From contig CBDCJH010000002.1 of assembly GCA_965217775.1 (NCBI GenBank), positions 1,536,001 to 1,600,000 of the forward strand: a stretch of DNA of 64,000 nt. The letters run 5' to 3'. This document shows positions 1 to 64,000 of the stretch, one piece after another. The translations under genes and the position numbers were made by a program. Each line of letters opens with the position of its first letter. The stretch's first letter is position 1. The notes under the pieces are model-generated. The model was not told the DNA's origin. It searched no databases and worked only from the letters and a program-made list of their open reading frames with translations. The stretch is from Acidobacteriota bacterium. GTDB lineage: Bacteria > Acidobacteriota > UBA6911 > RPQK01 > JAJDTT01.

Positions 1-143
1 ACCCGGGGTTGTCCGGGAGCGGGGGCTTTCTTGCTGCAAAACTCCTAACCTGGCATAGGCGGAACCAAAATTTCTGCGCCGGAGCGGCAGCTTTCCAGGC
101 GCCGACTTTTCATCTGGCCCCATCGTGCTCCGCTTTGGACCGA

Positions 144-171
144 AGAGGGCGCCCACAAGGGGCGCCCCTAC
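144..171 (-). repeat. GTAG-type REP-like palindrome (family A)
   Basis: AGAGGGCGCCCACAAGGGGCGCCCCTAC, identical to 3131-3158; reverse complement begins GTAG followed by a GC hairpin. Confidence 0.85.
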
Positions 172-322
172 CGAATATCTTCGTCTATTTGCACAAGAAT
201 TCTAGATTAAGGAACAAGAAAGGGCGGAGGAAGAATGGGGGACAAGAATGTCCCCCCTCCTACCGCTCATAGTAGACTGGGCGCCGCCGATACCGGCTGA
301 TTCAAAATTTGGGAGTACCAGC

Positions 323-1378
323 ATGAGCAAAAAGCACACCCTCCTCACCGCGTTGATCGGGCTCTTCGCGGCGGCCGTCATGGTCGCCGCCGTCATGCCG
401 CCCTCATCACACGCCAAGAAGTGGCAGGCGGGGAAGGGGTGGGGTTGGGTCTGGGGCAAGGACGACGAGGTGGGGGCGCTCAATGAAATGACTGATGCCT
501 CCCGGCTCGCCGCCCTGAAAATGGTCAGGGAGGGCAGGGTCTTCGATCTGGGACTGAGCTACGACCGGACATCCTACAAGTGGCCCGGCCACAGTCCGGG
601 GGAGATCATCATGTTCCGGTCTCCCGACGGCGTGAAGAGCCAGAAGGACATTCCGGGGGTGATCCAGGACAACCCGTCGTTGACCGCGTGGCACAGTTGC
701 GCGCTCTTCATCAACGACAACGTGGCGACCCAGATCGACGGGCTCGGCCACGCCACCCAGGGGAAGGACAACCACTGGTACAACGGCTTCAAGGAGTCGG
801 ACTCGGCGGGCGACTGGGGGATCCGCAAATGCGATGCCACCACCATTCCTCCCATCGTGGCCCGCGGGGTCATGATCGACGTCGCCGCCTACAAGGGTGT
901 GAAGGCGTTGCCCTCCAACTATGAGATCACTCCGGCGGACCTTCAGGGTGCGCTCAAGAAGCAGGGAACCACTATCCGGTTCGGAGACGTGGTTCTGGTC
1001 CGGACCGGGACGACCCAATTCTGGGGGACGGCCGGGTCGGATCACGAAACCATCGACCGGCACGACTCGGCCGGCATCAATCTGGACTCGGCCCGCTGGC
1101 TGGTGGAGGAGAAGGGAGCCATGATGGTCGGCGGGGACACCAGCGGCGTGGAATACAAGCCCACGGCGGCGGACAACAAGGCCTACCGCGATAAATATGG
1201 CTCATTCATGCCGGTCCACAACTACCTGCTCATCGAACAGGGAGTCCACATCGCGGAGTTTCACGTCTTGGAGGAGCTCTCTCGCAACCGCGTCTACGAG
1301 TTCACCTATGTCTGCACCGTGAACAAGATCCGGGGCACCGTGGCGGGGTTCGCCCTGCGCCCCATCGCCATCATCTGA
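323..1378 (+). CDS. Cyclase family (kynurenine formamidase-like) protein with signal peptide
   Basis: WG-DDEVGALN N-terminal motif, ATQIDGLGH, VLVRTG, VGGDTSGVE, VHNYLL-G-HIAE; ATG at 323 chosen after GGAG. Confidence 0.85.
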   Translation: MSKKHTLLTALIGLFAAAVMVAAVMPPSSHAKKWQAGKGWGWVWGKDDEVGALNEMTDASRLAALKMVREGRVFDLGLSYDRTSYKWPGHSPGEIIMFRSPDGVKSQKDIPGVIQDNPSLTAWHSCALFINDNVATQIDGLGHATQGKDNHWYNGFKESDSAGDWGIRKCDATTIPPIVARGVMIDVAAYKGVKALPSNYEITPADLQGALKKQGTTIRFGDVVLVRTGTTQFWGTAGSDHETIDRHDSAGINLDSARWLVEEKGAMMVGGDTSGVEYKPTAADNKAYRDKYGSFMPVHNYLLIEQGVHIAEFHVLEELSRNRVYEFTYVCTVNKIRGTVAGFALRPIAII

Positions 1379-1403
1379 GCCTTATCGGGACAAGGAGAAA
1401 GAA

Positions 1404-2981
1404 ATGAGACATCAAGCAACAACGTGGATCATCGGATGGGCTCTGATGCTGGCGGCCGGATCGGCCGCGTCGGGTGAGGGCGGGGGTGGGGGTCTCGCCG
1501 AAATCGGATCCCGGACTCAGCTTTTCGTGGACGACTACATGATTCAGCACCTGTCCCACGCCCGTCAGGTGCTCAATCCGGCCCAGAAGCACCCGAACAA
1601 TCCCCTCATCTCGGCCGACCGTCCGTGGGAGGGCCATTACCTCGGCCTCAGCCGCGTCTACTACAACGAGGAAGAGGGCGTGTTCAAGATGTGGTACCGG
1701 AGCAACAACGGTTTCAAGGTCAAGAAGGGCACCGCCATCACCGACTACAAGTGGACCGATAAGGGCGTGGTTCGCGAAAAGGTCTGGTCGGCGGAGAGCT
1801 ACGGCTTCGAAGGCAACTCCAACGGCGACGATTGGCTTCCCTGTTTCGCCACCTCACGGGACGGTGTGATCTGGGAGAAGCCCAGTCTCGGGAAGGTGGA
1901 ATTCAACGGCTCGACCCGCAACAACATCCTGCCCGAGGAGAGCCGGGTCCCCACCTTCCGGGACCCCAACGCCACCGATCCGAACAAGCGGTACGTCAAC
2001 CTCGGCACCCGTCGCGGCCCCTCCGGACAGCCGGGGTTCATGCTGGACCTGTACCACTCGCCCGACGGGTTCAACTGGACGCCCTACGAGAACAACCCGG
2101 TCCTGGACACCTCTCCGGTGCCGGGACGTTGGGGACCCACCGTGTTCATGGGATGGGATCCCATCCGCAAGGTGTACGCCGCCCACATCGAGAGCTGCAT
2201 CCACCGCGCGTGTCCGCTGGGGAAACGGCTCATCGGCCGGGCCGAGAGTCCCGACCTGATCAATTGGGGCCGGGACCAATTGATCGTCCTGCCCGACGAG
2301 CTGGACCCGCCCGACACCGAGTTCTACGCCATGGCTTCGTTCGACTACGACGGGATCTACCTGTCCATCATCGAGATCTTCCGGACCACCAACACCTGGC
2401 ATTACCCCGAGCTGGCCATGAGCCGCGACGGACTCCACTACGAGCGCAACTACCGGGAACCCTTCATCCGGCTGGGAGACTTCGGGGACTTCGACGAATC
2501 CACCGTCTACGTCTTCCAGGCTCCCATCGTCCACAAGGACAAGGTCCTGGTTTACTACTACGGCGGGAACTGGCGCGGCGCCGATGTGTTGCACGAGAAG
2601 GGTGACAAGGGCATCTTCGCCATCGGTCTGGCCACCGTGCCCCGGGACGGTTTCGTCTCGGTGGACGCCGGCAAGCTCCATCCCGGACGCCTGGTGACCC
2701 GGCCCTTCAGCTTCCAGGGAGGCGGCCTCTACGTGACCATGGAGGCGGCAAAGCACAACTGGGGCTCCGGCGTTCCCGATCTTCGGGTGGAGATCCTGGA
2801 CTCGAACCAGCGTCCGATTCCGGGCTTCACCATGGAGGACTCCGATCCGGTCCGGACCAGCGGCCGTCACCGCATGAGCTGGCAGGGAAGGAAAGACGTG
2901 GGAGGACTGGAGGGCACGGCCGTCCAGCTCAGGTTCCACTTCAAGAACACCAAGCTCTTCTCGTTCCAGTTCCAGCCCTAG
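1404..2981 (+). CDS. Secreted beta-propeller glycoside-hydrolase-like protein (GH32/GH43-like fold)
   Basis: Signal peptide; QLFVDDY; repeated Asp-box-like SxDGxxW motifs (SRDGVIW, SPDGFNW, SPDLINW); C-terminal RDGFVSV...LRF...LFSFQF. Confidence 0.65.
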   Translation: MRHQATTWIIGWALMLAAGSAASGEGGGGGLAEIGSRTQLFVDDYMIQHLSHARQVLNPAQKHPNNPLISADRPWEGHYLGLSRVYYNEEEGVFKMWYRSNNGFKVKKGTAITDYKWTDKGVVREKVWSAESYGFEGNSNGDDWLPCFATSRDGVIWEKPSLGKVEFNGSTRNNILPEESRVPTFRDPNATDPNKRYVNLGTRRGPSGQPGFMLDLYHSPDGFNWTPYENNPVLDTSPVPGRWGPTVFMGWDPIRKVYAAHIESCIHRACPLGKRLIGRAESPDLINWGRDQLIVLPDELDPPDTEFYAMASFDYDGIYLSIIEIFRTTNTWHYPELAMSRDGLHYERNYREPFIRLGDFGDFDESTVYVFQAPIVHKDKVLVYYYGGNWRGADVLHEKGDKGIFAIGLATVPRDGFVSVDAGKLHPGRLVTRPFSFQGGGLYVTMEAAKHNWGSGVPDLRVEILDSNQRPIPGFTMEDSDPVRTSGRHRMSWQGRKDVGGLEGTAVQLRFHFKNTKLFSFQFQP

Positions 2982-3158
2982 GAGCGGCGACCTTCTAGTC
3001 GCCGACGCCGGGCGGTTTTTCGTAGGGGCGACCCTTGTGGTCGCCCGCCGCAAGCCGGCAAAGCTGCTCCGCCGGTGGTTCCTGGGTTCCTGGCAAAGGG
3101 CTTGGTAGCGGTTTCGCCTGCAGCGACGAAAGAGGGCGCCCACAAGGGGCGCCCCTAC
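2981..3158. repeat. Composite REP cluster: one GGAG-type palindrome plus an inverted pair of GTAG-type REPs (REPIN/BIME-like)
   Basis: GGAGCGGCGACCTTCTAGTCGCCGA (2981-3005); GTAGGGGCGACCCTTGTGGTCGCCC (3022-3046); inverted copy at 3131-3158. Confidence 0.8.
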
Positions 3159-3192
3159 GGGTTTCTCTGACTCGGATGGCACGAACGGACGC

Positions 3193-6100
3193 ATGGCAAA
3201 GGATGCAAAGGCCGGTCTCAAGTTCCTGCTGATCGCCCAGTTCTTCGGAGCTTTCAACGACAACGCCTGGAAACTGATCGTCACCTTCCTGGCGATCAAG
3301 GCTTCGACGGCACACCTGACACCGGGAGGACCCGAGTACCAGTCCGCGGCGCAACTCCAGACCGCCATCGCCTTCTGCGTTCTGACCATTCCACTCATGG
3401 TCTTCTCGCTCCCGGCAGGCCTCGTGGCCGACCGGGTCAGCAAGAGGACCGTCATTATTGCCATGAAGCTGGCAGAGGTCCTGCTCATGGCAGCAGCCGC
3501 ACTCTCGCTCTACGCGGCGCCCGGCTCGACGCTGGCTCCGCTGCTGATTCTCGGGTTCATGGGCCTTCAGAGCGCCCTTTTCAGCCCCGCCAAGTACGGA
3601 ATCCTCCCCGAGATGTTGCCCCATGAGCGGCTCACCGCCGGGAACGCCCACCTGGAAACCTGGACCTTTCTGGCCATCATCCTGGGCACGGCCTCCGGCG
3701 GCCTGCTGCTGGATCTGTCGAGAGAGGCGGCCTGGCTTGCGGCGGCGGTCCTGGTTCCGGCGGCGGTGGTGGGGCTCCTCATCTCCTTGCGGCTTCCCGC
3801 GGTGCCGGCGGCCCGTTCCGAAGGAGACCTGGGAGAAACCATCCGCACGGCATGGCGAGCCATCCGTCAAGAGCGCGTTCTGGGACTGGCCGTAGCCGGG
3901 TCGGTCGTCTACTGGACCATCGCGAGTCTTCTGGGACAGGACATCCTGGTCTACGTCAAGTCGGTGTTGGGGCTTTCCGACACTCATGCGGGGGTCCCTC
4001 TGGCCCTGTTCGGGCTGGGAGTGGGCGGGGGCAGCTTGATCACCGCCCGCCTTTCCCGGGGCAAGGTCGAATACGGCGTGATCCCACTGGGCGCCATCCT
4101 GATGGCAGGGAACTGCCTGCTGTTGGCATGGGTCGTTCCTGGGTTCTACGGCCTGCTGGCTTTTTCGGCCGCCCTGGGCGTGGCCAGCGGCATGATCATC
4201 GTGCCGCTGAACTCCCTGCTTCAATGGCGGGCTCCGGCCCAGCATCGGGGTGCCGTCATCGCGCTGGCCAACGTCTGGATCTTTGCAGGCATAACGGTGG
4301 GATCCCTGGGAGCGGCAGGCCTGGCCGCGCTGGGGCTCTCCCCGGTCTCCATCCTGCTGGTGGCGGCATTGGCGCTCTCGGCGGGAATGTTCTGGGCGGT
4401 CTCCCTGCTTCCCGACGTGCTGCTGCGTCTGCTGCTGGTCCTGGCCACGCACTCCCTGTATCGGCTCCGGGTCGTGGGCCGGGAACAGGTCCCGGAAAAG
4501 GGAGGGGCGCTCCTGGTCCCCAATCACGTCTCCTTCATCGATTTCGTCCTGCTGCTCGCCGTGATCGACCGTCCGATCCGATTTATCGTTCATCGAGAAT
4601 ACTATGAACGTTTCTACTTCAAGCCCTTTATGAAGTCGTTGGGGTGTATTCCCATCTCCTCCTCGGAGGGTCCTCGGGAGATTCTGAGAGCACTGCGGAA
4701 CGCCGGGAAACGGCTGGACCAGGGTGAGCTGGTCTGTATCTTTCCGGAGGGTCAGATCAGCCGAACCGGCACTCTGCTGCCCTTCAACCGGGGCCTGGAG
4801 CGGATCGTGAGGAAGCGGCAGGCACCCATCATTCCCGTCTACCTGGACCAACTCTGGGGGAGCATCTTCAGTTACGAGCGAAACCGGTTCGTCTTCAAGA
4901 TTCCGCGGGAGATCCCCTACCAGGTCACTCTGGCCTTCGGCGCCCCGTTGCCTTCGAAAACCAACGTGGGAACGATCCGCCAAGCTGTCCAGGAGCTGTC
5001 CTGTGCCGCGTGGAACCGCCGTCAGGAGGGTGTTCGTCCCTTGCACCGGGCCTTCGTGCGCAGGGCCAGGACGCGTCCGCTGGCTCTCGCCTATGCCGAG
5101 GAAAGCCGGCCGCGTCTGAACCGCATCAAGGCCCTGACCGGAGCCGTGGCCCTTGCCCGGGCGCTGAAATCGGAATGGGCCGGACAGGAGAGAGTCGGGA
5201 TACTACTGCCACCCACCGTCGCTGCGGCCCTGATGAATCTGGCCTCGGCCCTGGCCTGCAGGGTGACCGTCAACCTGAACTACACCGCAGGCTGGCGCGG
5301 GATGGAGTCGGCCGTGGAACAAGCGGGTCTCAAGACCGTCGTCACCAGCCGCACGTTTCTGCAGAAGGCGGACCTGACCCCTCCCGGAAACGTCCGGCTC
5401 ATCTATCTGGAGGAGCTGGCCGAAGGCATCGGCGCCGGACTTCGAACCTCCAGCCTGGCGGCGGCTCTTCTGCTTCCCTCCCGCTGGTTGGAAAAGCTGT
5501 GCGGAGCCACCCGGGTCCCCGGCCCTCAGGACCTCATGACCATCATCTTCAGCAGCGGAAGCACGGGCAATCCCAAGGGGGTGATGCTGACCCAGTTCAA
5601 CCTGGATTCCAACATCGCCGCCGTCGATCAGGTGCTCCGGACGCAACCGGCGGACCGGGTCCTGGGCATCCTGCCCTTCTTCCATTCCTTCGGCTACATG
5701 GTCTTCTGGTTCGCGGCCAAGAAGGGGTTGGCTCTGCCCCTGCATCCCAATCCGCGGGACGGTCCGGCGGTCGGCCGGCTGGTGGAGCGCTACCGGGTGA
5801 GCATCATGCCGGCCACGCCGACCTTCCTTCGGACCTACATGCGTTTGTGCTCTCCAGGCCAACTCGGATCGGTGCGGTTGTTGTTGACCGGCGCGGAGAA
5901 GCTGCCGGAAAAGCTGGCAGCGGCCTTCCAGGAGCAATTCGGCCTGCGGCCGTTGGAGGGTTACGGGACCACAGAATGCGCGCCCGTAGTATCCGTGGGC
6001 GTCCCCGACTACCGGGCTCCCGGATTCTTCCAGGCCGGCTCGCGGCCGGGTCACGTGGGCCAGCCCCTGCCGGGCGTGGCGGTGCGGGTGGTGGACCCCG

Positions 6101-6300
6101 ACAGTTTCGAGCCCGTGCCGGTAGGGACTCCCGGCATGTTGCTGGTCAAGGGACCCAGCGTGATGCGGGGCTATCTGAGCCGCGACGACCTGACCCGGAA
6201 GGCGATCCGGGACGGCTGGTACGTGACCGGAGACATCGGCCTGATGAGCGAGGACGGTTTCGTGAAGATCACCGATCGGCACTCCCGGTTCAAGAGATGA
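3193..6300 (+). CDS. aas: Aas-type MFS / acyltransferase / acyl-ACP synthetase fusion, apparently C-terminally truncated
   Basis: MFS N-terminus (QFFGAFNDN, FSPAKYGILPE), PlsC motifs NHVSFID and IFPEG, AMP-binding motifs IFSSGSTGNPKG, EGYGTTE and GWYVTGD; ends abruptly at DRHSRFKR. Confidence 0.85.
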   Translation: MAKDAKAGLKFLLIAQFFGAFNDNAWKLIVTFLAIKASTAHLTPGGPEYQSAAQLQTAIAFCVLTIPLMVFSLPAGLVADRVSKRTVIIAMKLAEVLLMAAAALSLYAAPGSTLAPLLILGFMGLQSALFSPAKYGILPEMLPHERLTAGNAHLETWTFLAIILGTASGGLLLDLSREAAWLAAAVLVPAAVVGLLISLRLPAVPAARSEGDLGETIRTAWRAIRQERVLGLAVAGSVVYWTIASLLGQDILVYVKSVLGLSDTHAGVPLALFGLGVGGGSLITARLSRGKVEYGVIPLGAILMAGNCLLLAWVVPGFYGLLAFSAALGVASGMIIVPLNSLLQWRAPAQHRGAVIALANVWIFAGITVGSLGAAGLAALGLSPVSILLVAALALSAGMFWAVSLLPDVLLRLLLVLATHSLYRLRVVGREQVPEKGGALLVPNHVSFIDFVLLLAVIDRPIRFIVHREYYERFYFKPFMKSLGCIPISSSEGPREILRALRNAGKRLDQGELVCIFPEGQISRTGTLLPFNRGLERIVRKRQAPIIPVYLDQLWGSIFSYERNRFVFKIPREIPYQVTLAFGAPLPSKTNVGTIRQAVQELSCAAWNRRQEGVRPLHRAFVRRARTRPLALAYAEESRPRLNRIKALTGAVALARALKSEWAGQERVGILLPPTVAAALMNLASALACRVTVNLNYTAGWRGMESAVEQAGLKTVVTSRTFLQKADLTPPGNVRLIYLEELAEGIGAGLRTSSLAAALLLPSRWLEKLCGATRVPGPQDLMTIIFSSGSTGNPKGVMLTQFNLDSNIAAVDQVLRTQPADRVLGILPFFHSFGYMVFWFAAKKGLALPLHPNPRDGPAVGRLVERYRVSIMPATPTFLRTYMRLCSPGQLGSVRLLLTGAEKLPEKLAAAFQEQFGLRPLEGYGTTECAPVVSVGVPDYRAPGFFQAGSRPGHVGQPLPGVAVRVVDPDSFEPVPVGTPGMLLVKGPSVMRGYLSRDDLTRKAIRDGWYVTGDIGLMSEDGFVKITDRHSRFKR

Positions 6301-7603
6301 AGACGTAACGGGCGATGAAGACGACCGCCAGGACGTCGACCAGCCAATGCACTTCGTGGCCCTTCCCGCTCAGCCGCTTGATGATGGGATAGGAGATGAA
6401 ACCCAGAGCCAACCCGTCGGCGATGCTGAAGGTCAGCGGGATGGCGATCAGGGTGAGGAAGGCCGGCACCGCCTCCGAGACGTCGCTCCATCGGATCCGC
6501 GCGGCAGCGCCCATCATCAACACGCCTGTCACCACCAGCGCCGGGGCAGCGGCGAACGTGGGCACCGACTGAACCAACGGCGTCAGGAACAACGCGGCGG
6601 CGAACAGACCACTGACCACCACGCTGGAGAAACCGGTCCGGGCGCCGGAAGAGATGCCGGCGGCGCTCTCGATATAGGTGGTCACGGTCGAAGTGCCGAT
6701 GACGCTGCCGCAGACGGTTCCCACCGAGTCGGAAAGAAGCGCGCGGTTGGCCCGGGGCAGGCGTCCCCGCTCGTCCAGAAAACCGGATCGTTCCGACAAT
6801 CCCAATAGCGTCCCCATAGTGTCGAAGAGGTCGACGAAGAGCAGGGCAAGGATGATTTCGATGAAGGCCACGTTCAGGGTCTGGGGCAGGTGGCGAACCG
6901 CTTCACCGAAGAGATGAACGGGCCAGACCGGCATGCTGACCAAACCCGTGGGCCACGGCGTTGCGCCGAAGATCATGGCCAGCAGGGTCACGCCCATCAT
7001 GCCCAGCAGAATCGCGCCCCGTATTCCGCGCGCCATCATCACGCCGATCCCCAGCAGCCCCAACAGGGCCAGCCCGACGGACCAGGAACGCACGTCGCCC
7101 AGGCTGACCAGGGTGGCCGGATTGTCGACGATGAGGCCCGCGTTCTTCAGCCCGATGAAGGCAATAAAGAGACCGATTCCGGCCGCAACGGCTCGCTTCA
7201 GCGGGTCCGGTACCGCGTTGATGATCGCTTCGCGGACTCGCAAGACGGTCAACAGCAGAAACAGCAGACCCGACGCCAAGACCACGCCCAAGGCGAGTTT
7301 CCAGTCCACGCCCATGCCCAGGACGATGGAGTAGGCGAAAAATGCGTTGAGGCCCATTCCGGGCGCCAGGGCGAAGGGATAGTTGGCCAGGAGGCCCATC
7401 AGGAGCGTGGCGAGGGCGGCCGCCGCACAGGTGGCGAACAACAACTCGCCGAGCAGCTCCTTTCCCAGGGCGTCGGACAGGATGGCGGGATTCACGACGA
7501 CGATATAGGCCATGGTCATGAAGGTGGTCGCGCCGCCGGTGGCCTCGATCCGCCAGTTCGTGTTCTCCTCTTCGAATTTGAAGAATTCGGCTATCTTTTT
7601 CAT
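6290..7603 (-). CDS. NCS2/AzgA-family purine (guanine/hypoxanthine/adenine) permease
   Basis: TTFMTMAYIVVVNP, LAPGMGLNAFF, DLFDTMGTL, TTYIESAAG motifs; multiple TM segments. Confidence 0.92.
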   Translation of the reverse strand: MKKIAEFFKFEEENTNWRIEATGGATTFMTMAYIVVVNPAILSDALGKELLGELLFATCAAAALATLLMGLLANYPFALAPGMGLNAFFAYSIVLGMGVDWKLALGVVLASGLLFLLLTVLRVREAIINAVPDPLKRAVAAGIGLFIAFIGLKNAGLIVDNPATLVSLGDVRSWSVGLALLGLLGIGVMMARGIRGAILLGMMGVTLLAMIFGATPWPTGLVSMPVWPVHLFGEAVRHLPQTLNVAFIEIILALLFVDLFDTMGTLLGLSERSGFLDERGRLPRANRALLSDSVGTVCGSVIGTSTVTTYIESAAGISSGARTGFSSVVVSGLFAAALFLTPLVQSVPTFAAAPALVVTGVLMMGAAARIRWSDVSEAVPAFLTLIAIPLTFSIADGLALGFISYPIIKRLSGKGHEVHWLVDVLAVVFIARYVFIS

Positions 7604-7725
7604 TGGAGTGTTGTCTTAGATATTACAGGATATATATCTATGAAATAAGAGATATTTGATGGGATTACACCAGAATTTCCAAACTGGAGGGAGGGTTTTC
7701 CAAATTCTGTTATTTGAAAAGGGGA
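7604..7725 (-). promoter_or_regulatory. AT-rich upstream region of the NCS2 permease with a palindromic candidate operator
   Basis: Sharp AT-rich tract; TAGATAT-N10-ATATCTA at 7617-7640. Confidence 0.4.
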
Positions 7726-7757
7726 AGAAGAAGGGGACTGCAAGTCCCCTCTCCCGG

Positions 7758-10586
7758 CTAGTGATAACTGATGGAGACCGACTCCAGGACCGGTGAGTTT
7801 GCCGAACCGGGACTGAGGAGGCTGGCCTTGTACTGGATCCAACGGGTCCCCTCGCCGGGGTCCGGCAATTGGGAGCCGGACTGCTTGTAGTAGCTACCCG
7901 GGCCCTCCGGTCCGGTCCAGGTGGCCGACTCCAATCCCTCCCGGGTGGCAGCCCAGCGCACCTGGAATTCCAGGCCGGTGCGGAATGGGGTCTCCCCTTC
8001 CCAGGTGATGGTTCCGAAGCGCTCCACGGAACCGGCGTCGAATGGCGGAGAAACGTAGTCGTAGCGATGGCCCCGATCATAGGCATGACCCGGATCGGAG
8101 GCAAGATGGTGGGGTCCCAGGACCGGCAGGGAAGTCCGGCGCTCGGTGGAGAAACCCTCGGGGCCGCCCCAGTAGAGGAAGGCGTCGTTCCTGTGGTTCC
8201 CCTGCTTGGAGTGGCAGCCGAACAGGATGTCCACGTGGCCGTCCAGGTCGAAGTCGTTGGCGATGACCCCGGAAGCGGAGTTGCTGGGGATCTCCATCTT
8301 GCGGGAGGGATCGAAGCCGGAGGGACCGTTCCAATAGATTCTTGAGGGGTGGCTGCGCGTGTAACCGGCATGGTAACTGCTCAGGACCATGTCCAGGAAT
8401 CCGTTCCCGTTCAAGTCGGCCACGGCGGCGGCGGAGTTTCCCACCGAGGGCAGGATGGTCCGGTTCGATTCAGCGTAGCCTTGGGCACCGCCCCAATAGA
8501 TGAAGGTGTCTCCCTCCGCGGAGCCGCCGAAGGATCGGGACTTGCCTGGCTCCGGGTCCCGGTCGTAGAGGTTGCTGGCGATCACTTCCAGAAAGCCGTT
8601 CCCGTCCAGATCGGCCACCTCGACTCCGACCGAAACCCGGGAAGGCAAATCCGTCTTGCGGTCATTGTCGAATCCCAGCGGACTGTTCCAGTAGACCACC
8701 ACCTTGTTGAGGGTCCCGCTGAAGATCACATCGATCCAACCATCACGATTCAGGTCGCCGATGGTGTGCTCCCGGATGCTGCCGATCCGGAAGATGAAGC
8801 GGTTGTCGTTCGAGAATCCCTCCGGCCCGCCCCAGAAGAGGCTGGTGGCCTCGGTGCCCGGGCGCCACTGGGTGAAGGAGGCGTCCAGGTAACCGTCCCG
8901 GTTGAAGTCGGCGAGCCGGGAAGAAAAGCTGATCTCGGTCTCGAGGACGGTCCGATTGGACGCGGAGTACCCGGAAACCGACCCCCAGTAGATGGCCGGA
9001 CTCGGGCTCTTTCTGTAGATGGAGGGGAACAGGAGATCCACATGGCCGTCGCGGTTGATGTCCGCGCTGGAGCAGTATCCGTTGCCTGTGGGCAACAATT
9101 GTCGGCGAGCCGGCTCGAATCGCCCCTTGGGGCCGCCCCAGTAGATGTAAGCCGGGATGCCGTGGGTGGTGTCGGCGGCATGGACGAAGACGAGGTCCTT
9201 GCTGCCGTCTCCGTCCAGGTCTCCTGCCTGGACCCCGGTGGCCTCGTAAGTGGGCAACTCGGTCCGCCACTCGGTCGAGTAACCCTCCGGGCCGCCCCAA
9301 TAGACGTATGCCCGGGGATTCCTGTGTGTCGGCGAACCTTGCTGCGAGAAGACCACTTCGGGGTAGCCGTCCTCGTTCAGATCCTCCACCAGGCAACGGG
9401 TCGGCGACAGCGTGGGAATCAACGTCCGCCGATGGGAGCGATAGCCGTCGGACGATCCCCAGTAGATGAAGGACGCCAAACCGGATTTGTTGGCGAAGAC
9501 CAGATCGGGGTGGCCGTCCCGGTTCAGGTCTCCCGCCGCCACGTCCGAGGCCCCTACGGTGGGCAGAAACGTTCTGGAATCGGTCGAGTATCCATTGGCC
9601 GAACCCCAGTAGATGGACGAGGGCACGCTGACCGTGTCCACGATGTTGTACATGCCCATCTCCCGGGTCTTGAGCCGGTAGGCGTTGGCCAGGACGATCT
9701 CCGGGAAACCGTCGCCGTTCAGGTCGGCGACTTCGACTGCCGAGGACCGGTCACCGGGAAGCTGGACCGCCTCGCGGCGGGTGTAGTCTCCGTCCGCCGT
9801 GCCCCAGTAGAGGAGGGCGCCCCCCTCCGCGTCCGTATTCCCCTCGTTGGCGAAAACCAGGTCCAGGTGCCCGTCCCGGTCCAGGTCGGCCACCTCCACG
9901 TCCCGGCCGTTCACGGTCCTGAGCACTTGCCGCCGTTCGGCGGAGTAACCATCCGGCGACCCCCAATAGACGAAGGATTCATTGTGCGGGTCCACCGTCA
10001 CGTGGTAGTCCAATCCGCTGTTGGCGAAGACGATATCCGGGTGTCCGTCCCGGTTCAGATCCTCCACTGCCACCGTCCGGGCGCCCCGGGTGGGGAGGCC
10101 GCTGCGGCCGGCGGCCTGAGGTCCCCCCTTGGCGCCGCGGTAGATGAAAGATTCCAGGTCGGTGCGGGTTCCGTTGAAGTTGTTGGCCACGATCAACTCG
10201 GCGTTGCCGTCTCCGTCGAGATCGGCGATGGCGCCGTCATGTCCCCCGTTGGTGGGCAGCCGGCTCTGGCGTCGGGGCGAGTATCCCTCGCCTCCCCCCC
10301 AGTAGATGAAAAGGTCCGCCCGCTCGTGGGGATCGTGGTCATTGGGGAAAATGATGTCGACACGTCCGTCCTGATTCAGGTCTAGGAGCTTGATGAGGAC
10401 CACCTGACCTTGAGCGGTGACGTAGGTGTTGACGCCTCCGTCGCTGAAGCTCCCGTCGGCGAAATCGAGGAAGGAGGATGACGTCCAGGCCTTCTCCCCG
10501 GCCGCGAGAGGCGGAGCGGCCCAGATCAACGCCAGCACGGTCAACACTCGAACCGAAGCCGTTTGAATCGAGTTCCCAAGGATCAT
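7758..10586 (-). CDS. Secreted FG-GAP/VCBS repeat protein
   Basis: Many DLNxDGxxD(L/I)VF repeats alternating with YWG motifs; N-terminal signal peptide. Confidence 0.9.
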   Translation of the reverse strand: MILGNSIQTASVRVLTVLALIWAAPPLAAGEKAWTSSSFLDFADGSFSDGGVNTYVTAQGQVVLIKLLDLNQDGRVDIIFPNDHDPHERADLFIYWGGGEGYSPRRQSRLPTNGGHDGAIADLDGDGNAELIVANNFNGTRTDLESFIYRGAKGGPQAAGRSGLPTRGARTVAVEDLNRDGHPDIVFANSGLDYHVTVDPHNESFVYWGSPDGYSAERRQVLRTVNGRDVEVADLDRDGHLDLVFANEGNTDAEGGALLYWGTADGDYTRREAVQLPGDRSSAVEVADLNGDGFPEIVLANAYRLKTREMGMYNIVDTVSVPSSIYWGSANGYSTDSRTFLPTVGASDVAAGDLNRDGHPDLVFANKSGLASFIYWGSSDGYRSHRRTLIPTLSPTRCLVEDLNEDGYPEVVFSQQGSPTHRNPRAYVYWGGPEGYSTEWRTELPTYEATGVQAGDLDGDGSKDLVFVHAADTTHGIPAYIYWGGPKGRFEPARRQLLPTGNGYCSSADINRDGHVDLLFPSIYRKSPSPAIYWGSVSGYSASNRTVLETEISFSSRLADFNRDGYLDASFTQWRPGTEATSLFWGGPEGFSNDNRFIFRIGSIREHTIGDLNRDGWIDVIFSGTLNKVVVYWNSPLGFDNDRKTDLPSRVSVGVEVADLDGNGFLEVIASNLYDRDPEPGKSRSFGGSAEGDTFIYWGGAQGYAESNRTILPSVGNSAAAVADLNGNGFLDMVLSSYHAGYTRSHPSRIYWNGPSGFDPSRKMEIPSNSASGVIANDFDLDGHVDILFGCHSKQGNHRNDAFLYWGGPEGFSTERRTSLPVLGPHHLASDPGHAYDRGHRYDYVSPPFDAGSVERFGTITWEGETPFRTGLEFQVRWAATREGLESATWTGPEGPGSYYKQSGSQLPDPGEGTRWIQYKASLLSPGSANSPVLESVSISYH

Positions 10587-10652
10587 GACGGTATTTCCTT
10601 TCTGTCGGCACCCGGAAGTATGTGGCGCCTAGTCTACACCGGAGACACAGGC

Positions 10653-10680
10653 GTAGGGGCACCCCTTGTGGGTGCCCTCT
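10653..10680 (+). repeat. GTAG-type REP-like palindrome (family A)
   Basis: GTAGGGGCACCCCTTGTGGGTGCCCTCT. Confidence 0.8.
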
Positions 10681-10691
10681 TTGGCGCTTGG

Positions 10692-11030
10692 TCACTTGGG
10701 AGGAAGGGACTCGGCATAGGTGGCGGCCCGCTTGACCCACGTTTCCAGATCATGGTCAGACTCGATTCCGGCCGGCTCGACCAGGGCCCACCCCTTCATC
10801 ACCCGGCCTGTGATGTCCGCCGGCTTCGTGTGCGGTTCCGCCAGCGTCCTGTCGTGGTCCTTCTTGTCCAGCCGCACGATGAGCGAACCCCTCCAGGTGC
10901 CGACGCACATGTTGCCGTGGATCATGAAACAGATGCCGCCGAACATTTTTCTTTCGGAAACGCCCTCACGTCCCGAGAGAACCTCACGGACCCGATCTGC
11001 CAGAACGCCGTCGTCCAACTCCGCACGCAT
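10692..11030 (-). CDS. TfoX/Sxy N-terminal domain protein
   Basis: ERKMFGGICFMIHGNMCVG, GRVMKGWALV, WVKRA...AESLPPK. Confidence 0.9.
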   Translation of the reverse strand: MRAELDDGVLADRVREVLSGREGVSERKMFGGICFMIHGNMCVGTWRGSLIVRLDKKDHDRTLAEPHTKPADITGRVMKGWALVEPAGIESDHDLETWVKRAATYAESLPPK

Positions 11031-11048
11031 CCGTTCTATTTACCCGAT

Positions 11049-11171
11049 TGGAGGGGGGACTGTTAGTCCCCCATTCTTCTTTCGCCCGTTCGCTTGTTGC
11101 CCTGCTGTGTCTCTGGAGTTCGGCGATTGGAAGTCGCCGCTCGTATTCGGCGACTGTAAATCGCCGCTTCC
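11049..11171. repeat. Cluster of GGAG-type REP-like palindromes (family B)
   Basis: GGAG-flanked GGGGACTGTTAGTCCCC hairpin at about 11049-11072; TCGGCGATTGGAAGTCGCCGCTC; TCGGCGACTGTAAATCGCCGCTTCC. Confidence 0.65.
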
Positions 11172-11779
11172 CGCGACTTGGGAATCGGCAGCCCACCCCA
11201 GACGCGCAAGACCTGACCTGACATCGTTCCCTCGATGGCCTGGACGTACAATTCAGCGCACTGCTCTGCTGTCACCGCTCCCCGTCCTTCACGTCCAGGC
11301 TCGACCACGGGGCCCGGACTTACGACGTTGACCCGAATGCCACGAGGCCAAAACCGGGCCGTGTGTTCCACGAAGGTTTCGAGCGCCGCATTGAACGGTC
11401 CCGTGGCGATACCGCGCCGGTATGAGTAGTGGCTCAGGAATCCGCTGGTCAACGTAAACGAGCCGCCGTCTTGAATCGTCGGTTGCCCCAACGTCATTAA
11501 CCGGATCTGGGACAGGAACTTCCTCTCGAATCCGTAGCGATAGTCGTCATCGACCAAATCATCGAACGGGAGAAATCGACTATCGTCGCCCACGGCCGAG
11601 ACGAGCGCATCGTAGGCCCCGACTGTTGCGAACATGCTACGCACCGACTCTGTATCGGTATAGTCACACTGCACGTCACCGTCTGCCAGCCCGACTCGAA
11701 CCACTTGATGTTTGGCGGATACGGCCTTGTCGACCCCACGACCGATCTTGCCGGATGCCCCGACGAGGATCACTTTCAT
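11063..11779 (-). CDS. Atypical short-chain dehydrogenase; C-terminal tail reads through REPs
   Basis: VGASGKIG Rossmann motif, GGSFTLTSG, RGIRVNVVSPG. Confidence 0.85.
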   Translation of the reverse strand: MKVILVGASGKIGRGVDKAVSAKHQVVRVGLADGDVQCDYTDTESVRSMFATVGAYDALVSAVGDDSRFLPFDDLVDDDYRYGFERKFLSQIRLMTLGQPTIQDGGSFTLTSGFLSHYSYRRGIATGPFNAALETFVEHTARFWPRGIRVNVVSPGPVVEPGREGRGAVTAEQCAELYVQAIEGTMSGQVLRVWGGLPIPKSREAAIYSRRIRAATSNRRTPETQQGNKRTGERRMGD

Positions 11780-11794
11780 CTCAAGATCTCCTGA

Positions 11795-12514
11795 TCAGAC
11801 GGATCGCGTGATTCCTCCATCGACACGAATATTCTGTCCCGTGATGTAGGCACCGCCGTCGGAGGCCAGAAAGGCGATGACCTCGGCAATCTCCTCCGTC
11901 GTGCCGTAGCGCTGCAGCGGGATGCGGTCGCGATACTCCCGGTTCTCGGGAAAATTGTTGATGAACCCGGGTAGGACGTTGTTCATGCGAATGTTATCAG
12001 AGGCGTACTTGTCCGAAAACAGTTTCGCAAAGGCCGCCAATCCGGCCCGGAACACCCCGGAGGTCGGAAAAGCAGATTCCGGCTCGAACGCGGCGAAGGT
12101 GGAGATGTTGACGATCACCCCACACTTCTGCCGCTGCATGATGGGTGTGACCAAGCGTGTCGGACGAACGGCACTAAGGAAATAGACCTCCATACCTTGG
12201 TGCCAGTCGTTATCCGAGAGTTCGAGGATCGGCGCTCTCGGACCGTGTCCTGCGCTGTTCACCAGCACGTCGACCCGGCCCCATCTTTCCATGGTGAGAT
12301 CCACGAGGCGCTTCAGGTCGTCATTTGACTGATTGGACCCCGTAACACCGACGCCGCCGAGCTTCGTTGCCAGGGCTTCCCCTTTGCCCGAGGAAGACAG
12401 GATGGAGACGCTAAATCCGTCAGCGGCGAACCTCCGCGCCGTAGCGGCTCCCATGCCACTTCCCCCAGCAGTGACGATCACGACTTTTTTTCCGTTGTCC
12501 ATTTCTGCACGCAT
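11795..12514 (-). CDS. SDR family oxidoreductase
   Basis: TAGGSGMG, VLVNSAG, NNVLPG, YITGQNIRVDGG. Confidence 0.92.
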   Translation of the reverse strand: MRAEMDNGKKVVIVTAGGSGMGAATARRFAADGFSVSILSSSGKGEALATKLGGVGVTGSNQSNDDLKRLVDLTMERWGRVDVLVNSAGHGPRAPILELSDNDWHQGMEVYFLSAVRPTRLVTPIMQRQKCGVIVNISTFAAFEPESAFPTSGVFRAGLAAFAKLFSDKYASDNIRMNNVLPGFINNFPENREYRDRIPLQRYGTTEEIAEVIAFLASDGGAYITGQNIRVDGGITRSV

Positions 12515-12768
12515 CGGTTCATTATTACTCGATTAGAGGAGCAACTGGGAGGGGACTTTTAGTCCTTACTGTCCCTCAGTCAACTACTAACAAACATTAA
12601 CGTTTTCAGTTATTTACCGGGTTCTTCGCCGAATCGGTAAGGTAGTTGACTCGCTATGTATGAGGTGCTGAACAGGCAGCAGATTTCGCGCTTCCCCGTT
12701 TCCCTTCTCCGTTCTGTTCCGCTGCTCGGAACCATTGTGAATTCGGTCTGTCGACCAATTGCCAACCC

Positions 12769-13045
12769 ATGAAGGACCGTCTGCCATCCATAGTTGATTT
12801 TCGTCGGGGACTACGTGAGATCGATCAGTGTCCACTTGATGACGCTGGCCGAACGGGGTGCCTACGTCCATCTACGATGCCTGAATCGGCAAGACGGAAG
12901 ATTGCAAGAATACCCCAAAAAACTTGCGAAACGAACGGCAGATGTTGGCCGCGCACTGTCGGGAATGGGCCGCAAAATTGGACGGTCAGATCGGACTCCG
13001 GTCAAGGACCGCCGCCGCCACTTCCTCGCCTCCGATCCGCCCTAA
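12769..13045 (+). pseudogene. Frameshifted remnant of a YdaU/DUF1376-like phage replication protein N-terminus
   Basis: MKDRLPSI then frameshift to IFVGDY...LMTLAERGAY...DGRL...KKLAK, resembling the family pattern FYxGDY...LSxEExGAY; recognised from memory only. Confidence 0.45.
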
Positions 13046-13084
13046 CGGACAGAGGATGCTTAGAGAATGCTCAGTACCAAACGG

Positions 13085-13957
13085 CTACGTTTTTGGCAAC
13101 GACTTAAACAGTTCGTAAATGCGAGCATTGAGTTGGGCGGCTCCACCAGGAGCGCTACGGACGAAGGACTGGTCCAGAAGATTGACCAAAGGTCCACATC
13201 GGCCTCCGCAGAGGACAGTATCCACGCCGAACTCTCGACTCCAGTCGAATGTCAATTTTGCGCCGCATTTTGGACAGCTCTCGTAAGAGAAGGAGAGTTC
13301 CCGCCGTCTATTTTTGGGCAATTTTCTGAGTGCGTCCTCGATGGCTTCTTGGTGTGTCACATCCACAACAACAGACAAGCCGGGAAGAAGGCCGCGCTCC
13401 GTATCCTCAGGCACGTGTTGGACTAAGGTACCGATGATCCGGGGTCCGTTAGGTGTCAAACAAAAGACAGGACCACCACTGACGCCGGCGACACTGGTCC
13501 CATGTACCCAGTAGCGATTTTGCTCTGTGTCTACTGCACTGATGCACCCACGGAAGAAACACGGGCTAGTGATGGGGACTGGCAGTGCGGGGTAGCCGAG
13601 CCAACCAACCTCAATTCCTGGCTTGATGAGACCTTTCTCTTCGCTCTTTATGGTTGGTACGGAAGCCTTTGGCATCGCGTGGTCGATTACGGCCAATCCT
13701 ATAGAGTCCAATGGGCTCTTAGGCGTTAGGAGGATAGCCTGTTCCTTTGGGGTAGTGATGGGATGTACCCCCAAGGCATGAATTATGTATAGCCTCGGCG
13801 TTTCTTGGAAAGGCTCCAGTACATGAGGAGCCGTTGCAATACAACGGGAGCCTCCTTTTGTTGCGTAGTGAATAAAACCTGTCCCTATGCGTGAGACCGT
13901 GTGCAGCTTCACGACTTGCGGAGTAACTTGTGCTATGAGTGACGACCAATCAGGCAT
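13085..13957 (-). CDS. Trypsin-like serine protease with a C-terminal Cys4 zinc-ribbon-like module
   Basis: GTGF, ATAPHV (His), GVSGGPVF (Ser), CPKC...CGGRC; no signal peptide; start could be 14029. Confidence 0.75.
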   Translation of the reverse strand: MPDWSSLIAQVTPQVVKLHTVSRIGTGFIHYATKGGSRCIATAPHVLEPFQETPRLYIIHALGVHPITTPKEQAILLTPKSPLDSIGLAVIDHAMPKASVPTIKSEEKGLIKPGIEVGWLGYPALPVPITSPCFFRGCISAVDTEQNRYWVHGTSVAGVSGGPVFCLTPNGPRIIGTLVQHVPEDTERGLLPGLSVVVDVTHQEAIEDALRKLPKNRRRELSFSYESCPKCGAKLTFDWSREFGVDTVLCGGRCGPLVNLLDQSFVRSAPGGAAQLNARIYELFKSLPKT

Positions 13958-14018
13958 AGCTTGCTGCCGGTTTGGAAACGATGAAAGTAGGCGACGTCGG
14001 TAACCCCACACGTCCTGT

Positions 14019-14351
14019 TCAACCTTCATAATGCAGAGTCTTGTAGACAGGCTCGCCCTTCGTGCCGTCTTTATAGAGCGGGGTCTGTTTTATTTCGTAG
14101 GTAGTGTCAGGTTCAAGGTATGTAATTTCACACCAGTCAAGGGGCGTTTTGAAGCCGATACTCCACTGCTCAGTGCCCTTCTTCCGCAATTGGACTATCC
14201 AGACGCATGTAGAGTACAGATCAAAAGCGTAGGGGAGTGTTTCTGTTAGTTCAAACTCGGTCAGGGTTATCTCGAATGCCCACTTGGTATTATTCCAGGT
14301 GATGGGAGGAGTTTTTGGCTTTCGCAACTGAACGGCGTTATTGGGTAGCAT
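14019..14351 (-). CDS. Small fibronectin type III-like protein
   Basis: VQLRKKGTEQWS...ITYLEPDTTYEIK...G-KGEP matches the FN3 LxPxTxY motif; GGAAGGA RBS before ATG 14351. Confidence 0.55.
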   Translation of the reverse strand: MLPNNAVQLRKPKTPPITWNNTKWAFEITLTEFELTETLPYAFDLYSTCVWIVQLRKKGTEQWSIGFKTPLDWCEITYLEPDTTYEIKQTPLYKDGTKGEPVYKTLHYEG

Positions 14352-15676
14352 GTTTTGTTCCTTCCGCATGCTGGCTTCGGGTATAGGGACAGCACAGCCT
14401 CTCCCATACCGCCAGCCTATCGACGGCCCCTGACGCATGCTTGCAGGCTGTCTGCGCATAGTCTCCGACTTCATTCCGTGAACAAGTGAAGGATGTAGCC
14501 GATAAGCTGCCCGCTCATAATTCCTCAGGGAATCATCACGCTGGGAGAGCAGGTCCTGGTAGCGACTACATCCTGTCTATCTTACGACGGGAATCAGGTA
14601 GAAGGTGTTATAATCGGACACGGTTTCGGTTATCCCGTTCTTCTCTCCTGCGGTAGAGATGCAACTGCTTGCGGTAAATTTCGCAATCGGCGTCGCCGGG
14701 AGAGAGGAAGAGTTTCGATTGTCCGTTTCCTCTACCTTACTTTACCAGACAGGGGTGACTCAGGAGGGATCGGCTCTTGGGTTCGTTAGTCAAGTTTATA
14801 ATCCCCCTCTATAGCGGACCAGCCCATTGATCCGACGCGCTCGGTGCGGGGAATCTCGGGAGCCTGGACACCCGAACCGATCCAGGCGTCCATGAGCTAC
14901 GAGCGGACCTGCGCCGGATGGCGAGACTATCGGGTCGGGCCAGGTGAGCAGGATTGCGAACGCTACGGGGCGGTCGCGGAGACAGTTCCGCACTTGGCAG
15001 TCGCAAAGGTTTCCGGCGACTCGTTTCGGCTGGGCGCAACGGGGGTTTCGTGCCGATCCAGGAGTGTGAATGGGACACGCCGGGTAGATTCACAAATGGC
15101 GGTCCCAGTCATTCACAAATACGCTTTCCCCGATCTCTTTGCCTTTCAGGCAGTTACGGCCCCATAACCCCGGGTCCGCGGTGCCGATCGGGGAGAACGG
15201 AGGTGGACGGGAGCGACCCCCCCCCTTTTTTCCTCCCGGATCAGCATCTTGGCAGGCGCTGGTTTCACACGCGCCGCGTCGCCTGGGGGGGGGCGCTCCC
15301 GTCCCAATTATCCCTGGCGGGAAGGCCAGAAATGACACCTGTGGTGTGGCAGGCTAGGATCCGATGAGCGCCCGGAACGGCAACTTGGAACGGTCCCTCC
15401 ATCAGGCGGCCAAGGCGCTGCCGTAGACGGCCTCTGATGGCCTGGAACGAACCGACGAAAGGTTAGGTAAGCACTCCCCGACCCAACACTCCACCGCCTC
15501 GATCCGCACCCGACGGCTCACCGCCAGCCGGTCGATCTCATGCAATTGTCTTTTCACTACGTCGGTCATGGCCTCCGGGTCCGCCGTCGCGGAGCGAGCT
15601 GCGGGAGTGGGGCTCCATAGGAGGTTTTAAGAGTCCCTTGCTTCGGTCGAGGATCTTTTGCAATCCCGGGCCAAAC

Positions 15677-16849
15677 TCAAGGCCCATGCTGTTGGTTGGA
15701 GCGCCATTGATCGACCATCCAATCCATGACACTGATGAATTCAGTCAATCGACCACTCCTGACGAGTTCCGAAAGGTTGATGGCAGGCCATCCTGTCATG
15801 CCTGCTCTGCTGAGCGAAAATCCAGGGATTCCAATTAGCTTCTCCCGAAGCGAATCCCTGACTTCCTCCCGGTCAAACGGTGCGCGACGCCGTAAGGCTG
15901 TCATGCACAGCCACGTCGCCCTTGCGCTTTTCTCCATCTGGAGCAACGCTACTGATCCGGGAAGCCGGATCAGGCACTGTGGTCCGCGAGTCGTGGTTTC
16001 GAACGTGAGATCGAGGTCCGCCTTCCTCGACCAAGCAAGGATCTCGCGCACTGCCTGCAATACGTTTCCGTCTCGGTCTGCGTGGGTACGAACAGCATTC
16101 AGGAAGGTCTCTTCTTCCATGGCAACTCGTCCTGGTCTCGGTCGCTGTATCTGCTTGGCTTGCCTCCTCGCCTCCGTTTGTCCCGTAACTCTTGGGACCA
16201 AGACTCTGACTCCCTCGCCCGTAAACTGGGGAATCTCAACCGCAAGCGCTTCCGTAGGAGTCATCACCTCGTTGAGGAACTCAATGATCTGCCGCAGCTC
16301 TGTGGGAATCGTATTCGCTACGAAAAGCAGCCGAATTCTCTTGTCGCGAAGATTGCTCTCCACGGCATCCCAAAAGTGATCCACATAGGATTCATCCGCT
16401 TCGCTGGCGCGTCCGAGAAAATCCTGAAGTTTCGAACTCGCGTTCTCGCCGTCTCTTCTGCAACCTTCCTCGAATTGCGACCGAACCCAGCCGACAGGCC
16501 AGTGCACTGTTGAGTTTGCCGCATAGTCGAGCATCTGTCCGACGACCTCTCGACGGATCCTGCTGTCCGAACTCCGCTTGACCTCGACGAGCGTGGGGAT
16601 GCCATCCTGATCGAGAAACAGGTGGTCGAGCGACCATCGGCCCACACCCGTGTCGTCGTGGACGGTCATTTCACGCGCGACTAGCAGAAACCTGCGGGGA
16701 GAATCGGGATTGATCTGTTCGCCGCCGAGGAGATCCGGATGCTCAGCCAGGATGGTCTGTAGCAAGTCCTCGGAGTCGTACTCTGCCTCGTCCAATGGGG
16801 TAAGTTCATTGTTCGGGTGCAGCAAAAAAATCCGGCCACTTTGCGTCAT
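15677..16849 (-). CDS. PD-(D/E)XK (NucS/RecB-like) endonuclease domain protein
   Basis: EDLLQ...HPDLL, SLDHLFLDQDGIPTLVEVKRSSD, VVGQMLDYAAN. Confidence 0.75.
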   Translation of the reverse strand: MTQSGRIFLLHPNNELTPLDEAEYDSEDLLQTILAEHPDLLGGEQINPDSPRRFLLVAREMTVHDDTGVGRWSLDHLFLDQDGIPTLVEVKRSSDSRIRREVVGQMLDYAANSTVHWPVGWVRSQFEEGCRRDGENASSKLQDFLGRASEADESYVDHFWDAVESNLRDKRIRLLFVANTIPTELRQIIEFLNEVMTPTEALAVEIPQFTGEGVRVLVPRVTGQTEARRQAKQIQRPRPGRVAMEEETFLNAVRTHADRDGNVLQAVREILAWSRKADLDLTFETTTRGPQCLIRLPGSVALLQMEKSARATWLCMTALRRRAPFDREEVRDSLREKLIGIPGFSLSRAGMTGWPAINLSELVRSGRLTEFISVMDWMVDQWRSNQQHGP

Positions 16850-16873
16850 GCGAGTCAATTCGTCCGCTGTCGG

Positions 16874-17636
16874 TCAAACTCTTCGGAGCAAGCTCTGCGA
16901 GCAAGAGTCAGCTTGCCAACGGTTTCGCCATTCTATCGGATCCAGAAGTGACAGGAAGCGCCGATCCTGAAACACGAACGGGTTGAGGTCTGCAGGATCG
17001 ATACCGATGGCAACCAAATCATCGTCACTGAAGCTGACATGGCCGCTCGATTCAGCGACCGTTGAAGTGCTTACGGTAATCTTCTCCCGCGGTCTGCTTG
17101 TCGTGCGAGAATTCCGCGCGATCCCGGTGCGATCAGCAATAGATTCACTCAACCGTAGCAAGGCCATGACATGCCGCAACGTTTGCATCACCCAAGGCCG
17201 TTCTGCGAGGCGTAGCAACGTCTCGACACAGACCTGCACATAGTCTGCGTTGCTTTGCCAACGGCCTTCGAACAACCGGGCGTTTCCGAACCACGTCCCC
17301 ACGTTCGAGACGAAGACGTCTTCGACGGGAACCTCAAGCTGTGATACGGGGTCGTTGAAGACCGCCCCGTTCAGCCACTCGCACAAATGTTGCAGGCTCG
17401 GCTCTTTGTTCTCGCGGCAGGCGAGTGCCGCAAGATGGATCAATGCTTCAATCCGGGTGGTCGCGCTGTGATTCTCCGGCCGGGTCAGCAGTCCGGCCAG
17501 AGGGGCCGCACCACAGGGAAGGTGAATTCCTTTAGATGCCCCAGCAGCTTGCCGAGGCGCACGGCCATACCTCTGATTTCGCGCAACTCACCAGTTGCGG
17601 CGTTCGCCATGAGCGTGGCGGCAACCTCGCCATGCA
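16874..17636 (-). pseudogene. Frameshifted, truncated N-terminal fragment of a large hypothetical protein
   Basis: Two frames join near 17500 (…FTFPVV / LAGLLTRPENHSATTRIEALIHLAALAC…VEDVFVSNV…GNARLFEG); protein-like sequence ends after DLNPFVFQ. Confidence 0.5.
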
Positions 17637-17947
17637 TATCGAGCGATGTCCTTCTCAAGGACGGCGTTCCTCCGAGGGACGGTCGGCCGATCTTTTCCGC
17701 CAACCTTGCAAGTCAAGTCTGGAGAACCGGGACACGATGTGTGATCGCTACGGCGCATGTTGGCCCGCGACCTGCAGGGCAAGTCTAGCAGTCCGTGGTG
17801 AAAGTCCCGCGAGCACCGAGACCGTTCCTGCGCCCGCCGGACAAGGCGCTTCGGAGGGAGCATACCGGGAGTATGTGAGCCGATAGCAACGCAGTCCGCC
17901 GGGATGCAGGGACGGTCGAATGCCGTGGCGACTTTTGCCACGGGCTG

Positions 17948-18466
17948 CTAGCCTCCTTTGGCGAGGCGGTGCGTTCCGAAATTGAAAAAGTGGGCTGTTT
18001 GCCGTTGCCACCAGGTCACGGCAACCTGCTCTTTCTCGTCGGCATAACCCATTGCCCGCAGCAGGTCATTGTGGCAGAGCACGTCGAGCACCTGCATGAC
18101 GGGAGGTTCCAAGGCCTCCAGATCCAGACGTTCCTGGGTGACGGCCTTGACCGTCTCCTCGGAGGCATCGGTGCGGAGCCGCTTTTCGAGCAGTGTGAAG
18201 TCCCTGACGAACTGGGCATGTTGGGTCGCCTTGACGGCAAAGGCGAAGACGAGCTTGAGGCTGGAAACGAGCGCAACCCCTAGTCCCAATCCCAGAATCC
18301 ACGACGCACGGTCCTGGACCGCCAAAGCGACCGTTCCGGAGCCGAACAGCAGCAGCAAGAAATTGGTCCATCGATTCACGCCCTCGAAGAACGCTTGGCG
18401 TCTGGAATGGTAGCGGATCGAGCGGCGGACACCGAAAAGGAGATCATCGTATTCGTGGGTCTTCAT
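17948..18466 (-). CDS. SLATT-like two-TM protein (copy 1)
   Basis: LLFGVRRSIRYHSRRQAFF, two hydrophobic helices, KATQH, RLDLEALEPP. Confidence 0.65.
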   Translation of the reverse strand: MKTHEYDDLLFGVRRSIRYHSRRQAFFEGVNRWTNFLLLLFGSGTVALAVQDRASWILGLGLGVALVSSLKLVFAFAVKATQHAQFVRDFTLLEKRLRTDASEETVKAVTQERLDLEALEPPVMQVLDVLCHNDLLRAMGYADEKEQVAVTWWQRQTAHFFNFGTHRLAKGG

Positions 18467-18497
18467 TTCATCACGGCTCCTCATGCTGGCCTCGGGA

Positions 18498-18686
18498 TCA
18501 GGAGCCGCCCTTTCCCGAGCCCTTGCTACCTCCAGGTTTGTCCGCTGACGGTGGAGACACGGTGTCGCGGACCGCTATGTCCTGGGACCGGTTGAAGGCG
18601 GTTGTGGTCTTTTTCCCGGAGGCGGCTGCCTTCCTGGCCGCCCGCCGGGTGGGTCTCCCCGCCGAGGTCGTCTTTTCGGCGCTCAC
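18498..18686 (-). CDS. Small basic low-complexity hypothetical peptide (62 aa)
   Basis: GTG start after GGAG; sits between the SLATT-like paralogs; ends VRDTVSPPSADKPGGSKGSGKGGS. Confidence 0.35.
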   Translation of the reverse strand: MSAEKTTSAGRPTRRAARKAAASGKKTTTAFNRSQDIAVRDTVSPPSADKPGGSKGSGKGGS

Positions 18687-18825
18687 AAGGCTGCGTTGAT
18701 CTCCAGTATGTTCGAGGAGGCCAGGAGAAATCCACACCGCCTGACCCGGCACCCGTTCTCCTCCGCTACCCGAACCTGTGCTTGAGTCCCTACTCTGATC
18801 GAGAGTACGGGGCCGCGGCAGGCTC

Positions 18826-19344
18826 TCAATCTTCCTTGGCGAGGCGGTGTATCCCGAGATTGAAGAAGTGGGCCGTCACCCGTTGCCACCAAGCCACGGC
18901 AATCGGATCTTTCTTGCCGGCACGGCCCATTGTCCGCAACAGGGTGTTGTGGCAGAGCGCCCAGACCACATCCTTTCCCGTAGGCGCCAGGAACTCCAGG
19001 TCCATATACTCCTCCATGATGGCCTTGACCGTCTTCCGGGAGGAACTGGCGTAGAGCCGCCTGACGAGCACCGTGTAGTCCCGGTGCAACTCGGCATGCC
19101 GGACCACCTTGACTTCAGAAGCGAAGACGAGCTTGAGAATGGAAACGAGCGCAATCCCCAGTCCCGATCCGAAAATCCACAGCGAACCATCCTGGACCGT
19201 CAGCGCAGCTGTTCCGGCGCCGAGCAGCAACAGCGGGAGGTTGGTCCACCGACCGAGGACCTGGAAGAAGAACAGGCGTCTGGCATGGTAGCAACTCGAA
19301 ATGCGGACCTGGAAAAGAAGATCGTTGTGTTCCTGGTTTTTCAT
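18826..19344 (-). CDS. SLATT-like two-TM protein (copy 2, diverged paralog)
   Basis: Colinear with 17948-18466 (LLFQVRISSCYHARRLFFF…LCHNTLLRTMG…WWQRVTAHFFN). Confidence 0.65.
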   Translation of the reverse strand: MKNQEHNDLLFQVRISSCYHARRLFFFQVLGRWTNLPLLLLGAGTAALTVQDGSLWIFGSGLGIALVSILKLVFASEVKVVRHAELHRDYTVLVRRLYASSSRKTVKAIMEEYMDLEFLAPTGKDVVWALCHNTLLRTMGRAGKKDPIAVAWWQRVTAHFFNLGIHRLAKED

Positions 19345-19557
19345 TTTTTCACTTCTCCCGAAGCCGGAATCCCCACCCTCCGGATCTCGCACCTGTGTCT
19401 GAGTCCCTGTTTGAAGTTAACGATCGCATGCCAAGAAAGACGAGTTTCAATCGGTGCCGTTACGCCGTTTCTTCTCTCACTCGCCACTCTTACCCCTCGT
19501 CTTGCGAATAGGCGTTCCGGTTTGCAAGAATGACCCCCCAGCCGAAAGGCGGATTTC

Positions 19558-20394
19558 ATGGTCGAGTCCCTGCTGAAGCGCTTGGATGAAAACGGGTGGC
19601 TCCTGTTGGAGGACGTGATTCCCGCGGACCGTGTGGACGCCGTCCGACGGAACGTTCTAGCCGCACGGGACCGCTCTCTGGAGACAGAGGAAGCCAAGCT
19701 CGTGGCCAAAGACGCCCGGGTCACCACCCGGGGTGGCGCCGTGGTGGGACTCATCAACCTGGACCAGTCCATCGCGCCCTATCTGGCGGACCCGAGGGTC
19801 CTGGCCGTCATCGAGCGGCTCTGGGGAGACTACACCCGGATCGTCTCCCTCGGCGGGCTGATCAGCGATCCGGGCCACCGGGACCGGGTGTGGCACGCGG
19901 ACTGGCCCTTCAACCAGACCAACGCCGCCCATATCCCGGCACCTTATCCCGACTCGGTCCAGGTCCTGACCGGGATCTTCATGCTGACACCCTTTACGGC
20001 CGAGACGGGGGGCACCTTCGTGGTGCCGCGAAGCCACCGCTCTTCCAACAACCCGACAGGAGACAACGGCGTCGACCGCGGGGCGCCCCATCCCACGGAG
20101 GTCCAGGTGACCGGGGAGGCGGGAAGCCTGCTCCTGTTCGACAGCCGCATTTGGCACTCGGCAGCTCCCGTCCTGAGCCGTGAGGCTCGGGTGGCGGCCG
20201 TGGTCCGATACGCCCCCTGGTGGATCAACCTGAATCCGGTGCTGCTCGGCACCGACGACCATTCCCGAATCGTGGCCGAAACCAACGGCAAGCCCTACCT
20301 GGTGCCGCTGGTCAAACGGGAAGTTTTCGAGTCCCTGCCTGATACGGTCCAGCCGCTGTTCCGGCATTGGGTTGACCGCGGAGCCCAACGATAG
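19558..20394 (+). CDS. Phytanoyl-CoA dioxygenase (PhyH) family Fe/2-oxoglutarate oxygenase
   Basis: WHAD (HxD), GGTFVVPRSH, AGSLLLFDSRIWH. Confidence 0.9.
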   Translation: MVESLLKRLDENGWLLLEDVIPADRVDAVRRNVLAARDRSLETEEAKLVAKDARVTTRGGAVVGLINLDQSIAPYLADPRVLAVIERLWGDYTRIVSLGGLISDPGHRDRVWHADWPFNQTNAAHIPAPYPDSVQVLTGIFMLTPFTAETGGTFVVPRSHRSSNNPTGDNGVDRGAPHPTEVQVTGEAGSLLLFDSRIWHSAAPVLSREARVAAVVRYAPWWINLNPVLLGTDDHSRIVAETNGKPYLVPLVKREVFESLPDTVQPLFRHWVDRGAQR

Positions 20395-20422
20395 CGCCAC
20401 CGATCGGGGAAATTCCCGCGAC

Positions 20423-22063
20423 TCACCAGAAAACGTAGAAAACGAGGGTCAGGGAAGCGGCCGTCACCACACTGGCCCAGAGGACGGGACGGGCCCACAA
20501 CGGCACGGCGCGGCCGTGCGCCTCGAAGGGAGAATTCACCAGATCGGGCACGCCCTGGCGGGACCGGTCCAGCCAGCCTCCAACCCGCCCCCGGGGCAGG
20601 GCAGACGCCGGATCCCGGCCCAGAATCAGGGAGGTCAGGATCATGGCCCCTGACGTGGCGACGATGCTCCAGACGTAGGCCGCGAACTTGTCGGTGAACC
20701 AGACCGGAAACAGATCCAGGCCGGACCCCACCAGCGCCAGGACGCCGTAGCCGGAACCGACCGCCAGGCCGACGATCCCGCTCCGCCGGTGGACTCGCGT
20801 GAAGACCCCCATCAGGTAGACGGTCATGAGAGGAATGACGAACACGCTGGTGACGCGGATGAAGAAACCGGCGATGTTCTCGAAGCGGAGAATAAAGGGA
20901 ATGTAGGCGAAGGAGGCGGCCACGACGAAGGGGGTCACCCAGCGGCTGACGCGGAAATAGTGGCTGTCTTCCCGGTCCCGGACGAAGAGACGGGCGTAGA
21001 TGTCCCGGGTGAAGAGGGCGGCCAGAGCCGAGCCGATCCCTTCGTAGGTGGTGATCGCCGCCGCAATCACTCCGGCCACCACGATTCCCTTCAGCCCCGG
21101 TCCCAGGAATTCGTTCACGAGGAGAGGGTAGATCTGATCGGGTCGTTGCAGGGTCTCGGGCCAGACGGCCCGGCCCAGGATCCCCAGGGTCCCGTTGAAG
21201 TACATCAGGACTATGGTCATCCCCGAGGCCAGGAGAACGGACATCTTCACGTCCCAAAGCGACCGGGCGCCGAACAGCTTCATGGTCTCGCTGTGGTTCA
21301 CGATGGGGTACGCGGCTCCGATGATGAGCCACGCCGCGGTCACCACCAGGGGATCGGGGCTGCCTGGCCGCGAGACGCCGATATGCAGCAGATAGCCGGG
21401 CAGGTCGGCTCCCCCCTTGAGGGCCAGTTTCTCCATGGCGCCCGACCAGCCGCCGGCCACGTTCCAGAGCACGGACCACAAGACCAGGACCCCCGTGACC
21501 ATGGCCACCGTCAGGAGCGCGTCGACCCAGGCGATGGTCTTGAGTCCTCCCCGGGCCGAGTACAGGGTGGCCATGGCCGCAAACGCCGCCACGGCGATCC
21601 AGGCCCAGGTCTCGTCCAGACCCATGACCAGCGTGAGCGTCAGTTGGAGGGAGATGGCGATTCCCGCCAGGATGTTGGTTCGGTACTGAAACTGCACCAG
21701 GGCGCTGACCACCCGGGCCGCCGGTCCGAATCGATACTCCAGGTATTCGGCGTTGGTGAACAACCCGGCCCGGTACATGGGAGGCAATACGAAGAAGGCT
21801 GCGATGGTGTACCCCGTCACCACTCCCAGCCACCAGGTCGTGAGGACGGAAATGCCCTCGACGTAGGTCATCCCGTTGACCCCCACGATGTCCCCGCTGT
21901 CGACGGAGGTGGCGAACAGGGAGATGGCCACGATCCAGAAGGGGAGACTGCGGCCGCCCAGGAACCAGTCGAGATTCGTCTTGGTTTCCCGCGAACGCAC
22001 CAAGCCGTAGCCGAAGACCAACAGGTTGAGGCCGAGGACGATGACCCAGTCTATGGTGGACAT
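20423..22063 (-). CDS. Sodium:solute symporter family transporter
   Basis: WFLGGRSLP, ISLFAT, EYLEYRFG, GGLKTIAWVD, LFTRDIY. Confidence 0.9.
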   Translation of the reverse strand: MSTIDWVIVLGLNLLVFGYGLVRSRETKTNLDWFLGGRSLPFWIVAISLFATSVDSGDIVGVNGMTYVEGISVLTTWWLGVVTGYTIAAFFVLPPMYRAGLFTNAEYLEYRFGPAARVVSALVQFQYRTNILAGIAISLQLTLTLVMGLDETWAWIAVAAFAAMATLYSARGGLKTIAWVDALLTVAMVTGVLVLWSVLWNVAGGWSGAMEKLALKGGADLPGYLLHIGVSRPGSPDPLVVTAAWLIIGAAYPIVNHSETMKLFGARSLWDVKMSVLLASGMTIVLMYFNGTLGILGRAVWPETLQRPDQIYPLLVNEFLGPGLKGIVVAGVIAAAITTYEGIGSALAALFTRDIYARLFVRDREDSHYFRVSRWVTPFVVAASFAYIPFILRFENIAGFFIRVTSVFVIPLMTVYLMGVFTRVHRRSGIVGLAVGSGYGVLALVGSGLDLFPVWFTDKFAAYVWSIVATSGAMILTSLILGRDPASALPRGRVGGWLDRSRQGVPDLVNSPFEAHGRAVPLWARPVLWASVVTAASLTLVFYVFW

Positions 22064-22102
22064 TTCAATTCAGCCCCTATTCCCGGCGGAGGCCCGCAGG
22101 TT

Positions 22103-23215
22103 TCAGAGAGCAGGCCGGCTCCGCTCCGCGTACCCGGTCAATTCCACGTACCCCTGTCCCAGCCGGACGCCCGTCGGCGTCTCGATCTTCACCGGACCCT
22201 CCCAGTAGGCGAGTCCCGGCAGGAGCCGGCTCACATTCTCGGAGTCGGGAAGCTCCGGCGTCACCATCATCTCCAGTCCCTCGTCCGGGAGTCCCACCCG
22301 CCACCCGGCGGGATAGCGGGCGCCGTTGTGAGGACTCGTCCAGGAGCCGGTGGCCCGGACCCACCACATCTCCGGTCCCAGGTACCGGGTTTGTCCTTCC
22401 TTGGAGATCAACGTCCCGTGGACGAAATCCGCCCGGTTGTCCAGATCCCTCAGAACGTAGAGCATCAGGTCGCGGCCGTCGTCCAACTGCAGGCTGAACC
22501 AGTCCCATCCGATCTGACGGGCTCCCAACTGATTGGAGCCGAACTCCTTGTCCATCCAGGAGACGCCTTCCACAGCGTGTTCCTCGCCTCCGATGGAAAT
22601 GCGGCCGCGGGTCGCCATCCGGGTGAAGCTGTAGTATTGGCTCGCGGAGCCGTCCTCTCCCCCCTTGATACTGTAGCCGTTGGGACCCTGAAAAATCGGG
22701 CCCTTGGTCCCACGCGTCTTGAGCCGGAAGGAAAAGTCCTGGCTCTCGTCCGAGGCAGCGAGGTCAAAGCCTTCGCCGTTCCAGTGCAGGCTCCAGCGGC
22801 CGGAACTGCCGGCGGGAGCCCGGCTCCAAGCGATGAGCGGCCCCGATCCGTCCCCGAATTCTCCCAACAGCGGCATGGCTCGATAGAGGATCTCGGAGAA
22901 GAGATGCCGCTTGCCCGTCAGGTCGGTCACGGCCGCGTGCCCCATGATGACATCCCGGGACGTCCAGGCGGAGTCCAACGGCGGCGACGAGGGCTGGAGA
23001 CCGACCCGGAAGAAGGTGAACTGGTAGCCGAACCGGCGCGGGGTCTCCTCCCCGGTCTGCAGGTGTCCCGTGAAGTACCACCATTCGGTGCGATAGCCGG
23101 TTCGGGCCCAGTGATCCTGGGGGAAGGACCAGGCGTAGTCGGGGCGGGCCGGCTTCCAATCGAGGGGCGCCCCCAGCAGACTCAGGAAAACCAGAGCTCC
23201 GGCAAGGAATGGCAT
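22103..23215 (-). CDS. CrtC/AttH-like lipocalin-fold secreted hydrolase
   Basis: FPQDH, TEWWYFTG, SQYYSFTR, WMDKEFGS, GWDWFSLQLDDG, YWEG, GYVELTGY. Confidence 0.9.
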   Translation of the reverse strand: MPFLAGALVFLSLLGAPLDWKPARPDYAWSFPQDHWARTGYRTEWWYFTGHLQTGEETPRRFGYQFTFFRVGLQPSSPPLDSAWTSRDVIMGHAAVTDLTGKRHLFSEILYRAMPLLGEFGDGSGPLIAWSRAPAGSSGRWSLHWNGEGFDLAASDESQDFSFRLKTRGTKGPIFQGPNGYSIKGGEDGSASQYYSFTRMATRGRISIGGEEHAVEGVSWMDKEFGSNQLGARQIGWDWFSLQLDDGRDLMLYVLRDLDNRADFVHGTLISKEGQTRYLGPEMWWVRATGSWTSPHNGARYPAGWRVGLPDEGLEMMVTPELPDSENVSRLLPGLAYWEGPVKIETPTGVRLGQGYVELTGYAERSRPAL

Positions 23216-23220
23216 CTGCG

Positions 23221-25743
23221 TTAAAGGTCCTCTCGGCTGAGCTGTGTCGCCGGTGTCCGGCTGGCCGCCAGCGCCGGGTACACGCTCGCCAGCACCGCCG
23301 CTGCCAGGATGGTCGCGGACTGGGCCAAGACCGTTCCCCACGGCCAGTGGACCTGGATGGTCCACCCGAAGTAGGCCCGGTTGATGACGAAGACCAGGAT
23401 GGCGGCCAGGATGATTCCACCAGCGAGACCGAGGGCGAGACCGGTGACGCCCATCCCCAACCCCTTGCCCACGAAGATCCGAAAGAGCTGAGACCGCCGG
23501 GCGCCGAGGGAACGGTAGAGGGCCAGCTCGGCCGACTCTTCCCGGGCCAGCACCAACAACGTCAATATGATCCCCGCGACGGCGATCAGCAGGCTCGTCC
23601 CCTGCAGCAGACGGGTGACGGCAAAGGTCTGGTCGAAGATCTCCATCACCTCCTGGCGCAGTTTCCGGTTGCTTCGAAACAGGAGAGATTCTCCTGCGTG
23701 CGCCGCCCGGAGGCGGTCGACGGTCTCGCCGGTGTCGGCTCCCGGCCTCAGGTAGAGGGCCATGCTTTGGACGGGCCCCGGACCAAAGAAATTCTCCAGG
23801 GTCTCCAGCCCGACCACGGCCAGTCCCGTTCCGGGCTGATAGTCGTAGTAGATGCCGGCGATGGGAAGGCTCACGGCACCCTCTGGTGTCGCCAATGGGA
23901 GGCGATCCCCCGGCTCCAGACCGCGCCGCCGGGCCAGAGTCTCGCCCACTAATGCTGCGCCATCGTCCCGGAACTGCCTGTAGACGGCGTCCGGATCCCC
24001 ACCCGCAAGAGGGAATCGAGCCTCTCCCCCGGGAAGTCCGGTCTCGACGCCGGCCAGAAAGATGCGCTCACTCCCGGATTGGACCGTCAGCCTCCGGTAA
24101 CGGTCGAAGGCCACGACATCCTCGCCACGAGACAATTCGGAAACCAGCTCCGGGCTCAGGGCGGCCTCGTCGCCTCTGCCCCTCCAGGACTCGGTCTTGA
24201 CGTAGACATCCGCCTGGACCGAGGTCTGCAACCAGACTTCCAAGGTTTTACGAAAGCTGCTGGTCTTGAGGGTCACGCCGACCATCATGCTGACCGCGAT
24301 GGCCAGCGAGGAGGCCGTGAAGACGGTGGTGGTCCAGCGCCCCGCCAGGGATCGGAAACCGTATCCCACGCCCAGCCCGGACAGGGGCAGCAGCGATGCC
24401 GCCCGGACCAGGAGGGGAGTAAACAGCGGGATGGCCACCAACAGAGCGATCCCCAGAACGAAGCCGGCCGGGCGCCAGTCCGCGGCGAACCGGTACCAGA
24501 CCGCCGCCAGCGCCAGAATACCGGTCCCGGCCAGCGCCAGGGGAATCGCCGACGTCCGCACCTTCTCCTGCAGGAGGCGGGAAGAGAGGAGCGACCTGGG
24601 AGGGGAGAGACAGAGGTCCAGGGCAGGGAGCAGGGTCCCGGCCAGCGCGGCGCCCATGCCGGCCGCGGCGCCCGCCAGGTAGACCCACGGCGGAACCTGC
24701 AGGGAGGTGATCTCGTTCAGGAGATAGACCTGCGTCAGAGTGGCGCTGACGGCGTCCACGTTGGCTCTGGCGGCCCAATAGCCCAAGCCGGTTCCCAGGA
24801 CGACTCCCAGCGCACCCACCAAGGCCGCTTCGAAGGTGATGAGGCCCAATAGTTGGGCTCTGGTCGCTCCCACGGCCCGGAGCACACCGAACTCGCGCCT
24901 CCGGCGCACCAGCAGCGCCTGGGAGCTAGTGTAGACGACGAAGCTGCCGACGAAGAGGCTGATCAGGCTCAGCGCCGTCAGGTTCAGGCGGAACGCGCTC
25001 AGGAGACCGGCCGCCTCGTCCTCTCTCTGCGTCGGAGTCAAAACTTCCACCGAAGGACCCAGGCGCCGTTCCAGGAGCACCTTGAGATCTGCGCGATCTT
25101 CAGCCGCTGCCTCGACATGGATCTCGTGCAACTCGCCCGGCCGGCCCAGCAGGCCCTGGACCTGGGAGATGTCCATGACGGCCAGCTTGGCCCCGGCCAG
25201 GGTCGTGACTCGAGCGAAGTCCACCAGGGCGCCGATGACCAGGCGGGCCTCCCGCGGGCCGCAGGAAACCTCGATCGAATCTCCCACCGACCAGCCTTGG
25301 GTCCGGGCAAGCTCCGGAGTCACGGCCATCCAACCGGGTTGGGTCAATGCCTCGGACGCTTTCTCCCGGCCCAGCAGCTTCAGACTCTCTCTCGAGGCCG
25401 GAGCAAGGAGATCGATGCCCATCACTTCCAGGAGCAATGAATCCGAGCCCTTGACCGCCACGTCCAGCCGGTAGACGGGCCAGGCTCCCCGGACGCCCCG
25501 GGTGCCGAGCACTTCCGGAAAGAGGCTCTCGTTCAGGGTCTGGTTCAAGCCCCGGACGGTGAGGTCCGCTTCCGATCCCACGGCCCGGAGGGCTCCCCGG
25601 AACGCGGCCACGGCGCTCAGGTTGATGATCTGGACCGAGAGGACCGAGGCGACGCCCAGGGCGACGCCGAAGACCGTCAAGGCATAGAGCGACCGGCCCG
25701 CCCGGAGGCGCGTCTTCAACGTGGGCAGCAGGTAGCGCCTCAT
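23221..25743 (-). CDS. ABC transporter permease (duplicated FtsX/MacB-type)
   Basis: GVALGVA, RRREFGVLRAVGA, IFDQTFAVT, VINRAYFGWTI. Confidence 0.9.
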   Translation of the reverse strand: MRRYLLPTLKTRLRAGRSLYALTVFGVALGVASVLSVQIINLSAVAAFRGALRAVGSEADLTVRGLNQTLNESLFPEVLGTRGVRGAWPVYRLDVAVKGSDSLLLEVMGIDLLAPASRESLKLLGREKASEALTQPGWMAVTPELARTQGWSVGDSIEVSCGPREARLVIGALVDFARVTTLAGAKLAVMDISQVQGLLGRPGELHEIHVEAAAEDRADLKVLLERRLGPSVEVLTPTQREDEAAGLLSAFRLNLTALSLISLFVGSFVVYTSSQALLVRRRREFGVLRAVGATRAQLLGLITFEAALVGALGVVLGTGLGYWAARANVDAVSATLTQVYLLNEITSLQVPPWVYLAGAAAGMGAALAGTLLPALDLCLSPPRSLLSSRLLQEKVRTSAIPLALAGTGILALAAVWYRFAADWRPAGFVLGIALLVAIPLFTPLLVRAASLLPLSGLGVGYGFRSLAGRWTTTVFTASSLAIAVSMMVGVTLKTSSFRKTLEVWLQTSVQADVYVKTESWRGRGDEAALSPELVSELSRGEDVVAFDRYRRLTVQSGSERIFLAGVETGLPGGEARFPLAGGDPDAVYRQFRDDGAALVGETLARRRGLEPGDRLPLATPEGAVSLPIAGIYYDYQPGTGLAVVGLETLENFFGPGPVQSMALYLRPGADTGETVDRLRAAHAGESLLFRSNRKLRQEVMEIFDQTFAVTRLLQGTSLLIAVAGIILTLLVLAREESAELALYRSLGARRSQLFRIFVGKGLGMGVTGLALGLAGGIILAAILVFVINRAYFGWTIQVHWPWGTVLAQSATILAAAVLASVYPALAASRTPATQLSREDL

Positions 25744-26420
25744 GCGGCGTCCAGGACCCCACTGTGGATCTGCCAAACGTCATCGGCCAGCCCCGCCAGT
25801 TCCCGGCTGTGGGTGACGTAGAGCAGTGTCGCGCCCTCCTGAGTCACCAGTTCCAGCATCAGTTCCAGGACGAGCCACGAATTCTCGTCGTCCAGGTTCC
25901 CTGTGGGCTCGTCGGCGAGAATGAGCCGGGGACGTTGCAAGAGAGCCCGGCAAATGGCGACGCGCTGCATCTCTCCGCCGCTCAGGTTGCTGACCGGATC
26001 CTCGGCGCGATCGGCCAGGCCGACCCGTTCCAACAACTTCAGCACCCGGGGTTCGAAATCACGTTGTTTCGCACCGGCCACCAGTGCCGGGAGAGCTACG
26101 TTCTCCCGGACCGGCAGGTGAGGCAGGAGATGGAAGAACTGGAAGACGAGGCCGATCTCGTTTCTGCGCAACAGGGTCCGGTCACGGTCCGAGAAGCGGG
26201 TCAGGTCCTTGCCCAGAACCTCGACCCGGCCGCGGGTCGGAAGGTCGATGCCTGCGGCCAGATGAAGGAGGGTGGATTTGCCGCTGCCGCTTCGGCCCAC
26301 GATGGCGACGCGGCGTCCGGGCGGCACCTGAAAGGAGACGTCGTGAAGCGCCGTCAGCCCTCCTCCGGCGGATTCCCCGTAGGTCTTCGAGACGTGTGAA
26401 AACGCCAGGATGGGAGTCAT
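25740..26420 (-). CDS. ABC transporter ATP-binding protein (LolD-like), intact copy
   Basis: [33 protein letters not shown]; ATGA overlap with the permease. Confidence 0.93.
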
Positions 26421-26458
26421 CTCGGTGCTTGGATCATGGATGGCTTTGTGGCGTTCCC

Positions 26459-26482
26459 GCAGGGGCGTCCCTTGTGGGTCCG
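26459..26482 (+). repeat. Degenerate GTAG-type REP (family A)
   Basis: GCAGGGGCGTCCCTTGTGGGTCCG. Confidence 0.5.
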
Positions 26483-26745
26483 TTTCTTGGGTTCCCTTGG
26501 AGATCATGCTTATCGGTTTGGATACCATTGGCTCCAAGCTTGAGTGCTCAGCATGAGATCATCCTGGCAGTCGATTGCCGGCATGTTTTTACCGCCGACT
26601 GCTAAAATACAAGGATCGCACCCATGGAAACACCTGTGACACACATCCGTGGTCCGCGGCGAATCCCCGCGTGATGTCGTAAATTGCCCCTCGACAGGCA
26701 CGGCGAAGCGAATGAAATGAACACCGGAATAATGGACCGCATCGA

Positions 26746-28662
26746 ATGCGGATAACTCGAATCAGTATCCGGAACTTCCGATCGATACGGCATCTCGTCG
26801 TGGACTTGGGGGAGACAACGGTGTTCGTCGGTCCGAACAACGCTGGAAAGACGGCAATCCTCGACGCGCTGCGCATCGCACTGACCCGCCGCTGGGGGCA
26901 GCACGGGACCGGATTCACCGAATACGACGTGCATCTTGACAGCGACATCGTTGATCCGAAGAACTCGCCCGGTGTGAGCATCGAGCTTAGCGCGGAGGAA
27001 TCGTTGCCGGGGGAGTGGCCGGATGCTGTCTCCCAAGCTCTCGGTCAGATTGTACAACTGGACCCCGCCACCGGTCTTCGCTCCATTGGACTGCGAACGC
27101 GCTGTGCGTGGAGCGAGGAAAGCGGCGCTTTCGAGCCGAGTTGGGAATTTCTTGATGCGGCGCGCATGCCGCTCGTCGGACGGAGCGCCCGCCGCGTCAA
27201 CCTGGAGCAATTTTGGCGCTATCTGCCGGTATTCTATTTGGGTGCGCTTCGGGACGTGGGCGACGAGTTCTCGCCCCGTTCGAAATTCTGGGGCCGCCTA
27301 CTCAAGGCGTTGGAGATTCCTGCCGGCCTGGAGGCGCGGGCACAGCGGGTGCTCGGGCTGCTCAACCGCCACCTGCTGCAGGCGGACCCGCGTCTGCGGA
27401 AGATTGCCGATACGTTGTCCAGTGCCACCAGAATCGCGGCCCGCGACCGGGACGGCAGCGTGGATTTGAGTATGGTGCCGCTTAAGACCTGGGATCTGCT
27501 CTCCAAGGCCGAGATCATCCTGCGAAACGAACCCGATTCTCCGTGGCTGCCCCTCCGGCGCCAGGGACAAGGGATCCAAAGCCTTTCGGTCATCTTCCTG
27601 TTCCAGGCGTTCGTCGAGCATCTCTTGCGCGAGCTGTACGAGCGGCACAGCGAACCGGTGCTTGCCTTGGAGGAGCCGGAGACCCACCTCCACCCCCAAG
27701 CCACGCGCACGCTATGGCGACACGTCAACAAGCTGCCCGGCCAGAAGATTGTGACGACCCACTCGCCGTATTTCGTCCAGCATGTACCCTTCAGGGATAT
27801 TCGTCTGGTCCGTCTCGGCAGGCACGGAACGGAGGTGCGATCTCTCCCGGCGAGTTTCTCTGTTGCGCTTCCGGACCTTGACGGACTCAATGCCGTGATG
27901 AACCAATCGGGCGGACGGCTGCATTACGAGAAGGCATCGGAAACCCTTACCGTCGATGGCGCACTCGACGAAAGGAGCTACCGCGCGCTGCTCAGGTGCT
28001 GCGGACAGCACGACGATCGGGCCGATCTCGAAATGGTGTTGAAGGATTTACGGGATCGGTCCTCCCGGTACATCGACGACGACGAGCTTCGGTCGCTTGA
28101 AACCTACGCCCTGCGCATGCGCGGCGAGATCTTCTTCGCCGAGCGTTGGATGATCGTGGAAGGGCAAGCCGATTTCCTGATTCTCCATGCGCTGGCGAGT
28201 GCGATGGACTACGACTTCGACGAGCACGGTGTATCCGTCATCGACGCTCAGAACAACGGCAATCCCGCCACGTTCGCAGCGCTCGCCCGGGCACTCGACA
28301 TTCCCTGGTTGGCCGCGTTCGACGGTGACAATGCGGGGCGGGGTTACGTGCAGGCCGTCGCTAGGCGCGGGTTCAGTGGCGAAGAACTGAGAAGACGATG
28401 CCGAACGCATGACGCCGGTGATCTGGAAGCACAGCTCGTTGCCGATGGGATTGCCCCGGAGTTGCGCGAAATCCTGACCGAATTGGGTGTCCCAGTTGCG
28501 GCCGCTACGACGGACGAAGCGCTCCTTCAGCGATTGAGAGGCGACAAGAAGACCGCTTACGCGGCGGCGCTCGCCGCCCGTTTTCGCACCGATCGGAGCC
28601 TGGTACAGCGTGCGCCGAGGGCGTTCCGGGCGGCCATCGAGCAGTTGCCGGGGCTGACGTGA
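26746..28662 (+). CDS. OLD-family ATP-dependent endonuclease (ABC ATPase + TOPRIM; GajA-like)
   Basis: IRNFRSI, GPNNAGKT (Walker A), LEEPETHLHP (Walker B), TTHSPY, TOPRIM motifs IVEGQAD and FDGD. Confidence 0.9.
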   Translation: MRITRISIRNFRSIRHLVVDLGETTVFVGPNNAGKTAILDALRIALTRRWGQHGTGFTEYDVHLDSDIVDPKNSPGVSIELSAEESLPGEWPDAVSQALGQIVQLDPATGLRSIGLRTRCAWSEESGAFEPSWEFLDAARMPLVGRSARRVNLEQFWRYLPVFYLGALRDVGDEFSPRSKFWGRLLKALEIPAGLEARAQRVLGLLNRHLLQADPRLRKIADTLSSATRIAARDRDGSVDLSMVPLKTWDLLSKAEIILRNEPDSPWLPLRRQGQGIQSLSVIFLFQAFVEHLLRELYERHSEPVLALEEPETHLHPQATRTLWRHVNKLPGQKIVTTHSPYFVQHVPFRDIRLVRLGRHGTEVRSLPASFSVALPDLDGLNAVMNQSGGRLHYEKASETLTVDGALDERSYRALLRCCGQHDDRADLEMVLKDLRDRSSRYIDDDELRSLETYALRMRGEIFFAERWMIVEGQADFLILHALASAMDYDFDEHGVSVIDAQNNGNPATFAALARALDIPWLAAFDGDNAGRGYVQAVARRGFSGEELRRRCRTHDAGDLEAQLVADGIAPELREILTELGVPVAAATTDEALLQRLRGDKKTAYAAALAARFRTDRSLVQRAPRAFRAAIEQLPGLT

Positions 28663-30575
28663 TGGACAATCCCCTCAAAGCGTCCCTCCAGGAACTGACC
28701 GACATTCAGCGCCAAGCCGTCGGTTGGGGCGACGGCGCCTTGCTCGTGCTGGCCGGACCGGGCTCCGGCAAGACACGGGTGCTCACTTGCCGCATTGCCC
28801 GGCTGCTGGATTCGTCCCGGGATCAACGCTTTCGTATCCTCGCCCTGACGTTCACCAACAAGGCGGCGAACGAGATGGCGGTCCGGGTGTCCTCCCTCGT
28901 GCCTGGACTCGAAGGACGGGCCGACATCGACACGTTTCACGGTTTCTGCGCACAGGTTCTGCGGCAGCATGGCGTGCATCTGGGCATCAAACCGGACTTC
29001 GCGATCTATTCGCAGGCCGCGGACCGGCAGGCGGTGATGGAAGACGCGCTCCGCCGCGGCTGTGCTCAGGCGGCGAGCCGCGAAGATACACAGCTTCTAC
29101 CGTTGATCGATCGCCTGAAGGCGCAACTCATTGCACCTGACCAAGCGGAGTCGCGTATCGCGGCCATGAACGGCGTCACGGCCAAGGACGCCGGCCGGGT
29201 TGCCCGCGCTTACCGCCTGTACGAGGACGAGCTCCGCCGCGCCAACGCGCTGGACTTCAATTCGCTCATCCTCGAGGCGCACCGGCTGTTCGCCTATCCA
29301 GCGATGGCACGACACTACCAGACCGTCTACCCGTACTGGCTGATCGACGAGTTTCAGGATACCAACGGCGCTCAGTACACGCTGCTGCGCCGCATGGCCG
29401 CAGTCGGTTTTCGCGAGGTCTTTGCCGTCGCGGACGACGACCAGACCATCTTCGAATGGAATGGCGCGAACGTTCGCCGAATCGGCGACTTGGTAGAGGA
29501 TTTCTCCTGCGACGTGATTCAACTGCCGACGAACTTCCGTTGTCCGCCGCGTATAGTCGAAGCCGCGAACCGCCTCGTCGTCTACAACTCCCGCCGCGTA
29601 CGGTCGAAGCAACCCGCCATCCCGGCCTCGGGCAATTCCTCGGTTTCAGCCGAGGGACAGATTCAGTGCCGCGAATTCGACACGGAAGGGGAGGAAGTTG
29701 CCGGAATCGCTGGTGAAATTGCGTCCCTGGACACCAATACTCGCGACCGGACTGCCGTGTTGGCCAGAAACCGTTTCCTCCTGGAAGCAATGCACAAAGC
29801 TCTTAAAGCGAAGGGTGTACCTGCGATGCTCACGATGCGTCGCGACGACTTCGCGTCGCCGCAGATGCGCTGGCTGGTCGCCTGCCTGAAGCAGATCAAC
29901 CGGCCGCTGGATCAGCGCAACATGGCTGTGTTGGTCGATGCGTTCGACAGGTTCGCGCCTTCGCCCCTGGATTGGGACGATCTTGTATCGCGATCGGAGG
30001 CCGATGGGATCACTTGTCTGACTGCATGGACGGATGCCGTGCGTAAGGCCGAGATGCCGCACCCTGTGGCCGAATTGGCTGACGTGATCGCGACGCTTGC
30101 CTCCGGGGGCATCAAGCTCGTTACCGCGATCGACCAGATTCTTGACCGCTTCGGCAACAACGATGCCGACCACGATCTACAGGACGATATCAATGCGTGG
30201 CGAAGGATTGAACGTGAGATCGGGGACATGCAGAGGCTCCCGTCGCTCGATCGATTTCTGCAGGAGCTGCAACTGCGGTCCAAGGAGCCGGTTCCGGTGC
30301 CCGGAACGGTATCCCTGACGACCATCCACGGCGCCAAGGGACGGGAGTTCGATACGGTGTACCTGATCGGCTTGGCGGAGGAGGTCTTGCCGTCCTGGCA
30401 TAGTGTGAAGAAAGGCAACGGCAGCGCCGCGCTCGAGGAAGAGCGCCGCGGGTGTTTCGTCGCCGTCACCCGTACCAGAAAGCGCCTGATCCTGTCGCGG
30501 GCGCGACAATATCGGGGATGGCCGAAGCGGCCTTCACGGTTTCTCCAGGAGATGGGCTGCCTCGGCAACCAATGA
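28659..30575 (+). CDS. UvrD/Rep superfamily 1 helicase (GajB-like)
   Basis: LAGPGSGKT, LTFTNKAA, IDEFQD, NFRC, TIHGAKGREFD, EERR...VAVTR; overlaps the OLD stop codon. Confidence 0.92.
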   Translation: MMDNPLKASLQELTDIQRQAVGWGDGALLVLAGPGSGKTRVLTCRIARLLDSSRDQRFRILALTFTNKAANEMAVRVSSLVPGLEGRADIDTFHGFCAQVLRQHGVHLGIKPDFAIYSQAADRQAVMEDALRRGCAQAASREDTQLLPLIDRLKAQLIAPDQAESRIAAMNGVTAKDAGRVARAYRLYEDELRRANALDFNSLILEAHRLFAYPAMARHYQTVYPYWLIDEFQDTNGAQYTLLRRMAAVGFREVFAVADDDQTIFEWNGANVRRIGDLVEDFSCDVIQLPTNFRCPPRIVEAANRLVVYNSRRVRSKQPAIPASGNSSVSAEGQIQCREFDTEGEEVAGIAGEIASLDTNTRDRTAVLARNRFLLEAMHKALKAKGVPAMLTMRRDDFASPQMRWLVACLKQINRPLDQRNMAVLVDAFDRFAPSPLDWDDLVSRSEADGITCLTAWTDAVRKAEMPHPVAELADVIATLASGGIKLVTAIDQILDRFGNNDADHDLQDDINAWRRIEREIGDMQRLPSLDRFLQELQLRSKEPVPVPGTVSLTTIHGAKGREFDTVYLIGLAEEVLPSWHSVKKGNGSAALEEERRGCFVAVTRTRKRLILSRARQYRGWPKRPSRFLQEMGCLGNQ

Positions 30576-30683
30576 CTTGGCGCCGGCCGTATCGGATGAC
30601 GAGGAGTGGCCGCCGGACGATCGAGGAGTGGGAGTGATGTGGTCCTGGTCCTTTGGACCAGCGCGCTGTTGATCCGACAAGTC

Positions 30684-31324
30684 TCATCGGCCAGCCCCGC
30701 CAGCTCCCGGCTGTGGGTGACGTAGAGCAGAGTGGCGTTCTCCTGGGTCACCAGCTCCAGCATCAGCTCCAGGACCAGCCACGAGTTCTCGTCGTCCAGG
30801 TTCCCCGTGGGCTCATCCGCCAGGATCAGCCGCGGACGTTGCAGGAGAGCCCGGCAGATGGCGACCCGCTGCATCTCTCCGCCGCTCAGGTTGCTGACCG
30901 GATCATCGGCGCGATCGGCCAGGCCGACCCGTTCCAACAACTGCAGCACCCGCGGTTCGAAGTCACGTCGTCTCCCGTTGGCGACCAGTGCCGGGAGAGC
31001 CACGTTCTCCCGGACCGACAAGTGGGGCAGGAGATGGAAGAACTGGAAGACGAGTCCGATCTCGTTCCTGCGCAACAGGGTCCGGTCGCGGTCCGAATAG
31101 CGGGACAAGTCCTTGCCCAGAACCTCGACTCGACCATGGGTCGGAAGATCGATGCCCGCGGCCAGATGAAGGAGTGTGGACTTGCCGCTGCCACTTCGGC
31201 CCACGATGGCGACGCGGCGTCCGGACGGCACCTGGAAGGAGACGTCGTGAAGGGCCGTCAGGCCCGCTCCGGCGGATTCCTCATAGGTCTTCGAGACGTG
31301 TGAAAACGCCAGGATGGGAGTCAT
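30684..31324 (-). pseudogene. Second, diverged copy of the LolD-like ABC ATPase gene lacking its native C-terminus and stop
   Basis: 30684-31327 is colinear with 25780-26423 (644 bp each, many substitutions); the frame runs on antisense into UvrD to 29912. Confidence 0.75.
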
Positions 31325-31521
31325 CTCAATAGAACAGGTTATGGGCAACAACGGAATGAATTCAACAGATTCCGGCGGATTTTCCGGTTCCCGGAGATTT
31401 GTGGGAATGGTTGCTCAGCGGGGGCGGGCGAAGGTACCGGCATCTCAGTCAGGCACTATTTCGACATATAAAGCACTGAATAATCTGGGGGATTATATAC
31501 GAAAGTGCCCAAACCTGAGCA

Positions 31522-31704
31522 TTAACGCCGGTTCCGTGGCCGGTCTATCCATCTGATATTCACGGGCTGGACCAATGCACGGGCCAGCTCCTCGAAGTCT
31601 GCTTCCACGCGCATATCCTGTTCCAGTTCGGCCTTGGTCGGTTGGTAGGAATCCTTGACCAGTTCGATGGTGGGATGTTGGGGATTGTGTCTGGGTTTCT
31701 TCAT
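31522..31704 (-). CDS. Small hypothetical passenger protein (60 aa) of the IS1595 element
   Basis: ATGA-coupled to the upstream passenger; ends just inside the TIR; SYQPTKAELEQD motif. Confidence 0.6.
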   Translation of the reverse strand: MKKPRHNPQHPTIELVKDSYQPTKAELEQDMRVEADFEELARALVQPVNIRWIDRPRNRR

Positions 31705-32206
31705 GCGGCCCTCGGCATCCTAGGTTGTTTCCCCTCAAAGGAGTCTTCCGCCGTGTAGATTTGAATCTTGGGCAGGTCCATGAAGCGTCCGGCGTTGACG
31801 GCGGCATTTCTCATGCCGTTGGTCACTCGGTCTCGAAAGCAGGTGAAGATGCCGAGATCAGCTCCGGCCTGTCGACGTGCGCCGTTGAAGGCTTGGACGT
31901 GTCCAGGATTGGTAGAGCCGCCTTTGACCTGAGAAACGATGTCAATGAACCGGCCCTGGCGGATCGGGAGCCGTCCCACGCCGTCAATTCCGCCATCCCG
32001 TCTCTGGATTCGGTTCGGCTCCATACCCTCCACCAGAGCAGCAGCCCACCTCTCAAACCGGAATTTATCGATGCTGGCAAGCTCCTGAGCGTGTGTGATG
32101 GTATGGGGAAGGCCAATGTCTTGGGTGTGTTCCCAACGGATTCATCCGGGACATCCTCCCGCATGACTTCAAGGTGGTCTCCAAAGCTCAGTCGATTTTC
32201 GTTCAA
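31701..32206 (-). pseudogene. Internally deleted DNA methyltransferase / Mrr-like endonuclease fusion (passenger)
   Basis: N-terminus NRLSFGDHLEVMREDVPDESV (beta-class MTase start) joined out of frame near 32135 to …AQELASIDKFRFERWAAALVEG…DGGIDG…SQVKGG; MTase core absent. Confidence 0.7.
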
Positions 32207-33153
32207 CCCACCAAATCCTTGTAACGCAGCCGCTTTCCCACCATCCGGTCAGCGACCAGGGCCATTTGATCCAACGTGTCCATGCGCCTTAGGTTGTGAC
32301 GTGCGGCAAACTCTCCAACGTATCGGTCGGTGTGCTGTTCCGAGAAGTGGTGAAAGGTTCCGTGGTAACTCCGCTTCAACATCGACCAGAACGATTCGGC
32401 TCCGTTGGTGTGGCAGTTGCCTTTGACGTACTCCTGAAGAGAATGCTTGACCGTCTCGTGATTGACAAGCCGGCCGTAAGAGGTTGAATCGTCGGTGTAG
32501 ATCTTGGCATCTTCTCCCACGTGCTCCAAGACGAAACGGGAGAGGGTTTCAGACTTGGTGTCAGGGACGACTCGGGCCGACACTTGGTTGGAGGGGCGAT
32601 CTTTGACGGCAGCCACGGCCGTCTTTCCAACGGCTCCACGTCCCTCCAGTTTGGCGCGTTTGGCCTTTGGCATATTCTTCCGCTTTCCGCCGAGATACGC
32701 CTCGTCAGCCTCGACCGGGCCGGAGAACAGGGCCATTCCAGTCAGGTTCAGACCTTTCCGTATCCGGTGAGCAAGGTGCCAAGCCGTCTTCTGTGTTACG
32801 TCCAGGTCACGATGCAGCTTCATGGAGGAAACGCTCTTGAGGCTGGTAGTAAGGAGGTAGGTCGCAAGCAACCAAGTCTGATAGCCGAGTTTGGAGGACT
32901 GCATAACCGTCCCGACCCGGACGCTGAACCGCTTGCCGCAATCGCGGCAACGATACGGCATGGAAGGATGCTTGGCTCCGGTCTGGACGTTGGTGGAGCC
33001 GCAATGGACGCAACAGACTTCCTCCGGCCACCGCCGCTTTATGAACCATTCCTCAGCGGCTTTATCGTCGGGAAATCTCTTGAAGAATCCGCGCAGTGAA
33101 AGTCCCTCTCGGAACGCCTTGCCGGGTGCCTTGTTCCGTGTCTCGTAACTCAT
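32203..33153 (-). CDS. IS1595-family DDE transposase with N-terminal zinc ribbon
   Basis: CVHCGS…YRCRDC, QKTAWHLAHRIR, GPVEADEAYLGG, IYTDD, HTNGAESFWSMLKR; AGGAGG RBS before ATG 33153. Confidence 0.95.
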   Translation of the reverse strand: MSYETRNKAPGKAFREGLSLRGFFKRFPDDKAAEEWFIKRRWPEEVCCVHCGSTNVQTGAKHPSMPYRCRDCGKRFSVRVGTVMQSSKLGYQTWLLATYLLTTSLKSVSSMKLHRDLDVTQKTAWHLAHRIRKGLNLTGMALFSGPVEADEAYLGGKRKNMPKAKRAKLEGRGAVGKTAVAAVKDRPSNQVSARVVPDTKSETLSRFVLEHVGEDAKIYTDDSTSYGRLVNHETVKHSLQEYVKGNCHTNGAESFWSMLKRSYHGTFHHFSEQHTDRYVGEFAARHNLRRMDTLDQMALVADRMVGKRLRYKDLVG

Positions 33154-33178
33154 TGTATCCTCCTGACTTACAAGACAT

Positions 33179-33207
33179 ATTATATAGGAAAGTACCGGGA
33201 TTGTCAA
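33179..33207 (-). promoter_or_regulatory. Consensus sigma70 promoter of the IS1595 transposase
   Basis: Minus strand reads TTGACA-17 nt-TATAAT. Confidence 0.85.
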
Positions 33208-33277
33208 CCCCTACGGGCAACCTTTTCGGCACTTTCGTATATAATCCCCATAATCTGAATGACAACATTTTATTCAA

Positions 33278-33396
33278 GAAGTTGAAAATCATTATCATAT
33301 AGCCCTTCTCCGAATCTGATAATCATTGTTAATGAAATTGAATCTCATTATCTTTGAAAATGATATTCAATATCGTTGATATTGATGTCCCATTTC
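33278..33396. promoter_or_regulatory. Array of Fur-box-like sites upstream of ferritin
   Basis: 19-mers at 33278 (15/19), 33312 (14/19), 33334 (14/19), 33356 (16/19) and 33378 (12/19) versus GATAATGATAATCATTATC. Confidence 0.75.
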
Positions 33397-33427
33397 ATTT
33401 AAGTCCTTTCATATCTTCAGTTTATAT

Positions 33428-33457
33428 TTGACAGTCCGTTAGATTTATATGTATATT
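33428..33457 (+). promoter_or_regulatory. Putative sigma70 promoter of ferritin
   Basis: TTGACA-18 nt-TATATT. Confidence 0.5.
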
Positions 33458-33523
33458 TCTGCCCGGAAAGTCTGCTGACCGCGCCTTGGACAAGCGCCTG
33501 ATTTGACCAACGAGGAGGACGAT

Positions 33524-34009
33524 ATGAACGGAAAAATCAATCAAGCCTTGAACCATCAGATTCACATGGAGCTGGAATCCTCCTACCTCTACCTGGCCCT
33601 GTCGGCCTATTACGACTCGAACGACCTGCCCGGATTCGCGCACTGGATGAGAGAGCAGAGCCGGGAAGAGTATGGGCACGCCATGAGGCTGTTCGACTAC
33701 CTCCTGACCCGGGGAGCGAAGGTCGATCTGGACGCCCTCGGAAAACCTGCCGACGGTTTCACGTCCCCCGTGAAGGCGTTCGATCGAGTGGTCGAGCACG
33801 AAAGACGCGTCACCGAGGCCATCCACAAGCTTTACCTGCTCGCCCTCGGAGAGGGCGATCTGGCCACGGGGGTGGAGCTCCAGTGGTTCATTCGGGAGCA
33901 GGTCGAAGAGGAGCACTCGGCCTCGGAGGTCGCAGCTCAACTGCGATGGGGTAACGGTGAACCCATGGGCTTGTTGATGGTGGACCGCCAACTGGCCAAA
34001 CGGGAATAA
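33524..34009 (+). CDS. ftnA: Non-heme ferritin
   Basis: ALNHQIHMELESSYLYL, EEYGHAMR, EHE, LQWFIREQVEEE; GAGGAGG RBS. Confidence 0.92.
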   Translation: MNGKINQALNHQIHMELESSYLYLALSAYYDSNDLPGFAHWMREQSREEYGHAMRLFDYLLTRGAKVDLDALGKPADGFTSPVKAFDRVVEHERRVTEAIHKLYLLALGEGDLATGVELQWFIREQVEEEHSASEVAAQLRWGNGEPMGLLMVDRQLAKRE

Positions 34010-34112
34010 ACCGGGCCGGATTCCTCCGAATATCCGCCGCCGGCCCGCAGGTAGTGAGGCCGGCGGCGATTCTTGACAGTTTCAGCGTCCGCTTGGTAGC
34101 TTCGGGCGCCTC

Positions 34113-35747
34113 ATGAGCACCTACCAGATCGGCGATTATCGGCAGACTTACGCCAATTTCCGCCTCACCCGCCCCGAACGCTACAACTGGGCCTTCGACG
34201 TGTTCGACCGCTGGGCCAGCGATCCTGCCAAGCTGGCGATGCGTTGGGTCAGCGATGCCGGAAACGTGCGGAAGGTGACGTTCCGGGAATTCTCCCGGTC
34301 CTCGACCCGGTTCGCCAACGCACTGGCCGGCCTGGGCGTGGAACCGGGAGAGCGAGTCTTCGTCATGCTCCCCCGGGTCGTCGAATGGTGGGAGGTCCTG
34401 CTGGGCGGAATCCGGGCCCGCGTCGTCACCGTGCCGGGCACCACCTTGCTGAGGCACAAGGACATCGTCTACCGGATCAACGCCTCGGGTGCTTCGGTGG
34501 CCGTGACCGATGCCGCCAACGCAGACAGGATCGAGGCTGTGCGCCCGGAATGCCCGGGGTTGCGGCAGGTGATCGTCGTGGGCGGGAGCCCCGGCTGCAT
34601 CGGCTATGAGGACCTGCTGGCGAAGAGCTCCGCCAGCATGGATCATCCCCGGAACCTCTCCACCGATCCCCTCATGATCTACTTCACGTCGGGAACCACC
34701 GGACCGCCCAAGATGGTCGTGAACGACCATGCCAGCTATCCGAAGGCTCACGTCATCACCGGAAAGTTCTGGCTGGACAACCGGCCCACCGACCTCCACT
34801 GGACGCTGTCGGACACGGGATGGGCCCAAGCCGCCTGGACCTGCCTGTTCGCGCCTTGGAACATGGGGGCGGCGATCTTCATCTGGGACCACCGGGGCCG
34901 CTTCGATGCGGAGCGGACCCTCCGGATGCTCCACGAGCACCCCATAACGACCTTCTTCGCTCCTCCCACCGCCTACCGGATGCTGGTTCAGCAGGATCTG
35001 ACGCGGTGGCCGGCCCGGGCCCTGCGCCACTGTCTGGGCGCCGGCGAAGCGGTCAACCCCGAGGTGATCGCCACCTGGAAGGGGGCGATGGGTCATCACA
35101 TCTGGGAGGGCTACGGTCAGACCGAGACCGTTCTCTGCGTGGCCACGTTTCCCGGCATGGAATATCGGCCCGGGTCCATGGGAGTCGCCTCGCCCGGGTT
35201 CCGAATGGGCGTGGTGGACGACTCGGGGAATGAAGTCGCTGCCGGAGAGGAGGGAGAGATCGCCATCCGGGTGCGCCCCGACCGGCCGCTGGGACTATTC
35301 TGCGGGTACTACCGGAACCCGGAGGCGACCGCGAGCTGTTTCGTAGGCGACTGGTACACCACCGGAGACCGCGCCACCCGGGACGAGGACGGCTACTTCT
35401 ACTTCGTCAGCCGCGCCGACGACGTCATCAACACCTCCGCCTATCGGGTCGGGCCCTTCGAGGTGGAGTCGGCGTTGCTGGAGCATCCGGCGGCGGCGGA
35501 GGTGGCCGTGGTGGGGAGTCCCGACCCGTTGCGGGGAGAGATCATCAAGGCATTCGTCGTACTCAGTCAGTCCGCCCGGCCCTCGGAGGACCTGATCCGG
35601 GAACTTCAGGCTCACGTGCGCAGCGTCACCGCTCCCTACAAGTATCCTCGCGAGGTGGAGTTCATCGAAGAACTGCCCAAGACCATCAGCGGAAAGATTC
35701 GCCGCAACGAGCTCCGGAGGTGGGAGCGGGAGAAGAAAGGCCGCTGA
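34113..35747 (+). CDS. Acyl-CoA synthetase (medium-chain, ACSM-like)
   Basis: YFTSGTTGPPK, EGYGQTET, WYTTGD, RADDVI, LPKTISGKI. Confidence 0.92.
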   Translation: MSTYQIGDYRQTYANFRLTRPERYNWAFDVFDRWASDPAKLAMRWVSDAGNVRKVTFREFSRSSTRFANALAGLGVEPGERVFVMLPRVVEWWEVLLGGIRARVVTVPGTTLLRHKDIVYRINASGASVAVTDAANADRIEAVRPECPGLRQVIVVGGSPGCIGYEDLLAKSSASMDHPRNLSTDPLMIYFTSGTTGPPKMVVNDHASYPKAHVITGKFWLDNRPTDLHWTLSDTGWAQAAWTCLFAPWNMGAAIFIWDHRGRFDAERTLRMLHEHPITTFFAPPTAYRMLVQQDLTRWPARALRHCLGAGEAVNPEVIATWKGAMGHHIWEGYGQTETVLCVATFPGMEYRPGSMGVASPGFRMGVVDDSGNEVAAGEEGEIAIRVRPDRPLGLFCGYYRNPEATASCFVGDWYTTGDRATRDEDGYFYFVSRADDVINTSAYRVGPFEVESALLEHPAAAEVAVVGSPDPLRGEIIKAFVVLSQSARPSEDLIRELQAHVRSVTAPYKYPREVEFIEELPKTISGKIRRNELRRWEREKKGR

Positions 35748-35778
35748 CTCTCGCCTCACCCCCGAAAGCCAACCGTTC

Positions 35779-36918
35779 ATGCCCTTTTCCGAAGACCACG
35801 AGCTCTTTCGCGAGTCTCTGAGACGGTTCGTGCAGGAGCAGATCCTGCCTCACGTGGAGGAGTGGGAAGAGCAGGAGGAGACTCCCCGTTCGCTGTTCGA
35901 ACACATGGGGGAACTGGGTTTCCTCGGCGCCGAGTACCCGCCTGAATACGGCGGCGGCGGCGCCGACTTCTGGATGTCGGTGGTCCTGGCCGAAGAGCTG
36001 GCGCGCTGCCGCTCCGGCGGCGTGGCCTTCGGTGTCATCGTCCACACGGACATGTCCTCTCCCTGGTTGGTCCACTTCGGAACCGAGGCCCAGAAGCGTC
36101 GTTATCTGCCCGATATCATTCTGGGCCGCAAGATCTGCGCCCTGGCCATCACCGAGCCGGACACCGGATCGGACATGGCGGCCCTCTCGACCCGGGCGGT
36201 CCGCGACGGCAACGACTGGGTCCTGACGGGAGCCAAGACCTTCATCACCAACGGCGTGAACGGAGACCTCTACTTCGTGGCCGCCCGGACCCGGGAGGAC
36301 GGCCCCCGCCGCGAGCGCCTCTCCCAGTTCCTGGTGGAACGGGACAGCCCCGGCTTCAGCGTGGGCCGGAAGCTCAAGAAGACCGGGATGCTGGCTTCCG
36401 ACACGGCCGAGCTGGTGTTCGACGAGGTGCGGGTGCCCGGCGAGAACCTCCTGGGGGTGGAGGGGCAGGGGTTCGCGCAACTGGTTTCGGGACTGCAACG
36501 GGAACGGCTCACGGCGGCGGTGTTGTGTGTTTCCGCCGCCCAGCAGGCTCTGGAGGACTGCGCCGAGTACCTGAACCAGCGCCATGCCTTCGGTCGGCCC
36601 CTCTCCCGGTTTCAGGCGCTGGCCCACCGGCTTGCCGACATGGCCACCGAGGCGGAAGCGGCCAAGCAACTCACCTATCATGCCGCCTCCCTCTTCGCGT
36701 CGGGGCAGGAGTGCACCCGGGTGGTGTCGATGGCGAAGCTCTACGCCACCGAGATGGCCAATCGCGTCGCCTACCACGCCGTGCAGATGCACGGTGGGTA
36801 CGGCTACATGCGGGAGTACGCCGTGGAGCGCTTCGCCCGGGACTATCGGCTCTGGCCCATCGCGTCGGGCACGTCCGAGATCATGCGGGAGATCATTTCC
36901 CGGGACTTGTTGCGGTAG
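35779..36918 (+). CDS. Acyl-CoA dehydrogenase
   Basis: ALAITEPDTGSD, GAKTFITNG, QMHGGYGYMREY, GTSEIMR. Confidence 0.95.
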   Translation: MPFSEDHELFRESLRRFVQEQILPHVEEWEEQEETPRSLFEHMGELGFLGAEYPPEYGGGGADFWMSVVLAEELARCRSGGVAFGVIVHTDMSSPWLVHFGTEAQKRRYLPDIILGRKICALAITEPDTGSDMAALSTRAVRDGNDWVLTGAKTFITNGVNGDLYFVAARTREDGPRRERLSQFLVERDSPGFSVGRKLKKTGMLASDTAELVFDEVRVPGENLLGVEGQGFAQLVSGLQRERLTAAVLCVSAAQQALEDCAEYLNQRHAFGRPLSRFQALAHRLADMATEAEAAKQLTYHAASLFASGQECTRVVSMAKLYATEMANRVAYHAVQMHGGYGYMREYAVERFARDYRLWPIASGTSEIMREIISRDLLR

Positions 36919-36919
36919 G

Positions 36920-37027
36920 GGAGCGGCGACTGGAGCGGCGACTTTCTTGTCGCCGACAGGGGAGTCTTGGGAAGAGGGGGCGACTAGAAATCGCCCCTCC
37001 GGGCGGGCGATTGGAAATCGCCCCTCC
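36920..37027. repeat. Cluster of GGAG-type REP-like palindromes between convergent genes (family B)
   Basis: GGAGCGGCGACT twice, GGCGACTTTCTTGTCGCC, GGGGCGACTAGAAATCGCCCCTCC, GGGCGATTGGAAATCGCCCCTCC. Confidence 0.75.
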
Positions 37028-37031
37028 AATC

Positions 37032-37796
37032 CTACTTCCGCCGCCGGCTCACGAAGTCCTGGACGTTCCTCCGGCTCTCCCGGCTCTCGAAGCACGCCAG
37101 GAAATCGGCCGAGGCCACGCCTTCCCAGTGGTCGCTCCTGAGTTCCGACATCCGGTGCAGGAGAGCCTTCGTGCGGGCCAGACCCTCCGGCGGAAATGAG
37201 GCGAGCCGCCGGGCCAGCGCTTCGCCCCGGCTCAGGAGCTCTGAATCCGGCACGACTTCGTTGACCAGTCCCATCTGGAGCGCGCGAGTGGCGTCGATTT
37301 TCTCGCAGGTCAGCAGCAGCCAGCGGGCAGCGGCTCCGCCGAGCAGATCAACGGTCCTCCCCAACGACCAGGGAGGCGTCCAGCCCAATTCCACCTCGGG
37401 AAGACCGAAGACAGCGGACCCGGATGCGATCCGGAAGTCGTGGTAGAGGGTGACCTGAAGGCCGCCGCCCAGGGCATAGCCGTGGACCAGCGCCAGAGTC
37501 GGCTGGGGCAGGGAATCGAGCAGACCGAAAGCCTCCCCATAACCCCTCTCCAGGGAGGTGGCCTCGGCGGCTGAGAGTGGCGCCAGCTCGCGCAGATCGC
37601 TGCCGGAACAGAAGGCGCGTCCCGCTCCCCGGGTCACCACCACCCGGACCGAGTCGTCGTCGCGAATCCGGTTCAGGAACTGCACGTAACGCCGGACCAT
37701 CTCCTGGTCCAGTGCATTGAGTACTTGGGGCCGGTTGAGAGTGAGCCAGGCCACTCCGTCCCGGATGGAGAGTTGGACCGAATCAGTCTCCGGCAC
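37032..37796 (-). CDS. Enoyl-CoA hydratase/isomerase family protein
   Basis: LTLNRPQVLNAL, GRAFCSGSDL, VHGYALGGG, FGLPEVELG. Confidence 0.92.
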   Translation of the reverse strand: MPETDSVQLSIRDGVAWLTLNRPQVLNALDQEMVRRYVQFLNRIRDDDSVRVVVTRGAGRAFCSGSDLRELAPLSAAEATSLERGYGEAFGLLDSLPQPTLALVHGYALGGGLQVTLYHDFRIASGSAVFGLPEVELGWTPPWSLGRTVDLLGGAAARWLLLTCEKIDATRALQMGLVNEVVPDSELLSRGEALARRLASFPPEGLARTKALLHRMSELRSDHWEGVASADFLACFESRESRRNVQDFVSRRRK

Positions 37797-38190
37797 CTGA
37801 CTTCTCGCCGGCTCGGGCCAGAAACCGCGCCATGGATCCGAGGATGTAGCGCTCGTGGGTGCCGCGGGCAATCAGGTCCCGTTCGTCATGCGCCTGGAAC
37901 TGGAATCCGAGCCGCTTGCCCTCCAGTTCCACCAGCTCGACCCGGATCGTCACCTTCATGCCCACCGGCGTCGGAGCCAGATGCTGCATGTTCACCCGGG
38001 TTCCCACCGTGCCCTGACCCTCGGCCAGGGTCGGCGCGGCGCAGCGGATGGCGCACGCTTCGATGAGGGCCACCAGTGCCGGCGTGGCCAGCACCTGGAC
38101 GCCGGGGTTTCCGAAACGGTCTGCGGTCAGATCGTCGCTGACCTTGTGCTCCGTCGTCAGGGTACGGCCCACTTTGAGAACGTCGGTCAT
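37783..38190 (-). CDS. Hotdog-fold thioesterase (FlK fluoroacetyl-CoA thioesterase-like)
   Basis: VLATPALVALIE, TVGTRVNMQHLAPTPVG, GTHER. Confidence 0.9.
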   Translation of the reverse strand: MTDVLKVGRTLTTEHKVSDDLTADRFGNPGVQVLATPALVALIEACAIRCAAPTLAEGQGTVGTRVNMQHLAPTPVGMKVTIRVELVELEGKRLGFQFQAHDERDLIARGTHERYILGSMARFLARAGEKSGAGD

Positions 38191-38221
38191 TTCCACCTTC
38201 TTTCTCGTACCGCTTCGAAAG

Positions 38222-39265
38222 TCAGTCCGGGGACCCGGTCAACTCCTGACGGACGATTCGGGTTCCGGCCACCATGTTGCGCAGCTTATTGACCGTGATC
38301 CATCGGGGAAGCTGGAAGAAACCGCAGTCGGGTACGATCCAGAGCTTCTCGGGCGGAATATATTGCAGCGCGGCGCGAATTCGGTCCGCCACGTCTGCGG
38401 GCTTCTCCCGGTAAAAGGACTTGATGTCGATGACCCCGACGCCGATGTCCCGTTCCTGGGACAGCTCCCGGCACAGCTCCAATTCGTGCATCTCCCGGTT
38501 CGCGAACTCCAGGACGAACTCGTCGCACTTGGCCTCCAGCAGGTAGGAAATCATGGGTCCGTACTCCCGCTTGCCGCGGGGGCGCGACCCCAGGTTTCCG
38601 AAGCAGACATGAAAGGCGATCCTGGCATCGACCCCTTCCACGCACCGGTTGTACAGGTCCAGGTACTCCTTCAGTTCCCCGGGGATGATGGCGAAGGAGG
38701 GCTCGTCCAACTGAATGTAGTCGGCGCCCGCCTTGACGAGATCCTTGAGTTCCTGGTTCACGACCTCGGCGAATTCCCAGAACAGCTCCATGCGGTCCCG
38801 GTAGAACTCCCGCACCGACGAGTCCCTGAGGTGAATGGTGACGGTCAAGGGACCCGGACAGGTGGCCTTGACCGGTTTGTCGGTCTGGGTCTTCAAGTAC
38901 TTGAACTCCTCGACCACACCGAGTCCCCGCGGGACGGTCACCTTTTCCCGGAGACGGTATCGGGGCACCGAATCGTAGGCGTACAAACCTACCTTGCGAA
39001 GCGGCTCTTCCGGTTCGATGCCTTCCATCTTCTCGTAGAAGCTCTGGACGAAGTGCCAGCGCCGCATCTCCCCGTCGGAGATGACGTCCACGCCGGTCCG
39101 TTCCATGTCCCGGATGGCGATGCTCACGGCGTCATCGTAGAGTTCCCGTTTGTCGGTCTTGCCGTATTTTCCCGCCTCGATGGCCTCCAACGCGGTATAG
39201 AACCAGCTCGGAATGGCATGGCTGCCGATGACCGACGTGGGAAGCAGCGGAAGATTTTCCTTCAT
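38222..39265 (-). CDS. Cobalamin-independent methionine synthase II family protein (MetE C-terminal domain only)
   Basis: TSVIGS, ISDGEMRR, IQLDEP, Zn ligands FHVCFGN, LEFA and PDCGF. Confidence 0.88.
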   Translation of the reverse strand: MKENLPLLPTSVIGSHAIPSWFYTALEAIEAGKYGKTDKRELYDDAVSIAIRDMERTGVDVISDGEMRRWHFVQSFYEKMEGIEPEEPLRKVGLYAYDSVPRYRLREKVTVPRGLGVVEEFKYLKTQTDKPVKATCPGPLTVTIHLRDSSVREFYRDRMELFWEFAEVVNQELKDLVKAGADYIQLDEPSFAIIPGELKEYLDLYNRCVEGVDARIAFHVCFGNLGSRPRGKREYGPMISYLLEAKCDEFVLEFANREMHELELCRELSQERDIGVGVIDIKSFYREKPADVADRIRAALQYIPPEKLWIVPDCGFFQLPRWITVNKLRNMVAGTRIVRQELTGSPD

Positions 39266-39353
39266 ATTTCCTTTATCTCCTCAGAGAAGCGCCAAATCGT
39301 AACACAGGCTCTTCGGGCACCCAAACCTCCGCCCCGGCCTCTTCTCTCACTCC

Positions 39354-40586
39354 TCACTTCCCCGCGTATTCTTCCGGGTGGGCGAACAGGTCCCGCAGTT
39401 CTTTCAGGAAGAGGCCGGCCGGGTATCCGTCGACGGCCCGATGATCGAAGACCAGACAGAGGTAGGCCGTGGGAACGACCTCCAACTGCCCGTCGACGGC
39501 CAACGGCCTGGGCTGGATCCGGCCGATTCCCAGAATCGCCACCTGGGGAGGATTGATGATGGGGGTGAACAGGTCGACGTGGGCACCGCCCAGGTTGGTG
39601 ATGGTGAAGGTTCCATCGCTCACGTCGGCCAGATCCAGAGTTCCGTTCCGAGCCTTCCCGGCCAAGGACCGGCTTTCCTGGGCCAGTTGCTCCAGGTTCT
39701 TTTGGCCGGCATCTTTCAGAACCGGCACCACCAATCCCTGGTCCAGATGGACGGCCAGGCCGATGTTGATCCCATCGTGGACTCGAACCTGGTTGTCCAC
39801 CAGCGTGGCATTGAGGAGGGTATGCCGCTCCAACGCCACGGCCACCGCCTTCGTCACCAGGTCGTTGAGGGAGATCCGCATTCCGTAGCTGGACTCCCAG
39901 CGGGAGAGATTAGTCTCACGGAAATCCACCGTCCGGCTCATGTCCACGTGCATCACTTCCGTCACCCGGGGGATCTCCCGCCAACTCTGAGAGAGACGTT
40001 GAGCCACGCGCCCTCGGGTACCGGTCAGGGGAATCGTCCGGGTCACTCCGAGAGTGGACTCGGGTACTTGAGCGGGCTGGCGAGGGGAAGCGGCTGCGGC
40101 AGCCGCACGCAGAATATCGTCCTTGGTGATCCGTCCGCCGGGGCCGGAACCGGCCACGGTGGCGGGATCCACGCCGTGCCGGGCGGCCAGCCTCCGGGCG
40201 ACCGGAGAGATTCGCAATCGGCCGGACTTGGCGGGCCGTTTGCGCCGCGGTGAGGGACGGGTCGCGGCTCTTGGTGCCTTCTTCCGAGTAGCCGGGGCTC
40301 CCTCCGGAGCCAACAGGCGAGCCGTCTCCGCCGGATCGGGGCTCTCACCGGGAACCAACAGGATCGCAAGAATGGCGCCGATGGGCCGCTCCTGACCGGC
40401 GGGAACGACGATCTTGTGGAGCGTTCCGTCCATGGGCGCCTCCACTTCGGTGGTCACCTTGTCGGTCTCCACCATCAAAAGGGGATCTCCCTTGGCGAGA
40501 CGGTCCCCCTCCTGTTTCAGCCACTCCAGAACCGTCCCCGATTCCATGGTGTGGCCCAGGCTGGGCATTCCGAATTTAACCGCCAT
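39354..40586 (-). CDS. 2-oxo-acid/acetoin dehydrogenase E2 (dihydrolipoamide acyltransferase)
   Basis: Lipoyl motif VETDKVT, E3-binding GSGPGGRITKDD, catalytic FDHRAVDG. Confidence 0.93.
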   Translation of the reverse strand: MAVKFGMPSLGHTMESGTVLEWLKQEGDRLAKGDPLLMVETDKVTTEVEAPMDGTLHKIVVPAGQERPIGAILAILLVPGESPDPAETARLLAPEGAPATRKKAPRAATRPSPRRKRPAKSGRLRISPVARRLAARHGVDPATVAGSGPGGRITKDDILRAAAAAASPRQPAQVPESTLGVTRTIPLTGTRGRVAQRLSQSWREIPRVTEVMHVDMSRTVDFRETNLSRWESSYGMRISLNDLVTKAVAVALERHTLLNATLVDNQVRVHDGINIGLAVHLDQGLVVPVLKDAGQKNLEQLAQESRSLAGKARNGTLDLADVSDGTFTITNLGGAHVDLFTPIINPPQVAILGIGRIQPRPLAVDGQLEVVPTAYLCLVFDHRAVDGYPAGLFLKELRDLFAHPEEYAGK

Positions 40587-40598
40587 AAGGTTCGTCCT

Positions 40599-41570
40599 TT
40601 ACGCGACCAGGTTTCGCGCCGCGGCGACCAGCTTCTCGACGCTGGGCACCGCCAGCTTCTCCAACACGGGGCTGAAGGGCATGGGCACATTGGCGGCGGC
40701 AACCCGCCGGACGGGAGCGTCCAGGTAATCGAAGCACTCTTCGGCGATCCGGGAGGCCAGTTCCGCGCTCGATCCTCCCCGGCGGACCTCTTCGTCGGTG
40801 ACGATGGCCCGGTTGGTCTTCTCCACCGAGGAGAAAATCGTGTCCGCGTCCAGCGGGACCAGGGTCCGGGGATCGATCACCTCCAATTCGATGTCTTCCG
40901 CACTCAGGATCCGCGCTGCTTCCAGCGCCTTCCCCACCATGGGGCCGGATGCCACCACCGTAATGTCATCCCCTTCGCGCTTGACGTCGGCCTGGCCAAA
41001 GGGAATCAGATATTCCGTGTCCGGAACCTCCCCCTTGACCGAGTAGAGCCGTTTGTACTCGATGAACATGACCGGGTCCCGGCCCCGCAGGGCCGACTTC
41101 ATGAGCCCCTTGGCGTCGCGGGGGGTGGAAGGAACCGCGACCTGCAGGCCGGGCACGTGCATGAACCAGGCTTCCAGGCTCTGAGAATGCTGGGCGGCGA
41201 TCAACCTTGCCGAACCCGAGGGGAGCCGCAATATCACCGGGACGTCGGTCTGGCCTCCGAACATGTAGCGGACCTTGGCCATCTGGTTGACCACTTCATC
41301 CATGGCGCAGGTGATGAAGTCGACATACATGATCTCCGCCACCGGACGCAGTCCGCACATGGCGGCGCCGACGGCGGTGCCGACGATGGCGGCCTCGGAG
41401 ATGGGGGTCTGGCGGATCCGGTCCGGGTACTTCTCGGCGATGCCCCGGGTGACGGCATAGGGTCCTCCGTGGGCGATCACGTCTTCGCCCAGGACGAAAA
41501 TGCTCGAATCCCGGGCCATCTCTTCGTGCAGGGCTTCTCGAATCGCCTGGTTCATGGGTATCGAGGGCAT
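40599..41570 (-). CDS. 2-oxo-acid/acetoin dehydrogenase E1 beta subunit
   Basis: GEDV, TPISEAAIVG, AQHSQSLEAW, EVIDPRTLVPLD. Confidence 0.93.
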   Translation of the reverse strand: MPSIPMNQAIREALHEEMARDSSIFVLGEDVIAHGGPYAVTRGIAEKYPDRIRQTPISEAAIVGTAVGAAMCGLRPVAEIMYVDFITCAMDEVVNQMAKVRYMFGGQTDVPVILRLPSGSARLIAAQHSQSLEAWFMHVPGLQVAVPSTPRDAKGLMKSALRGRDPVMFIEYKRLYSVKGEVPDTEYLIPFGQADVKREGDDITVVASGPMVGKALEAARILSAEDIELEVIDPRTLVPLDADTIFSSVEKTNRAIVTDEEVRRGGSSAELASRIAEECFDYLDAPVRRVAAANVPMPFSPVLEKLAVPSVEKLVAAARNLVA

Positions 41571-41603
41571 GACGGGCTGGTCCTCCTTCTGGACGGATTT
41601 TTC

Positions 41604-42587
41604 TCACGCAACCGGGGTGGAGAAAACGTCTCGCGTCAACTCCTCCGGGCCGGGGTAGGGACTCACGTCCGCGAATCGCACCGCGTCGGCGATCTCCTCC
41701 TCCGCCGATTTCCGGATCGACTCGGCTTCCTCAGCCGTCAGCATCCCCTCTTGGAGGAGATGGGCCCCAAGGCCCTGGATGGGATCGTGCTGGCCGGACC
41801 AATCCGAAATCTCCTCCTTGGTTCGATACTGCTGAGGGTCGCCGAAATTGTGGCCGTGGAAGCGGTAGGTCTTGCACTCCAGCAAGGTGGGCCCCTCGCC
41901 CCGGCGGGCGCGCTCGATGGCCTCGCCGGCCGCCTCGTAGACGGCCAGGACGTCCATGCCGTTCACCTGAGCACCGGGAATGCCGTAAGCGGAGGACATG
42001 GAGGCCACGTCGGTCACCAGGGTGATCTCCTCCTGGGGAGTCCACTGGGCGTACTGGTTGTTCTCGCAGACGTAGACCACGGGAAGGCGCCAGACGGCGC
42101 CCAGGTTGATGTTCTCGTGAAAGGGTCCGCGATTGACGGCGCCGTCTCCGAAGAAACAGACGGCGACCTGCCCGCTCTCCCGCATCTGCGCGGCCAGGCC
42201 GGCTCCCGTGGCCAAGCCGAAACCGCCCGCCACGATGCCGTTGGCTCCCAGCATCCCCACGGCGAAATCCGCGATATGCATGGAGCCCCCCTTCCCCTTG
42301 CAGTAGCCGGTGACGCGCCCGAACAGCTCAGCCATCATGCGCCGGACGTCGGCGCCCTTGGAGATGCAGTGGCCGTGGCCCCGGTGGGTGGAGGTGATGT
42401 AGTCGGCATCGGTGAGATGGGCGCAGATCCCGACTCCCACCGCCTCCTGTCCGATGTAGGTGTGCAGCGCCCCCAGCACCTTGCCCTGGCCGGACTGGTA
42501 CTCCGCCTGCTCTTCAAAGAGCCGGATGCGCCACATGACGGCGTACATTTTCAGCAGTTGTTCCGCTGTCGGTCCGTTAATTCCCAT
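41604..42587 (-). CDS. TPP-dependent dehydrogenase E1 alpha subunit (acetoin/pyruvate type)
   Basis: HTYIGQEA, STHRGHGH, GKGGSMH, FFGDGA…ENNQYA, TYRFHGH. Confidence 0.93.
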   Translation of the reverse strand: MGINGPTAEQLLKMYAVMWRIRLFEEQAEYQSGQGKVLGALHTYIGQEAVGVGICAHLTDADYITSTHRGHGHCISKGADVRRMMAELFGRVTGYCKGKGGSMHIADFAVGMLGANGIVAGGFGLATGAGLAAQMRESGQVAVCFFGDGAVNRGPFHENINLGAVWRLPVVYVCENNQYAQWTPQEEITLVTDVASMSSAYGIPGAQVNGMDVLAVYEAAGEAIERARRGEGPTLLECKTYRFHGHNFGDPQQYRTKEEISDWSGQHDPIQGLGAHLLQEGMLTAEEAESIRKSAEEEIADAVRFADVSPYPGPEELTRDVFSTPVA

Positions 42588-42630
42588 GGTGATGGTCTCT
42601 CCTCTGTCTCTCACGATTCCACGATTCTGC

Positions 42631-43434
42631 TCAGCGAGCCAGCCACCCTCCATCTACGTAAAGACTGTGCCCCGTGACCATGGCGGACGCGGAGCTGGCC
42701 AGATAGAGGATCGCGCCGGCCATGTCTCCAACTTGGGCCACGCGCCCCAGGGGAGTGTACTCCTCGATGGCCGTCCGCATCTCGGGAAGGTGCAGAATGG
42801 ACGCGGCCAGCGGCGTGTCGGTGAAGGTGGGAGCGATCTCGTTGACCCGGACTCCGTGGCGGCCCCATTCCGCCGCCAGTGCCCGGGTCAGGTTCACCAC
42901 CGCCCCCTTGGCGGCGTGGTAGGCCGAGTTGGGATACATTCCGCCTCCGCTGTGGCCCAGGATGGACGAGATGTTGACAATGCTGCCGCCTCCCCGGGCC
43001 GCCATCCGGCGACCCGCTTCCCGGCAACACAGGAAGGTGGAGGTCAGGTTCCTGGTGAGCACTTCGTTCCAGTCCGCCAGGCTCATCTCCATGGCCGGGA
43101 CGTGTTTCCCGCCACCCACGCTGTTGACCAACACGTCCAAGCGTCCGTACTCGTCCAGGACCTGCCCGAACCCGGCGGCAACCACCGGCTCCAGGGTCAC
43201 GTCCCATTCCCGGACCGCGGTTTGCCCCTCATCGCCGGCAATCTCCCCCGCGACCCGCTCAGCCGCCTCCCGGTTGCGGTCGGCCACCACCACTACGGCT
43301 CCGGCCTGGGCCAGGACATGGGCGGCCATGCGCCCAATGCTGCCGCCGCCGCCGGTGACCACTGCCACCTGGCCGTCCAGGCGAAAGAGTCTCTCGATCG
43401 CCGGGACGGAGGTTGACGGCTGGTCGGAGGTCAT
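42631..43434 (-). CDS. SDR family oxidoreductase
   Basis: TGGGGSIG, YHAAK, VRVNEIAP, LYVDGG. Confidence 0.92.
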   Translation of the reverse strand: MTSDQPSTSVPAIERLFRLDGQVAVVTGGGGSIGRMAAHVLAQAGAVVVVADRNREAAERVAGEIAGDEGQTAVREWDVTLEPVVAAGFGQVLDEYGRLDVLVNSVGGGKHVPAMEMSLADWNEVLTRNLTSTFLCCREAGRRMAARGGGSIVNISSILGHSGGGMYPNSAYHAAKGAVVNLTRALAAEWGRHGVRVNEIAPTFTDTPLAASILHLPEMRTAIEEYTPLGRVAQVGDMAGAILYLASSASAMVTGHSLYVDGGWLAR

Positions 43435-45140
43435 GGCGCAGGATCACCCGGAACCAATCTCAGTTGGGCTTTGAGGAGGGTCAACTCCTGACCGGGAGAG
43501 GACTCGCTGAGACCGGCCTCCACCAGGTTCTCCCCTCGCCGCAACGCGCCGGCTGCCAGTACGAAAGCGACTCGGGACGGGTCCGTCTCCGCCTCGGGCT
43601 GCAGCAACCGTCCTCCCGCCAGGGACTTCCCATTGAGGCTCAGGACCAACTGGTCCAACCGGGGCAGTGCGCCCTGCAGTTCCAGCGTGAGTTCGGCGCT
43701 TTCCAGGCGGCCTTCCTGCTCCAGGCGCGGGACGTCGTCACCGATGACGATGGGAATCTCGGTCCGCCCACGCGGCTCCAGGCGCGCCGGTAGAACGCCG
43801 GCGCTGGAGATGAAGGCGTAGGGGAACCAGACTTCTACGGCGGCCGAGTAGATCTTCTCCTTGCCTTCCAGCGCCTTGGGGTCGTCGATGCCGTCCAGAC
43901 AGGCGTAGACACGTTTCCGGAGCGCCCGCCACCGGGCCTCGTCGCGGATCTGTTCCCAGGGAGCCGTCAGATTCCAGAAATAGATTCCGTCGGCGCCGGC
44001 GGCATACCACTTGGCGGCCAGGGCCCGGGTCATCTCGTCTCCCTTGCCGTCCATCAGTTGGCCGGGATTGTTGATGCAGGGATAGAGAGGCACGCCGTAG
44101 ACATGGGCCGCCTGGGCCATCTTCGCCACGGGAAGGGAGAAATGCGCGTAACCCCCTCCCAGGAACAGCATGTTTACCAGACCTTCGCGCATCCAGGTGT
44201 CCAGATCCAGGCCGATGCCCAGGGAAAGTTCCAGGTCATCCGGAGTCCGAACCGCCAGCAGGAGAGGCCGTCCGCGCTCCTGTCCGATCTCGTCCATGCG
44301 CTGCCGAACCCTCCGGATGAAGGCAGTCATGAGGGAGACCTGCTCGGGGGTGATGGTCCCTCCTTCGAAGATGCTCTTGAAGAGGACGGGATGCCGGATG
44401 AAGTCCAGCTCGACGCCGTCCAGGTCGTACCGGAGGCAGACCTCCTCGATGATCTCGAATTTGCGGTCCCGGACGATCTGGTGGGTGAAGTCCAGAGCCG
44501 TGGAGTAGAGGTTGGCCACCGGGGAACCGGGAAAGGCGGGTTCGGCGATGGCCGTCTGCAGTCCGCGAGTGCTCACCAGGAACTCTCGATTGTCAAGCTT
44601 CCAGCGGGAGAGGTGCCCCTCGACGAAGCTGTCGTGAACGTCGTTCATGCGCAACGAGGCGAAGGCCTCCATTCCATGCTCATGGGCGAAGTCGGTGACG
44701 ATCTTCAGGGGGCAGGTGCCGGCTTCGACCAGGGTCTTGAGGTTGGCCGCGTACGGGTTCATGTAGTCCGGGCGGTCAAATTGTTGGGCGTCTCCGTAGA
44801 TCGGTTGGATGCGACTGTCGTAGGAGGGGGCGTCGCCTGCCAGGATCGACCAGCTGATGGTGGTCACGGGGGTTCCCGGAAGGGCCTCGAGCCGGGGCGC
44901 CAGGAAGCCTTCGACGGTGGAGGCTCCAGGGTGCATGAGAACCGCCGAGTCCCCGTTGAAGATCACACGGTGTTTTCGGGTCTCGGTCTGAGCGGTTCCT
45001 TCCTGCTGAGCCGGATCGACGGCGCAAGCGGCGAGGAAGCCGACCAGCAACAAGGGAAAGACGACTAGACTCCCGGCGGCTCGGGAGACGAGGCGTTCCG
45101 GACCACACCAGTTTGGACAAGAGGGATGCTTCCTGATCAT
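43431..45140 (-). CDS. Putative lipoprotein with a glycoside-hydrolase-like TIM barrel
   Basis: FLAAC lipobox-like; IFNGD, ASLRMNDVHD, YDLDGVELDFIRH, GADGIYFWN. Confidence 0.6.
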   Translation of the reverse strand: MIRKHPSCPNWCGPERLVSRAAGSLVVFPLLLVGFLAACAVDPAQQEGTAQTETRKHRVIFNGDSAVLMHPGASTVEGFLAPRLEALPGTPVTTISWSILAGDAPSYDSRIQPIYGDAQQFDRPDYMNPYAANLKTLVEAGTCPLKIVTDFAHEHGMEAFASLRMNDVHDSFVEGHLSRWKLDNREFLVSTRGLQTAIAEPAFPGSPVANLYSTALDFTHQIVRDRKFEIIEEVCLRYDLDGVELDFIRHPVLFKSIFEGGTITPEQVSLMTAFIRRVRQRMDEIGQERGRPLLLAVRTPDDLELSLGIGLDLDTWMREGLVNMLFLGGGYAHFSLPVAKMAQAAHVYGVPLYPCINNPGQLMDGKGDEMTRALAAKWYAAGADGIYFWNLTAPWEQIRDEARWRALRKRVYACLDGIDDPKALEGKEKIYSAAVEVWFPYAFISSAGVLPARLEPRGRTEIPIVIGDDVPRLEQEGRLESAELTLELQGALPRLDQLVLSLNGKSLAGGRLLQPEAETDPSRVAFVLAAGALRRGENLVEAGLSESSPGQELTLLKAQLRLVPGDPAP

Positions 45141-45238
45141 AGAGTCCTCGCAGTCGCGTTGGCCTCCAAGGTTGTTCGAGTGCGGGCGCCGAAGGCGCCG
45201 TGGGAGGATCATAACTCACCGGCGAGGGAGGGGAAAAT

Positions 45239-45363
45239 TGGAGCGGCGGCTTCCTAGCTGCCGACCTCCCAATGAACGGGTCCGGCGATAATTTAACCGC
45301 CGAGCTCCGAACGTGCGTCGGGACGTTGGGGGACTAAAAGTCCGCCCTCCTAATCCCCCCTCC
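45239..45363. repeat. GGAG-type REP-like palindromes (family B)
   Basis: GGAGCGGCGGCTTCCTAGCTGCCGA; GGGGACTAAAAGTCCGCCCTCC. Confidence 0.6.
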
Positions 45364-46484
45364 TAACCCACCTTGTAGATGACATAGTCGCCGTAGCCGG
45401 TGATGATCCGCATGTAGCCGGAGAGTTCCTGGTCCAGGGCCGGGTCACCCGTATCCACCAGCAGCGGGCGGCCTCCCAGGGAGACGAGTTTCTCCTTGGT
45501 GGCGATGATCAGGATGTTCTCCCGGCCCACCTGGCGAATGACTTCAGGGCTGATCTGCTGGTTTCCCCGGCCCAGGATATGCCCCTGACCTCCGATTGCC
45601 GTCACCACGACCTTGGCCCTGTGTCCGTCGATCAGATCCAGGAGTTGGCGCGCCGTGACGTCGTTGGCGAGCAGCTTCTTGTTCCGCACCACGTCCACCC
45701 CCAGCAGCGTGTTCTCGAGCTCCAGGGCCTGGAGGATGCCCCGCGTCGTGGTTCCCGGTCCCACGGCGAAGATACAGTCCGGATCCTCCATCTCTCTCAG
45801 CACCTCCGCGCAGATTCCCTGGAGGGCTTCCGCCTCGTGGACGACTCCTCCCGCCTTCACGTTCTGGACGAACCGGTTCTCCTCCGGGACCCGCAGGTAT
45901 CCGTAGAGTTTGGCGCGGACAACTCCGGCCCGGAAGGCCTCCTCATCGATGTCCATGACCTCGGAGGACCGCATTCGCAGCAGACGGCGCTGCAGCCAGA
46001 GGACCACCAGCTCGCCGGCACTCCGGGGGGTCACGGCATAGACGGCCGAGTGGATCTTTACGCCCGCCGGAACCCCCAGAACCGGCACCTGCTCGCCGAC
46101 GGCGTGGTAGAGGTCGCGCGCGGTTCCGTCCCCTCCGGCGAAGAGGATCAGGTCGGCTCCGGCGGCCGCCATCTCCCGGGCAGCCCGCCGGGTGTCTTCG
46201 GGAGTCGTATGCTCGCCGTCGGTCCGTCCGATGACGGATGCGGGGAGGCCCGCCAGGGCGCAGGAATGCTCCCCCATCTGGTCGGGGTAGGTGAGGACTC
46301 GGGCCTGGTCCTTGAATTCGGAGACGGCCTTCAGCGTCTGGGCCATCCGCCCCGGGGCTTCGGGCCTGGCCCCCAGCTCGCGGGCGCGGCGCAGGATCTC
46401 GATCCCGTCGCTTCCCTTGAGTCCCACCCGGCCGCCCATGCCGGCCACGGGATTGACGATGACGCCGAGAGTGCGCCGAGGCAT
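45363..46484 (-). CDS. ATP-NAD kinase / AcoX-like family protein
   Basis: IVNPVAGMGGRVGLKGSDG, FAGGDGTARD, GVKIHSAV, GRGNQQIS. Confidence 0.88.
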   Translation of the reverse strand: MPRRTLGVIVNPVAGMGGRVGLKGSDGIEILRRARELGARPEAPGRMAQTLKAVSEFKDQARVLTYPDQMGEHSCALAGLPASVIGRTDGEHTTPEDTRRAAREMAAAGADLILFAGGDGTARDLYHAVGEQVPVLGVPAGVKIHSAVYAVTPRSAGELVVLWLQRRLLRMRSSEVMDIDEEAFRAGVVRAKLYGYLRVPEENRFVQNVKAGGVVHEAEALQGICAEVLREMEDPDCIFAVGPGTTTRGILQALELENTLLGVDVVRNKKLLANDVTARQLLDLIDGHRAKVVVTAIGGQGHILGRGNQQISPEVIRQVGRENILIIATKEKLVSLGGRPLLVDTGDPALDQELSGYMRIITGYGDYVIYKVG

Positions 46485-48058
46485 TACTCGGAACTGTTGG
46501 CCGCTTGTTTCTTAACGTACTGGCGCCAGGTCACTGCGATCCGCTCGGGCTCGTCGATGCTGGGCGCCGGCACCTTGTGAATGGCCGAATTATGCGGCGC
46601 GGTCTTGACCAGTTCCGGATTCTCGTAGGCTTCCTTGGAGATCTGGCGCAGCACGGCCACGTACTCGTCGATGTCGTCCTTGGAATAGGACTCGCACGGC
46701 TCCAGAGTGAAGGGCTCGGGGACGATCCAGGGGTGATGGCTGGGCCAGTAGTGCTGGATCCCGTAGTCGGCGATTCTCCGGTTGATGTCGTCCGTTCCCA
46801 CGCCGGTGTCCCGATTCAGCTTGTCCCAACTGTAGCGCACCTGCTCCAGGCGCCGTTTTCCTTCCGAGTACCAGATGACGACCCCCGGCACCTCGCTCAG
46901 CTTCTTCAGCATGTAGTTGTTGTTGAGCACGGAGCACTCGGCCACTTCCCGCAGTCCGTCGGCGCCGAGCTGCATGACCCAGGCGTAGGCCTTGAGGACG
47001 CCCTGGGCGTTGCCCAGAAAGGAACGGACCCGGCCGATGCTTTCCGGATCGCCCTGGTAGTCCAGGGAGTAGCGTTCGCCGTCGAATTCGACCCGGGGCA
47101 GGGGAAGATACGGTTTCAACTCGTCGACCACCCCGACGGCGCCGATGGCGGGTCCCATGCAGGCGTGGGGCATGGAGAAGGTCTTGTGAACGTTGAAGTG
47201 GCAGAGATCGAAACCCGCCTCTTTCGCCCGCGTCACCCCCAGGAGCCCGTTGGCGTTGGCCTGATCGTAGCTGCAGAGGGCGCCCACGCCGTGGGCGATG
47301 TCGACGAATTCCCTGATCTGGGGGTTGTAGAGACCCGTGTCCTCCGGGTTGGTGATGAAGATGCCCGCGGTCCGTTCGGAAACGGCCGCCTTCATGGCGT
47401 CCAGGTGCGGGTAGCCGGTCTCGTCCGGCATCAGGGTGACGACCTTGTAGCCGGCGGTGGCGCCGGTGGCCGCATCGCAGGGGTGGGAGAACATGGTGGT
47501 GATCACCTCGTCCCGCTGGTGATCGCCTCGGGAGGCGTGGTAGGCGCGCACCATGGAGGCGTTGGTAAAGACCCCCTGGGCGCCGCCTCCGGGCTGGAAA
47601 CTGAACCGGTCCAGGCCCGAGATCTCCTTCAGGAACTGCTCGAACTGGTAGTAGACATGGAGGATTCCCTGGATCGTGCTCTCGTCCTGCAGGGGGTGGA
47701 GCTCGGCCATGCCCGGGTTTCGGGTGGCCACGTGCTCCTGAATCTTGGGACTGTACTTCATGGTGCAGGTCCCCTGGCTGATGTCGATGTTGACGTCGGT
47801 GCCCAGCGTCTCCTGGGAGAGGCGCAGGTAGTGGCGGTTCACCCGCATCTGGTTGATTTCCGGCAGGGCCGGCGGGCGTTTCCGTCTCAGGTTCTCAGGA
47901 ATCCGGGACCATCCGTCTCCCACCGCCTCCTGGATGCCGGGTTCCGCCCGGGGAACCAGAATGCCCCGTTCGCCGGGCACGTGCATCTCGCAGATGATCT
48001 CCTCGTCCCATCGAGCCTGGTGGTATTTCCTGAGCAACGTCTCACGGTCTCTGCCCAT
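46484..48058 (-). CDS. gcvPB: Glycine-dehydrogenase-like P-protein subunit 2 (divergent)
   Basis: GTCTMKYSPK, TNPEDTG, DQANANG, PLP-lysine motif HFNVHKTFSMPH, LEPCESYSK. Confidence 0.85.
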   Translation of the reverse strand: MGRDRETLLRKYHQARWDEEIICEMHVPGERGILVPRAEPGIQEAVGDGWSRIPENLRRKRPPALPEINQMRVNRHYLRLSQETLGTDVNIDISQGTCTMKYSPKIQEHVATRNPGMAELHPLQDESTIQGILHVYYQFEQFLKEISGLDRFSFQPGGGAQGVFTNASMVRAYHASRGDHQRDEVITTMFSHPCDAATGATAGYKVVTLMPDETGYPHLDAMKAAVSERTAGIFITNPEDTGLYNPQIREFVDIAHGVGALCSYDQANANGLLGVTRAKEAGFDLCHFNVHKTFSMPHACMGPAIGAVGVVDELKPYLPLPRVEFDGERYSLDYQGDPESIGRVRSFLGNAQGVLKAYAWVMQLGADGLREVAECSVLNNNYMLKKLSEVPGVVIWYSEGKRRLEQVRYSWDKLNRDTGVGTDDINRRIADYGIQHYWPSHHPWIVPEPFTLEPCESYSKDDIDEYVAVLRQISKEAYENPELVKTAPHNSAIHKVPAPSIDEPERIAVTWRQYVKKQAANSSE

Positions 48059-48109
48059 GGTCCCGATCTCCTTTCCGGTTCCGGATTTTTCCGGCCGTCA
48101 GATCCTGTC

Positions 48110-49513
48110 TCAGCTGCAGCACTCGCCCAGGGCGCGGGCCAGCGAGTGGATGTCGTCCTGGGTGATTCTTTCCGTCACGCAATAGAGGGCGCTCTGGCCC
48201 AACTCGGGAAACTCTCCGGAGAGATCCTTGCCACCGAAGATCTTGCGGTCCAGGAGCGCGGAGTTGATCTCGCTGATGCTCTTGCCGGTCCCGTCGAAGT
48301 TCACGACGAATTCCTTGAAGAAAGGAGTGTCCGCATTGACCTGGACGCCCGGTATCCGGGCAATCTGCTGAGCGGCGTACTGGGACTTCTGGAGGATGGT
48401 TTGGCCGATCTCCTCCATCCCCCGAGGACCCATCAACGCCAGGTAGACACCGGCCGTGATGGCCCAGAGTCCCGTAGTGGTACCCGTGTACTCCTTGCCT
48501 TGTTCCCGGGAACCGTAGGAGGTCCGGTCGAAGAGCACCTCGCCGAAGCCCCACTCCCCCTCTCGGACGGTCTCGGTGAGGCCGAACATGAGGTCCTTGA
48601 ACTCGGCCACGTATCGCATATCGCCATGAGTGGCGATGAAGCCTCCTTGTCCGCCGCCGCACTGGATATGCATTCCAAGAGGCTGGAAGTCTCCACAGGC
48701 GAAGGTCCCGCCGTAGTGGGCCGGAGGCGCCAGGACTCCCAGGGAAATGGGGTCGGTATAAACGACGAACTCGGCGCCGGCGTCGCGGGCGATCTTTCCG
48801 ATCTCCTCGGCCTGGGTCTCGATGGTGCCCAGATACCCGGGATTCTCGATGAGCACCGCCGCCGTGTTCGACGAGACCTGGGACCGCAGTTGTTCCAGGT
48901 TCAGAAGGCCTGTGCCGGGATCGAAATCGACGGTCCGGATGGAGACCTGGGGCTCGCCGATGCCACCCAGGTAATTGCGGACCACCGCCATCAGATCCGG
49001 ACTCGCTGACCGGGGAACCAGGACCCCGTTTCTGCCGGTGGTCCGGGAGGCCATCCTCAGTGACGTGGCCGCGGCCGCTGGACCGTCGTAGAGGGGGCAA
49101 CTCAAGACGTCCATGTCCAGCAGCTCCCCCATGAGGCTGGCGTACTCGAAGAGGGCCTGCCATTTGCCGTGATCGGCGTAAGGCTCGCCCACGTAGGCCG
49201 TCACGAACTCGCCGCGGCTGCTGATCTCGTCGCAGACGGCCGGGACGTGGTGCTGGGCGCAACCGGCGCCGAGAAAATTCAGATGGTCGTCACAGTTGCG
49301 GTTCCGGTCCAGGATCTCCTCCAGGTGCCGTTTCAAGGAGTACTCGTCCAGAATCGGCTCCGGGAGGTCCATCCTCTGCTTCAGGATCAACTCGTCGGGA
49401 ATCTCCTCGTAGAGATCCATGATGTCCTGGGCGCCCACCTCCTTGAGCATCTGGGCTTTGATTTCGGGGACCGAATTGGGGATGTAGGGGTAGACGATCC
49501 GCTTTTGACTCAC
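48110..49513 (-). CDS. gcvPA: Glycine-dehydrogenase-like P-protein subunit 1 (divergent)
   Basis: YPYIPNS, NFLGAG…HHVP, QALFEY, LYDG, FFKEFVV, LYCVTE. Confidence 0.85.
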   Translation of the reverse strand: MSQKRIVYPYIPNSVPEIKAQMLKEVGAQDIMDLYEEIPDELILKQRMDLPEPILDEYSLKRHLEEILDRNRNCDDHLNFLGAGCAQHHVPAVCDEISSRGEFVTAYVGEPYADHGKWQALFEYASLMGELLDMDVLSCPLYDGPAAAATSLRMASRTTGRNGVLVPRSASPDLMAVVRNYLGGIGEPQVSIRTVDFDPGTGLLNLEQLRSQVSSNTAAVLIENPGYLGTIETQAEEIGKIARDAGAEFVVYTDPISLGVLAPPAHYGGTFACGDFQPLGMHIQCGGGQGGFIATHGDMRYVAEFKDLMFGLTETVREGEWGFGEVLFDRTSYGSREQGKEYTGTTTGLWAITAGVYLALMGPRGMEEIGQTILQKSQYAAQQIARIPGVQVNADTPFFKEFVVNFDGTGKSISEINSALLDRKIFGGKDLSGEFPELGQSALYCVTERITQDDIHSLARALGECCS

Positions 49514-49615
49514 GTTGCTCCTCCGTCTGCTCGACTCGGCGGCATCGGGGGGAAGACTTCCCGCTGCCGATCGCGCTCAGTCTACTACGACCAAGGCCGG
49601 AAAATACAAGGGCCG

Positions 49616-49693
49616 GGAGCGGCGGTTTCCAACCGCCGAACTCCGGAGCAAAATACCGCAAGAAGGGAAAGGGCGATCGGAAATCGCCCCTCC
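49616..49693. repeat. Inverted pair of GGAG-type REP-like palindromes (family B)
   Basis: GGAGCGGCGGTTTCCAACCGCCGA … GGGCGATCGGAAATCGCCCCTCC. Confidence 0.65.
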
Positions 49694-49768
49694 AAGGCAG
49701 CGGCTATGTTCCAGGTTTCGCCTGGGGCCGCTTTGATGCAATCCGGACGGTTTCGTACACTGAAGAGC

Positions 49769-50368
49769 ATGCGCAAGGAGGCCTCCCCGGATCATCCCGT
49801 TCACGAACTCATCTCGACGCGCTGGAGTCCGTACGCGTTCTCCAAGCGACCAATACCGCGCGAACACCTGCTTTCCATCTTTGAGGCGGCACGCTGGGCA
49901 GCCTCCTCATTCAACGAACAGCCGTGGCGCTACATCGTTGCGAATCGCGATCGGAAGGACGATTTTGAAAAGGTCCTGAGCTGCTTGCTCAAGGGCAACC
50001 AGGCTTGGGCACGGGAAGTCCCAACGCTCGCCCTGGGATGCACCAGGATCACCTTCTCCCAAAACGGCAAGCCCAACCGCGTTGCGCAACACGATCTGGG
50101 ACTTGCGTCTGCGAGCCTCACCTTCGAGGCCACGAGCCGGGGAGTCTACGTGCATCAGATGGCCGGGATCCTGCCCGGCAAGGCAAGGGAAGTCTTTGCT
50201 GTCCCGGACGAATTCGAGGTCGTGACGGCGCTCGCGTTGGGCTATCGGGCTGACCTGGGTGCTCAAGCCCGGGAACTGCGGGCACGAGACGAGAACCTGC
50301 GCACACGGCGGCCGCTGGATGAGTTCGTGTTCGGCGCCGAGTGGGGCGAGCCAGGGCTCGGGTCGTAA
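49769..50368 (+). CDS. Nitroreductase family protein
   Basis: RWSPYAF, EAARWAASSFNEQPWR, HDLGLA, HQMAG, RTRRPLDEF; start reassigned to ATG 49769. Confidence 0.9.
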   Translation: MRKEASPDHPVHELISTRWSPYAFSKRPIPREHLLSIFEAARWAASSFNEQPWRYIVANRDRKDDFEKVLSCLLKGNQAWAREVPTLALGCTRITFSQNGKPNRVAQHDLGLASASLTFEATSRGVYVHQMAGILPGKAREVFAVPDEFEVVTALALGYRADLGAQARELRARDENLRTRRPLDEFVFGAEWGEPGLGS

Positions 50369-50421
50369 CGCCAAGGTTCACAATCGAATAAGGCAGGCCG
50401 ACATCCTGCCGGCTGAGGTCG

Positions 50422-51690
50422 CTACTCCTGGATCCGGTAGAGGTGCGTCGTCGTGCGCAGGAAGAGCGCTCCGTCGGCCACCGCCGGCGAGGCCATGAAA
50501 CCGTCGTCCAGCTTGTTTCGAGCCAGAATTTCCAGGGTATCGCCCGGTTGAATGATGGTGGCGAGGCCGTCTTCGTCAAAGAAGTGAATCCGGCCGCTGG
50601 CAAAGAGAACCGAGGAGGAGTGGAGCCCCCCGATTCGTTCCTTCCAGATCTCCTTTCCATTCTTGAAGTCGATGCAGGTCGCGATCCCGTCGTTGCTCAC
50701 CATGTAGATGCGCCCCTCGACCAGAACCGGTGAGGAGCGCTTGGGAGCGCCTCGGGCGTGCTTCCACGCGACATGGGATCCGGTCACGTCGCCCCGGCCG
50801 CCGAGACGGACCGCCCAGATTTGGGCCGTACCGCCGATGTGCCCCGTGCCGATCCCGACTTGCCCGTCCGAATAGAGGGTCCGGGGGGCCGAGGAGTGGC
50901 CCACATGGCGAATCTGCCAGATCTCCCGACCGGTGCGGGGATCGTATCCGTAAGCCCCCTTGGCGCCGGGGCTGATGAGCTGCAGCTCTCCCTTGAAATC
51001 GACCACCAGCGGTGTATTGTAGGCCTTCCGGAAGTCCCCGGACGCGCGGGGTCGACCGTCCTCCTCCAAGTCGCCGTAGTCAACCGAACGAAAGGTCACC
51101 CACCGGTTGGTGCCGGTCGTCTTGTCCAGAGCCACCACGTACTGAACGTCGGCACCGTCCATCTGCAGGAACAGGAGGTCCTCCCAGAGCAGAGGCGAAG
51201 ACGCCGGACCTCGCCAATGATCGCAGGGGAGGTCCCGGCGTTGCCAGAGAACCTCAAAGGTCCCGGTGTCCAGGCAGGCGGTCCCATAGCTCCCGAAATG
51301 GATATAGACCCGACCCTCCTCGATGGTCGGCGAGGGACTGGCATAGGTGTTGACGGGGTTGTTCAGGGCACGAGGTCTGGCGACGTCGAAGAGCTTCCGA
51401 TCCAGGAGAATCTGTCCGCTGTCCCGGTCGATGCAGAGCACCGACAGAATCTTGCCGTCCTCCGTGGCGGTGGTGAGCCAGACCTGTTTTCCCCAGATCA
51501 CGGGAGAGGACCAGCCAAGCCCGTGAATGGGCGTCTTCCAGCGAACGTTGAGCGTCTCACTCCAGCGCAGGGGCAGGCTCGCCACCTCGGACACGCCGTC
51601 CCGGCGGGGGCCCCGGTAGTCGGGCCAGTTGCCGAACAGGGAGATGCTGGCAAAGCACGCGGCCAGGAGCAGGATCGATGATTGTTTCAT
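50422..51690 (-). CDS. PQQ-binding-like beta-propeller protein (paralog 1)
   Basis: NWPDYRGP, WSSPVIWG, YASPSP, MASPAV…LFLRT. Confidence 0.88.
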   Translation of the reverse strand: MKQSSILLLAACFASISLFGNWPDYRGPRRDGVSEVASLPLRWSETLNVRWKTPIHGLGWSSPVIWGKQVWLTTATEDGKILSVLCIDRDSGQILLDRKLFDVARPRALNNPVNTYASPSPTIEEGRVYIHFGSYGTACLDTGTFEVLWQRRDLPCDHWRGPASSPLLWEDLLFLQMDGADVQYVVALDKTTGTNRWVTFRSVDYGDLEEDGRPRASGDFRKAYNTPLVVDFKGELQLISPGAKGAYGYDPRTGREIWQIRHVGHSSAPRTLYSDGQVGIGTGHIGGTAQIWAVRLGGRGDVTGSHVAWKHARGAPKRSSPVLVEGRIYMVSNDGIATCIDFKNGKEIWKERIGGLHSSSVLFASGRIHFFDEDGLATIIQPGDTLEILARNKLDDGFMASPAVADGALFLRTTTHLYRIQE

Positions 51691-51702
51691 ATCCGCCAAT
51701 CG

Positions 51703-52971
51703 CTATTCCTGGATGCGGTAGAGTTGCGTCGTCGTGCGTAGGAAGAGCGCTCCGTCGGCCACCGCCGGAGAGGCCATGAAGCCGTCGTCCAACTGGTTTC
51801 TGGCCAGAATCTCAAGCGTCTCCCCCGGTTTGATGATGGTGGTTTGACCGTCCTCGTCGAAGAAGTGAATTCGGTCGCTGGCGTAAAGGACAGAGGCAGA
51901 GTGGTGGCCACCGATTCGGCCCTTCCAGATCTCCTGTCCGCTCTTGAAGTCGAGGCAGGTGGCGATCCCGTCATTGCTCATCATGTAGACCCGCCCCCCG
52001 GCCAGAACCGGGGAGGAGTGCTTCGGAGAGCCGCGGGCGTACTTCCACGCGACGTGGGTTTCAGTCACATTGCCCCGGCCACCGAGACGGACGCCCCAGA
52101 GCTGGGCCGTGCCCCCAATGTATCCCGTGCTGATCCCGACCTGGCCGTCGGAGTAGAGGGTCCGCGGGGCCGAGGAGTGACCCCCGTGGCTGATCTGCCA
52201 GATCTCGCTTCCGGTGCGGGGATCATAACCATAGGCTCCCTTGGCGCTGGGACTGATGAGTTGCGGCTCTCCCCGGAAATCGACCACCAAGGGTGTATTG
52301 TAAGCCTTGCGAAAGTCTCCCGACTGGCGCGGGCGGCCGTTCTCGTCCAGGTCGCCGTAGTCGACCGAGCGAAAGGTCACCCACCGGTTGGCGCCGGTCG
52401 TCTTGTCCAGAGCCACCACGTACTGAACGTCGGCGCCGTCCATGTGCAGGAAGAGGAGATCCTTCCAAAGCACGGGAGAAGAGGCCGGGCCACGCCAGTG
52501 GTCGCAGGGGAGGTCCCGGCGTTGCCAGAGGACCTGGAAGGTTCCGGTGTCAAGACAGGCGGTCCCGTAACTCCCAAAATGGACATAAACCCGACCTTCC
52601 TCGATGGTCGGGGAGGGACTGGCATAGGTGTTGATGGGGTTGCTCAGGGGACGAGGATTGGCAACGTCGAAGAGCTTCCGATCCAGGAGAATCTGTCCAC
52701 TGTCCCGGTCGATGCAGAGCACCGACAGGACCTTGCCGTCCTCCGTGGCGGTGGTGAGCCAGACCTGTTTTCCCCAGATCACCGGAGAGGACCAGGCACG
52801 GCCGTGAATCGGCGTCTTCCATCGAACGTTGAGGGTCTCGCTCCAGCGCAGGGGCAGGTTCGCGGCCTCGGACACACCGTCCCGGCCAGGGCCCCGGTAA
52901 TCGGGCCAGTTGCCGAACAGGCAGACGCTGGAAAAGCACGCGGCCAAGAGCAGGATCGGCATTTTTCTCAT
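51703..52971 (-). CDS. PQQ-binding-like beta-propeller protein (paralog 2, tandem duplicate)
   Basis: Colinear with and highly similar to 50422-51690. Confidence 0.88.
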   Translation of the reverse strand: MRKMPILLLAACFSSVCLFGNWPDYRGPGRDGVSEAANLPLRWSETLNVRWKTPIHGRAWSSPVIWGKQVWLTTATEDGKVLSVLCIDRDSGQILLDRKLFDVANPRPLSNPINTYASPSPTIEEGRVYVHFGSYGTACLDTGTFQVLWQRRDLPCDHWRGPASSPVLWKDLLFLHMDGADVQYVVALDKTTGANRWVTFRSVDYGDLDENGRPRQSGDFRKAYNTPLVVDFRGEPQLISPSAKGAYGYDPRTGSEIWQISHGGHSSAPRTLYSDGQVGISTGYIGGTAQLWGVRLGGRGNVTETHVAWKYARGSPKHSSPVLAGGRVYMMSNDGIATCLDFKSGQEIWKGRIGGHHSASVLYASDRIHFFDEDGQTTIIKPGETLEILARNQLDDGFMASPAVADGALFLRTTTQLYRIQE

Positions 52972-53016
52972 TACTTCTTCGCCTTCATGAACGGAACGAC
53001 GGGCCCTGCCGGATTC

Positions 53017-53760
53017 TCAGTCGGACGCGGACCAGTCGGGTGCCGGACCCCAGCGCTCCGGCCAATCGACAGCGGCCAGATCGGCGGTGAGCGGATGCCA
53101 CAGATCGATCTTCTGCCTCATGACGCCCAGGTTGTTGGGCATGTCGAATTTGCTCGGAAGAGGCTCCACCCGGCCGGGAACCCCCTTGACGAAGCTCTTC
53201 CTGGGAACGTCACGGTGCACCACCGCTCCCGCCGCGATGAAGCTGCCCTCCCCGATGGTGATCCCGGGAAGAATGGTGCAACCGCCGCCGATGACCACTT
53301 CGTCTTCGATGGTGGCGCCGCAGGGCGTGGGCATGACGTCGTATCGGCAAGGCTCTCGATCGTTCAGGAAGATGACGCCCGGTCCCACGAAAACGTGGTC
53401 GCCGAACCAGGTCCGGGTGGGGATATAGGTGTGGGCCATGACCCGGACCCCGTTTCCCATGCGGACGATTCCTTCCACCACCGAGTGGTTGAAGATGGTG
53501 CAGTAGTTCCCGATCTCGACCTTGGCCCGGATGACCGCGTAGAGACCGGTCTGGAAGTAGTCGCCGATCCGGGTGTCGCCATAGATGACGGTCCCTTGCC
53601 GCAGGATCCCGTGGCGGCCGACCCGGGCCGGACCGCAGTCCCGGTGATAGCGAAAACCGACGGTGACTTCGGGCTCGATGAAGGTGCCCTCACCGATGAC
53701 GGCGTTCTCGAGCTGGGTCTCCCGGCCGGTGCGCTGATGGTGGGTCTGACCGTCGCTCAT
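53017..53760 (-). CDS. Hexapeptide-repeat (left-handed beta-helix) acyltransferase
   Basis: FVGPGVIFLND, IGGGCTILPGITIGEGSFIAAGAVV, GVPGR. Confidence 0.88.
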   Translation of the reverse strand: MSDGQTHHQRTGRETQLENAVIGEGTFIEPEVTVGFRYHRDCGPARVGRHGILRQGTVIYGDTRIGDYFQTGLYAVIRAKVEIGNYCTIFNHSVVEGIVRMGNGVRVMAHTYIPTRTWFGDHVFVGPGVIFLNDREPCRYDVMPTPCGATIEDEVVIGGGCTILPGITIGEGSFIAAGAVVHRDVPRKSFVKGVPGRVEPLPSKFDMPNNLGVMRQKIDLWHPLTADLAAVDWPERWGPAPDWSASD

Positions 53761-53793
53761 GCGGGTTCCTTCCTCCGAACGGACTTATGGAAT

Positions 53794-55037
53794 GGGGCTT
53801 ATATTCCTAAGTGCCCTTGGCATACAGTTCTGGCACCACGCTTTCCCCAACGAGATACGTTCCGGTACCCAGGGCAAGAACCCCAGCCCTGTGAATGTTC
53901 AGGGCGGCATTGTGGTCCCTGTCCATTCTAAGTCCGCAGGCCCTGCACCGGAAGGTTTCGCTCCGCCCTGGATCGTGGCGGGCGCCGCACCGGTGGCAGT
54001 CCTGCGATGTATATGCGGGATTCACTTCTACGAACTCCCGACCGGCCCATTCTGCCTTATACTGGAGTTGATTCCGCAGAAGCCCCCATGATTGCGTCAT
54101 TATTTCTCGATTCAGCCCCTTCTTCTTCGAGCCCTTCGTTACCATCCCTTGGATGTTCAGCTTCTCCACAGCGATCAGACCGTGCTCACGAATGATCCTG
54201 CTGGAGAGACGATGGCAGGCATTACGGTTTCGGACCGCTTCCCGGTGACGGAGCCGAGATAGCTGTACGATCCGCTTCCGTCTGGTCTTGGAAGTCTTCG
54301 TGCACCTGGAGACCTTTCTCTGCTGCTTTCGGATCCCCGCCCAGTCCCGTCGATTCCGTTCGATCCTCTCACCCGTGGACAGCACCGCTCGCTTGCGGAC
54401 TCCCAGGTCGATCCCTACCGAAGACTCGCATTTCGGTAGCGGCGGCTTCTCCACCTCGTAGGTCAGGTCCACATACACCCGGTTCGGCTTGCGGACGATC
54501 CGCATCACCTTCAACGGGCATCCGTCCGGCAACGGCCGGGACGGAAAGATCCGGATCGTCGGGAAGCCCTTGGGCCGGATGGCGTAGCCCCGAGCCCGCT
54601 TCTTCACCATCGTCGCCTTGGGGTCGACGACGTCGATGGTCTCCATCCTCGCCAGGGGCCGGAACCGAGGATACCCCGGCTTCTCCCCCGCCTTGCAGCG
54701 ACGGAAGAACGCCTTGAAGGCCCGGTCCAACCGCATCAACATCCCACGCTCCGCCTTGACCGCCACCGACCCGAGCCCCTCCGGATCGTCCTTCCTCTGG
54801 GAGGTCAACCCCTTCATCTGATCGTACAGGGTCACACCGTGTTCCTCGGATTCCCAGGCCGTCCTGCGTTCCTCCAGTGCAGCGTTGTACAGCCGATTCA
54901 GGATGGACCTCACCCGGTCCAACCGCCGGATTCCACCCTTGGACAGCTTGGCTCTGCACTGGATAGTTGCGTGGACTTTCATGGTAGGAATCGTAACCCA
55001 TCAGCCTGAATTCTCGGCACTTACATATATAATCCCC
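53794..55037 (-). mobile_element. Non-autonomous IS1595-ended cassette carrying only tnpB
   Basis: Inverted ends GGGGCTTATATTCCTAAGTGCC (53794-53815) and GGCACTTACATATATAATCCCC (55016-55037); flanks TATGGAAT (53786-53793) and TATAGAAT (55038-55045); ends match the IS1595 TIR at 18/22 and 20/22. Confidence 0.85.
53807..54982 (-). CDS. tnpB: RNA-guided endonuclease TnpB
   Basis: LYNAALEERR, GYPRFR, RuvC-I VGIDLG, RuvC-II IAVEKL, YTSQDCHRCG…CRACG zinc finger, RuvC-III DRDHNAALNI. Confidence 0.95.
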   Translation of the reverse strand: MKVHATIQCRAKLSKGGIRRLDRVRSILNRLYNAALEERRTAWESEEHGVTLYDQMKGLTSQRKDDPEGLGSVAVKAERGMLMRLDRAFKAFFRRCKAGEKPGYPRFRPLARMETIDVVDPKATMVKKRARGYAIRPKGFPTIRIFPSRPLPDGCPLKVMRIVRKPNRVYVDLTYEVEKPPLPKCESSVGIDLGVRKRAVLSTGERIERNRRDWAGIRKQQRKVSRCTKTSKTRRKRIVQLSRLRHREAVRNRNACHRLSSRIIREHGLIAVEKLNIQGMVTKGSKKKGLNREIMTQSWGLLRNQLQYKAEWAGREFVEVNPAYTSQDCHRCGARHDPGRSETFRCRACGLRMDRDHNAALNIHRAGVLALGTGTYLVGESVVPELYAKGT

Positions 55038-55145
55038 TATAGAATCCTGTCGGCTCCGGACATTCTGTCCTTCCCGGCGGAAGGACGCAACGAGGAGACT
55101 TGACCAGGGTTCTGGGGTAGCCGTTCCCAAGCATGCATCACAGGA

Positions 55146-56384
55146 TCAATGGCGTCTGCGCACCGGAAGAGCCGTCCGAGCCTCATGTTCGCGGATCATC
55201 TGCCCGTGAGTGACGATCTTTGCAAGGTAGCTTTCGGTGTCGAAGTCCAGAAAACGGTCCGGGGAGAACTCGGCAGCGTCGATGCTGGTATTTCCATCCA
55301 CCATGTATTCCGCCAGGAGGAACCCGGCGACGGGATGGTAGCCGAAGCCGCCGGAGTTGAAGGTGACGGCCAGATAGAGTCCCGGCAAGGCGTCCACCGG
55401 GCCGATATTGGGCAGAAAGTCCAGGGCGTAGCTCACCAGACCCACGCGATGGTAGTCGATCTCGACCCCTTCGATCAGGGGGAGCCGGTCCCGAACCGCC
55501 TCCTGGATGAAGGGCAGGGAACGGGGATCGGGGACGAGCTCGGTGAGCCGGAAGTCGGGTCCGGGCCGCTCGATCTGCACCGCCTCGTGGGCGCCGGTTC
55601 CCAGCAGGACGCGATCATCCTCCGTGGGACGGTAATAGACGCCCTTGGAATCGTCGTTGGTGGCCGGAAGCCGGGGCGGATGGCCCAAGGGCATGGTGAC
55701 CCATCGTTCGTGAACGAAATTGCGCACCGGCAGCGGCTGACCCGCCTCGGCCATCAGCGAATTGGCCCAGGCATTCACGGTGCAGACCACCGAGTCTGCC
55801 CGCAGTTCACCTGATTCCCGGGTCCCAACGCCCGTGACCCGTCCGCCTTCGATCAGGAACTCCTCGATGGTCACGCCTTCCCGGATTTCCACGCCCATCT
55901 CCCGGACCTTGGCGCTGAGCGCGGGAAGATAGCGGTCCGGTTCGCTGTAACCGCCGCGCAGGTCCAGCACGCCGTACTCGTCGTCACGAATCCGAAGATC
56001 GGGGAATCGCTCCTCTATCTGTTGCCGGCGGAGCACCAGAAACCGGGCTCCCGCACGCCGGTGCATCGGGTGGAGCCGGCGGGCCCGTTCGAACTGCTGG
56101 GAGTCCAGCAGATTCAGGCAACCCACCTGGTGAAAGTCGTAGTTCTCCAGGATCTTGTCGAACCGCTCGAAGATGTCGAAGGTGATTCCTCGCGCCCGGC
56201 TGGCCCCCTCGGTGGCCATCATCATGGTGTTGATGGCCCCGGACCGGCTGCTGGAACCGTCGCCCACACGGCCCTTGTCCAGGAGCAGGATCTTCCGAAC
56301 ACCCTTGTCGGCCAGATGGAACGAGGTGCTCAATCCGGCGATCCCGGCGCCGACGATGATCACCGACTGTGACGTGTTCGCCAT
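55146..56384 (-). CDS. FAD-dependent oxidoreductase (DAO / sarcosine oxidase beta-like)
   Basis: IIVGAGIAGLS, GSSSRSG, VNAW, PNIG, SGGFG, FSPDRF. Confidence 0.88.
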   Translation of the reverse strand: MANTSQSVIIVGAGIAGLSTSFHLADKGVRKILLLDKGRVGDGSSSRSGAINTMMMATEGASRARGITFDIFERFDKILENYDFHQVGCLNLLDSQQFERARRLHPMHRRAGARFLVLRRQQIEERFPDLRIRDDEYGVLDLRGGYSEPDRYLPALSAKVREMGVEIREGVTIEEFLIEGGRVTGVGTRESGELRADSVVCTVNAWANSLMAEAGQPLPVRNFVHERWVTMPLGHPPRLPATNDDSKGVYYRPTEDDRVLLGTGAHEAVQIERPGPDFRLTELVPDPRSLPFIQEAVRDRLPLIEGVEIDYHRVGLVSYALDFLPNIGPVDALPGLYLAVTFNSGGFGYHPVAGFLLAEYMVDGNTSIDAAEFSPDRFLDFDTESYLAKIVTHGQMIREHEARTALPVRRRH

Positions 56385-56423
56385 GCTTGATCTTCCAATC
56401 GAAAGCTATGGTACGATGAATCC

Positions 56424-56738
56424 ATGCCACAATCTTCACCTTCCAAACCATTGAAGCCCCATCCTGGGATCCGGATCGAGAAGATTCCGGTCAAGGGCGC
56501 CGCCGGCCTCATCTTCGCCCTGGGCGTCATGTTCATTTTCTGGGTGGGGTTGCCGACAGTTCGCGGCTTCGTGATTCTGGGAGCCGTGGGTGGCTTAGCG
56601 GCGTTCGCGGTCCTCCGTTGGTGGCGCAATCGGGACCAGGGTCCGACGGCCCAACAACGACTCTTCCCAGGGACCACGACCCCCGCTTCCAGGGCGGATC
56701 AGGCCGGGCGATCGGCGCAATCACCGACACAGGACTGA
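56424..56738 (+). CDS. Small two-TM membrane protein
   Basis: PHPGIRIEKIPVKGAAGLIFALG plus two hydrophobic segments. Confidence 0.55.
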   Translation: MPQSSPSKPLKPHPGIRIEKIPVKGAAGLIFALGVMFIFWVGLPTVRGFVILGAVGGLAAFAVLRWWRNRDQGPTAQQRLFPGTTTPASRADQAGRSAQSPTQD

Positions 56739-56846
56739 ACGCGGCTTTTTTCTTGACTTGCGTTCCGGGCTGTCGCTATCGTGTGCCTCATTGAGGACCA
56801 GACGCCAGGGGGCGCGGAGTGTTCCTTCCCGAAGCTTGAGGAGAGA

Positions 56847-58007
56847 GTGACAAAAGGCTTCTTGGCGGCGTGCCTAATCCTATTCCTCGCGACTTCAACC
56901 TCGACTGTCCCTGCCACAGATATTCCGGGCGACGCGCTTAAACGGTTCCCCGGAAAGGAGTGGGAAACCAAGCGTCCTGCGGATGTGGGCTTCGACGAGG
57001 AGGCCCTGCGGAGGATCCTGCCCCGAGTGGGGATCGGTGGGACCATCGTCCGCCACGGATACGTGGTGGCAACTTGGGGCAACCAGAGGACGGCCGTTCA
57101 GACCGCTTCCATGGGCAAGACCTTCAACGCGACCTGTCTGGGTCTGGCCGTCGACGCCGGCCTCGTCGAGTTGGACGACCTGGTCCGGAAGACCTGGACA
57201 GGTGAAGGAGAACTGTCCCATCCGTACAAATACCTCAACGAAGGCCATCATCGAAAGATCACGTGGAGGCATTTCGCCAACATGGTGTCGGGCTTTCCCG
57301 ACATCGACCTGAGCCGGTCCGACGGCGAAATGGGAGATTCCACCTACAACTACGCCCACCGGGCGCCGGGCGGCGAGTACATCTACAGCGACGGCGGGAT
57401 GTGGCGCTTCGCCCAGGCCTTGACGGCACTTTGGGGGAAGGACCTCAAGGACGTCCTGGATGAGAAGCTCTTCCGTCATCTGCAGGTGCCCGCCCAGCGT
57501 TGGGGCTGGATGCCCGCCAGAGTGATCCAGGAAAACCTCATGTACCCCTTCTGGCCGGGCTACGGCCGGTATCTGGACCCGCCCTGGGAGATCGACGGTC
57601 ATGCCGTGCGTGCCGGACCGGGCTGGGTCGTCATCAATTCCGCCGACGCCGCCCGATTCGGCTATCTCTTCCTGCGCAACGGGCGCTGGCGGGACCAGCA
57701 GTTGATCAGCGAGGAGTGGGTGCGGCAAACGCGAAAACCGCAGAGCCGCCGGCATGGACCCCACGGGGGTGAGGACTACAGCCTGAACTGGTGGTTGCCG
57801 GGACAGGGCGTCCAGGAAGCCCGCGGGGGAAACATCAATTGGCAGGCCGTCTCCCGGATTTCGGTGGTTCCAGAATACGACCTGGTGGTGGCCACCATCC
57901 GGACGAACTACGTGGCCCGGAAAGTTGTCGGGTCAGCCTATTTCGGATCCCAATACCAGGGCGATCGGGATTGGGTCTTCCGGCTTTTGAAGACCATCGT
58001 GCGATGA
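56847..58007 (+). CDS. Serine hydrolase (beta-lactamase/AmpC-like fold), secreted
   Basis: SxxK motif ASMGK, YIYSD, DAARFGYLFLRNGRW, YSLNWW; GAGGAG RBS before GTG. Confidence 0.82.
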   Translation: MTKGFLAACLILFLATSTSTVPATDIPGDALKRFPGKEWETKRPADVGFDEEALRRILPRVGIGGTIVRHGYVVATWGNQRTAVQTASMGKTFNATCLGLAVDAGLVELDDLVRKTWTGEGELSHPYKYLNEGHHRKITWRHFANMVSGFPDIDLSRSDGEMGDSTYNYAHRAPGGEYIYSDGGMWRFAQALTALWGKDLKDVLDEKLFRHLQVPAQRWGWMPARVIQENLMYPFWPGYGRYLDPPWEIDGHAVRAGPGWVVINSADAARFGYLFLRNGRWRDQQLISEEWVRQTRKPQSRRHGPHGGEDYSLNWWLPGQGVQEARGGNINWQAVSRISVVPEYDLVVATIRTNYVARKVVGSAYFGSQYQGDRDWVFRLLKTIVR

Positions 58008-58059
58008 GAGGCCCGAATAACGAACAAAAGGGAATGATTTGATCAGAGGAGCGAGACCG

Positions 58060-61000
58060 ATGCGAAGAATCCAAATTGCAATCTTTTTCTTGGGTGTGGC
58101 CCTGATGGCCGCGCCCCTGTCGGCCCAGATCACCTCGGGAGGCATCAGCGGCAGGGTCACGGACGAGACGGGGGGGATCATCCCCGGCGTCGAAGTCCTG
58201 TTGACCAACGTGGGAACAGCCCAGACCTGGGGCGCCGTCACCGGTGACACGGGCACGTACAAGTTCGTGTTTCTGCGGCCCGGCGACTATTCCGTTCGGG
58301 CGGAGTTGGCGGGATTTCAACCGGTGCTGCAGAGAGACGTCGTGGTCCGGGTCAATGAAACCGTTGCCGTCGACATCACTCTTTCACCAAGTGAGATCCA
58401 GGAAGTCGTCGAGGTCCTGGGGACCCCTCCTGCGTTGCAGACCGAGTCGGGTGAAATCGGAGACGTGGTCGATCATGACACCATCGTCAACCTGCCCTTG
58501 AACGGACGGAATTTCATTCAGTTGGTGGAGTTGCAGCCCGGCGCCGTCTCGACCCACAAGCTCCCCGGCGGGGGAATCAGCTTCCACAGCAGTATTTTCG
58601 GGGGCAACTTCTCGGTGCATGGAGCTCCGGCTGAAGGCACGGTCTTCCTGCTGGACGGAATCGACATGAAGGACGCGGTCGATACCCGCGTCGGATTCCG
58701 TATGACCGTCGACGCCATCCAGGAGTTCAAGTTCCAGGCCGGCAACTACTCGGCCGCATTCGGGCGGGCTTCGGGAGGTGTGATCAATATTGCCTCCCGC
58801 GCCGGCGTGAACGACTACCATGGTTCCGCCTGGGGGTTTTTCCGGAACGACGCCTTTGACGCGCGCACTTTCTTCGCCGCGGAGAAGGAGCCCTTCTCGC
58901 AGCAGAACGTCGGGGCCGCCATCGGCGGACCGATCGTGGAAGACCAGACCTTCTTCTTCGTCACCTACGAGGCGATCCGGTCGGACAAGGAAGTGACCCG
59001 CGCCGTCAGCGTGCCCACGGATCTGCACCGGCGGGGAGACTTCAGCGAAGGCAACCCCATCTTCAATCCCTTCGAGCTCGACCCCAACACCGGTCAGCGA
59101 ATGCCTTTTCCGAACAAGATAATTCCCGAGAGCATGTGGCATCCGGTCTCGGTCAAGGCCTTCCAGCGGTTGTTTCCCACGGCGAACCGCCCCGGCATCG
59201 TCAGCAATCTGGTGGACTCCTCCAACCAGCAGGTCCTCAGCGACCAGTTGAACATTCGAATCGATCAGAGGATCGGAGAAGAAGACACCATCTTCGGCCG
59301 CTATACGCTGGTCCGGTACGATCGCCTCTGGCCCTTCGTCTTTGCTTCACTTCCCAATTTCACGACCGTCTGGAAATCCCCGGCTCAGAATGCCGTGTTG
59401 GGTCACACCCACACTTTCGGCGCCAGCGCGGTCAACGACTTCAGGGTCGGCTTCAACCGGCACACCCAGGTTCTGGAGGACTCGGAACAGGAGGTTGCGG
59501 TCAACGAGGAACTGGGCATCAAGGGACTGAGCCCCCGTTTTCTCGGCAACCCCAACATCAACATCTCCGGCCTGGGAGGAACCGGAGCCATCGCCAATGC
59601 GCCCAACAATCGCTCCGACAACCAGTTCGCGATGCGGGAGAACTTCTCCTACATCACCGGCAACCACAATATTTCCACGGGCGCCTCAGTCGACTGGTAT
59701 CAGATGAACGGCGGCCATGCTCTGTTCGCCCACGGCTTATTCACTTTCAACGGAATCTTCACCTCGCAGTTGACCGAAACCGGCACCCAGCCGGGGACGG
59801 GGAACCCGGTGGCGGACTACATCCTGGGCGTTCCCAACCGGACCTCGCGGTGTTGCACCGTCAATGACGGGTTCCGCAACTTTCGCAAGAAGGACTTCGG
59901 CATCTACGTCAACGATGACTGGAAGGTGTCGCCTGATCTGACCTTGAACCTGGGGGTGCGGTACGAACTGTTCCAGCCGCCCTATGAAAAACACGGCCGC
60001 TACGCCCAACCGGATTATTCGCGAGCGCCCGAGTTGGTCCTGGCACACTCCGGAGAGGACATCCCGAGGGGAGTCTACAAGGCGGACAAGAACAACTTCG
60101 CGCCTCGGCTGGGGTTTGCATACCGGATCAACGACCAGACTGTTCTGCGCGGCGGCTACGGGCTGTTCTACATGTCCCCCAACATGGTCTTCTCGTTCTT
60201 CGCCGCCATGTCGCCTCCTTACGTGAGCCCGGAGACCTTCATCTCGGACACGAGGACGCCCCAGTTGTCCTTCAGCGCCCCCTTTCCCGGGGTGGGACTT
60301 CCCAGCTTGAATTTCTACTCCAACGACCCCGGATGGACGGACCCCTACAACCAGGTCTGGAATCTGACCCTGCAGCGGCAGATCGGGAACACCGCCATTT
60401 CCGCCTCCTACATCGGCAACAAGGGAACCAACCTCCTCACCGTCTTCAATACCAACTCCCCGCTGAGACCGGGGCCGGGATCCGTTGCCTCGCGCCGAAT
60501 TATCCCTTCCATCGTGAACGACACCCGGACCGACAACCAGGGCCGGTCGGCCTACCACGGGTTGGAGTTGAGGGCGGAGCAGCGATTCTCCGGGGGCCTG
60601 GGGTTCCTCGCCTCGTACGTCTGGTCCAGGTGCATGGATACCGGCAGCGTCCAGGTCAACGGGGACGGTTCTCCCCGGGGGACACGAGACCCACGCGACT
60701 TCGACGAGGACTGGGGACCCTGTCAATACGACGTTCCGCATCGCTTCGCGGCGAATTGGGTCTATCAGCTTCCCTTCGGCAAGGGAGTGGGGGGACTCGG
60801 CGGAATTTTGCTCAGGAACTGGCGGATTCAAGGGATCGTGACCCTGGAGGGCGGCCAGCCGTTCCATATCGGACTGCCGTACGACAACAGCAACACCGGA
60901 CTCGGGACCGACGTTCCGGATCGCGTGGCGAGTCAGGACCCCAATGCCGGGCCCAAAACCGTGCAGCAGTTCTTCAACATCAAGGCCTTTCAGAATCCGG

Positions 61001-61254
61001 TGCCGTTCACCTATGGGAATCTGGGCCGTAACGTGACCCGGGGTCCGGGGTTCGTCAACGTCGACTTCGGCCTGCATCGCAGGTTCCCCATCACTGAAGA
61101 TCATGTGCTCGAGTTTCGAGGGGAGGTCTTCAACGCCCTCAACCGGGCCAACTTCCTGCAGCCGGCCAATACCTTCGGCACGCCGGCCTTCGGTGTCATC
61201 GGGGGAGCCTTCGAGGCGAGAGAAATCCAGTTCTCGCTGAAGTACACCTTTTAA
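58060..61254 (+). CDS. TonB-dependent receptor with N-terminal carboxypeptidase-regulatory-like domain
   Basis: ISGRVTDETG, NLPLNGRNF, DAIQEFK, DKNNFAPRLGFAY, C-terminal REIQFSLKYTF. Confidence 0.92.
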   Translation: MRRIQIAIFFLGVALMAAPLSAQITSGGISGRVTDETGGIIPGVEVLLTNVGTAQTWGAVTGDTGTYKFVFLRPGDYSVRAELAGFQPVLQRDVVVRVNETVAVDITLSPSEIQEVVEVLGTPPALQTESGEIGDVVDHDTIVNLPLNGRNFIQLVELQPGAVSTHKLPGGGISFHSSIFGGNFSVHGAPAEGTVFLLDGIDMKDAVDTRVGFRMTVDAIQEFKFQAGNYSAAFGRASGGVINIASRAGVNDYHGSAWGFFRNDAFDARTFFAAEKEPFSQQNVGAAIGGPIVEDQTFFFVTYEAIRSDKEVTRAVSVPTDLHRRGDFSEGNPIFNPFELDPNTGQRMPFPNKIIPESMWHPVSVKAFQRLFPTANRPGIVSNLVDSSNQQVLSDQLNIRIDQRIGEEDTIFGRYTLVRYDRLWPFVFASLPNFTTVWKSPAQNAVLGHTHTFGASAVNDFRVGFNRHTQVLEDSEQEVAVNEELGIKGLSPRFLGNPNINISGLGGTGAIANAPNNRSDNQFAMRENFSYITGNHNISTGASVDWYQMNGGHALFAHGLFTFNGIFTSQLTETGTQPGTGNPVADYILGVPNRTSRCCTVNDGFRNFRKKDFGIYVNDDWKVSPDLTLNLGVRYELFQPPYEKHGRYAQPDYSRAPELVLAHSGEDIPRGVYKADKNNFAPRLGFAYRINDQTVLRGGYGLFYMSPNMVFSFFAAMSPPYVSPETFISDTRTPQLSFSAPFPGVGLPSLNFYSNDPGWTDPYNQVWNLTLQRQIGNTAISASYIGNKGTNLLTVFNTNSPLRPGPGSVASRRIIPSIVNDTRTDNQGRSAYHGLELRAEQRFSGGLGFLASYVWSRCMDTGSVQVNGDGSPRGTRDPRDFDEDWGPCQYDVPHRFAANWVYQLPFGKGVGGLGGILLRNWRIQGIVTLEGGQPFHIGLPYDNSNTGLGTDVPDRVASQDPNAGPKTVQQFFNIKAFQNPVPFTYGNLGRNVTRGPGFVNVDFGLHRRFPITEDHVLEFRGEVFNALNRANFLQPANTFGTPAFGVIGGAFEAREIQFSLKYTF

Positions 61255-61340
61255 CGGAAGCGCAGGGGAAGACGGTAGTCACCGCATTGGTTCCGCCGGG
61301 GTTCCCCTGGCGCCGTAGAGCGAGGAACCTGAAGAGAAAC

Positions 61341-62402
61341 ATGTCCCATCAGACAACCGGTTTCGCGACGGGATGGAAGGCCGTCGGCCGCTTGGCCACG
61401 GTGCTTTTCGCCCTCTCCGTCCTGTTTGCCGGAGCAGGTCTCGACCCGGCGTCAGCTCGCTCGGCTGCCGGGCCGGAGGAAGTCACGCTTGATCTCGGAT
61501 CCGGGGTTCAACTGGAACTGGTTCGAATTCCGGCTGGCGAGTTCATGATGGGGGAGACCGACTGGTCCCGTGCCCTGATCGGTCTCTTCGCTCCCCATGA
61601 TCTCCGGGCTCGTCAGGTGACGATCACCAAAGCCTTCTACCTGGGGAAATACGAAGTCACCGTCGGGCAGTTCCGCCGCTTCGTGGAGGACACCGGATAT
61701 CGCACGGACGCCGAAACGGGACGCCGTTCATGGAAGGCCCTGGGGAAGGGCTGCTACACCATGGTGGGCGGGAGCTGGGAGCCTAAGTCCGACGCCTCCT
61801 GGCGGAATCCCGGTTTCCCCCAGGAATCCGACCATCCCGTCACCTGCATCAGCTGGTTCGACGCCGCGGAGTTCTGCCGGTGGCTGAGCCGCCAGGCGGA
61901 ACGAACGGCACGCCTCCCAACCGAAGGCGAGCTGGAGTACGGCCAGCGTGCCCTGACCGTCACCCGCTACTACTGGGGGAAGAGACCCGCCGATTACGTT
62001 CGGGATCCTCGGCTTCCCATCGGATACTGGGCCAATGTGGCGGACGCTGCGATGGGAGACGATTCCGACGCCGATCTTTTCTTGACCGGGACCGAAATGC
62101 GCAGTCTGACCCCAGAGGGGAGGGATGACGGGTACGGCCATACGGCTCCCGTCGGGAAGTTCTACCCGAACCCGCGAGGTCTCTACGACGCCATCGGCAA
62201 CGTCTGGGAATACACGCTGGACTGGGCGGGCGAGGACCCGGCCCGAACCGATCCCCGGGGACCGGACGAAGGCGGGGTCCGGAGCATGCGGGGAGGGAGT
62301 TGGCTCAACAGCCCGGACGCCTATCGGCCTTCCTACCGGCCGGAAATCGATCCGGCGGGACGAACCAGCACCCGGGGAATGCGTGTCCTGGTGGAAGAGT
62401 GA
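61341..62402 (+). CDS. Formylglycine-generating enzyme family (SUMF1/EgtB/PvdO) protein
   Basis: IPAGEFMMG, YEVTVGQF, HPVTCISWFDA, RLPTEGE, PNPRGLYDAIGNVWE, RGGSW. Confidence 0.9.
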   Translation: MSHQTTGFATGWKAVGRLATVLFALSVLFAGAGLDPASARSAAGPEEVTLDLGSGVQLELVRIPAGEFMMGETDWSRALIGLFAPHDLRARQVTITKAFYLGKYEVTVGQFRRFVEDTGYRTDAETGRRSWKALGKGCYTMVGGSWEPKSDASWRNPGFPQESDHPVTCISWFDAAEFCRWLSRQAERTARLPTEGELEYGQRALTVTRYYWGKRPADYVRDPRLPIGYWANVADAAMGDDSDADLFLTGTEMRSLTPEGRDDGYGHTAPVGKFYPNPRGLYDAIGNVWEYTLDWAGEDPARTDPRGPDEGGVRSMRGGSWLNSPDAYRPSYRPEIDPAGRTSTRGMRVLVEE

Positions 62403-62576
62403 TCCCTTCGAATCGAGACCTGCCTCGCTCTCGGTTCCCGAGTCCTCCGATTCTCAATCGTCGATCGTTGGTCCACCGCCAGAATTCGCAGACCTTGCCT
62501 CCTTTCCGCCCGAACTGCTCCCTGTCTTCCGGCAGGGGTTTCCGGGAATCGGAACCGGCTGACCCAAGGAGATCCC

Positions 62577-64000
62577 ATGTCCCGGCCTGAGTACGAGGTG
62601 CGACTGGACCGGCGGGTCCGGGTCCCGATGAGGGATGGGGTGGAGCTGGCCGCCGTCGTCGTTCGCCCTCGTGCGGAGGGACGGTTCCCGGCCATCATGT
62701 CCTACAATCCCTATCGGTGGCTGAGACAGGTCAAGGGCACCAGCTCGGACGCGACGTACAACCACCGTTGGGACGGGCCTCCCTACTTTGCCCAGAGAGG
62801 CTACGCCGTCGTCTATTTCGACGTCCGCGGCACCGGAAACTCGGGCGGGAACACCCAAGACCTCTATTCCGACGAGGAGCGCCTGGACGCCTGCGACATG
62901 GTGGAGTGGATCGCCGCACAGCCCTGGTGCAGCGGCAACGTCGGGATGTGGGGCATGTCCTACGGCGGCGTCGTGCAGTGGCAGGTGGGAGTGCAGAATC
63001 CTCCCGCTCTGAAGACCCTGGTGATCGGATCTTCCAATACGGACATCTACCTGGACTGGACGAACCCGGGCGGCAGCATTCGCCCCTACATGTTCGACAG
63101 CTTCGCGCCCATGATGACCGCCTTCAACATGTCGCCGCCGGACGCGGATATCGTCGGACCCCGCTGGTCGGAATTATGGGAGGAGCGCCTGGAACAGAAC
63201 GTTCCTTGGGGAATCGGTTTCGTCTCGAACCTCCTCCAGGGACCCTATTGGCGGGACCGCTCGCTGCAGCCGGACTACAGCCGGATCAAGGTGCCCGTCA
63301 TGTTCTGGTGCGGCTGGGCCGATCCTTATCCCACTCCCATCCTGAGGGCTTTCTCCAAGCTCGACGTCCCCAAGAAGATCATGCTGGGCCCTTGGGGGCA
63401 CTACTGGCCGGAGGAGGCTCTGCCGGGTCCCCGGATCGATTTCAGGCACGAGATGCTCAAGTGGTTCGATCGGTGGCTCAAGGGTGAGGACACCGGCGTC
63501 ATGGAAGAACCCGCCGTAACCGTCTTCGTACGGCGGTACAAGCGGCCCATAGCACATATGTACCTGGAAGACGCCGGATTCTGGAGGCACGAAGACGAGT
63601 GGCCGCCGGCTAGGAACCAGGACACTCCGTTTTACTTTCACGCCGGCGGAGAACTGAACCGAGAGCTCCCATCCGGCGAGAGTGCTCCCGACGAATACGC
63701 TTACAATCCGGCCGTCGGGATCAGTGCGGGAATCTACTGGGGCGGGGGCATCATGCCCTGGGCAATGCCGGTAGACCAGCGGCTCGACGAGGCCTGGTCC
63801 TTGACCTATACGACTCCCCCTCTGGAGAAGGATCTCGAGGTCACAGGGAACCCGAAGTCCGTGCTCCACGTGGCGTCCTCTGCCGACACCGCCTATTTCC
63901 ACGTGAAGCTCACCGACGTGGCGCCGGACGGCACCTCGAAATGGCTGGCGGACGGCGGGTTGCTCGCCACCCACCGCAATTCTCACTCCGAGCCGGAACC
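62577..64000 (+). CDS. CocE/NonD family hydrolase (runs off the window end)
   Basis: My translation from ATG 62577: VRVPMRDGVELAA, DVRGTGNSGG, QPWCSGNVGMWGMSYGG, GPWGH; absent from the ORF track because there is no stop in the window. Confidence 0.9.
   Translation, partial: MSRPEYEVRLDRRVRVPMRDGVELAAVVVRPRAEGRFPAIMSYNPYRWLRQVKGTSSDATYNHRWDGPPYFAQRGYAVVYFDVRGTGNSGGNTQDLYSDEERLDACDMVEWIAAQPWCSGNVGMWGMSYGGVVQWQVGVQNPPALKTLVIGSSNTDIYLDWTNPGGSIRPYMFDSFAPMMTAFNMSPPDADIVGPRWSELWEERLEQNVPWGIGFVSNLLQGPYWRDRSLQPDYSRIKVPVMFWCGWADPYPTPILRAFSKLDVPKKIMLGPWGHYWPEEALPGPRIDFRHEMLKWFDRWLKGEDTGVMEEPAVTVFVRRYKRPIAHMYLEDAGFWRHEDEWPPARNQDTPFYFHAGGELNRELPSGESAPDEYAYNPAVGISAGIYWGGGIMPWAMPVDQRLDEAWSLTYTTPPLEKDLEVTGNPKSVLHVASSADTAYFHVKLTDVAPDGTSKWLADGGLLATHRNSHSEPE

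What the first reader, a model, noticed from the sequence alone, without database searches (positions are those of the whole stretch)
53770..53910. Candidate omegaRNA fused to the TIR: guide may be the flank or the TIR itself
Seen (minus strand): after the RuvC-III codons the tail reads …GGTACCGGAACGTATCTCGTTGGGGAAAGCGTGGTGCCAGAACTGTATGCCAAGGGCACTTAGGAATATAAGCCCC|ATTCCATAAGTCCGTTCGG. GGTACC can pair with GGTGCC, and the 3' arm (GGCA) of the hairpin TGCC-AAG-GGCA is the innermost four bases of the TIR. This TIR is the more diverged one, which would fit triple use as coding sequence, RNA and transposase site. Established: TnpB omegaRNA overlaps the 3' end of tnpB and takes its guide from DNA just past the element end. 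Inference A: the guide is TSD plus flank (ATTCCATAAGTCCGTTCGGA), which would cut empty alleles (5' neighbour …GACAGG) but not the filled site (5' neighbour …GCCCC), giving homing/retention for a DDE element. Inference B: the scaffold ends at the hairpin and the TIR is a fixed guide aimed at IS1595 ends.
Basis: inference. Interest (0 to 1): 0.75.

Follow-up and report, generated by a model that had tools for sequence, protein, structure and literature searches.

The report
TnpB guide RNA built into IS1595 end
A small jumping element carries only the RNA-guided nuclease TnpB between borrowed IS1595-type inverted ends, and its guide-RNA scaffold uses the right inverted end as its last stem and pseudoknot, so the guide must come from the DNA just outside the element.

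Summary
Window 55037..53794 (minus strand) is a 1244-bp element. It has 22-bp IS1595-type inverted ends, an 8-bp target duplication and tnpB as its only gene. The genome holds 12 near-identical copies. An autonomous IS1595 relative in the same window has almost the same ends.

The last 98 nt form a conserved RNA fold with many compensatory changes. A covariance model built from it also hits IS200/IS605-type TnpB loci (Deinococcus, Alicyclobacillus). Its topology matches the published ISDra2 omegaRNA. The inner TIR is the 3' arm of the last stem. The outermost six TIR bases pair with the loop of the first stem, and this pseudoknot covaries across lineages.

In ISDra2 that pseudoknot lies directly before the guide. 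The guide here should therefore start 0-2 nt past the TIR, which supports Inference A. Inference B (TIR as guide) is rejected.

The base before the duplication is G in 37 of 39 insertions, always on the tnpB-upstream side. In the autonomous IS it is G in 7 of 17. This makes G a candidate TAM.

No RNA ends or cleavage are shown. TnpB in DDE elements, and TIR/TSD use by Fanzor guide RNAs, are already published, and this scan noted IS1595-type TnpB elements before on other genomes.

The parts
53794..55037 (-). Whole non-autonomous element (1244 bp): left TIR, tnpB, omegaRNA scaffold, right TIR
   Evidence: Similarity among 12 genomic copies stops exactly at these two positions.
55016..55037 (-). 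Left terminal inverted repeat (22 bp)
   Evidence: Inverted repeat I3. It differs at 1 of 22 positions from the TIR of the autonomous IS1595 at 31488-33249.
53794..53815 (-). Right terminal inverted repeat (22 bp). It also forms the 3' arm of the last omegaRNA stem and the 3' strand of the pseudoknot, and it holds the tnpB stop codon.
55038..55045 (-). Left copy of the 8-bp target-site duplication (ATTCTATA, one mismatch to the right copy)
   Evidence: The uninterrupted site in related genome G008 reads GACAGG-ATTCCATG-AGTCC.
53786..53793 (-). Right copy of the 8-bp target-site duplication (ATTCCATA). Its first base A is the likely counterpart of omegaRNA position -2.
55046..55047 (-). GG immediately 5' of the left duplication: candidate TAM base(s)
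   Evidence: Position -1 is G in 22 of 23 insertions in the genus and 15 of 16 in distant relatives. In the autonomous IS1595 it is G in 7 of 17.
53807..54982 (-). tnpB, 391 aa, intact
   Evidence: Pfam OrfB_IS605 and Cas12f1-like TNB. Best solved relative is ISDra2 TnpB. Acidic RuvC residues D192, E273 and D356 align with acidic residues in ISDra2 TnpB.
53794..53891 (-). omegaRNA scaffold core (98 nt). H1 is 53891-53886 with 53875-53870. H2 is 53869-53864 with 53837-53832. H2b plus H3 is 53860-53852 with 53847-53838. H4 is 53826-53819 with 53807-53800. The pseudoknot is 53884-53879 with 53799-53794.
   Evidence: RNAalifold, pair counts and covariance model R1. The window copy scores 108 bits.
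53774..53793 (-). Candidate guide (about 16-20 nt of duplication plus flank). The true first base is 53793, 53792 or 53791; the length is not known.
   Evidence: Inferred from the pseudoknot position relative to the guide in ISDra2 and from where IS605-type relatives end. Copies share no sequence here.
31488..33249 (-). Autonomous IS1595-family element (1762 bp, transposase 33207..32203): likely source of the transposase that moves the TnpB element
   Evidence: PF12762 and PF12760. Perfect TIRs almost identical to those of the TnpB element, and an 8-bp duplication.

Best explanation
This is a non-autonomous IS1595-type transposon whose only gene is tnpB. A DDE transposase encoded by autonomous IS1595 copies elsewhere in the genome probably moves it. 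The 3' end of tnpB and the right TIR together encode a true TnpB omegaRNA scaffold of about 98 nt. Stem 1 carries the pseudoknot partner in its loop, a long composite stem follows, and the last stem takes its 3' arm from the inner TIR. The outermost six TIR bases (AGCCCC) form the pseudoknot with the stem-1 loop (GGGGUU). In the solved ISDra2 complex this pseudoknot sits directly before the guide. The guide here must therefore be transcribed from the DNA just past the TIR, that is, the right copy of the 8-bp duplication plus flank.

By homology, the transposon boundary falls between scaffold positions -3 (C) and -2 (A). The first duplicated base A, and perhaps the next A/T, would then complete the scaffold, and the guide would start at duplicated base 1 to 3. 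The resulting TnpB-RNA complex would recognise the uninterrupted target site, where the guide match is preceded by ...G (or ...G-A-W). It would not recognise the filled site, where the match is preceded by the TIR's ...C. That would give retention or homing of the element, as shown for IS605 TnpB.

Shown here: the anatomy, the fold, the pseudoknot covariation, the homology to IS605-type tails, the target-site bias and an empty allele. Inferred: the exact guide start, the TAM, cleavage and the biological benefit.
For: Element and mobility:
- 12 copies at 93-100% identity end exactly at the TIR tips. Of these, 10 have a perfect 8-bp duplication, 1 has one mismatch and 1 has none.
- Autonomous IS1595 copies have TIRs matching at 21 of 22 positions.
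- A related genome holds the empty allele.

Fold:
- RNAalifold finds 10 pairs with compensatory change.
- With a manual structure on 21 tails, 96.4% of cells pair against 84.3% in shuffles (0 of 500 reach it). 15 of 34 pairs change on both sides. Slid controls give 33-48%.
- Model R1 finds 44 matches in 75 distant loci. On that alignment 92.2% of cells pair against 67.6%, and 28 of 34 pairs change on both sides.

Pseudoknot:
- It was not part of the model, yet it is 86.7% paired, with GC/AU and UG/AU/CG exchanges.
- Loop and tail variants match each other: GGGGUU/AGCCCC, GGGAAU/AUUCCC, GGGACUU/AAGUCCC, GGCGAUU/AAUCGCC. Cognate duplexes average -7.31 kcal/mol against -5.89 for swapped ones (permutation 0 of 10000).

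Last stem:
- It is present at the right end only.
- Cognate arm/TIR duplexes average -8.73 against -6.85 (0 of 10000).

Homology:
- R1 hits Deinococcus and Alicyclobacillus TnpB tails (45 to 22 bits).
- In the Deinococcus loci the last stem is the right-end hairpin also seen at the left end in L153, L156, L144 and L152. Copies diverge 2 nt (A plus N) after the aligned C.
- ISDra2 architecture from the paper: stems 1-4, pseudoknot -6..-2 pairing with -102..-106, guide from +1 (PMC10097598, passages read).

Target bias:
- Position -1 is G in 37 of 39 insertions, against 7 of 17 (transposase orientation) and 3 of 17 (other orientation) for the autonomous IS. Fisher p = 2.7e-5 and 2.5e-9.
- The first flank base is A in 31 of 32 tails in the genus.

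Nuclease:
- Intact D-E-D and zinc finger.
- dN/dS is 0.11-0.30 in 7 valid subfamily pairs.
Against: - No RNA 5' or 3' end, guide length, RNP or cleavage was observed.
- The only RNA data are assembled contigs from four metatranscriptome runs of a single study. The higher depth on the element (18-47 against 0-8 on neighbours) could simply reflect its 12 or more copies if DNA is carried over.
- A one- to three-base TAM is short for a bacterial TnpB.
- In distant relatives the first duplicated base is A in only 8 of 16 (C in 6, T in 2). The idea that A completes the scaffold is therefore not universal.
- The control IS may not be the only transposase source, so part of the G|A bias could be transposase preference.
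- ISDra2's TAM-reading residues are not conserved here (K76 aligns to V75, Q80 to R79), so no TAM can be transferred by homology.
- A cut-and-paste DDE excision already leaves a break. The benefit of a homing nuclease is therefore unclear, a point also made in review PMC13565253 (passages).
- The window copy itself carries a stem-weakening change in the TIR and a mismatch in its duplication.
Confidence: 0.66

Rival explanations
1. Inference B: the scaffold ends before the TIR, and the TIR sequence itself is a fixed guide that aims TnpB at IS1595 ends (its own or those of autonomous copies).
For: The TIR is transcribed as part of the tnpB 3' end. It is about 20 nt long and occurs at many genomic sites.
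Against: - The inner TIR is the covarying 3' arm of the last stem, and the outer six bases are the covarying pseudoknot strand. A guide should be unpaired.
- These TIR bases occupy the model positions that, in IS605-type relatives, match the right-end hairpin and tail of the scaffold.
- The 18 nt after the proposed hairpin differ from the IS1595 TIR at 3 positions, two of them near the 5' (seed) end, and from the element's own left TIR at 2 positions.
Confidence: 0.03
2. Inert cargo: tnpB and its RNA tail were captured between IS1595 ends and are simply carried along. The fold is inherited from an IS605-type ancestor and is not used.
For: The transposase is supplied in trans and does not need TnpB. 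No expression or activity is shown. Review PMC13565253 argues that DDE elements gain little from OMEGA systems.
Against: - Compensatory changes accumulated within the TIR-bounded lineages.
- The stem-1 loop tracks lineage-specific TIR tips. This requires selection on the RNA after capture.
- tnpB is under purifying selection (dN/dS 0.11-0.30), with catalytic residues kept.
- The design persists across Acidobacteriota, Chloroflexota and other MAGs at 38-54% protein identity.
Confidence: 0.1
3. The omegaRNA and flank guide are real, but the G|A junction motif is only the target preference of the mobilising transposase, not a TAM or scaffold requirement.
For: IS1595-family elements here choose AT-rich 8-bp targets flanked by G or C. 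5 of 17 autonomous insertions also show G|A. Different TnpB subfamilies may use different, unsampled transposases.
Against: - The motif is tied to the tnpB orientation even in subfamilies whose two TIR tips are identical.
- The window subfamily shows G|A on the upstream side in 14 of 14 sites (13 insertions with a matching or one-mismatch duplication, plus the left flank of copy L008, whose duplication does not match). The autonomous IS with almost the same TIR shows it in 5 of 17.
- G at -1 persists in 15 of 16 distant relatives.
- A symmetric transposase preference would also predict C after the duplication, which is seen in only 10 of 22.
Confidence: 0.25
4. The RNP is functional but serves something other than homing, for example repressing or cutting sequences near each insertion. 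In the window the candidate guide lies 14-33 nt upstream of the start codon of the hexapeptide-transferase gene.
For: The candidate guide 53793-53774 lies just upstream of the ATG at 53760. Domesticated TnpB relatives that act as repressors are known (listing only).
Against: The RuvC residues are intact. Copies sit in unrelated contexts with unrelated flanks. The element is multi-copy and mobile, unlike domesticated forms.
Confidence: 0.05

Closest known systems
ISDra2 TnpB-omegaRNA (IS200/IS605 family; Nakagawa et al. 2023, PMC10097598, passages read)
   Same: - ISDra2 TnpB is the best solved relative of the protein, apart from an AI-designed nuclease chain (9yyg) that scores higher (E 4.5e-32).
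- Same RNA order: stem 1 with the pseudoknot partner in its loop, a stem enclosing another stem, a last stem, a 5-6 nt pseudoknot strand, then the guide.
- The RNA overlaps the 3' end of tnpB and the right end of the element.
   Different: - Here the element has TIRs and an 8-bp duplication and no Y1 TnpA.
- The last stem and pseudoknot strand are made from a DDE-type TIR, not from the single-strand hairpin recognised by TnpA.
- The scaffold core is about 98 nt, not 116.
- The transposon boundary appears to fall two bases earlier in the scaffold.
- ISDra2's TAM-reading residues are not conserved.
DDE-transposase-associated TnpB branches and solo TnpBs mobilised in trans (Altae-Tran et al. 2023, PMC10691335, passages read)
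   Same: TnpB flanked by inverted terminal repeats. Solo TnpB sits within ends nearly identical to those of transposase-bearing elements. The TnpB 3' end is close to the element end, and a related way of obtaining guides is suggested.
   Different: - The main text names only IS630, and 'IS1595' occurs 0 times. Review PMC13565253 lists ISL2, IS630 and IS1031.
- No omegaRNA structure, pseudoknot or TAM is given for these branches in what I read.
- Supplements are closed, so I cannot tell whether this clade is one of DDE-1 to DDE-5.
Fanzor and Fanzor2* guide RNAs in TIR/TSD cut-and-paste transposons, and the IS607 'right-flank nucleotide' rule (Saito et al. 2023, PMC10432273; Yoon et al. 2023, PMC10711439, section 28 with figure legends read)
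   Same: - The guide RNA runs through the right TIR.
- Flank or duplicated bases are incorporated into the scaffold, and the 5' duplication is read as part of the TAM.
- Short TAMs ending in G exist (CCG, TAG, GGG).
   Different: - Those are eukaryotic or viral elements, or IS607.
- Their duplications are short and fixed (TA, TTAA), so all of the duplication can be scaffold and TAM.
- Fanzor1 has lost the pseudoknot.
- Here the duplication is 8 bp and mostly variable, so most of it must be guide, and the pseudoknot is kept and built from the TIR tip.
IS1595 family insertion sequences (autonomous copy at window 31488-33249)
   Same: TIR sequence, 8-bp duplication and AT-rich targets.
   Different: The TnpB element has no DDE transposase. 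It shows a strict orientation-linked G|A junction that the autonomous IS lacks.

Membership tests
TnpB (OrfB_IS605-type RNA-guided nuclease) | OrfB_IS605 RuvC core plus TNB/zinc-ribbon domain | tested here: met
   PF01385 E 1.1e-17 and PF07282 E 3e-26, both above the curated cut-offs. ISDra2 TnpB chains E 4.5e-32.
TnpB (OrfB_IS605-type RNA-guided nuclease) | RuvC D-E-D catalytic triad and CxxC...CxxC zinc finger retained | tested here: met
   D192 and E273 are invariant, and D354/D356 are at least 90% conserved, in 23 relatives. They align with acidic residues of ISDra2 TnpB. CHRC and CRAC are present. That these are the catalytic positions is recalled knowledge, not a test.
TnpB omegaRNA (reRNA) | Structured RNA overlapping the 3' end of tnpB and reaching the right end of the element | tested here: met
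   Covariation-supported fold at 53891-53794. No Rfam family matched.
TnpB omegaRNA (reRNA) | Pseudoknot directly 5' of the guide, pairing the 3' tail with the stem-1 loop region | tested here: met
   Loop 53884-53879 pairs with tail 53799-53794. It is 94.4% paired in 21 tails and 86.7% in 40 distinct distant matches, with compensatory exchanges. The ISDra2 description comes from PMC10097598.
TnpB omegaRNA (reRNA) | Sequence/structure homology to omegaRNAs of IS200/IS605 TnpBs | tested here: met
   Model R1 hits Deinococcus and Alicyclobacillus TnpB tails over all 111 positions, at 45.2 to 21.9 bits.
TnpB omegaRNA (reRNA) | Guide of about 16-20 nt transcribed from the flank; RNA actually made and bound | tested here: inconclusive
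   RNA-library contigs run through the right TIR into the flanks of other copies and stop near the tnpB start on the left. They are assembled contigs from one study, and DNA carry-over is not excluded.
TnpB omegaRNA (reRNA) | TAM-dependent cleavage of a guide-matched target | not testable with these tools
   There is only an indirect signal: G at -1 in 37 of 39 insertions.
IS1595-family transposable element | Family-type terminal inverted repeats and 8-bp target-site duplication | tested here: met
   22-bp TIRs, with the left TIR matching the autonomous IS at 21 of 22 positions. The 8-bp duplication is perfect in 10 of 12 copies.
IS1595-family transposable element | Encodes its own DDE_Tnp_IS1595 transposase | tested here: not met
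   The only long ORF with a family match is tnpB. The transposase is found elsewhere in the genome, in 9 places. The element is therefore a non-autonomous derivative, not an IS proper.
IS200/IS605 (including the tnpB-only IS1341 group) | No TIRs, no duplication, subterminal hairpins at both ends, insertion 3' of a fixed 4-5 nt site | tested here: not met
   TIRs and a variable 8-bp duplication are present. The hairpin is at the right end only. The family definition is as stated in PMC13565253.
DDE-associated TnpB branches (Altae-Tran 2023) | Phylogenetic placement in one of the branches DDE-1 to DDE-6 | not tested
Only the shared architecture was checked.

The most novel reading that the evidence does not exclude
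The target site completes the guide RNA. The transposon ends between scaffold positions -3 and -2, so each new insertion must supply the missing A (and next base) from its own duplication, and a G on the other side as TAM. Only insertions that land on G|A-W in the right orientation yield a working TnpB-RNA pair. Those copies are then retained or copied, which would produce the near-absolute, orientation-linked junction motif that the autonomous IS1595 lacks. If so, TnpB activity measurably shapes the genomic distribution of a DDE cut-and-paste element. This bears directly on the open question of what OMEGA nucleases do for DDE transposons.
Probability: 0.3. Interest if true: 0.75.

Novelty: new variant of a known kind. 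Interest (0 to 1): 0.6.

Why it matters
TnpB's role is understood for IS605 and IS607, whose excision is scarless. For DDE cut-and-paste elements the benefit is debated, and the guide-RNA anatomy in bacteria has only been suggested. This family offers four things:
- a clear structural solution, in which the transposase-binding TIR doubles as the last stem and pseudoknot strand, and the stem-1 loop co-evolves with the TIR tip;
- a natural control in the same genomes, namely the autonomous IS with almost the same ends but no TnpB;
- an orientation-linked junction motif that can be tested as a TAM;
- a compact scaffold (about 98 nt) and a 391-aa nuclease, possibly with a short G-containing TAM, which may interest genome-editing work.

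It is not a new principle. Fanzor and IS607 already show flank or duplicated bases inside the scaffold.

Tried and rejected
- Rfam (evalue mode) on 53000-55500 gave no match.
- The sigma-70 and terminator scan found no minus-strand promoter and no terminator after the right TIR. The consensus may not suit this phylum.
- RNA evidence: 4 metatranscriptome runs of one study, held as assembled contigs, cover the element. They cannot give ends, strand or level. Parts without cover are not interpreted.
- Searching for protein-less omegaRNA copies in the genome: all 16 R1 matches lie at the 16 tnpB copies or fragments already known.
- MAFFT alone could not align the inner part of the last stem or the distant tails in register. 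I used per-lineage folds, swap tests and the covariance model instead.
- Transferring the TAM from ISDra2 through TAM-contacting residues: the residues are not conserved and the alignment is uncertain by one residue.
- dN/dS: of 14 pairs computed, 7 were dropped because the script picked a non-tnpB ORF in L028, L036, L040 or L031.
- One control row (L069) was mis-resolved by the script because two IS copies lie in tandem. I read it instead, and it does not change the counts.
- The notebook of this scan had nothing for this place.
- Literature: searches for TnpB plus IS1595 (9 papers, none on this), TnpB plus DDE transposase plus terminal inverted repeat plus guide (4 papers), and TnpB plus target site duplication plus inverted repeats (26 papers) found no description of an IS1595-borne TnpB omegaRNA. 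Supplements of Altae-Tran 2023 could not be seen and may hold it.
Full report
**Observation.** It is the 3' end of a 391-aa ORF (54982..53807) that matches OrfB_IS605 and the Cas12f1-like TNB domain. Its best solved natural relative is ISDra2 TnpB (E 4.5e-32; an AI-designed nuclease chain scores higher). A 22-bp inverted repeat joins 53794-53815 to 55016-55037. The stop codon lies inside the right repeat.

**The element.**
- A DNA search of the window's own genome found 18 matching places. They make up 12 copies at 93-100% identity, one of them split by an insertion, plus four diverged or partial relatives.
- Aligned with their flanks, the copies lose similarity exactly at the outer G/C runs of the repeats. 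This gives a 1244-bp unit (window 55037..53794).
- Of the 12 copies, 10 have a perfect 8-bp direct repeat of flanking DNA. The window copy has one mismatch (ATTCTATA / ATTCCATA), and one copy has unrelated flanks.
- In related genome G008 the orthologous intergenic site is uninterrupted and reads GACAGG-ATTCCATG-AGTCC.
- tnpB is the only gene inside the element.
- The genome holds 9 matches to the IS1595 DDE domain. They include 1762-bp elements, one of them at window 31488-33249. Their perfect TIRs match the TnpB element's left TIR at 21 of 22 positions and its right TIR at 19 of 22, and they also make 8-bp duplications.
- The element is therefore a non-autonomous IS1595-type transposon, most simply moved in trans.

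**Distribution.**
- Among 61 related genomes, close homologues (E <= 1e-20) occur in 6. All are in the window's genus (5 of 8 other members), and none is in the 52 genomes outside it.
- Several subfamilies (72-86% protein identity) all have the same end architecture.
- A scan of species-representative genomes found relatives at 38-54% identity in MAGs labelled Bryobacterales, Terriglobia, Caldilineaceae, Dehalococcoidia and others. Many have the same TIR type and 8-bp duplications.

**The RNA.**
- Twenty-one diverged tails align well.
- RNAalifold predicts adjacent helices, with 10 pairs showing compensatory change.
- I wrote out four nested helices: H1, H2, H2b+H3 and H4. With these alone, 96.8% of cells pair, against 82.9% after shuffling (0 of 500 shuffles reach it). 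Slid controls give 33-46%.
It is 99.2% paired, and 4 of its 6 pairs change on both sides.
- The last helix, H4, starts right after a conserved GAAC. Its 3' arm is the middle and inner part of the right TIR.
- H4 differs in sequence between subfamilies but recurs in most of them. It has no counterpart at the left end in 7 of 8 lineages checked.
- Cognate 5'-arm/TIR duplexes are more stable than swapped ones: -8.73 against -6.85 kcal/mol, with 0 of 10000 permutations as low.

**Homology to known omegaRNAs.**
- A covariance model of the 111 consensus positions (R1) found 44 matches in 75 distant loci.
- The matches include TnpB loci of Deinococcus and Alicyclobacillus that lack this TIR type (45.2 to 21.9 bits, full model length).
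- In the Deinococcus loci, H4 corresponds to a right-end hairpin. Its near-copy also sits at the left end in all four loci where a left end was read (L153, L156, L144, L152). This is the IS200/IS605 hallmark.
- The published ISDra2 omegaRNA has stem 1, stem 2 enclosing stem 3, and stem 4. It also has a pseudoknot in which -6..-2 pair with -102..-106 (between the arms of stem 1), followed by the guide from +1 (PMC10097598, passages).
- The same pseudoknot is present here. The H1 loop (GGGGUU, 53884-53879) is complementary to the last six bases of the element (AGCCCC, 53799-53794).
- Adding it to the structure keeps 96.4% pairing.
- On the model-derived alignment of 40 distinct distant matches, the pseudoknot is 86.7% paired, although it was not part of the model. 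It shows GC/AU (19/12) and UG/AU/CG (13/10/7) exchanges.
- Loop and tail change together between lineages: GGGAAU/AUUCCC, GGGACUU/AAGUCCC, GGCGAUU/AAUCGCC, and GGCU/AGUC in Deinococcus. Cognate duplexes average -7.31 against -5.89 kcal/mol, with 0 of 10000 permutations as low.
- The TIR tip, which the transposase must recognise, is thus also the pseudoknot strand, and the RNA's stem-1 loop has tracked it.

**Where the guide is.**
- The pseudoknot strand directly precedes the guide in ISDra2, and the right TIR supplies both H4 and that strand. The guide must therefore come from just beyond 53794. This supports Inference A and rejects Inference B.
- Copies of the IS605-type relatives diverge two bases after the C that the model aligns with the last TIR base...C-A-A in two D. 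antarcticus copies, and ...C-A-C in two other Deinococcus loci. The paper gives -3C and -2A for ISDra2.
- By this homology the IS1595-type boundary falls between -3 and -2. The first flank base would be -2.
- That base is A in 31 of 32 distinct tails in the genus. In distant relatives with a recognisable duplication it is A in only 8 of 16. This refinement is an inference.
- It has precedents. The right-flank nucleotide of IS607 and the duplications of Fanzor transposons are part of the scaffold, and the 5' duplication is part of the TAM (PMC10711439, section 28; PMC13565253, passages).

**Candidate TAM.**
- In tnpB orientation, position -1 is G in 22 of 23 insertions in the genus. These are 18 of the 19 with a perfect duplication found, plus the window copy, two further copies, and the left flank of the copy without a matching duplication.
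- Position -1 is also G in 15 of 16 insertions of distant relatives. In one search, 36 loci were examined, 28 had a TIR pair, 18 had a duplication with at most 2 mismatches, and 2 of those were genus copies already counted.
- Position -2 is mostly G in the genus and A/T in distant lineages.
- As a control I used the autonomous 1762-bp IS, with 17 insertions in three genomes. It has G at -1 in 7 of 17 in transposase orientation and 3 of 17 in the other orientation. It has G|A in 5 and 3 of 17.
- Fisher tests give p = 2.7e-5 (37/39 against 7/17) and 2.5e-9 (against 10/34). Related insertions are not fully independent, so these p-values overstate.
- The bias holds in subfamilies whose two TIR tips are identical. 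This argues against TIR asymmetry as its cause.
- In the filled site, the same guide match is preceded by the TIR's C. A TAM containing that G would therefore spare the element.
- Short TAMs ending in G are known for relatives: CCG and TAG for Fanzor2 and GGG for ISXfa1.
- Whether the motif arises at insertion or through TnpB-dependent retention cannot be told from sequence.

**Is the nuclease alive and expressed?**
- The acidic RuvC residues and the zinc finger are kept.
- dN/dS between subfamilies is 0.11-0.30 in the 7 valid pairs of 14 computed.
- Four metatranscriptome runs of one study, labelled sponge metagenome, hold near-identical sequence. Their contigs stop at 54967-54996 on the left, near the start codon and short of the left TIR. 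On the right they run through the TIR into the flanks of other copies.
- That pattern fits a transcript from inside the left end through the guide region. However, contigs cannot show ends, and the depth ratio is what 12 DNA copies would also give.

**Comparison and novelty.**
- TnpB flanked by inverted repeats with DDE transposases, and solo TnpBs moved in trans, were reported in 2023 (PMC10691335, passages). That paper's main text names only IS630.
- A 2026 review lists ISL2, IS630 and IS1031.
- Two earlier notes of this scan describe IS1595-type TnpB elements in other genomes.
- Use of the TIR and the duplication by the guide RNA is established for Fanzors.
- What I did not find in print (searches; supplements closed) is the bacterial IS1595 case with three features: its retained pseudoknot built from the TIR tip, the boundary shift into the scaffold, and the orientation-linked junction motif set against an autonomous-IS control.
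- I therefore class it as a new variant of a known kind.

Noticed in passing
window 31493-32206 (minus strand), inside the IS1595 copy 31488-33249: The autonomous IS1595 carries about 700 bp of extra sequence downstream of its transposase, with small ORFs. The 110-aa ORF 32033..31701 matches restriction-endonuclease-like domains (NA-iREase1 E 2.2e-07, Mrr_cat E 2.2e-04). It is a passenger gene of unknown role.
   Followed up: partly
L092:1004-1119 (minus strand), Bryobacterales MAG locus: A relative at 54% identity has a second, outward-facing match to the omegaRNA model (48.4 bits) at its LEFT end, giving an inverted repeat of about 80 bp and a 1425-bp element. It might produce guides from both flanks.
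   Followed up: no
G000:C2:1186779-1188026 (locus L008/L039): One otherwise intact copy has non-matching 8-bp flanks (AATGGATT / AAACATAT). This suggests recombination between two copies, that is, a rearrangement breakpoint.
   Followed up: no
G000:C2:4647306-4648714 (L012/L015) and 2358589-2359866 (L011): Two copies are damaged. One is split by an insertion of about 160 bp near the 3' end of tnpB. The other is 21 bp longer than the 1244-bp unit and has an in-frame TGA.
   Followed up: no
G002:C1:4122494-4126026 (L066/L069): Two 1762-bp IS1595 copies sit head-to-tail only about 9 bp apart, one having inserted right next to the end of the other.
   Followed up: no
L106, L108 (Caldilineaceae MAGs) and L029, L053 (window genus): Independent insertions in different genomes or sites share the same 8-bp duplication (AAATGTAA twice, ATAAAATA twice) with different outer flanks. 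This hints at a narrower target preference than 'AT-rich'.
   Followed up: no
loci L092-L135 (record titles): Relatives of this TnpB clade with IS1595-type ends occur in MAGs of several phyla (Acidobacteriota, Chloroflexota, a Binatia-labelled MAG and a Gammaproteobacteria-labelled MAG). This points to horizontal spread of the composite element.
   Followed up: no

Follow-up and report, generated by a model that had tools for sequence, protein, structure and literature searches.

Cas12 descends from TnpB proteins and their eukaryotic relatives, the Fanzors, which are under development as compact genome editors. To our knowledge, the help that TnpB gives to its host transposon is well worked out for IS605 and IS607 only, both of which leave no target-site duplication. 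IS200/IS605 elements encode a Y1 (HUH) TnpA and have hairpin ends, with neither terminal inverted repeats (TIRs) nor duplications. The target of the IS605 TnpA is a short motif such as TTGAT, and by cutting empty alleles the IS605 TnpB restores or drives its element. IS607 elements carry a serine recombinase TnpA and have GG termini, again without duplication. Fanzors belong to eukaryotic or giant-virus hosts and show enlarged REC/WED insertions.

DDE-type partners of TnpB have been described in prokaryotes, too. The main text of Altae-Tran et al. [quoted passage not shown] DDE-linked TnpB in prokaryotes, including solo copies moved in trans, is thus already published. A 2026 review (PMC13565253) lists ISL2, IS630 and IS1031 as DDE-type TnpB partners and argues that homing is of little benefit to cut-and-paste DDE elements. 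In the main texts of both papers, the prokaryotic links between TnpB and DDE transposases are called rare and mechanistically not understood. Elements of the IS1595 family have TIRs beginning with GG and 8-bp target duplications, as summarised in PMC8101967.

A tnpB unit between IS1595-type ends

The window, i.e. the whole 64-kb stretch of DNA analysed here, which comes from an uncultured member of the Acidobacteriota, contains a 1244-bp element (53794..55037, minus strand) whose boundaries were set by its inverted ends and recur in 13 units of the genome. Its sole long ORF is tnpB (53807..54982, minus strand; 391 aa), encoding a predicted RNA-guided RuvC nuclease. An IS1595 transposase of its own is absent, and with tnpB as its only long ORF the unit is a non-autonomous derivative and not an IS itself. 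The tnpB-proximal 5' TIR (55016..55037, minus strand; GGGGATTATATATGTAAGTGCC) is identical at 20 of 22 positions to the end of an autonomous IS1595 in the window, and the 3' TIR (53794..53815, plus strand; GGGGCTTATATTCCTAAGTGCC), also the 3' end of the predicted omegaRNA scaffold, at 18 of 22; the 5'-end consensus of the other copies reaches 21/22. The ATG lies 33 bp from the 5' TIR, and the stop codon (53807-53809) is inside the 3' TIR. A degenerate pattern of these ends occurs at exactly 4 sites in the 64 kb, namely both ends of the TnpB unit and both ends of the IS1595 at 31488-33249. Shuffles of the window gave an expectation of 0.01 sites, and 4 were reached in none of 100.

The unit is flanked by an 8-bp target-site duplication that agrees at 7/8 positions, TATGGAAT on the tnpB 3' side (53786..53793; ATTCCATA in tnpB sense) and TATAGAAT on the tnpB 5' side (55038..55045). 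As empty sites carry TATGGAAT or CATGGAAT once, the 8-mer on the 5' side is the mutated copy, with one mutation. Such an empty site is present at the orthologous locus of the sister species G008, which reads GGACT-CATGGAAT-CCTGTCGG with a single 8-mer. Furthermore, one contig of the public run X1 bridges 53789 to 55042 and skips 1252 bp, i.e. 1244 + 8. The two neighbouring ORFs that were scanned with Pfam encode a hexapeptide transferase and an FAD oxidoreductase, neither of them a tnpA.

The TnpB protein contains the domains OrfB_IS605 (PF01385, 1.1e-17) and Cas12f1-like_TNB (PF07282, 3e-26), both past their cut-offs, and aligns with the TnpB of ISDra2 (8BF8/8EXA, E=4.5e-32). The segments GIDLGV, AVEKL and DRDHNAALNI as well as two CxxC motifs line up with their ISDra2 counterparts, matching the residues D, E and D, which we take to be the RuvC catalytic positions. 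With dN/dS values of 0.11-0.24 between subfamilies, TnpB is under purifying selection and has been kept intact across seven subfamilies.

There are 18 TnpB matches in the genome, 10 of which are full-length and open at 93-100% identity; the copies are mutually 95-98.8% identical. The 13 units with identical boundaries are located at different sites and show 11 perfect 8-bp duplications, one of 7/8 and one of 3/8. Of 19 end pairs in this genome, 15 have 8/8 duplications. Two copies, L014 and L021, are without a matching duplication. A blastn search of the genome with element heads and tails for stand-alone omegaRNA-only or MITE-like copies returned nothing beyond the known units, partial copies and a fragment of 53 nt.

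Within the genus, the TnpB clade spans 72-100% identity and comprises seven subfamilies, all with IS1595-type, GGGG(A/C)TTATA-like ends. Fifteen loci of relatives at 72-94% identity, distributed over five further species of the genus, were examined; 13 have ends of this type on both sides, with duplications of 8/8 in nine and 7/8 in two. A scan of a metagenome collection yielded no relative above 46% identity and therefore no extra insertion sites. The unit in the window is one copy of a non-autonomous transposon family with tnpB as its sole gene and IS1595-family TIRs.

From the letters of the window, the earlier note had already read the 1244-bp unit with tnpB at 53807-54982, the end identities of 20/22 and 18/22, the 7/8 duplication, the 33-bp spacing, the stop codon inside the other TIR, the missing tnpA and the three RuvC acidic residues with four zinc cysteines. 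All of these agree with the sequence, with the Pfam families of the two neighbours and with the ISDra2 alignment. The searches it had proposed were successful, too: further copies share the boundaries and have 8-bp duplications but differ in their flanks, and the empty allele exists. Its end-specific base 23 of the autonomous IS, in contrast, applies to the copy in the window only; of the 11 autonomous copies, the other 10 have G there at both ends.

Predicted omegaRNA, guide and TAM

A covarying consensus fold indicates a predicted omegaRNA scaffold of approximately the last 250-280 nt of the element (53794..54073, minus strand; 5' limit uncertain). RNAalifold with 15 elements gave 59 pairs, with 98.4% of the cells paired compared to 36-48% in slid controls and 13 pairs changing on both sides compared to 2-5, and the covariation score was reached by none of 500 shuffles; these values come from a structure scored on the same alignment from which it was derived, and this alignment is mostly coding sequence. 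The consensus structure extends to the last base of the element and includes the 3' TIR, whose positions 8-12 and 2-4 form pairs; helix 12 shows covariation. Near the 3' end of tnpB, synonymous codon identity increases from about 0.5 to 0.64-0.84, and toward this end the variable sites among copies drop from 9-16 to 3-6 per 100 nt. The single-sequence fold was modestly better than shuffles (z = -1.94). Rfam contained no match to the unit, with just two sub-threshold chance hits at E up to 1. We predict that the last ~250 nt form an omegaRNA-like covarying fold that includes the 3' inverted repeat, a feature that is new here. By homology and covariation, TnpB is probably a working RNA-guided nuclease with an omegaRNA cut from this part of its own transcript. 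Should the scaffold indeed run to the final base of the repeat, the repeat would serve transposase and RNA alike.

Two contigs, one of run X5 (255 nt, depth 1897) and one of run X7 (216 nt, depth 428), are located on 53857-53929, each with an unaligned end similar to the 3' tail of subfamilies B-D. All four RNA runs consist of contigs and therefore carry no information on RNA ends, strand or level. The X5 and X7 contigs were considered as abundant omegaRNA and not counted as evidence, since contig depth cannot rank gene parts.

In the event of read-through transcription at the 3' end, the scaffold, which stops at the boundary of the element, may be followed by a guide consisting of the duplicated 8-mer and about 12 nt of downstream flank (53774..53793, minus strand), by analogy to the reRNAs of IS605 and Fanzor described in the text of PMC10711439. 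TnpB would then recognise the unoccupied site via a short TAM, namely a G immediately preceding the 8-mer on its 5' side or perhaps G followed by A-W-W; in the unit of the window, the candidate TAM is the GG (tnpB sense) at 55046..55047 on the minus strand. This proposal is derived from a bias at the junctions. In tnpB orientation, 24 of the 26 5' junctions of TnpB elements have G at -1 (all except L037 and L021), and A is found at +1 in 24/26; the first base past the 3' end is A in 29/30. Compared to a context-matched background of 0.455, the binomial probability of the G at -1 is 6e-7. The G bias before the duplication, which is new here, suggests a TAM beside a guide made of duplication and flank. 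The occupied site would be protected because the ...CCCC of the repeat sits at the TAM position, and cutting of empty alleles might restore or drive the element. For a TnpB, a TAM in which just one or two bases are fixed is unusually short. We put forward the flank-derived guide with a short G-type TAM tentatively, its chances falling just short of even.

Alternatively, it might be that the IS1595 transposase moves the unit and TnpB is cargo, with neither a flank-derived guide nor homing. The G and A at the 5' junction would then reflect target choice of the transposase or a selection unrelated to a TAM, and the conserved 3' structure would have another use, e.g. in mRNA stability or transposase binding. 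A transposase preference can yield a G of this kind, as TA-flanked, IS630-like relatives have a G ahead of the duplication and, as its mirror image, a C behind it. In the TnpB elements, however, the mirrored position +9 is C in just 10/26, at background, and the autonomous IS, whose ends are almost identical, lacks the bias (G at -1 in 4/11, alike in both orientations; Fisher p = 9e-4 against the TnpB elements). Moreover, the G follows the orientation of tnpB also in subfamilies B and C, whose symmetric ends mean that end asymmetry cannot explain it. The genome-wide chance of a G ahead of A-W-W is already 0.455, read-through transcription is a prediction, and cut-and-paste excision, according to the text of PMC13565253, by itself produces a break, with repair from a sister copy. 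On the other hand, a mere cargo function fits poorly with a TnpB kept intact by purifying selection in seven subfamilies and with a structured region that stops exactly at the element boundary, like omegaRNA scaffolds. We consider the cargo explanation unlikely, but serious enough to be kept in mind.

Probable movement in trans and depth of the association

The likely source of transposase is an autonomous IS1595-family element of 1762 bp (31488..33249, minus strand) with perfect 22-bp ends (31488-31509 and 33228-33249) and an 8-bp duplication (ATAATCTG), the same length as in the TnpB units. Its DDE transposase gene (32203..33207, minus strand) contains DDE_Tnp_IS1595 (PF12762, 1.8e-38), and Zn_ribbon_IS1595 (PF12760) scored 24.5 bits at a cut-off of 25.4 bits. 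GGGG termini and 8-bp duplications, as in IS1595 elements, are found in the autonomous partner and the TnpB unit. The element has 5 copies in the genome, 99.3-100% identical, and G006 has 8 transposase genes at 98-99% identity. This genome and G006 are the two genomes with full-length subfamily A units, and the autonomous IS1595 is present in each. The TnpB units are thus very probably moved in trans by the DDE transposase of the 1762-bp IS1595, which would bind their 22-26-bp ends and generate the 8-bp target duplications. From the earlier note's proposal of a non-autonomous IS1595-TnpB element moved in trans, the non-autonomous IS1595-ended family is borne out, and the mobilisation is what we infer.

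Another IS1595-family enzyme or an unrecognised transposase is rather improbable as the mobiliser. The genome does contain other IS1595-like elements, but their ends are identical at 17-19/22 positions, and the 1762-bp IS is by far the best match (21/22 to the 5' consensus). The autonomous copies are more similar to each other than the TnpB copies (99.3-100% versus 95-98.8%), so most TnpB insertions predate the present IS burst. Among the IS1595 loci fetched from G004-G007, there were only partners with loosely similar ends, and no exact one, for subfamilies B-G. For subfamily A, however, the 1762-bp IS is multi-copy in both genomes that have full-length units. Given the 8-bp duplications and GGGG termini, an alternative mobiliser would still be an IS1595-family DDE enzyme.

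The earlier note had named one scenario that would speak against its reading, a one-off insertion into a pre-existing IS1595 MITE, with close relatives ending like IS605 or IS607. An IS605/IS1341-type tnpB would then have entered the MITE, and the association would be without evolutionary depth. The capture must have started in some such manner, and relatives at 32-40% identity (n=7) adjoin a Y1 TnpA. This applies, however, only to relatives of at most 40% identity, which lie across a well-supported branch; all relatives of at least 69% identity with both junctions examined have TIR-type ends. The TnpB clade is monophyletic, forming one branch with an SH-aLRT of 100, and on its side of the tree are all TIR-ended relatives and none of the seven Y1-TnpA-linked ones. 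The tree check proposed in the earlier note thereby yielded a clade that is IS1595-ended in all seven subfamilies. These have diverged up to a dS of ~1.6 and retain IS1595-type ends, which have themselves diverged. With 33 bp before the ATG and none after the ORF, left and right ends of the IS605 type could not be accommodated, either. The one-off insertion is largely refuted and has next to no probability left. No serine recombinase was detected among 148 flanking ORFs of relatives or in the unit itself. The G signal might have been a legacy of IS607-type ancestry, since the text of PMC10711439 gives a GGG TAM, but this is not supported: the RuvC-II glutamate is canonical, and a Y1 TnpA, but no serine recombinase, is located beside seven relatives.

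That TnpB is a domesticated or nuclease-dead regulator, comparable to the TldR-like exaptations cited in the text of PMC13565253, is hardly credible for a multi-copy tnpB that is mobile with duplications, not fixed at one locus, and whose RuvC acidic residues and both CxxC pairs all align with ISDra2 TnpB.

Significance and comparison with known systems

Taken as a whole, an IS1595-ended TnpB family with movement in trans, an omegaRNA and a flank-derived guide with its TAM is most probably the best explanation of the locus. IS1595, the capturing superfamily here, is the prokaryotic kin of Merlin. It is conceivable, though we regard this as somewhat doubtful, that the TnpB-omegaRNA system has been completely re-engineered for an IS1595/Merlin DDE transposon. 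In this case the 3' repeat would be both transposase site and scaffold end, the 8-bp duplication would be the guide seed, and a minimal TAM (G or G-A-W-W), located across the left duplication or immediately beyond it, would tell empty from occupied sites, so that only rightly oriented, TAM-adjacent insertions persist. If true, this would be the first evidence of a nuclease TAM shaping which insertions of a DDE transposon survive, and a prokaryotic, experimentally tractable counterpart of the partnership between Fanzors and TIR transposons.

The family might provide a clean bacterial case of how RNA-guided nucleases work with target-duplicating transposons. It offers closed assemblies (two to few contigs), many intact copies, a matching autonomous partner, empty sites and a covarying RNA, and the prediction of TAM and guide is concrete and falsifiable. 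RNA-guided homing with a duplicated target thereby becomes directly testable, and the family may be the source of a TnpB whose G-type TAM is very short, which would be an advantage when GC-rich targets are to be edited.

Whether the pairing is new was raised in the earlier note, too. DDE-linked and solo TnpBs as such are known from PMC10691335, whereas IS1595 is mentioned neither in the main text of that paper, which names only IS630 and to which the search was confined, nor in the searched text of the review PMC13565253. Like the DDE branches in the main text of Altae-Tran et al. 2023, the family has a prokaryotic TnpB in symmetrical inverted terminal repeats shared with a DDE-transposase element and a TnpB 3' end near the transposon end, and the TA-flanked relatives L053 and L151 resemble the IS630-linked branch. 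Unlike in those elements, as far as the main text describes them, none of the TnpB units here contains the transposase, and the 8-bp duplication, being variable, would have to act as guide and not as scaffold. Our tree places the clade with other TIR-ended TnpBs.

IS1595 elements with passengers and MITEs (Siguier et al. 2009, as summarised in PMC8101967) share the GG-starting TIRs and the 8-bp duplications with our units; as in the MITEs described there, a DDE_Tnp_IS1595 transposase would be supplied by full-length copies. Compared to the other passenger elements covered there, the units lack a transposase of their own, the passenger is a predicted RNA-guided nuclease, and its predicted RNA shares sequence with the TIR.

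With IS200/IS605, and especially ISDra2, the family has the protein fold and the catalytic motifs in common, as well as a structured RNA (predicted here) from the tnpB 3' end that stops at the element boundary. The proposed arrangement, with the TAM left and the guide right of the insertion, resembles IS605 homing. The units differ from IS200/IS605 in having TIRs and 8-bp duplications, no hairpin ends, no Y1 TnpA and no tnpA in the two neighbouring ORFs, and from ISDra2 in a candidate TAM that is a G and not the TnpA target. From IS607 they are distinguished by their duplications and by the lack of a recombinase in the unit.

In a bacterial host, the compact canonical TnpB of 391 aa, near to and collinear with that of ISDra2 and with a canonical RuvC-II glutamate, is unlike Fanzor. 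Neither Merlin nor IS1595 is mentioned in the searched text of PMC3627910, and IS1595 is not among the superfamilies listed there. The resemblance lies in the architecture: as in the Fanzor TIR transposons described in the texts of Bao and Jurka 2013 (PMC3627910) and Yoon et al. 2023 (PMC10711439), many copies are non-autonomous with the nuclease as sole product, and the guide RNA, predicted in our unit, overlaps the TIR.

Anatomy and copies of the TnpB unit

The tnpB gene of the window (54982 to 53807, minus strand, from the sequence read and the ORF call) encodes 391 amino acids with matches to OrfB_IS605 and to the Cas12f1-like TNB zinc-ribbon domain in a Pfam scan. The protein aligned end to end with ISDra2 TnpB (8BF8/8EXA, E = 4.5e-32), matching GIDLGV, AVEKL, DRDHNAALNI and both CxxC pairs, which we take to be the catalytic and zinc positions of TnpB. 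Inverted ends of 22 bp each (53794-53815 and 55016-55037) bound the unit; the ATG lies 33 bp from the 5' end and the stop codon inside the 3' end. On re-reading the sequence, gene, ends, gap and stop codon were all as the earlier note had described them, and its statement that no tnpA is adjacent agrees with the Pfam scan of two neighbour ORFs, a hexapeptide transferase and an FAD oxidoreductase. A degenerate pattern for both ends has four sites in the 64-kb window (0.01 expected from shuffles): the two ends of the TnpB unit and the two perfect ends of an autonomous IS1595 element (31488-33249).

The window's genome (6.43 Mb, two contigs) contains 18 TnpB matches, ten of them full-length and open at 93-100% identity. 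A fuzzy search with the end sequences gave 39 sites pairing into 19 elements, namely 11 TnpB units (exactly 1244 bp long in nine cases, 1265 and 1406 bp in the other two) and eight IS1595-like elements bearing a transposase. Two more TnpB units bring the number to 13: one has lost 1 bp from one of its ends, and the other is of a second subfamily. Perfect 8-bp duplications were present in 11 of these 13 units, every site being different; the window copy, flanked by TATGGAAT and TATAGAAT, matches at 7/8. The TnpB unit is a member of a family and not a single event. The unit at C2:1186780-1188023 has intact ends and a duplication of only 3/8, its 8-mers being unrelated (AATGGATT and AAACATAT, tnpB sense), as would follow from recombination of two copies, i.e. 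a rearrangement mediated by the family. Another intact unit (C1:22575-23818) sits on the 144-kb second contig, which is possibly a plasmid and as such a potential route of spread between strains.

The orthologous intergenic region was located in seven of the eight other species of the genus. In one of them (G008) it reads GGACT-CATGGAAT-CCTGTCGG, with a single 8-mer that the flanks join without a break, exactly where the boundaries had been predicted; this reading is limited to G008, the other species being too diverged at this spot. A contig of the public run X1 joins 53789 to 55042, skipping 1252 bp, the length of the unit (1244 bp) together with one 8-mer. In four runs contigs stop at the element end and then enter other flanks, indicating further copies elsewhere. 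Copies with the same boundaries at different sites and an empty allele, both expected from the earlier note, are present.

IS1595-type ends within the genus and their probable mobilisation

The TnpB protein is present in five of the eight other species of the genus and was found in none of 32 searched genomes sampled from other genera of the same family and order (E up to 1e-20 in both cases). Within the genus there are about seven subfamilies with 72-94% protein identity. Recognisable ends on both sides, starting with GGGG(A/C)TTATA or GGGAATTATA, were seen at 13 of 15 examined relatives' loci, the inner halves varying between subfamilies; the left end is degenerate at loci L012 and L013. Nine of the 13 two-ended loci have duplications of 8/8 and two of 7/8; L014 and L021 have ends without a matching duplication. 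Between subfamilies dN/dS is 0.11-0.24 at dS of up to about 1.6, indicating that the nuclease gene has been kept functional over a long time inside IS1595-type ends. A degraded subfamily B copy (C2:4150407-4150864) and the full copy L021 of another species (G006) have their 3' flank in common (AGGTAGCTTGC...), suggesting an old insertion that both species have inherited.

The autonomous element of 1762 bp carries a transposase with a DDE_Tnp_IS1595 domain (1.8e-38), its zinc-ribbon domain scoring just below the cut-off. It has perfect 22-bp ends (GGGGATTATATACGAAAGTGCC) and generates 8-bp duplications, which, like its transposase domain and its GG termini, are features of the IS1595 family according to PMC8101967. 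Compared with these ends, the TnpB units have one differing base in the consensus of their 5' end and three in their 3' end. Beyond about 25 nt the similarity is lost, so that the two kinds of element share their ends only. Five copies (99.3-100% identical) occur in the window's genome, and G006, the other genome with full-length units of the window's subfamily A, has eight transposase genes at 98-99% identity.

It is therefore highly probable that the TnpB units were moved by IS1595-type mobilisation. The near-identical ends, the 8-bp duplications and the co-occurrence further suggest that the 1762-bp element would act in trans. Against this, the TnpB copies (95-98.8% identical) are older than the present IS copies, and for the other subfamilies the IS1595 ends that were found match only loosely. 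The earlier note's reading as a non-autonomous, IS1595-ended TnpB element is supported, and the step in trans is one that we infer.

About 700 bp of the autonomous element lie downstream of its transposase. A 110-aa ORF (31701-32033, minus strand) with a restriction-endonuclease-like domain (NA-iREase1 2.2e-7, Mrr_cat 2.2e-4) is a predicted passenger gene kept in all 1762-bp copies; a 60-aa ORF (31522-31704) gave no domain match. A 4449-bp IS1595-like element (C2:321834-326282; ends GGGGATTACTAACAATAGTGCC, duplication 6/8), whose transposase match (46% identity) contains a TGA, is large enough to have room for several passengers.

A predicted omegaRNA and an insertion-site signal

By three independent signals, the 3' portion of the unit appears to be under additional constraint. 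Synonymous codon identity between subfamilies, about 0.45-0.6 over most of tnpB, rises to 0.66-0.80 in codons 271-321 and to 0.64-0.84 in codons 351-391, despite a drop of amino-acid identity in places; dS is reduced in the last 118 codons in most subfamily pairs; and among nine full-length copies the density of variable sites declines toward the 3' end, from 9-16 to 3-6 per 100 nt. The last 280 nt of 15 elements gave a consensus fold of 59 pairs with 98.4% of cells paired, compared to 36-48% with partners slid by 1-3 columns, and with both-sided changes in 13 pairs compared to 2-5. Its covariation score was reached by none of 500 shuffles, the fold being scored on the alignment it was predicted from, with related sequences and a mostly coding region. 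Compensatory changes are located in helices 9-12. In helix 12, GUAUG near the stop codon pairs with positions 8-12 of the 3' repeat, and the terminal CCC of the element has its pairing partner in an invariant GGG some 250 nt upstream. The single-sequence fold was modestly better than shuffles (z = -1.94), and Rfam had no match for the unit.

We read this predicted structure as an omegaRNA scaffold that, like those of IS605, extends to the final base of the element, so that the inverted repeat would do double duty; a functional omegaRNA at the 3' end is likely. At 53857-53929, a 255-nt contig of run X5 and a 216-nt contig of run X7 (size-fractionated metatranscriptomes) have depths of 1897 and 428, other pieces on the element having 3-31. 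They correspond to the 3' portion of a related tnpB, their unaligned end resembling the 3' tail of subfamilies B-D, and may represent abundant omegaRNA, a reading that contig depth cannot establish.

Insertion junctions were tallied with every unit oriented by tnpB and the autonomous IS by its transposase (11 of 12 loci, one dropped because no end was found). The base before the left duplication is G in 24 of 26 TnpB units (exceptions L037 and L021) versus 4/11 in the autonomous IS (Fisher's test, p = 9e-4; binomial p 6e-7 against the genome-wide chance of 0.455 for G before A-W-W). The first duplicated base is A in 24/26 (exceptions L014 and L021) versus 6/11, bases 2-3 are almost always A or T, and A directly follows the 3' end at 29 of 30 TnpB junctions (exception L025; one pair orthologous). 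The mirrored base past the right duplication is C in 10/26, near background (p = 0.21 on an earlier tally of 8/19). Autonomous IS sites having G-A show the two orientations equally.

The simplest reading of the G would be a TAM, albeit an unusually short one of a single base. The guide would be a read-through of the duplication and flank. An empty site would show G, the 8-mer and the flank to the nuclease, and an occupied site, showing ...CCCC ahead of the same sequence, would be spared; retained insertions would be those beside a usable TAM in the right orientation. We propose this TAM and guide model tentatively. A transposase alone can impose such bases, too: in TA-flanked relatives the G before the duplication is mirrored by C after it, a symmetry close to background in the TnpB units. 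Asymmetry of the ends does not explain the bias, since subfamilies B and C have symmetric ends.

Relatives outside the genus and known TnpB associations

The closest relative outside the genus (L044, 45% identity) lies on a SAR202 (Chloroflexota) MAG contig, in an element (about 2381-3762 of the locus) with different inverted ends of 17-19 bp (GAGACGATTTCACAAAT...) and a 7- or 8-bp duplication (TGTGTAT). L044 is probably a further solo TnpB carried by a DDE transposon. L053 and L151 (35-37% identity) have TIRs flanked by TA and look IS630-like. Among 148 flanking ORFs of 49 relatives (26-45% identity), a Y1 (IS200-like) TnpA adjoins TnpB at seven loci, and neither a serine recombinase nor a DDE transposase was found.

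In a quick maximum likelihood tree of 57 proteins (LG+G4, with SH-aLRT as the sole support measure and a midpoint root used for drawing) the seven subfamilies with IS1595-type ends group in a single branch (support 100) with L044 as sister (99), bearing out that a whole clade has such ends. Both are nested in a 14-row side (support 100) containing all TIR-ended relatives and none of the seven Y1-linked ones; the deeper branching order is provisional because some long branches were flagged.

In Altae-Tran et al. 2023 (PMC10691335), six branches of TnpB are DDE-associated and have inverted terminal repeats, with IS630 named for DDE-6, and a review calls TnpB-DDE associations rare, naming ISL2, IS630 and IS1031 (Kojima 2026, PMC13565253). 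IS1595 is absent from the main texts of both, and the listings of a literature search for TnpB with IS1595 or ISXO2 showed no such link; this family may already be among the branches DDE-1 to DDE-5. Likewise, the list of Fanzor-capturing superfamilies in Bao and Jurka 2013 (PMC3627910) includes neither Merlin nor IS1595. Thus the observation of the earlier note was confirmed, whereas its implied novelty was too high, since DDE-borne and trans-mobilised TnpBs are already published. Four features appear to be new: IS1595 as the partner; a clean anatomy, with a single autonomous and a single non-autonomous family, assemblies that are closed or nearly so, and empty sites; a predicted omegaRNA that shares the inverted repeat; and an orientation-specific, TAM-like signature that makes an open question ready for a test at the bench. 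The closest precedent for the proposed guide are non-IS605 elements in which, in the part of Yoon et al. 2023 (PMC10711439) concerned with them, a flanking nucleotide or the duplication is incorporated in the reRNA.
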